Made by a program: the position numbers and the translations under genes
Origin: a virus
Lineage: Duplodnaviria; Heunggongvirae; Uroviricota; Caudoviricetes
DNA length: 7,714 bases
Reading direction: 5' to 3' (one strand)
Virus record (IMG/VR): IMGVR_UViG_2547132077_000009
Notes under the pieces: generated by a model
Databases searched by the model: none
Seen by the model: the letters and a program-made list of their open reading frames with translations, nothing else
Told to the model about the DNA's origin: nothing
Part shown: in pieces, positions 1-7,714 of the stretch
Layout: every line of letters starts with the position of its first letter
How positions within the stretch are numbered: the stretch's first letter is position 1

Positions 1-408
1 ATGGCAACTCTTAAATCAATAATGGCAATAACCACCTTAATAATTTCACTCAATGCATACGCAAACACGAATGACATTAAAACTCTTCAAAAACAACTGA
101 AACCATGGCAACCACTAGAAATCACAGCAAAAGATAGCTCTCTTACCGTTGTTCTCCCTGGTAAAAAAATCACATCTGAAGCCTATAATCATTTAATTAT
201 GTCCGGTGTATGCACCCCACTTTGGACACATGACGCTCCTTCTTCATTTTTAAAAAATGTAAGTGAAATCAATATAGTTAACCAATATAAGTCTATTGGA
301 TATACCTTTGAAGACCCATTGACCACATGCAATGAAATCGCTCCTTTAATGGAAAAACCTGCACAAACAGTGGTGTTATCCAAAACTCATACCTACACAG
401 GTAAGTAA
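1..408 (+). CDS. Hypothetical small secreted/periplasmic protein (135 aa) with N-terminal signal peptide; AT-rich; function unknown
   Basis: ORF with ATG at position 1 and TAA at 406-408. N-terminus MATLKSIMAITTLIISLNAYA|NTND has a basic residue, a hydrophobic core and an A-x-A cleavage-type motif, with no lipobox Cys. The mature part has two Cys. GC content is clearly lower than in the adjacent phage genes (19/60 GC in the first 60 nt). Convergent with ogr and followed by the hairpin at 425-448. The window starts at the ATG, so upstream signals are not visible. Confidence 0.55.
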   Translation: MATLKSIMAITTLIISLNAYANTNDIKTLQKQLKPWQPLEITAKDSSLTVVLPGKKITSEAYNHLIMSGVCTPLWTHDAPSSFLKNVSEINIVNQYKSIGYTFEDPLTTCNEIAPLMEKPAQTVVLSKTHTYTGK

Positions 409-424
409 ATAGCTCAAATAAGAT

Positions 425-448
425 AAAGCCCCTCGACTGAGGGGCTTT
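425..448. terminator. Bidirectional rho-independent terminator between the convergent ORF 1-408 and ogr
   Basis: Perfect 10-bp inverted repeat AAAGCCCCTC (425-434) / GAGGGGCTTT (439-448) with loop GACT. It is followed by CTGTTTG on the plus strand and by ATCTTATTTG on the minus strand. It lies 17 nt after the plus-ORF stop and 10 nt after the ogr stop. Confidence 0.6.
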
Positions 449-458
449 CTGTTTGTAA

Positions 459-677
459 TTACATCCACATAATTTGCTGCCCTGACGGCAACGGATGCGG
501 CCTCACGGCGTGGACTTCTCCCGGCTTCACGATGTATCGCTGTACCGACTCATAAGTGATGAACGTGGCGCTGCAATTCACGTTCTGACACTGGTGATAA
601 CGCTCTTTTGTCGTGTCAGTGATATAGCGGCTTGTACGCGCATGTGCGGCATGCTGGCATAAAGGACAATGAAACAT
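459..677 (-). CDS. ogr: Ogr, P2-type late-gene transcription activator (72 aa, Cys4 zinc finger)
   Basis: Translation from the ATG at 677-675 gives MFHCPLCQHAAHARTSRYITDTTKERYHQCQNVNCSATFITYESVQRYIVKPGEVHAVRPHPLPSGQQIMWM, which matches P2 Ogr as I recall it, with the C-x2-C-x22-C-x4-C zinc-binding motif. A GAGG Shine-Dalgarno sits about 8 nt upstream of this ATG. The 97-aa version in the ORF track (start at 752) adds an AT-rich leader that begins immediately after the D stop. Confidence 0.85.
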   Translation of the reverse strand: MFHCPLCQHAAHARTSRYITDTTKERYHQCQNVNCSATFITYESVQRYIVKPGEVHAVRPHPLPSGQQIMWM

Positions 678-711
678 CGCGAGCACCTCTTCCGGTTTTG
701 TTGATGGTGCC

Positions 712-740
712 ATTTTAGTTAATTTATCCTTATAAAACAA
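712..740 (-). promoter_or_regulatory. Candidate sigma70 promoter for ogr in the D-ogr spacer
   Basis: On the minus strand: -35 TTGTTT (740-735), 17-bp spacer, -10 TAAAAT (717-712), about 35 nt upstream of the ogr ATG, in an AT-rich stretch. Sequence-motif inference only. Confidence 0.3.
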
Positions 741-758
741 ACAGATAAACAATAGACA

Positions 759-1922
759 TCACTCATCACCTTCTGTTTCGTACTCCACATCAGAAAGCCT
801 GACCTCAAGCTCTAAGGACGTCGTGAAGCCGCTATTATTCAGAAAATGTGTCACCTTAGTGATTGTCCAGTCCTGCTCGTCTATGACGCGCTTAAAGCCT
901 GACACTTTAACCGGTGTTTCCGTGTAAATATCTGCCCGACCGGTAGCCAGGCTGATGGAGAACTCCGCAACGCCCCGTTGCAGTTTATCCCACTTCGCCT
1001 GAGCGGCGCGCATGGCCTGCGCTTTCGTGGCATATACCGTGGTCAGGGCAAAAACGTTGTCAGCCTCACCGGCCATGTATTCACCTTCACGCGCTTCCGG
1101 TACTTTAGGCGCTTTCTTCTGCCTGACCGGTTTCGCTTTCGGGTGCTCCAGTGCGCGCAGGTGTTTCTCTTTCTTTTTGCGTTTCAGTTTTACCTTCTGC
1201 TTTTGAGGCTTCGGGTCTTTGGTGTGTAACCACTTTGCCGTTACGCCGGTGTAGGCTCCACGGTCAGCAATCGCAAAATGATGGCGGTCGCCGTCGCTGC
1301 GGGTTATGGTGACCTGCGGGATTTTTTTACCGCTGGACGTCACCCCCTGCCCCGCTTTGAGAAACAGCAGTTTTCCCATTTTTACCGACACCTCACCGCC
1401 GTTGCGTTCAGCAAGACGGGTCAGGAATTTCGCATCGGACTCCTGCGACTGGTCGATGTGCGGGATTTTAATTCCGGCCAGTGACGGAGCGACACTGGCT
1501 TCCAGCCTGTTACGGGAGGCTATCGCCTCAACAATCGCACCGAGCGTGGTGTCATGCCAGGAGCCTTCACGGCGGGAATTGAGCGTCCCGCGAAAATCTG
1601 CACTCCGGGCGCGGATGGTAACCACATCCGGCGCGCCCCGGTGTTCAACCTCATCAACGGTAAATTTCCCTTTGCATACCAGGGCAAAACCTTTCCAGCC
1701 GATATACACCGTCAGGACAGCGCCACGAACCGGCAGCCCGACCTGCCCGTCGGCATCGTTCAGTTCAATATCAAGCTGGTCAGCCTCAAAGCCCCGGTTA
1801 TCCGTCAGGGTCATGCTCATCAGACGGTCGCTGATATTGCCGGTAATATCCCTGCTGTCGAGCATCAGCATGTAATCCGGCGTCAGCGTACTGCCTGCAT
1901 CAAATGTCAGCGCATCCAGCAT
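759..1922 (-). CDS. D: gpD, P2-type tail/baseplate hub protein (Phage late control D family, VgrG/gp27-like), 387 aa
   Basis: Last gene of the tail operon, same length as P2 gpD, sitting at the conserved position after U and before ogr. Its start ATG (1922-1920) overlaps the U stop as TAATG. It contains a lysine-rich low-complexity segment at residues ~235-279. Confidence 0.85.
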   Translation of the reverse strand: MLDALTFDAGSTLTPDYMLMLDSRDITGNISDRLMSMTLTDNRGFEADQLDIELNDADGQVGLPVRGAVLTVYIGWKGFALVCKGKFTVDEVEHRGAPDVVTIRARSADFRGTLNSRREGSWHDTTLGAIVEAIASRNRLEASVAPSLAGIKIPHIDQSQESDAKFLTRLAERNGGEVSVKMGKLLFLKAGQGVTSSGKKIPQVTITRSDGDRHHFAIADRGAYTGVTAKWLHTKDPKPQKQKVKLKRKKKEKHLRALEHPKAKPVRQKKAPKVPEAREGEYMAGEADNVFALTTVYATKAQAMRAAQAKWDKLQRGVAEFSISLATGRADIYTETPVKVSGFKRVIDEQDWTITKVTHFLNNSGFTTSLELEVRLSDVEYETEGDE

Positions 1923-2401
1923 TATCCCGCCCCCGTCATACCTGTGAATCTGGTCGCCATACTGCCGGCCTTACCGATGAGCGATTCCGCCTGTTTACCG
2001 ATATCGCCATAAAGCGCGGCCAGTGATTCATCAACGCGGGTGAGTGACAGCGTAAAATCAATTTTCCGGGGTGTGCCGTCTGCAAAGAAAATACTCCCTG
2101 TTTCACTCACCCTGCTGATGACATACATGCCGTAAATCATGCCGGTGCCATCCAGCAACGGCCACGCCCGCCCCTCCTCTGCCATCAGCCTGAGCGTGGT
2201 CATCGTCAGCTTGCCGCCGGTCAGTTCGGGATAAAGCACACCGGCCAGCGTGATGTTTTCCTCACCCACACCGAGAAACTGAAAAGCGTCCCGTTTACCG
2301 ATACGGGAATTTGACGGCCAGCGATAATCTGATTCACGCTGCATGGTCTGGTGTGGCAGCGTCTGGCGCATAAAAACAAACATACCTAACGCGAGCATCA
2401 T
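1922..2401 (-). CDS. U: gpU, P2-type tail protein (159 aa)
   Basis: 159-aa ORF between T and D, same length and position as P2 gpU. Strong Shine-Dalgarno AAGGAGG upstream of the ATG (2401-2399). The stop TAA (1924-1922) overlaps the D start. Confidence 0.85.
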   Translation of the reverse strand: MMLALGMFVFMRQTLPHQTMQRESDYRWPSNSRIGKRDAFQFLGVGEENITLAGVLYPELTGGKLTMTTLRLMAEEGRAWPLLDGTGMIYGMYVISRVSETGSIFFADGTPRKIDFTLSLTRVDESLAALYGDIGKQAESLIGKAGSMATRFTGMTGAG

Positions 2402-2415
2402 TTTTCGTCACCTCC

Positions 2416-4863
2416 TTAACCGTCATGCATCATGCTGGCACGAGCGCGCGCACGTTTATCCCGCTCGTATTTTTCGAGCGCATCCTGTAACTGGCGGTCA
2501 AGCTGTGTCCCCGGCGCAGTGCCACCCGTCAGGCTGATGTGATATTCGTTTTTACTCTGGTCCACATAAGAGCGGCCAGCCGGTGCCGTGACCGGCTGAT
2601 AAGCCTGATAGCCTGCATAAGAGCTGGTCGCCGGAATATAACCACCGCTGCCATACGTGGCGGCTTGAGTTCTGGCGGCGGTCTGGTCAAGTGTGTCTGA
2701 CTCTTTGTTGATAACACCGAGTTTTTCCAGTACCCAGTCAATACCACTGCGCAGTTTGTTGAACGCATTAAGCGGCAGCATCAGCGCGTCAGCCAGTGCC
2801 TGCCCGAACATGACGCCCGTGTCACGGCAACGGTTCAGGGTGTCCTGGGTGGCTTTGACCGGGGCAATCAGGTTTTTAAACCACTGCCACGCGGCCTGTA
2901 ACTTTTCACCCAGCCAGTCAAACACCGGTTTCAGTGGCGTGAACAGCTCCCCCACCGGCGCAAATGCCGCTTTCAGCCCTTCCACCACACCGCCAAAAAA
3001 TGCGCTGACAGGCTCCCAGTATTTACGGATAAGCAACGCCCCGGCGACAATTGCGGCCACCACGGCCACAACCGGCCAGCTAATAGCCCCGATGGCGGTC
3101 ATAACAGCACTGCCAACCGTCGTGAAGACTGCCCCCATTGCGCCTGCTGCCGCGATGATGGCATTGATGCCGGTGATAACCGGCCAGGCGACAAGACCAA
3201 TGGCACCGATGATGCCAATAAGCGCCAGTGCGCCACCGACAATGAGGCCGATGGTTGACGCCAGTGATTTGTTTTTCTTGATCCAGCCGTCGAGTTTTAA
3301 CACATACTTTGTGGCCGTCTGCGTGAGATTACGCAGCGCGCCTTCCTGCTGGTCAAACAGGTCAGTCCCCACCGCCTCATAAGCGGACTGAAACTCCTTA
3401 AAGTCACCGCCGAGGTTGTCCTGCATGATATTTACCAGCTCGGCAGTCTTCCCGTTTGAGGCTTTAAACGCAGCGGTCAGTTTGTCCAGCTTTCCGGTTG
3501 AGGCGGCGGTCATCAGCACGGCGGCGGCTGAGCTGGCCTCCTCCCCGAAAATAGTTTTCATGTATTCAGCCTGCTGGGCAGTACCGAGCCGGTTTTTCTC
3601 AAAACTGGCCTGCATTTCTTTCAGAATGGTAAATATTGGCCGGGTATTTCCCTTGCTGTCTGAGGTTTTCACGCCAAGCTCTTTGAGTGCATCCCATGCT
3701 TTTCCCGTTGGTGCCTGCAGGCGACTTAACACGGCACGGCTTCCCGTCCCCGCCATTGAGCCTGTAATTTTTGCATCATGCAGCGCCCCGACCATTGCGG
3801 CGGTTTCTTCAATGCTGACACCGGCATTTTTTGCCACAGGTGCGGCATAGGTCAGCGCATCGCTCATGCCGTCAAAATCGGCGGCGGTTTTGTTCATCGT
3901 CATGGAGAGAACATCCCCGATATGAGCGACCTTATCGTTTGAAAGCTGAAAGGCGGATTTCATCCCCATCAGCAGGGCAGCGTTTTCTTCCATCGTGCGA
4001 CGGTTCGCCAGCGCCATATTCAGCGTGACCGGCGTTGCCGCCTGAATGGCATCAACATCCCCACCGGCTTTCGCAATAATAATCTGCGCACCGGCTGCAT
4101 CATCTGCCGAGGCGGCGGTATTGTCGCCGAGCTGGCGCGCCTGTTTGCGTAGTGCAGCCATTTCGGCGGAGTCTTTTGCCACTCCGAGCACGGCCTGCAA
4201 TTCTGAGTTTTTCTGCGCAAACTCATAACCGGGCATCAGCAGCTTAACTCCGGCCATCGTTCCCGCAGCAGCAATCCCCACACCGGCAGCACCCACTGAG
4301 GCCATATTTCCGGCCAGTTCCTTGCCTGCCTGATAACGCTGTTTGACTGCGTTAAGTTTTGCCTGTTGTGCACTGACACGCGCCAGCGCGTCACGCTGTC
4401 GGTTAAGCTGTGCGGTGGTTTCACTGATACGGTTTTTCAGTCCCTGCTCATCATGTGCAAGATTGCGGGTATTAATTCCCACAGCGGCCAGTTCCCGCTG
4501 CTGGCGTTTAACGGAATCCGTCAGGCGGTTATATTTCGCCTGTAAGTCCTCCGCCGCACGCTTTGCGGATTCCAGCACTTTCGCCTGAGCACGGGTCGGA
4601 CGTTCGGTGTTTTTAAACTGTGTGGCAAGGGCTTCGGCCTCCTGCCGAGCCTTTTCAAGTGCATGACCAGTCACGGCGAGCTGTGCACTGGTCTTGCGAA
4701 ATCCCTCAATACGGGATGCCTGACCGTTCAGCTCGCGCAGTGATTTTTGTGTTTCCCGGATATCCCCCGACAGCGACTTGCTCGCTGTGCGGATGGATTT
4801 AAACGGGCGGGATGCCTGGTCAACAGCCCTGAGCAATACCTGTAATTTTACATTGTTACTCAT
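2416..4863 (-). CDS. T: gpT, tail tape measure protein (815 aa)
   Basis: Largest ORF in the operon, same length as P2 gpT. The N-terminal part is Q/R/A-rich with a coiled-coil-like character. An Ala/Gly/Ile-rich hydrophobic block of ~80 residues (residues ~533-612, nt ~3028-3267) is typical of tape measure proteins. The start ATG (4863-4861) overlaps the E+E' stop. Confidence 0.9.
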   Translation of the reverse strand: MSNNVKLQVLLRAVDQASRPFKSIRTASKSLSGDIRETQKSLRELNGQASRIEGFRKTSAQLAVTGHALEKARQEAEALATQFKNTERPTRAQAKVLESAKRAAEDLQAKYNRLTDSVKRQQRELAAVGINTRNLAHDEQGLKNRISETTAQLNRQRDALARVSAQQAKLNAVKQRYQAGKELAGNMASVGAAGVGIAAAGTMAGVKLLMPGYEFAQKNSELQAVLGVAKDSAEMAALRKQARQLGDNTAASADDAAGAQIIIAKAGGDVDAIQAATPVTLNMALANRRTMEENAALLMGMKSAFQLSNDKVAHIGDVLSMTMNKTAADFDGMSDALTYAAPVAKNAGVSIEETAAMVGALHDAKITGSMAGTGSRAVLSRLQAPTGKAWDALKELGVKTSDSKGNTRPIFTILKEMQASFEKNRLGTAQQAEYMKTIFGEEASSAAAVLMTAASTGKLDKLTAAFKASNGKTAELVNIMQDNLGGDFKEFQSAYEAVGTDLFDQQEGALRNLTQTATKYVLKLDGWIKKNKSLASTIGLIVGGALALIGIIGAIGLVAWPVITGINAIIAAAGAMGAVFTTVGSAVMTAIGAISWPVVAVVAAIVAGALLIRKYWEPVSAFFGGVVEGLKAAFAPVGELFTPLKPVFDWLGEKLQAAWQWFKNLIAPVKATQDTLNRCRDTGVMFGQALADALMLPLNAFNKLRSGIDWVLEKLGVINKESDTLDQTAARTQAATYGSGGYIPATSSYAGYQAYQPVTAPAGRSYVDQSKNEYHISLTGGTAPGTQLDRQLQDALEKYERDKRARARASMMHDG

Positions 4864-5283
4864 TCGTGTTTCCGCTTCGCCGGAGCGCCTTTTCGCGCCA
4901 TGTGATGAGTTCGGTCAGGCTCATGGGATACAGTTCTGATGGCGGCCAGTGAAATATCACTGCCACATCCGCCATCAGGTCATCGACCGACAGATTTTTC
5001 GGAAACGTCACTGCACCGAGTTCGGCGACAAAAAACCGACCACCTTACCAGCCAGCGCCACAAGGTCAGGCAGTTCCAGTGCGGCGACTTCCTGCTCGGT
5101 CAGCATCGGTGCCGTCATGCGCGGCAACACCTTAATCAGTGCATCAACTTCGGAGTTTGCGACCGCTGCCAGACTGACACCGCGCAGCGTCCCGGCATTG
5201 GGTTTCATCAGCGTGACCTGTTCGATGACCTGCTCACCACGCTTGACCGGATTGTCCAGGGTAATGACATTTTCTTTGTTCAT
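4856..5283 (-). CDS. E+E': gpE+E', tail assembly chaperone made by programmed -1 frameshift (about 142 aa)
   Basis: The slippery heptamer T TTT TTG (5035-5029, minus strand) lies near the 3' end of E. In the -1 frame an open extension (VAELGAVTFPKNLSVDDLMADVAVIFHWPPSELYPMSLTELITWREKALRRSGNTNE) runs to TAA at 4858-4856, which overlaps the T start as ATGAGTAA. The 142-aa total agrees with P2 E+E' as I recall it. This is analogous to lambda G/GT. Confidence 0.7.
5008..5283 (-). CDS. E: gpE, tail assembly chaperone (91 aa)
   Basis: 91-aa ORF between the tube gene and the tape measure gene, matching the P2 E length. It ends ...GFLSPNSVQ with TGA at 5010-5008. The slippery site sits six codons before the stop. 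Confidence 0.85.
   Translation of the reverse strand: MNKENVITLDNPVKRGEQVIEQVTLMKPNAGTLRGVSLAAVANSEVDALIKVLPRMTAPMLTEQEVAALELPDLVALAGKVVGFLSPNSVQ
5029..5035 (-). other. -1 ribosomal frameshift slippery heptamer TTTTTTG (E to E')
   Basis: Plus strand reads c-aaaaaa at 5029-5035, which is TTTTTTG on the minus strand, phased as T TTT TTG in the E reading frame. This is the heptamer I recall being reported for P2 E/E'. Confidence 0.7.
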
Positions 5284-5311
5284 GGTTTTCTCACTTCTGA
5301 ATCGGGGTTAA

Positions 5312-5332
5312 CCGGTCAGCCTGGCTGACCGG
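5312..5332 (-). other. Perfect stem-loop in the FII-E intergenic spacer
   Basis: CCGGTCAGC (5312-5320), loop CTG, GCTGACCGG (5324-5332): a perfect 9-bp stem. It lies 7 nt downstream of the FII stop on the minus strand. It is not followed by a U-tract on the transcribed strand, so it is not a canonical intrinsic terminator. Confidence 0.4.
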
Positions 5333-5339
5333 ATGAAAA

Positions 5340-5858
5340 TCACAGGCCGATATTGCGGCGGTGTTGCTCCAGTCGGTCGACGCCGTTCACCTTCTCAATC
5401 ATGTTGATGGTGTCGATTTCGACCAGCTCCTTACCGTCCATCGTCAGCCGGAAATAGGTGCAGACCACGGAGATTTTCGACTCGGTGTCTTCTCCCTGTT
5501 TGCCCTCACCGGTGTCGATTTCTTTCTGACGGCCACGCATGACCACTTCGACGGCCACCGTTTCGCCGGTATCGTCGCGCTGGTAAGAGCCTGCAAAACG
5601 AATCGGTACGGCATCCACGCCGGTTGCGGCGTAAAGCTCCCAGATAACCGAATCCGGGAAGCCCCCAAGCGACCACTCCATTGACAGCGCATCGTCATCA
5701 AGGCCGAGGTCTACCGGTGCGCTTCCGTTCATCCCCGCACCGCGATAGTTTTCGAGTTTACGGGTCAGTTTTGGCAGCGTGACGGACTTTGCAACGCCCT
5801 GATAGCTGTAGCCGTTCAGAAAGACGTTCATTAACTTGAGTTTGCGCGGCATTGCCAT
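5340..5858 (-). CDS. FII: gpFII, tail tube protein (172 aa)
   Basis: 172-aa ORF immediately downstream of the sheath gene, with a 12-nt spacer and Shine-Dalgarno AAGGAG. Same length and position as P2 FII. Confidence 0.9.
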   Translation of the reverse strand: MAMPRKLKLMNVFLNGYSYQGVAKSVTLPKLTRKLENYRGAGMNGSAPVDLGLDDDALSMEWSLGGFPDSVIWELYAATGVDAVPIRFAGSYQRDDTGETVAVEVVMRGRQKEIDTGEGKQGEDTESKISVVCTYFRLTMDGKELVEIDTINMIEKVNGVDRLEQHRRNIGL

Positions 5859-5870
5859 CGGTCAGGCTCC

Positions 5871-7061
5871 TTAATTGCTGTTAACCGAGGTGACCAGATT
5901 TGCCAGGTATTTATCGGTAATACGCTGGCGCAGGGTCAGGTTTTCAAGAGGAGGAACCGGGGTATAGTCGTAGTCGATATACAGTTTTCCGGCCTTGAGG
6001 GTTTCCGCATCGTTGGATTCTTCGCTGAACCAGCAGGTCGCATCCACGATATAGCCGTTTGTTTTCAGCTCACGGAATTTGGCATTGATGCCGTCAACGA
6101 TGTCGCGAATCAGCGTTGCGGTGATGGGCTTGTCCACCGCCCACATGTGCGCCTCAGCCATCGTGTCGGCCAGCACCTGCGCGGTGCGGGTGTAGTTTTC
6201 AAAGAGGAACAGCGGGTCATCGGAGCAGGTACGGTTACCCCAGAAGCGGAAGCCGTCGCGGCGAATCAGCGTTGTGACGCCTGACTCGTTAAGCAGGTCA
6301 GCATCGGTGCCGGACTCCTGCAAATCCCAGAATACAGATGCGCTGATGCCGGTAACACCGTTCACCCCGACATTGGACAGCGTTTTATGCCAGCCCTGCT
6401 CCTGGTCGATTTTAGCGCGCAGACCCAGCGCACGAGCGGTGGCATACGCGGTGGTGGTGGTACTGGTGACCGTATCCCATGCGAGGAAATCCGGCCAGAT
6501 GACCATCAGCTCACGCTGGCTGAAATTCTGGCGGTAGGCTTTCACCTCAGAAATGGTTTTACAGCCCCATGCGCTGATATACCCGAAAGCGCGCAGCTTC
6601 TGACAGACTGATGCCATTGCAACAGCCACCTCTTTGGTGTCCAGTCCCGGCACACCGAGAATACGCGGTTTAACACCGGTTACCGACTCCGCCGCCAGCA
6701 GGGCTTTTAGTCCGGTGTACTGACCGTTTTCGTCGGTGGTGCCGATGATATTGGAAACGGTCTGCGCGAGTTTCGTTTCCTCGTCATCACCGGTGCCGTC
6801 TTCCACGCGCACGACAACGGTGACCGGTTTTGACTGGTCAGCGATGGCCTGCAACGATGCCGCCAGCGTGCCTTTTTTACCGGCCTTTGCAATTGCGCTC
6901 TGCACATTGGTAATCAGCACAGGTTTATTGAGGGGGAAGGTTTCCGCATCCGCATCGCTGGCCGTGCAGACCATGCCGACAATGGCAGTGGATACGGTGG
7001 AAATGACGCGGGTGCCGTCGTTAATCTCCAGCACCTGCACGCCGTGATGATAGTCACTCAT
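5871..7061 (-). CDS. FI: gpFI, contractile tail sheath protein (396 aa)
   Basis: 396-aa ORF, first gene of the FI-FII-E-T-U-D block, same length as P2 FI. Shine-Dalgarno GGAG about 8 nt upstream of the ATG (7061-7059). Confidence 0.9.
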   Translation of the reverse strand: MSDYHHGVQVLEINDGTRVISTVSTAIVGMVCTASDADAETFPLNKPVLITNVQSAIAKAGKKGTLAASLQAIADQSKPVTVVVRVEDGTGDDEETKLAQTVSNIIGTTDENGQYTGLKALLAAESVTGVKPRILGVPGLDTKEVAVAMASVCQKLRAFGYISAWGCKTISEVKAYRQNFSQRELMVIWPDFLAWDTVTSTTTTAYATARALGLRAKIDQEQGWHKTLSNVGVNGVTGISASVFWDLQESGTDADLLNESGVTTLIRRDGFRFWGNRTCSDDPLFLFENYTRTAQVLADTMAEAHMWAVDKPITATLIRDIVDGINAKFRELKTNGYIVDATCWFSEESNDAETLKAGKLYIDYDYTPVPPLENLTLRQRITDKYLANLVTSVNSN

Positions 7062-7120
7062 CCGTTTAACTCCGTGGTTAATGGGTGAGTGATATTTTCA
7101 GTTGTGCCGGAGATGTCAGG

Positions 7121-7714
7121 CTATTTGTCCCGGTTGGCTAAGGGATGACACAATTTATTCTTTGTCGCTGATGAGGGAAATTTTTTATAGAGCGTGGACA
7201 GACCAATATCAAAAATCAGTGCCACGCGTTGACGTGACTCCCCTGCAGCCAGCAAACGCCCGGCCTGCTCCCACTCACTCGTGGTGAGTTTAGGACGTCT
7301 GCCACCAATACGACCTTTGGCTCTGGCCGCTTCCAGCCCGGCCCGAGTCCGCTCGACAATAAGTTCTCGTTCCATTTCAGCCAGGGCACCCATCACATGA
7401 AAGAAAAAACGCCCCATCGGCGTGCTGGTATCAATAGCATCTGTCAGGCTGCGAAAATTAACGCCGCGTTCGCGCAGTTCCTCAACCAGAATGACCAGAT
7501 GCCGCATACTACGCCCCAGCCTGTCCAGCTTCCAGACCACCAGAGTGTCACCTGCTGATAATGTTCTGAGCAGTTTTTTCAGTCCCGGTCGGTCGGACTT
7601 CGTGCCGCTGATTTTATCCTCAAAAATCAGCTCACATCCTGCACACTCCAGCGCATTACGCTGCAATTCCGTATTCTGGTCATTTGTTGACACGCGGACA
7701 TAGCCAATAAGCAT
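7121..7714 (-). CDS. Site-specific DNA invertase, serine recombinase of the Hin/Gin/Cin/Pin family (197 aa)
   Basis: N-terminus MLIGYVRVSTNDQNTELQRNALECAGCELIFEDKISG... is the canonical invertase catalytic domain (nucleophile Ser9 in the YVRVSTNDQ motif; GDTLVVWKLDRLGRS motif). The C-terminal helix-turn-helix ends ...STLYKKFPSS, like Hin (...STLYRYFPASS). The start codon lies at the window edge (7714-7712), so its promoter and crossover sites are outside the window. Confidence 0.9.
   Translation of the reverse strand: MLIGYVRVSTNDQNTELQRNALECAGCELIFEDKISGTKSDRPGLKKLLRTLSAGDTLVVWKLDRLGRSMRHLVILVEELRERGVNFRSLTDAIDTSTPMGRFFFHVMGALAEMERELIVERTRAGLEAARAKGRIGGRRPKLTTSEWEQAGRLLAAGESRQRVALIFDIGLSTLYKKFPSSATKNKLCHPLANRDK

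What the first reader, a model, noticed from the sequence alone, without database searches (positions are those of the whole stretch)
1..408. AT-rich signal-peptide ORF of unknown function abutting the prophage end
The sequence shows a complete 135-aa ORF with a clear signal peptide and a composition well below that of the neighbouring phage genes, convergent with ogr across a shared hairpin. In P2 as I recall it, ogr is the last gene before the attachment site, so this ORF lies where the prophage meets its flank. It could be a horizontally acquired moron (for example a periplasmic superinfection-exclusion or lysogenic-conversion factor) or an AT-rich host or island gene. I cannot place it in any family by eye. 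It is the only gene in the window without an obvious assignment.
Basis: partly seen in the sequence, partly recalled or inferred. Interest (0 to 1): 0.55.

Follow-up and report, generated by a model that had tools for sequence, protein, structure and literature searches.

The report
Secreted accessory protein of P2-like phages
The ORF is a real, phage-carried accessory gene for a small protein exported to the periplasm. It belongs to an uncharacterised family that P2-like phages keep beside their tail/ogr genes or in their repressor operon, so it is a good but unproven candidate for a lysogen-protecting (phage-exclusion) factor.

Summary
**Observation:** confirmed. Bases 1-408 (+) encode a 135-aa protein with a Sec-type signal peptide. 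GC is 35.8%, against 52-56% for the neighbouring phage genes. The ORF is convergent with ogr across a stable hairpin at 425-448.

**Not a host gene:**
- Virion genomes (Yersinia phage P37, Salmonella phage FSL SP-004) have int-attP-ORF-ogr.
- In E. coli lysogens the att core lies about 210 bp upstream of the ATG.
- All 5426 E. coli genomes have the attB core, but only 44 have the ORF.
- A prophage at the same site lacks it, which defines a ~511-bp cassette.

**Selection:** dN/dS is 0.07-0.20, and alleles are swapped between near-identical backbones.

**Family:** phrog_3807 (unknown function), at least 178 clusters.
- No Pfam, NCBIfam or PADLOC match.
- Members as low as about 20-25% identity lie next to gpD/ogr in P2-like phages of many genera.
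- In two lineages the member follows the repressor gene.
- One fusion protein joins it through membrane segments to a WYL/BRCT module.

**Best reading:** a lysogen-expressed periplasmic accessory protein, probably acting in envelope-level phage exclusion. It would be analogous to K139 Glo but is not homologous to it. Function is inferred, not shown.

The parts
1..408 (+). Complete ORF (135 aa plus stop), a member of phrog_3807. It is the cargo of a ~511-bp cassette that begins 91 bp upstream of the window.
   Evidence: ORF. (phrog_3807, E=3e-60, full length). (dN/dS 0.07-0.20). (cassette boundaries L002 5910-6420, equal to window -91..420).
1..63 (+). Predicted Sec signal peptide (MATLKSIMAITTLIISLNAYA, with cleavage before N22). 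There is no lipobox.
   Evidence: Read directly from the sequence, plus hydropathy. An N-terminal hydrophobic segment is present in 108 of 109 family members.
64..405 (+). Mature domain: 114 aa, 12.7 kDa, pI about 8. Predicted order of elements is alpha, beta, beta, alpha, alpha, beta, beta, alpha, alpha, beta. Family-wide conserved residues are C71 and C110 (99%), G100, N94 and P38.
   Evidence: AlphaFold2, pLDDT 89.3, pTM 0.78, core above 95. (conservation). (mass and pI).
425..448 (.). GC-rich hairpin (AAAGCCCCTCGACTGAGGGGCTTT) shared by the ORF and ogr. It is a bidirectional intrinsic terminator and corresponds to the ogr/F-operon terminator annotated in P2.
   Evidence: terminator-like on both strands. 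(z = -4.4 and -3.9). (P2 feature 'rho-independent terminator for ogr transcript and F operon').
459..677 (-). ogr, the late-gene activator (72 aa). It is the convergent neighbour and marks the end of the phage's late region.
   Evidence: Ogr_Delta, E=2.2e-21. (RefSeq ogrK, 219 nt).

Best explanation
The ORF is the cargo of a small cassette carried by a lineage of P2-like (Peduoviridae) phages. The cassette lies between the Int arm site of attP and the ogr/tail-operon terminator.

**Shown:**
- The gene travels with the phage.
- It is under purifying selection.
- It is insulated by a terminator hairpin on each side.
- It lies on the strand opposite the late genes and has no Ogr-type activator site.
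- It encodes a protein with a Sec-type signal peptide, no lipobox and two near-invariant cysteines.
- It belongs to a large uncharacterised family (phrog_3807). In most sampled cases, members sit next to gpD/ogr, or directly downstream of the immunity repressor, in P2-like phages. Some members are tethered by membrane segments to cytoplasmic modules.

**Inferred:**
- The gene is transcribed from its own weak sigma-70 promoter in the lysogen.
- The 12.7-kDa product is exported to the periplasm and stabilised by a disulfide.
- There it binds a target at the envelope to protect the lysogen. The most likely action is blocking a step after adsorption of incoming phage, such as tail-tip penetration or DNA entry. 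That is the role annotated for the non-homologous periplasmic Glo protein of the P2-like Vibrio phage K139.
For: **Phage-borne**
- Virion genomes P37 (98.7% nt) and FSL SP-004 have int-attP-ORF-ogr.
- The lysogen junction places the att core about 210 bp upstream of the ATG.
- The same layout occurs in Serratia, Citrobacter, Rosenbergiella, Cronobacter, Klebsiella, Dickeya and Burkholderia phages.

**Dispensable cassette**
- An ORF-less prophage at the same site defines a ~511-bp insert.
- P2 has nothing between the ogr terminator and the Int arm.
- 44 of 5426 E. coli genomes carry the ORF, while at least 503 have the ogr end.

**Insulation and expression signals**
- Hairpins lie on both sides.
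- The upstream layout is conserved: terminator, TATAA(A/C) box, AAGGA, ATG.
- There is no TGT-N12-ACA site.

**Export**
- Signal peptide in 108 of 109 members, and Cys pair 99% conserved.
- The domain is C-terminal to signal peptides or TM segments in fusion proteins.

**Lysogeny link**
- In L029 and L034 the member follows an HTH repressor-type gene on the same strand. This mirrors K139 cI-orf2(BRCT)-glo-int.
- P0119 fuses the BRCT/WYL neighbour (phrog_2561) to this domain.

**Signs of an arms race**
- Allele replacement in near-identical backbones: ogr dS is 0.095 while ORF dS is 0.95.
- Two alleles (at least 98% and about 77% identity) occur in E. coli.

**Precedents**
- P2's AT-rich conversion genes tin and old are annotated as blocking other phages.
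- Glo is annotated 'periplasmic protein; involved in phage exclusion'.
Against: - There is no experimental or transcriptomic evidence for expression, localisation or phenotype.
- The promoter is weak by consensus. The scan tool found none upstream of the ATG. The -10 box of the window allele is TATAAC.
- No PADLOC, Pfam or NCBIfam match.
- No homology to Glo.
- No structural neighbour that would suggest a mechanism.
- Some family members lie outside recognisable phages: an Enterobacter plasmid, a Paracoccus contig and a metagenomic contig.
- A soluble periplasmic protein could just as well be an inhibitor or immunity protein, or serve the phage's own cycle.
Confidence: 0.45

Rival explanations
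1. It is a periplasmic inhibitor or immunity protein. It would protect the lysogen from envelope-acting toxins or enzymes, such as lysozymes, T6SS peptidoglycan effectors or colicin-type toxins, rather than from phages.
For: - It is small, exported and carries a conserved Cys pair, like many periplasmic inhibitors.
- One family member (P0127) is fused to a VasI type VI secretion-associated domain.
- Allelic diversification fits an antagonistic interaction.
Against: - No sequence match to any Pfam or NCBIfam inhibitor or immunity family.
- The strong and ancient linkage to the gpD/ogr/repressor region of P2-like phages is better explained by a phage-related role.
- The VasI fusion is a single case.
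Confidence: 0.15
2. It serves the phage's own lytic cycle. One possibility is a periplasmic factor that assists lysis or envelope remodelling. Another is a factor that prevents progeny from injecting into the dying cell or its debris.
For: - Its position next to the tail-operon end (gpD) is conserved across Peduoviridae, from Enterobacterales to Burkholderia.
- In the circular phage form it lies downstream of C-int on the same strand.
Against: - It is on the strand opposite the late operon and has no Ogr-type activator site.
- It is separated from int by a terminator.
- It is absent from P2 itself and from most ogr-bearing E. coli prophages, so it is not needed for growth.
- In two lineages it lies in the repressor operon.
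Confidence: 0.15
3. It is a lysogenic-conversion factor aimed at the animal or plant host (virulence or colonisation), like toxin genes placed next to att sites in other temperate phages.
For: - It is an AT-rich secreted cargo at a prophage end.
- Carriers include human, pig, poultry and dog isolates.
- From my own knowledge, not tested here: the ctx gene of phage phiCTX lies next to attP.
Against: - A Sec signal alone delivers the protein only to the periplasm.
- The family occurs in plant-associated, environmental and metagenomic bacteria (Dickeya, Rosenbergiella, Burkholderia, Paracoccus).
- It shows no similarity to any toxin or effector family.
Confidence: 0.07
4. It is an ordinary AT-rich host or genomic-island gene that merely abuts the prophage.
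For: Only its position near the prophage end and its low GC.
Against: - It is present in packaged phage genomes.
- It lies on the phage side of the att core.
- The empty attB core is present in 5426 of 5426 E. coli genomes, but the ORF is in only 44, always with ogr.
Confidence: 0.01

Closest known systems
Glo of Vibrio cholerae P2-like phage K139 (phrog_7270)
   Same: - It comes from a P2-like phage.
- It is about 137 aa with a signal peptide, and is annotated as periplasmic and involved in phage exclusion.
- It lies in the lysogenic operon after a BRCT-domain ORF. This matches the order regulator, BRCT protein, family member seen in L029.
   Different: - No detectable homology: hhalign probability is 2.6% and aligns the signal peptide only, and BLASTP finds no alignment.
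- It belongs to a different PHROG.
- In the window's lineage the gene stands alone beyond attP, with its own terminator, and is not in the C-int operon.
AT-rich lysogenic-conversion genes of P2 (old, tin, Z/fun) and the P2 accessory-gene hotspots
   Same: - They are AT-rich, non-essential cargo in an otherwise 52-56% GC phage.
- They are present in some relatives and absent in others.
- P2's old and tin are annotated as blocking other phages.
[quoted passage not shown]
   Different: - The slot is different: between the ogr terminator and the Int arm of attP. This is neither gpA-gpQ nor G-FI.
- The product is exported and has no similarity to Old, Tin or any PADLOC model.
- Unlike typical hotspot cargo, the same family recurs at this position across very distant P2-like phages.
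phrog_3807 (uncharacterised phage protein family, includes Burkholderia phage KS14 gp9 and Serratia phage KSP20 orf1)
   Same: - Full-length HMM match, E=3e-60.
- KS14 gp9 and KSP20 orf1 are tblastn and Foldseek relatives, and both are convergent with gpD.
   Different: Nothing is known about the function of any member. The window protein is simply the E. coli / P37 allele.
T4 Spackle and other envelope-level superinfection-exclusion proteins (T5 Llp, phi80 Cor, HK97 gp15). Named from my own knowledge.
   Same: They are small phage-encoded proteins that act at the envelope to stop a second phage after or at adsorption. Spackle is also periplasmic.
   Different: - No sequence or fold similarity was detected in any search.
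- Llp and Cor are lipoproteins, and the window protein has no lipobox.
- HK97 gp15 is an inner-membrane protein.

Membership tests
phrog_3807 (uncharacterised phage protein family) | Significant full-length match to the family HMM | tested here: met
   E=3e-60, residues 1-135 against profile positions 1-135 of 135. Distant members and fusion proteins also match.
Phage moron / lysogenic-conversion cassette | Lies within the phage genome (between the att sites) and is packaged | tested here: met
   int-attP-ORF-ogr in the virion genomes P37 and FSL SP-004. The att core lies about 210 bp upstream in lysogens.
Phage moron / lysogenic-conversion cassette | Present in some closely related phages and absent at the same position in others | tested here: met
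   E. coli H2 has a prophage at the same fieF site without the ORF, which defines a 511-bp insert. P2 has no gene in this position. 44 genomes carry the ORF, while at least 503 have the ogr end.
Phage moron / lysogenic-conversion cassette | Base composition deviates from the phage backbone | tested here: met
   GC is 0.358 (GC3 0.287), against 0.52-0.565 for the neighbouring genes.
Phage moron / lysogenic-conversion cassette | Own transcription signals (promoter and terminator) | tested here: inconclusive
   Terminator hairpins on both sides are significant. Only a conserved -10-like TATAA(A/C) box and an AAGGA Shine-Dalgarno sequence are present upstream. The scan called no consensus promoter there.
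Phage moron / lysogenic-conversion cassette | Expressed from the repressed prophage and changes the host phenotype | not testable with these tools
   No transcriptome or phenotype data were found. The only indirect support is the repressor-operon position in L029 and L034.
Sec-exported soluble periplasmic protein | N-terminal positive region, hydrophobic core, small residues at -3/-1, no lipobox cysteine | tested here: met
   MATLK, then SIMAITTLIISL, then A-Y-A before N. Cysteines occur only at positions 71 and 110. 108 of 109 members have the hydrophobic N-terminus. Assessed by inspection and hydropathy, not with a trained predictor.
Sec-exported soluble periplasmic protein | Domain lies outside the cytoplasm in multi-domain relatives | tested here: met
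   In fusion proteins the domain is always C-terminal to a signal peptide or to TM segments. Crude topology is consistent with an outside location in 6 of 8 and ambiguous in 2.
K139 Glo family (phrog_7270) | Sequence or profile homology to Glo | tested here: not met
   hhalign probability is 2.6% and aligns the signal peptide only. BLASTP finds no alignment. The two proteins belong to different PHROGs.
Known anti-phage defence systems (PADLOC-DB) | Match to any defence-system protein model | tested here: not met
   0 families at E up to 1.
Pfam DUF4431 (UniRef label on the Dickeya member P0028) | Match to the Pfam model | tested here: not met
   No Pfam hit for P0028 or for the window protein at E up to 10. 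None of the 109 members hit it at E up to 0.01.
Known periplasmic inhibitor or exclusion folds with solved structures | Structural similarity of the confident model to a solved structure | tested here: not met

The most novel reading that the evidence does not exclude
phrog_3807 may define a previously unrecognised periplasmic module of the lysogeny programme of P2-like phages, with a fold not seen among solved structures. It would act as a new type of envelope-level exclusion or sensing factor. In some lineages it works with, or is physically fused through the inner membrane to, a cytoplasmic WYL/BRCT protein. That would form a trans-envelope system parallel to the orf2-glo pair of K139.
Probability: 0.3. 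Interest if true: 0.65.

Novelty: new member of a known kind. Interest (0 to 1): 0.45.

Why it matters
P2-like prophages are among the commonest prophages of Enterobacterales and are a proven source of anti-phage genes. That work has concentrated on cytoplasmic systems in two hotspots.

This gene marks a third slot, between attP and ogr, inside the interval already reported as a minor hotspot. It also marks an exported protein family that P2-like phages have kept near gpD/ogr or in the repressor operon, from E. coli to Burkholderia. The family has no annotation and no structural neighbour, and it shows allele replacement suggestive of an arms race.

If it is an exclusion factor, it would add a new periplasmic mechanism and a compact 12.7-kDa tool for studying how contractile-tail phages cross the envelope. 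If it is not, it remains an ordinary hypothetical moron.

Tried and rejected
**Searches that found nothing**
- Pfam, NCBIfam and PADLOC scans of the protein gave no hits. A Pfam scan of all 109 aligned members also gave none.
- The UniRef label 'DUF4431' on a Dickeya member was not reproduced at E up to 10.
- PDB sequence searches with the single protein and with the profile found nothing significant.
- An Rfam scan of the junction, ORF and ogr region found nothing above gathering score.

**Structure**
- The first AlphaFold run, with 13 close homologues, was unusable (pLDDT 37). It was rescued with a 109-sequence alignment.
- The afdb50 library was unavailable.

**Locus retrieval**
- The search for related loci with the deep alignment failed because no conserved stretch was available. 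With the close alignment it returned only one locus.

**Hypotheses tested and rejected**
- Homology to K139 Glo was tested and rejected.
- An Ogr-dependent late promoter (TGT-N12-ACA) was searched for and not found.

**Literature**
- The PhiESI preprint that mentions fieF-cpxP is irrelevant. PhiESI is a siphovirus at tRNA-Arg, and the fieF-cpxP prophage was used only as a qPCR marker.
- Casjens & Grose 2016 and Nesper et al. 1999 are not held in the library.

Full report

Yes. Bases 1-408 (+) form a complete ATG-initiated ORF of 135 aa.

- **Signal peptide.** The N-terminus (MATLK, then SIMAITTLIISL, then NAYA before N22) has the n-region, h-region and AXA layout of a Sec signal peptide. It has no lipobox cysteine. 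The hydrophobic core scores 2.33 on the Kyte-Doolittle scale.
- **Composition.** The ORF has 35.8% GC (GC3 28.7%). ogr has 51.6% and the tail genes have 55-56.5%.
- **Arrangement.** It is convergent with ogr (459-677, minus strand; Ogr_Delta E=2.2e-21).
- **Shared hairpin.** The hairpin at 425-448 scores as terminator-like on both strands. It folds at -20.6 and -18.7 kcal/mol, and none of 200 shuffles did as well.
- **Selection.** Across eight phage and prophage homologues, dN/dS is 0.07-0.20 wherever dS is not saturated. This is a real protein-coding gene, not a chance ORF in AT-rich DNA.

**2. Host or phage?**

Phage.

- **Virion genomes.** Yersinia phage P37 carries the ORF at 98.7% nucleotide identity, in the order C, int, attP, ORF, ogr, D. 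Salmonella phage FSL SP-004 has a 69%-identical protein in the same place.
- **Junction.** In E. coli lysogens the order is pfkA, fieF, att, ORF, ogr, D. Aligning the lysogen junction with the two attP regions places the crossover at GATAAAAAAAACCCCCACATCATGTGGGGG. That is about 210 bp upstream of the ATG, and so outside the window.
- **attB.** The 53-bp core is present in all 5426 complete E. coli genomes. The ORF is in 44 of them: 17 with the window's allele (at least 98% identity) and 27 with a ~77% allele. All copies are single, chromosomal and next to ogr.
- **Site.** The cpxP-fieF intergenic site is a published P2-type integration site, used by Wphi1 in E. coli W.

**3. Anatomy of the cassette**

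E. coli strain H2 has a degraded P2-like prophage at the same site. There the Int arm repeats (GTCCACATAGCGTCCACA) run directly into the ogr terminator.

- A gapped alignment against the ORF-bearing prophage defines the insert as L002 5910-6420. That equals window -91 to 420, about 511 bp.
- In P2 itself, only 4 nt separate the ogr/F-operon terminator from the Int arm.
- The cassette starts with its own hairpin plus T-run (AAAGCCCCAAGCATATGGGGCTTT ATTTTTTTCTTTTTTT; z = -3.4). In the circular phage this would stop read-through from C-int.
- Next come an AT-rich stretch with a -10-like box, a conserved leader (AACCCAATGTTTAATAAGGAT) with an AAGGA Shine-Dalgarno sequence, the ORF, and the pre-existing ogr terminator.
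- This layout is conserved in seven divergent homologues. The hairpin stem and loop differ between them but remain complementary, and the TATAA(A/C)-type box sits at a fixed distance.
- The consensus scan called no promoter there, so the promoter is inferred.
- No Ogr-type TGT-N12-ACA site is present. That argues against late-operon control.

**4. The protein family**

- **First searches.** Pfam, NCBIfam and PADLOC give nothing. PHROGs gives phrog_3807, 'unknown function', at E=3e-60. The word-indexed search found only close enterobacterial relatives.
- **Exhaustive profile search.** This found 178 clusters (at 50% identity) with E up to 1e-3. Most are 120-140 aa.
- **Conservation.** None of 109 aligned members hits Pfam. 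Family-wide, C71 and C110 are 99% conserved, G100 98%, N94 97% and P38 94%. 108 of 109 members have the N-terminal hydrophobic segment.
- **Structure.** With the deep alignment, AlphaFold2 gives a confident model (pLDDT 89.3, pTM 0.78, core above 95). The order of elements is alpha, beta, beta, alpha, alpha, beta, beta, alpha, alpha, beta.
- **Inference.** The conserved Cys pair and the signal peptide point to a disulfide-stabilised periplasmic domain. This is inferred. I could not measure the Cys-Cys distance in the model.

**5. Context across the family**

This is the most informative result. I sampled members across the whole identity range, and most sit in a P2-like phage in the same neighbourhood.

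| Host or source | Layout |
|---|---|
| Serratia, Citrobacter | fieF, ORF, ogr, D |
| Rosenbergiella/Salmonella clade | pstS, ORF, ogr, D (a different att site) |
| Klebsiella, Cronobacter | tRNA, ogr, ORF, D |
| Dickeya | pflB, ORF, two small ORFs, ogr, D |
| Burkholderia KS14 gp9, Serratia KSP20 orf1 | convergent with gpD |
| Metagenomic contig (L030) | ORF, ogr, D |
| Metagenomic contigs (L029, L034) | member follows the repressor-type gene |

- In L029 the order on one strand is an HTH regulator (phrog_8), a WYL/BRCT protein (phrog_2561), the family member and a 92-aa ORF, facing gpD.
- In L034 the order is an HTH repressor-type gene, the member and a 111-aa ORF. These are divergent from an Arc-like repressor and ogr, and again face gpD.
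- Both are lysogenic-operon positions.
- In the window's own lineage, the ORF also lies downstream of C-int on the same strand in the circular phage. It is separated from them by attP and a terminator.
- Exceptions exist: an Enterobacter plasmid locus, a Paracoccus contig next to ImmA-like and Beta_protein genes, an integrase/primase element and an unclear metagenomic contig. The domain is therefore not exclusive to P2-like phages.

**6. Fusions**

- Several representatives carry the domain at the C-terminus, after a signal peptide or TM segments. N-terminal partners include pentapeptide repeats, SH3, a bacterial PH domain and long coiled coils. One member carries a C-terminal VasI domain.
- Crude hydropathy is consistent with an outside location of the domain in 6 of 8 fusions and ambiguous in 2.
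- P0119 (417 aa) consists of phrog_2561 (residues 3-153), TM segments and phrog_3807 (residues 309-410). Its N-terminal module aligns with the L029 BRCT protein at E=5e-11.
- Two genes that are neighbours in one phage are thus fused in another. This suggests they work together across the inner membrane in those lineages.
- The window's phage has no such partner next to the ORF.

**7. Evolutionary dynamics**

- Between E. coli 382634_2f and E. coli E3, ogr differs by dS 0.095 with dN 0. The adjacent ORF differs by dS 0.95 with dN 0.19.
- FSL SP-004 against the Citrobacter prophage shows the same pattern: ogr dS 0.098, ORF dS 1.27.
- Alleles are therefore exchanged between near-identical backbones while each allele stays under purifying selection. 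This is typical of accessory genes engaged in antagonistic interactions. It is suggestive only.

**8. How it most likely works**

- **Shown:** a phage-borne, dispensable, insulated cassette encoding an exported, Cys-pair-containing protein. It belongs to a conserved phage family that lies on the lysogenic strand.
- **Inferred:** expression in the lysogen from a weak promoter of its own, and export to the periplasm. I also infer binding to an envelope-located target that protects the lysogen, most plausibly by blocking a post-adsorption step of an incoming phage.
- **Closest functional precedent:** Glo of the P2-like Vibrio phage K139. It is a 137-aa protein annotated 'periplasmic protein; involved in phage exclusion', and it lies in the operon cI, orf2 (BRCT), glo, int.
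- **Not a Glo relative:** homology is absent. hhalign gives 2.6% probability and BLASTP finds nothing. This is a 'works like' proposal, not membership.
- **Further precedent:** P2's own AT-rich conversion genes tin and old are annotated as blocking other phages.
- **Confidence:** about 0.45 for the exclusion reading. About 0.95 that this is a phage-carried exported accessory protein.
- **Rivals:** a periplasmic inhibitor or immunity protein (0.15), a role in the phage's own lytic cycle (0.15), a host-directed conversion factor (0.07) and a host gene (refuted).

**9. Comparison with what is known, and novelty**

- It is not one of the two well-studied hotspots. It is also not listed explicitly in a survey of thousands of P2-like prophages.
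- The protein is already catalogued as a PHROG and as 'hypothetical protein' in many genomes.
- I rate it a new member of a known kind, namely an AT-rich accessory or conversion gene of a P2-like phage.
- What is new here:
  - the cassette boundaries;
  - the size of the family;
  - the confident model without structural neighbours;
  - the conserved position near gpD/ogr or in the repressor operon;
  - the BRCT fusion;
  - the allele swapping.
- Interest is moderate (0.45). It is a well-defined candidate for a new periplasmic exclusion factor, but no function has been demonstrated.

Noticed in passing
window 7121-7714 (-): A complete 197-aa serine DNA invertase (Resolvase E=2.8e-52 plus HTH_7) lies next to the tail sheath gene FI, in the Z/fun hotspot position. 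The window ends exactly at its start codon. Invertases are reported to be common in this P2 hotspot, usually alongside an invertible tail-fibre segment. That segment would lie beyond the window.
   Followed up: partly
L002 5916-5939 and window 425-448: The two hairpins that flank the cassette share the same stem arms (AAAGCCCC ... GGGGCTTT) but have different loops. The ORF-less prophage has a single such hairpin. This looks like a footprint of insertion at, or duplication of, the ogr terminator.
   Followed up: partly
L002 5786-5838 (about 165-215 bp left of window base 1): The ~53-bp att core is present in all 5426 E. coli genomes. It contains a strong minus-strand terminator, CCCCCACATGATGTGGGGG followed by T8. 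From its position this is the 3' end of cpxP. From my own knowledge that region gives rise to the CpxQ sRNA, so the phage integrates into, and rebuilds, an sRNA 3' end. No Rfam family reached threshold.
   Followed up: partly
window 1-408 compared with 459-677, and homologous loci L006, L003, L014: The mosaicism is sharp. The ORF is replaced by a ~77%-identical allele in prophages whose ogr is almost identical (ogr dS 0.095, ORF dS 0.95). The ~28-nt leader just upstream of the ATG stays nearly invariant across genera.
   Followed up: partly
L014/L015 3736-4655 (Citrobacter freundii prophage): Two further ORFs (187 aa and 119 aa) lie between fieF and the family member. They have no Pfam or PHROG match. 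The same slot may therefore hold more cargo in some phages. I did not determine whether they lie inside the att boundary.
   Followed up: no
window 459-752 (-): The mechanical ORF list extends ogr to a TTG start (97 aa). The annotated and conserved protein is 72 aa, starting at the ATG at 677 (MFHCPLCQ...).
   Followed up: yes
window 4856-5283 (-): The tail-chaperone pair corresponds to P2 E and E+E'. A 91-aa ORF (5008-5283) is followed by a 51-aa ORF (4856-5011) that overlaps the start of the tape-measure gene. In P2 these are joined by a -1 frameshift. The slippery site was not examined.
   Followed up: no
L029 1618-2493, L023 1781-3099, protein P0119: A WYL/BRCT protein (phrog_2561) recurs next to a small periplasmic protein in the lysogenic operons of P2-like phages. 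In K139 the pair is orf2 plus Glo, and in L029 it is the BRCT protein plus a phrog_3807 member. In P0119 the two are fused. Two non-homologous periplasmic partners share the same kind of cytoplasmic neighbour.
   Followed up: partly

What the first reader, a model, noticed from the sequence alone, without database searches (positions are those of the whole stretch)
4856..5283. Programmed -1 frameshift E/E' is intact and is missed by plain ORF calling
The heptamer TTTTTTG (5029-5035, minus strand) is in the correct phase near the end of E. The -1 frame stays open for 57 codons and stops exactly within the tape-measure start (ATGAGTAA). This is the conserved chaperone pair needed for tail assembly in P2-like and lambda-like phages. 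The six-frame track has no ORF for E' because it has no ATG of its own.
Basis: partly seen in the sequence, partly recalled or inferred. Interest (0 to 1): 0.45.

Follow-up and report, generated by a model that had tools for sequence, protein, structure and literature searches.

The report
Known P2 E/E' tail-chaperone frameshift
This is the well-known programmed -1 ribosomal frameshift that makes the two tail-assembly chaperones (E and E+E') of phage P2, sitting intact in a P2-like prophage of E. coli; it is real but ordinary and already described.

Summary
On the minus strand, TTTTTTG lies at 5035..5029 in phase T_TTT_TTG, seven codons before the stop of gene E (5283..5008). After a -1 slip the frame stays open for 57 codons. 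It ends at TAA 4858..4856, inside ATGAGTAA, where the tape-measure gene T starts. The fusion protein is 142 aa.

The window is E. coli 382634_2f chromosome, a complete P2-like prophage. This stretch is about 98% identical to phage P2 (NC_001895), whose record annotates E+E' as a joined CDS with a -1 frameshift at this site. The fusion differs from P2's by one residue (S29N).

The -1 part matches Pfam Phage_P2_GpE (E = 2e-22) and E matches Phage_TAC_7. Of 331 relatives parsed, 326 keep E' in the -1 frame and 322 keep an in-phase TTTTTTG. Substitutions in the E'-only part follow the coding pattern of that frame (22/11/39). Most relatives have no start codon for E'.

The verdict is already known and of low interest. 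One correction: an ORF caller that accepts GTG does list 51 of the 57 codons, and RefSeq annotates that ORF as a separate gene. What is missed is the join to E.

Side notes: rare relatives have 4, 7 or 8 T's that fuse E and E' in the DNA. A strong local hairpin and an SD-like motif show no sign of selection.

The parts
5008..5283 (-). Gene E, zero-frame product of 91 aa (tail assembly chaperone). ATG at 5283..5281, stop TGA at 5010..5008.
   Evidence: ORF list. Pfam PF10109 Phage_TAC_7 at 47 bits against a cut-off of 25. PHROG 103 'tail protein'. Annotated 'phage tail assembly protein' in the source genome.
5029..5035 (-). Slippery heptamer T_TTT_TTG, read as GGT TTT TTG in the E frame; the site of the -1 shift.
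   Evidence: Identical in P2, where the marked frameshift site lies one base after the heptamer's G. In phase in 322 of 331 parsed relatives.
4856..5029 (-). E' extension: 57 codons in the -1 frame (VAELGAV...NTNE) plus the stop TAA at 4858..4856.
   Evidence: Pfam PF06528 Phage_P2_GpE at 78.7 bits, E = 2e-22. Variable columns by codon position are 22/11/39 in this frame.
4856..5283 (-). Whole E+E' recoded gene, encoding the 142-aa fusion made by ribosomes that slip.
   Evidence: Fusion built. 141/142 identical to the P2 E+E'. 142-aa database entries are named gpE+E'.
5045..5047 (-). TAA in the -1 frame, five codons upstream of the slip site. It sets the upstream limit of any productive shift into E'.
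4861..4863 (-). ATG of the tape-measure gene T (2416..4863), overlapping the E' stop in ATGAGTAA.
   Evidence: Pfam PF10145 PhageMin_Tail for T. The same stop/start overlap occurs in phage 186 and in Yersinia, Klebsiella and Arsenophonus relatives.
5340..5858 (-). Tail tube gene FII, the upstream neighbour that defines the synteny tube, chaperone pair, tape measure.
   Evidence: Pfam PF04985, E = 2e-60.
4856..5011 (-). The 51-aa GTG-started ORF that mechanical ORF calling and RefSeq give in place of the frameshift product (WP_000143830.1).
   Evidence: This GTG is present only in the P2 clade. 140 of 175 unique relatives have no start codon there.

Best explanation
Genes E and E' of a P2-like prophage are expressed by a programmed -1 ribosomal frameshift.

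Most ribosomes translate E (91 aa) to its TGA. A minority, with tRNA-Phe on UUU in the P site and tRNA-Leu on UUG in the A site, slip back one base on U_UUU_UUG. They then read GUC and continue for 57 codons, making the 142-aa E+E' (junction GFL-VAELG). That product ends at a TAA overlapping the start of the tape-measure gene T.

By analogy with lambda gpG/gpGT, the shared E part binds the tape measure. The E' part recruits the tube protein. The fixed slip frequency sets the E : E+E' ratio needed for tail assembly, and neither protein stays in the virion.

Shown here: the anatomy, the homology, near-identity to the experimentally characterised P2 locus, conservation of the arrangement, and purifying selection on the -1 frame. 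Inferred from P2 and lambda work: that slippage occurs in this prophage, its rate, and the binding partners.
For: - **Phase and frames:** geometry verified.
- **Identity to P2:** about 98% DNA identity to NC_001895, where E+E' is annotated as a join with a -1 frameshift one base after the heptamer's G. The fusion protein is 141/142 identical.
- **Pfam:** E matches Phage_TAC_7 and the -1 part matches Phage_P2_GpE at E = 2e-22.
- **Synteny:** sheath, tube, E/E', tape measure, U, D, ogr, inside a complete prophage.
- **Phage records:** tblastn of the fusion finds 418 phage records. Every listed row that covers both parts is split into two pieces, meaning two frames.
- **Frame conservation:** 326 of 331 parsed relatives keep E' in the -1 frame, and 322 keep an in-phase TTTTTTG (228 of 235 unique sequences).
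- **Other slippery heptamers in distant relatives:** TTTTTTT, TTTTTTC, AAATTTT and GGGAAAG.
- **Coding signature:** variable columns in the E'-only region are 22/11/39 by codon position in the E' frame.
- **No start codon:** 140 of 175 unique relatives have no ATG, GTG or TTG between the slip site and the conserved E' domain.
- **Literature:** P2 shifts at TTTTTTG to give E (91 aa) and E+E' (142 aa) (PMC3091744). Lambda G/GT mechanism and a 2- to 3-fold higher efficiency in P2 (PMC5009743).
Against: - Nothing in the data contradicts this explanation.
- No protein or ribosome-level evidence exists for this particular prophage.
- No stimulatory element was found. There is no conserved downstream structure at the usual 5-9 nt spacing, and the SD-like motif upstream is not beyond what synonymous recoding gives. 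This agrees with what is reported for P2.
- Rare relatives carry 4, 7 or 8 T's that fuse E and E' in the DNA. The arrangement is therefore not absolutely invariant, or the T-run is error-prone in sequencing.
- The primary paper (Christie 2002, PMC135442) is not held in the library and could not be read.
Confidence: 0.95

Rival explanations
1. E' is an independent small gene of 51 aa, initiated at GTG 5011, as RefSeq annotates it ('GpE family phage tail protein'), and is not a frameshift extension.
For: A GTG-started ORF at 4856..5011 exists and is annotated as its own CDS in the source genome and in many phage records. A weak GGTG lies a few bases upstream of the GTG.
Against: The GTG is confined to the P2 clade. 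140 of 175 unique relatives have no ATG, GTG or TTG between the slip site and the conserved domain, and the starts chosen by annotators differ from phage to phage. The in-phase heptamer is conserved in 322 of 331 relatives. The curated P2 record uses the join. P2 is reported to make the 142-aa E+E' from the E start.
Confidence: 0.03
2. The fusion is made with a different junction (GFF-VAELG). This could arise by RNA polymerase adding one U on the T6 run, or by a P-site-only slip of tRNA-Phe before the A site is filled, rather than by the tandem slip after decoding UUG.
For: The outcome in frame is the same. DNA variants with 7 T's encode exactly GFFVAELG, which shows the T-run is slippage-prone at the nucleic-acid level.
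Against: Six T's is shorter than the runs (about 8-9 or more) at which bacterial transcriptional slippage is efficient (my own knowledge, not tested here). The last base G of the heptamer is conserved in 228 of 235 unique sequences. That fits an A-site UUG requirement better than a plain T-run. The literature treats the event as ribosomal.
Confidence: 0.04
3. E and E' are one gene broken by a frameshift mutation in a decaying prophage, or the open -1 frame is a chance ORF.
For: A few relatives do have a contiguous E-E' ORF.
Against: The two-frame arrangement is the rule: 326 of 331 relatives, including lytically viable, sequenced phages (P2, 186, L-413C, Wphi). The prophage is otherwise complete. 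A Pfam hit at E = 2e-22 and a codon-position pattern of 22/11/39 exclude a chance ORF.
Confidence: 0.01

Closest known systems
Bacteriophage P2 genes E and E+E' (NC_001895: P2p26 / P2p25; Christie et al. 2002)
   Same: Same locus in every respect tested: about 98% DNA identity, identical heptamer and phase, identical E' protein, the fusion 141/142 identical (S29N), and the same stop/start overlap with T.
   Different: Here it sits in a resident prophage of E. coli 382634_2f. That prophage also carries a Din-type invertase next to FI and an extra low-GC gene after ogr, both absent from the P2 reference. RefSeq models it as two separate CDS instead of a join.
Phage 186 orf51/orf52 and the E/E' pairs of other Peduoviridae (Burkholderia KS5/KS14/KL3, Pseudomonas phiCTX-like, Smp131 and others)
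   Same: Same synteny and the same -1 arrangement. TTTTTTG is conserved down to about 45% protein identity.
   Different: Sequences are diverged. A few use other heptamers: TTTTTTT in Smp131, TTTTTTC in Vibrio MAR, AAATTTT in Xuanwuvirus P88 and GGGAAAG in Mannheimia PHL101.
Phage lambda gpG / gpGT tail assembly chaperones (Levin 1993; Xu, Hendrix and Duda 2004, 2013, 2014)
   Same: Same position between the major tail protein and the tape measure. Same logic: a short product and a -1 extended product sharing the N-terminus, made in a fixed ratio. The predicted fold of E weakly resembles the HK97 chaperone.
   Different: No detectable sequence similarity: no lambda-type family appeared among the Pfam hits. 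The heptamer differs (G_GGA_AAG in lambda). P2 efficiency is reported as 2- to 3-fold higher. P2 has a contractile tail with a sheath.
E. coli dnaX -1 frameshift (A_AAA_AAG with upstream SD and downstream stem-loop)
   Same: A tandem -1 slip on an X_XXY_YYZ heptamer gives two products with a common N-terminus.
   Different: No stimulators are evident here. The SD-like AAGGTGG is only 4 nt upstream and is no stronger than synonymous recodings give. There is no conserved hairpin at 5-9 nt downstream. There is no Rfam match.

Membership tests
P2-type E / E+E' tail assembly chaperone pair | The zero-frame protein belongs to the E family (Pfam PF10109 Phage_TAC_7). | tested here: met
   47 bits against a cut-off of 25, residues 7-85. 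PHROG 103 at E = 4e-43.
P2-type E / E+E' tail assembly chaperone pair | The -1 frame product belongs to the GpE (E') family (Pfam PF06528). | tested here: met
   78.7 bits against a cut-off of 23, E = 2e-22, for the 57-aa -1 peptide alone.
P2-type E / E+E' tail assembly chaperone pair | The pair is located between the tail tube gene and the tape-measure gene. | tested here: met
   FII at 5858..5340, E/E' at 5283..4856, T at 4863..2416.
P2-type E / E+E' tail assembly chaperone pair | An in-phase slippery heptamer (TTTTTTG) lies in the short overlap of the two frames, near the 3' end of E. | tested here: met
   T_TTT_TTG at 5035..5029. The overlap window is bounded by the -1 frame TAA at 5047..5045 and the E stop at 5010..5008.
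P2-type E / E+E' tail assembly chaperone pair | E' has no conserved initiation site of its own. | tested here: met
   There is no ATG. The single GTG is specific to the P2 clade. 140 of 175 unique relatives have no start codon.
P2-type E / E+E' tail assembly chaperone pair | The -1 frame is under purifying selection as coding sequence. | tested here: met
   Variable columns are 22/11/39 (codon positions 1/2/3) in the E'-only part across 86 unique sequences.
P2-type E / E+E' tail assembly chaperone pair | The fusion protein is actually produced by a -1 shift (about 10% in P2), and both products are essential for tail assembly. | not testable with these tools
   This rests on P2 experiments (Christie 2002, cited; the 10% figure is from my memory of that paper, which could not be opened).
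Lambda G/GT-type tail assembly chaperones (conserved frameshift of long-tailed phages) | Two products share an N-terminus through a -1 shift, encoded just upstream of the tape measure. | tested here: met
   at the level of anatomy only.
Lambda G/GT-type tail assembly chaperones (conserved frameshift of long-tailed phages) | Sequence homology to lambda gpG/gpT. | tested here: not met
   Only PF10109 and PF06528 are hit. No PDB sequence match up to E = 1. So this works like G/GT but is not a sequence-family member.
Lambda G/GT-type tail assembly chaperones (conserved frameshift of long-tailed phages) | Shared chaperone fold. | tested here: inconclusive
Lambda G/GT-type tail assembly chaperones (conserved frameshift of long-tailed phages) | The N-part binds the tape measure and the C-extension binds the major tail (tube) protein. 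| not testable with these tools
   Inferred from the lambda work summarised in PMC5009743.
Stimulated -1 frameshift sites of the dnaX/IS type | An upstream SD-like stimulator at about 10-14 nt and/or a downstream stem-loop or pseudoknot at about 5-9 nt. | tested here: not met
   The SD-like AAGGTGG lies 4 nt upstream and is not beyond synonymous recodings (fraction 0.11; across clades 0.09-0.95). A 5-bp hairpin 1 nt downstream is not conserved. The strong hairpin lies 51 nt downstream and shows no covariation. No Rfam hit.

The most novel reading that the evidence does not exclude
The T-run of the slip site may also be a DNA-level variable tract. Natural relatives exist with 7 T's (three independent samples, including the complete genome CP048935.1), 4 T's (11 Logan contigs of one study) and 8 T's (one Klebsiella-type IMG/VR contig). 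All of these hard-wire E and E' into one ORF with no separate E.

If these variants are real and the phages or tailocins are functional, then the E : E+E' ratio thought to be essential would be dispensable in some lineages. Alternatively, E would have to be supplied in another way, for example by a compensating shift on the shortened or lengthened run.
Probability: 0.07. Interest if true: 0.35.

Novelty: already known. Interest (0 to 1): 0.06.

Why it matters
Scientifically this adds nothing new. The P2 E/E' frameshift has been a textbook case of recoding since 2002, and this copy is essentially the P2 sequence. About 3000 of the 5426 complete E. coli genomes match at least part of the window that contains it.

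Its practical value is for annotation. RefSeq here, and many phage records, model E' as a free-standing 37-51 aa gene with arbitrary start codons instead of a join. The 142-aa chaperone is therefore absent from the proteome of this genome.

The result also confirms that the tail module of this prophage is intact at its most fragile point.

Tried and rejected
1. **Downstream stimulatory structure.** The 99 nt after the heptamer fold well (-38.6 kcal/mol, z = -3.0). This is due to a nested perfect hairpin at about 4978-4935 (CUGAUGGCGG...CCGCCAUCAG), 51 nt from the slip site. Across 87 unique relatives its synonymous positions vary freely with no compensatory change. Within the P2/186 clade it is merely retained, with some pair-breaking variants. 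I rejected it as a demonstrated element. The small hairpin 1 nt downstream is not conserved either.

2. **Upstream SD-like AAGGTGG, 4 nt before the heptamer.** It is present in many clades, but its anti-SD binding energy is not beyond synonymous recodings of the same peptide. Dropped.

3. **Database searches with no result.**
   - Rfam: only two sub-threshold chance hits.
   - NCBIfam: no model hit for E, E' or the fusion.
   - PDB sequence search: nothing.

4. **Primary paper.** Christie 2002 could not be opened by DOI or by PMC id. Its content is cited second-hand or from memory and is marked as such.

5. **First IMG/VR scan.** It returned only near-identical loci. Diversity had to be obtained by tblastn against phage records and by three further scans seeded with distant fusions.

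6. **Crossover sites of the neighbouring invertible segment.** A generic inverted-repeat search did not find them. A gix/cix-like pattern search did.
Full report
**Where the window comes from.** The 7714-bp window is 100% identical to E. coli strain 382634_2f chromosome NZ_CP039403.1, 257752-265465. It lies in a complete P2-like prophage next to fieF. On the minus strand it carries, in order:

- a Din-type DNA invertase (7714..7121)
- tail sheath FI (7061..5871)
- tail tube FII (5858..5340)
- E (5283..5008)
- tape measure T (4863..2416)
- U, D and ogr

On the plus strand there is a low-GC ORF at 1..408.

- TTTTTTG occupies 5035..5029 on the minus strand.
- The first T is codon position 3 of GGT, so the E frame reads GGT TTT TTG, which is T_TTT_TTG.
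- After a -1 slip the reading continues GTC GCC GAA... for 57 sense codons.
- It ends at TAA 4858..4856 within AATGAGTAA, where ATG 4863..4861 starts T.
- The fusion is 142 aa with the junction GFL-VAELGAV.
- The -1 frame is closed five codons upstream (TAA 5047..5045) and E ends seven codons downstream. Any productive shift must therefore happen in a window of about 12 codons, and this heptamer is the only in-phase slippery motif in it.

**Is it more than chance?** The heptamer alone is not unusual: 3 in the window against 2.06 expected. The open frame alone is only mildly unusual: 2.5% of -1 positions in the seven genes have 57 or more open codons. In-phase XXXYYYZ motifs are rare, 6 in 2224 codons, so the joint expectation for the whole window is about 0.15. 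The position is exactly the one predicted by synteny. What removes doubt is that the 57-aa -1 peptive on its own hits Pfam PF06528 (Phage_P2_GpE) at 78.7 bits, E = 2e-22, while E hits PF10109 (Phage_TAC_7).

**What it is.**

- The 461 bp around the site are about 98% identical to phage P2 NC_001895, with 11 mismatches.
- The P2 record annotates E+E' as a two-piece CDS ('shares amino terminus with gpE; -1 frameshift; essential tail protein'). Its misc_feature for the shift site (record 19685) lies one base after the heptamer's final G (19684).
- The fusion protein built from the window differs from the one built the same way from P2 at a single residue, S29N. The E' part is identical.
- 74 phage records match the region at 95% identity or more.
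- 2992 of 5426 complete E. coli genomes match at least part of the window.

**Comparative evidence.**

- tblastn of the fusion against 50,697 phage records finds 418 records. Every listed row that covers both halves is split into two pieces, meaning two frames.
- I fetched 16 diverse representatives and 320 IMG/VR loci seeded with P2-, 186-, Klebsiella- and Pseudomonas-type fusions.
- Of 331 loci that could be parsed, 326 have E' in the -1 frame relative to E, and 322 carry an in-phase TTTTTTG (228 of 235 unique sequences).
- Distant members use other canonical heptamers at the same place: TTTTTTT (Smp131), TTTTTTC (Vibrio MAR), AAATTTT (Xuanwuvirus P88) and GGGAAAG (Mannheimia PHL101).
- In the part of E' that does not overlap E, variable alignment columns among 86 unique P2/186-type sequences fall 22/11/39 on codon positions 1/2/3 of the E' frame. 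This is the signature of a translated frame.
- 140 of 175 unique relatives have no ATG, GTG or TTG between the slip site and the conserved E' domain. The GTG at 5011 that RefSeq uses is confined to the P2 clade. Annotators of other phages start 'GpE' at arbitrary internal codons.

**Mechanism.** The best-supported mechanism is the canonical tandem -1 slip on U_UUU_UUG. It yields E (91 aa) from most ribosomes and E+E' (142 aa) from a minority.

Lynch et al. 2010 state this for P2 and note that no downstream hairpin is found in P2 or its Burkholderia relatives (PMC3091744). Atkins et al. 2016 summarise the lambda G/GT model: the G part binds the tape measure, the T part binds the major tail protein, the ratio is about 30:1, and neither protein is in the virion. 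They also say the efficiency in P2-type phages is 2- to 3-fold higher (PMC5009743). My recollection of Christie et al. 2002 is about 10% efficiency with E' essential. That paper could not be opened.

**Stimulators looked for and not found.** A nested perfect hairpin at about 4978-4935 makes the downstream 99 nt fold unusually well (z = -3.0). It lies 51 nt from the slip site, shows no compensatory changes, and is lost outside the P2/186 clade. An SD-like AAGGTGG 4 nt upstream is no stronger than synonymous recodings of the same peptide would give. Rfam has nothing.

**Rival explanations.** Independent initiation at GTG 5011 (the RefSeq model), an alternative GFF junction through transcriptional or P-site-only slippage, and a broken gene or chance ORF are each unlikely for the reasons above. 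Mass spectrometry of the junction peptide would separate the first two from the favoured model.

**Correction to the finding.** It is not true that no ORF appears for E'. A GTG-tolerant ORF list shows 4856..5011 (51 aa), and RefSeq annotates it as WP_000143830.1 'GpE family phage tail protein', separate from E. What is missed is the join, and hence the 142-aa protein.

**Verdict.** This is the already known P2 E/E' recoding site in an ordinary prophage copy, so interest is low. The only mildly open point is the status of rare relatives whose T-run length (4, 7 or 8) fuses E and E' in the DNA.

Noticed in passing
window 4856-5011 and 5008-5283 (source genome E4311_RS01305 / RS01300): RefSeq annotates E' as a free-standing 51-aa CDS from GTG 5011 ('GpE family phage tail protein') and E as a separate CDS. 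It does not use a ribosomal-slippage join, so the 142-aa E+E' is absent from this genome's proteome. Many phage records do the same, with different arbitrary starts.
   Followed up: yes
L344-L346 (gene at 601-1029, or 115-543 in L346; T-run at 847 or 361); includes NCBI CP048935.1: Three independent samples carry 7 T's (GGTTTTTTTGTC) instead of 6, giving one contiguous 142-aa E-E' ORF with junction GFFVAELG. Their genes differ from each other by 8-11 nt. Whether this is a real mutation or a homopolymer sequencing error is undecided.
   Followed up: partly
L004-L007 (T-run at about 3247 in L004); L184: A diverged P2-like phage (65% identity) in 11 Logan contigs of one study has only 4 T's (GGTTTTGTC). 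This gives an in-frame 144-aa E-E' fusion with otherwise intact sheath, tube and tape-measure genes. One Klebsiella-type IMG/VR contig (L184) has 8 T's in place of 7 and is also fused.
   Followed up: partly
window about 4935-4978, minus strand: A nested perfect hairpin lies inside the E' coding region: a 10-bp stem CUGAUGGCGG/CCGCCAUCAG enclosing a 6-bp stem CAGUGA/UCACUG. It has about -25 kcal/mol, and the 99-nt context has z = -3.0. It overlaps the most conserved peptide motifs (DDLMAD...HWPPSE). It is retained in the P2/186 clade, but shows no compensatory changes and is lost in more distant relatives.
   Followed up: yes
window 5040-5046, minus strand: An SD-like AAGGTGG lies 4 nt upstream of the slippery heptamer, and an xAGGT core recurs in several clades with different residues (K/E/Q-V). 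Its anti-SD pairing energy is not beyond synonymous recodings, so there is no evidence that it is selected.
   Followed up: yes
window 1-408, plus strand: A 135-aa ORF with an N-terminal signal-peptide-like stretch has GC of 36% against 55.5% for the tail genes. It has no Pfam hit but a full-length match to PHROG 3807 (unknown function). Similarity to P2 ends right after the ogr terminator (about window 420). This looks like a cargo ('moron') gene between ogr and the prophage end next to fieF.
   Followed up: partly
window 7121-7714 (minus strand); L003 27770-27795 and 29633-29658: A Din-family serine DNA invertase (PHROG 125, E = 1e-100) sits directly upstream of FI and is absent from the P2 reference. 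Just outside the window, two gix/cix-like crossover sites in inverted orientation (TTCTCCCAAACCAACGTTT and TTCTCCCAAACCAAGGTAT) bracket about 1.9 kb. That segment holds alternative tail-fibre C-terminal and assembly genes, so it is probably an invertible host-range segment.
   Followed up: partly
window 459-752, minus strand: The mechanical ORF list gives a 97-aa TTG-started ORF for ogr. The annotated gene is the 72-aa ATG-started OgrK (459..677), followed by the P2-type rho-independent terminator (GAAAGCCCCTCAGTCGAGGGGCTTT).
   Followed up: no

Follow-up and report, generated by a model that had tools for sequence, protein, structure and literature searches.

The invertase gene and its place in the late operon

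The window, by which we mean the whole 7,714-nt stretch of DNA that was analysed, comes from a P2-like prophage and holds its right-hand late region, and everything from ogr to a DNA invertase gene lies on the minus strand (Table 1). The closest complete genome is that of E. coli 382634_2f (CP039403), with 3 mismatches to the window over its 7714 nt (99.96% identity). Coordinates in the CP039403 locus, called L003 here, are converted to window coordinates by subtracting 2101. The late tail operon has the order FI-FII-E/E'-T-U-D-ogr, with a conserved pF start and Ogr site. The overlap between E and E' is the known P2 arrangement for gpE and gpE+E', a -1 frameshift that is annotated in P2, and is ordinary. 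An Rfam scan of the window gave no matches.

Table 1. Features of the window and of the adjoining part of the CP039403 locus. Positions are those of the window unless marked L003.
Feature	Position	Strand	Basis or remark
ogr	inside 459-752	minus	ORF; Pfam Ogr/Delta
D	759-1922	minus	ORF
U	1922-2401	minus	ORF
T	2416-4863	minus	ORF
E' extension	4856-5011	minus	ORF
E	5008-5283	minus	ORF
FII (tube)	5340-5858	minus	ORF; Pfam tube family
FI, tail sheath gene	5871-7061	minus	Pfam Phage_sheath_1, Phage_sheath_1C, Gp18_domIII_N
pF transcription start, FI-FII-E-T-U-D operon	7085-7087	minus	P2 annotation transferred via near-identical alignment
Ogr/activator binding site of late promoter pF, 29 bp	7130-7158	minus	mapped from P2 annotation 4831-4859 (locus L009)
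DNA invertase gene (Gin/Pin/Cin/Fin family small serine recombinase), 197 aa	7121-7714	minus	ORF, Pfam, homology
Predicted recombinational enhancer (sis)	7625-7696	minus	CDS nt 19-90; homology to P1 cin enhancer
Proposed Fis site II, sense GTGCAGGATGTGAGC	7630-7644	minus	CDS nt 71-85; centre 48 bp from site I
Proposed Fis site I, sense TGTCAACAAATGACC	7678-7692	minus	CDS nt 23-37; codon fixation
Proximal 26-bp crossover site	L003 9871-9896 (56-81 nt past window end)		inverted repeat in CP039403
Distal 26-bp crossover site	L003 11734-11759 (1919-1944 nt past window end)		inverted repeat in CP039403

The invertase gene runs from an ATG at 7714-7712 to a TAG at 7123-7121 on the minus strand, and FI follows 59 bp downstream on the same strand. 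Between G and FI, the P2 record (AF063097) shows the V operon terminator, fun(Z) on the opposite strand and the features of the pF promoter, and it has no annotation of an invertase in this stretch. The original prediction had placed a complete Hin/Pin-type invertase with an intact catalytic serine directly upstream of the sheath gene, in the slot that P2 uses for Z/fun, and both the gene and its position are as it described. Pfam assigned residues 3-135 of the protein to Resolvase (E 2.8e-52) and residues 138-181 to HTH_7 (E 9.4e-13). This is the architecture of the small serine recombinases, in which an N-terminal catalytic domain is followed by a helix-turn-helix at the C-terminus, and the 197 aa fall within the length of the family (~185-200 aa). 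The active-site residues Ser9, Arg7, Asp64, Arg65 and Arg68 are all found.

The relationship to characterised invertases is close. The protein matches phrog_125 (DNA invertase; E 1e-100) and aligns without gaps, over residues 1-182, to the Mu Gin structures 3UJ3 and 4M6F (E 3e-94). Identity over the aligned length is highest to e14 Pin, the closest characterised invertase (87%), followed by Fels-2 Fin (85%) and by Mu Gin and P1 Cin (80% each). The numbering of Hin presumably runs one residue ahead of that of the window protein, judging from the Hin N-terminus. Six Hin residues, K47, K/R48 and K/R51 in helix B and Q151, R154 and L155 in helix 1 of the DNA-binding domain, are reported to be conserved only in invertases that depend on Fis and an enhancer (PMC3798978). 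All six are kept here, as K46, K47, R50, Q150, R153 and L154, and the alignment with Gin shows the same Fis/enhancer-contact motifs. We conclude that this gene is an ordinary, intact Gin/Pin-type DNA invertase of a P2-like E. coli prophage. Many bacteria that are only distantly related (Burkholderiales, Pseudomonas, Desulfovibrio-type and MAGs) have a nearly uniform homologue with ~64% identity to the invertase, in many cases on a short contig, which suggests that a relative borne on plasmids or transposons, with no link to tail-fibre genes, moves widely.

The 3' end of the invertase gene meets the late promoter of the operon. When the window from 5800 to 7714 (3' end of FII, FI and invertase) was used as a query, P2 matched its first 1342 nt, window 5800-7141, at ~98% nucleotide identity. 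The pF activator site has the form TTGTG...GGGACAA, and 22 of its 29 positions are identical to P2, as counted from the aligned rows. The outer edge of this site is exactly where homology to P2 sets in, and thus the junction between the two modules lies at the edge of the promoter. The last 11 codons of the invertase and its stop (7121-7158) overlap the activator site. Beyond residue 182, the protein ends in a C-terminal tail that has no relation to Gin or Pin, which is explained by the reading of the invertase ORF through the activator site. Ogr binding late in infection could hinder transcription of the invertase gene, or the reverse might occur.

At the other end of the window, just beyond ogr, positions 1-408 of the plus strand hold an ORF of 135 aa with an N-terminus like a signal peptide. 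In CP039403, this ORF is at the end of the prophage, next to fieF. It has a full-length match to phrog_3807 (function unknown; E 3e-60), and there was no match in Pfam or among the PADLOC defence models. Of 5426 complete E. coli genomes, only 20 cover window 1-470 to at least 80%, whereas the ogr end is in 711. The ORF looks like a rare cargo gene on the ogr-att side of P2-like phages, and it is placed where a "third hotspot" of these phages is mentioned (bioRxiv 10.1101/2024.10.15.618418).

A predicted recombinational enhancer in the 5' end of the invertase gene

In the record of phage P1, the enhancer of Cin-mediated inversion is annotated at nt 19-90 of cin, and P7 is annotated similarly. 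Over their first 140 nt, the window gene and gin, cin, pin and fin can be aligned without a gap, and the mean column identity is 87%. Because of this ungapped alignment to the annotated P1 enhancer, the homologous stretch in the window is 7625-7696. An enhancer had been expected within roughly 7570-7700, and the homologue of the P1 element falls inside that interval.

The same stretch encodes the conserved catalytic N-terminus, and we therefore tested for constraint beyond that on the protein. Codons were compared among 35 homologues: the window gene, gin, the cin genes of P1 and P7, pin, fin, the pro483 gene and 28 enterobacterial genes. Synonymous divergence (pS) was 0.65 in codons 7-30 versus 0.81 in codons 31-135, a moderate drop, and the eight 24-codon windows with the lowest divergence all start at codons 2-9. 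Part of this reduction at the 5' end could reflect constraints on the initiation of translation.

Codon choice was near-fixed in two blocks. The first comprises codons 9-12, with TCA in 34 of 35 homologues, ACA in 31 of 34, AAT in 31 of 31 and GAC in 27 of 29 (background 16-64%). The second comprises codons 25-27, with GCA in 23 of 24, GGA in 20 of 21 and TGT in 29 of 35 (background 14-33%). When 110 columns were ranked by bias in codon choice, codon 9 came first, codon 26 second, codon 25 third and codon 10 fifth. The codons between the two blocks vary freely, and the window gene has the favoured codon at every position of both. Half of the top 12 biased columns are within codons 7-30 (hypergeometric P ~0.01, a value that is only indicative because the sequences are related).

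We propose that the two blocks mark Fis sites I and II of the enhancer. Their centres are separated by 48 bp, and the two Fis sites of the Hin enhancer have this spacing as well. Site II fits GNNYRNNNNNYRNNC at all six flanking positions. For site I, a register of nt 22-36, with G...C ends, was considered and dropped; nt 23-37 fits Y-4, R-3, Y+3 and R+4 and also the 48-bp spacing. When the gene was scanned with a degenerate Fis consensus (GNNYRWWWWWYRNNC), both proposed sites scored 10 of 13, about a dozen other positions scored equally and three scored 11. A scan with the consensus cannot locate the enhancer by itself, and we therefore relied on the homology to P1 and on the constraint on codon choice. 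The original prediction had also called for paired Fis sites to be sought within 7570-7700. Two codon-fixed blocks 48 bp apart do lie there, but the Fis consensus does not single them out. Homology and codon constraint together suggest that Fis would bind at the two proposed sites.

An invertible tail-fibre segment beyond the window

The window stops exactly at the start codon of the invertase, and thus the invertase promoter and the crossover sites are outside it. The sites and the segment between them were read from CP039403, which is three bases off the window, rather than from the window's own strain. Past the invertase start in CP039403 there are, in order, a gp53-like fibre C-terminus of 128/129 aa and a tail-fibre assembly gene of 145 aa, both on the plus strand, and then a TfaE-like assembly gene of 200 aa and gpH of 442 aa, both on the minus strand. 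The sole long inverted repeat past the window end is a pair of 26-bp sites. It had been predicted that an invertible fibre segment with inverted crossover sites of ~26 bp would be found just past the window end, and both are present in CP039403, together with alternative C-termini.

The two crossover sites, written in the same sense, are TTCTCCCAAACCAACGTTTAAGAAAA and TTCTCCCAAACCAAGGTATGCGAGAA. Their centres are TT and AA on opposite strands, which is the same central dinucleotide once the strand is allowed for. Our scan found two such sites flanking the e14 P segment, and these hardly differ in sequence from the CP039403 pair. The annotated cixL of P1 also resembles that pair. The proximal site differs at one base from the invertase-proximal site of e14 and is identical to a site in pro483. 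Inside the window, a scan that allowed up to 6 mismatches found no crossover-like sites. We also considered a multi-site shufflon, with at least three sites and more than two variants, as in one EPEC P2-like prophage. This was rejected, as the CP039403 locus has only two sites within 6 mismatches of the consensus.

The segment contains the gp53-like alternative fibre C-terminus with its assembly gene on one side and tfaE with the current C-terminus of gpH on the other. The distal site is inside H, where it codes for LAYLGLGE, and the proximal site codes for the equivalent GLGE of the silent fragment. An in-silico flip of the 1863 bp from one site centre to the other gave an in-frame gpH of 391 aa with the gp53-like C-terminus. 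Between the proximal site and the invertase start codon there is a weak terminator-like hairpin with a run of T's (L003 9835-9854, minus strand, 20-39 nt past the window end), which may be the counterpart of the P2 V-operon terminator. A scan of the CP039403 locus upstream of the invertase found no consensus sigma-70 promoter.

Both orientations of the segment occur in nature. We searched complete E. coli genomes with 600-nt queries across the distal junction and counted a genome if coverage was 80% or more. The junction as it stands in CP039403 was in 280 genomes, and a synthetic flipped junction was in 25, at 93-98% identity. In one of these 25, strain ET350, the order is invertase, collar-type fragment, tfaE, inverted tfa and a gpH of 391 aa, which is the predicted flipped state. 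ET350 is collinear with the flipped locus and not with the locus as it is, and the breakpoints (L003 9880-9896 and 11734-11747) are inside the 26-bp sites. Two prophages, L091 and L100, encode an identical invertase protein, and L100 is an exact flip of L091, ungapped over 9594 nt at 98.5% identity. The segment is also in opposite orientations in pro483 and MET_P1_103_31.

This evidence is between strains, at the level of the population, and the prophages of the isolates that were compared differ by 1.5-3%. At that level the segment inverts: exact, conservative flips separate related prophages, and both junctions are found among E. coli genomes. The lack of inverted repeats, or a single fixed orientation across strains, had been named as grounds for giving up the idea of a switch, and we found both orientations with breakpoints within the 26-bp sites. 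In P2-like prophages of EPEC E2348/69, inversions of ~1.8-2.2 kb have been quantified in culture and confirmed by PCR (PMC4272514).

The layout is widespread. The exact invertase protein is encoded in 605 blocks of the assembly collection, and all 10 of the contexts that we sampled (L091-L100) have the same layout and both crossover sites. Across these contexts, the one protein is accompanied by four or more distinct cassette pairs (fibre C-terminus plus assembly gene), with gpH lengths of 426, 432, 439, 440 and 442 aa and silent fragments of 128, 132, 163 and 177 aa. Since the invertase protein and the sites are constant and the cassettes vary, the cassettes are exchanged between prophages.

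The proposed switch, its alternatives and related systems

We think it very likely that the invertase flips the ~1.9-kb tail-fibre segment just past the window end in the manner of Gin and Cin, so that lysogens would release virions of two receptor specificities. Dimers of the invertase would bind the two 26-bp imperfect-dyad sites, as in Mu Gin/G and P1 Cin/C. One of these sites would be bound inside the tail-fibre gene H, at about codon 271, and the other a little beyond the window end, 56 bp upstream of the invertase ATG. Host Fis would occupy two sites 48 bp apart in the first 90 nt of the invertase gene, and the three DNA segments would come together in an invertasome on supercoiled DNA. 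A 180-degree rotation of subunits would then exchange strands at the central dinucleotide and flip the 1863-bp segment. In one state, the constant N-terminal part of gpH would be joined to a collar-type C-terminus of 171 aa and followed by the TfaE-like assembly protein. In the other, it would be joined to a gp53-like C-terminus of 120 aa and followed by a different assembly protein. A population of lysogens might thus release virions of two receptor specificities. The observations behind this proposal are the intact gene with its family residues, the sites, the alternative exons, the in-frame fusion, the two natural orientations and the constraint on the predicted enhancer at the level of DNA. 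By analogy with the characterised invertases, Fis dependence, a certain rate of switching and a consequence for host range would be expected.

The invertase could instead be a relic, the segment being no longer switched and the orientations in the databases being old, fixed alleles that were spread by recombination between prophages. The junction as it stands is far commoner than the flipped one (280 versus 25 genomes), and the flipped and unflipped prophages that were compared differ by 1.5-3% elsewhere, as might be expected if this were so. However, the imbalance in genomes also depends on the cassette pair in the query. The ORF is unbroken, no catalytic or Fis-contact residue has been lost, and the exact protein recurs across hundreds of assembly blocks (605). 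Matching central dinucleotides are kept at both sites, the breakpoints are inside the sites, and the flip is exactly conservative over the ungapped 9594 nt. In addition, measurements in culture have shown inversion in P2-like prophages (PMC4272514). We therefore regard loss of switching as quite improbable. A role as a resolvase, or as another serine recombinase that acts in cointegrate resolution or excision rather than in inversion, is suggested by the name of the Pfam family, Resolvase, and by the detectable homology to the gamma-delta and Tn3 resolvases (E 1e-27 to 1e-32). The similarity to these is far below that to invertases (Gin, E 3e-94). The sites are inverted and not direct, no res-type accessory sites were seen, and the residues specific to invertases are found along with the predicted enhancer. 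The pattern of identity, the inverted sites and the invertase-specific residues exclude this role, to which we give almost no weight.

Another possibility is that the invertase works mainly in trans for the host, for example on the e14 P segment, with phenotypes like the block to T2 adsorption by PinQ/StfE2, and that fibre switching is secondary. Several points are in keeping with this: the 87% identity to e14 Pin, the proximal site one base away from the invertase-proximal site of e14 and identical to the pro483 site, and the tfaE-like gene in one cassette. Moreover, the prophage invertase PinQ acts on e14 with an anti-phage effect (PMC12529663), and Fels-2 Fin is described as acting on the Salmonella H segment (Kutsukake 2006, as cited in PMC4272514). 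Yet in 10 of 10 contexts the gene is in cis beside its own complete segment, the canonical arrangement for phage host range, and the invertase has no match among the PADLOC defence models. Cross-reaction would supplement switching in cis, not replace it. A main role in trans is highly unlikely in our judgement, although the enzyme could plausibly act on other resident segments in trans as well. We also considered that, in a lysogen, the invertase might act in trans on other Din-type segments (e.g., e14 P), or that a silent fibre fragment which it exposes might be expressed and alter the cell surface, with an adsorption block like that of PinQ/StfE2 as the outcome. We think that such effects are quite unlikely.

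Switching of the tail fibre in cis, our preferred reading, would be nothing unusual for a P2-like phage. Of 5426 complete E. coli genomes, 547 (about a tenth) cover the junction between the invertase and FI to at least 80%. The slot had been expected to be a cargo hotspot, and a 2024 survey of phage hotspots reports that a DNA invertase is often present in the Z/fun hotspot of P2-like phages, with inversion of adjacent genes (bioRxiv 10.1101/2024.10.15.618418). With Fels-2 and the EPEC P2-like inversions, the survey makes the arrangement one that is already known and common, and our finding raises no new mechanistic question. Its value is in annotation and comparison. The gene should be labelled as a tail-fibre DNA invertase (Gin/Pin/Fin family), and not as a generic "recombinase family protein", and the gpH and tfa genes beside it should be seen as the parts of a switch with two states. 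A 1.9-kb inversion between assemblies of such prophages can be biological and not an assembly error. These points are relevant to the prediction of host range in P2-like phages and to the comparative genomics of the Z/fun hotspot.

The nearest relatives of the locus are of essentially the same phage type. Escherichia phages pro483, S164 and "P2" of O157:H43 T22 and Salmonella phage MET_P1_103_31 have 96-98% nucleotide identity across FI and the invertase, and an invertase is annotated in them. They differ in that the fibre cassettes are partly other (87-92% identity, or replaced). Fels-2 of Salmonella Typhimurium LT2 is also P2-like and has the order H, G, inverted G', inverted H', invertase, FI, FII, with two inverted 26-bp sites of the same type. 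Its Fin (STM2702), 85% identical to the window protein, is regarded as an established invertase (Kutsukake 2006, as cited in PMC4272514). However, Fels-2 belongs to the genus Felsduovirus and has other fibre cassettes. The gap between fin and FI is ~100 bp, compared to 59 bp here, and the Fin ORF is 185 aa and is without the C-terminal tail of the window protein.

More distant phage backgrounds carry the same kind of switch. The e14 element of E. coli K-12, with Pin and the P segment, resembles the locus in the 87% identity of the invertase, in its nearly identical sites and in having TfaE-type assembly genes, and its segment is similar in size (1797 bp [PMC12529663] versus 1863 bp here). In contrast, e14 itself is lambdoid and defective, and its fibre gene is a pseudogene, whereas the tail operon here is of P2 type and apparently complete. 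In Mu (Gin/G) and in P1 and P7 (Cin/C), as here, a constant fibre N-terminus is fused to either of two C-termini, each with its matching assembly gene. Their invertases, 80% identical to the window protein, are also encoded outside the segment beside one site and have the enhancer in the 5' end of the gene, where it is predicted here. The phage backbones are different, and the segments are larger (Mu G ~3 kb and P1 C ~4.2 kb, versus 1.9 kb here). In P1, cin is on the other side of the segment, and cixL overlaps the 3' end of cin.
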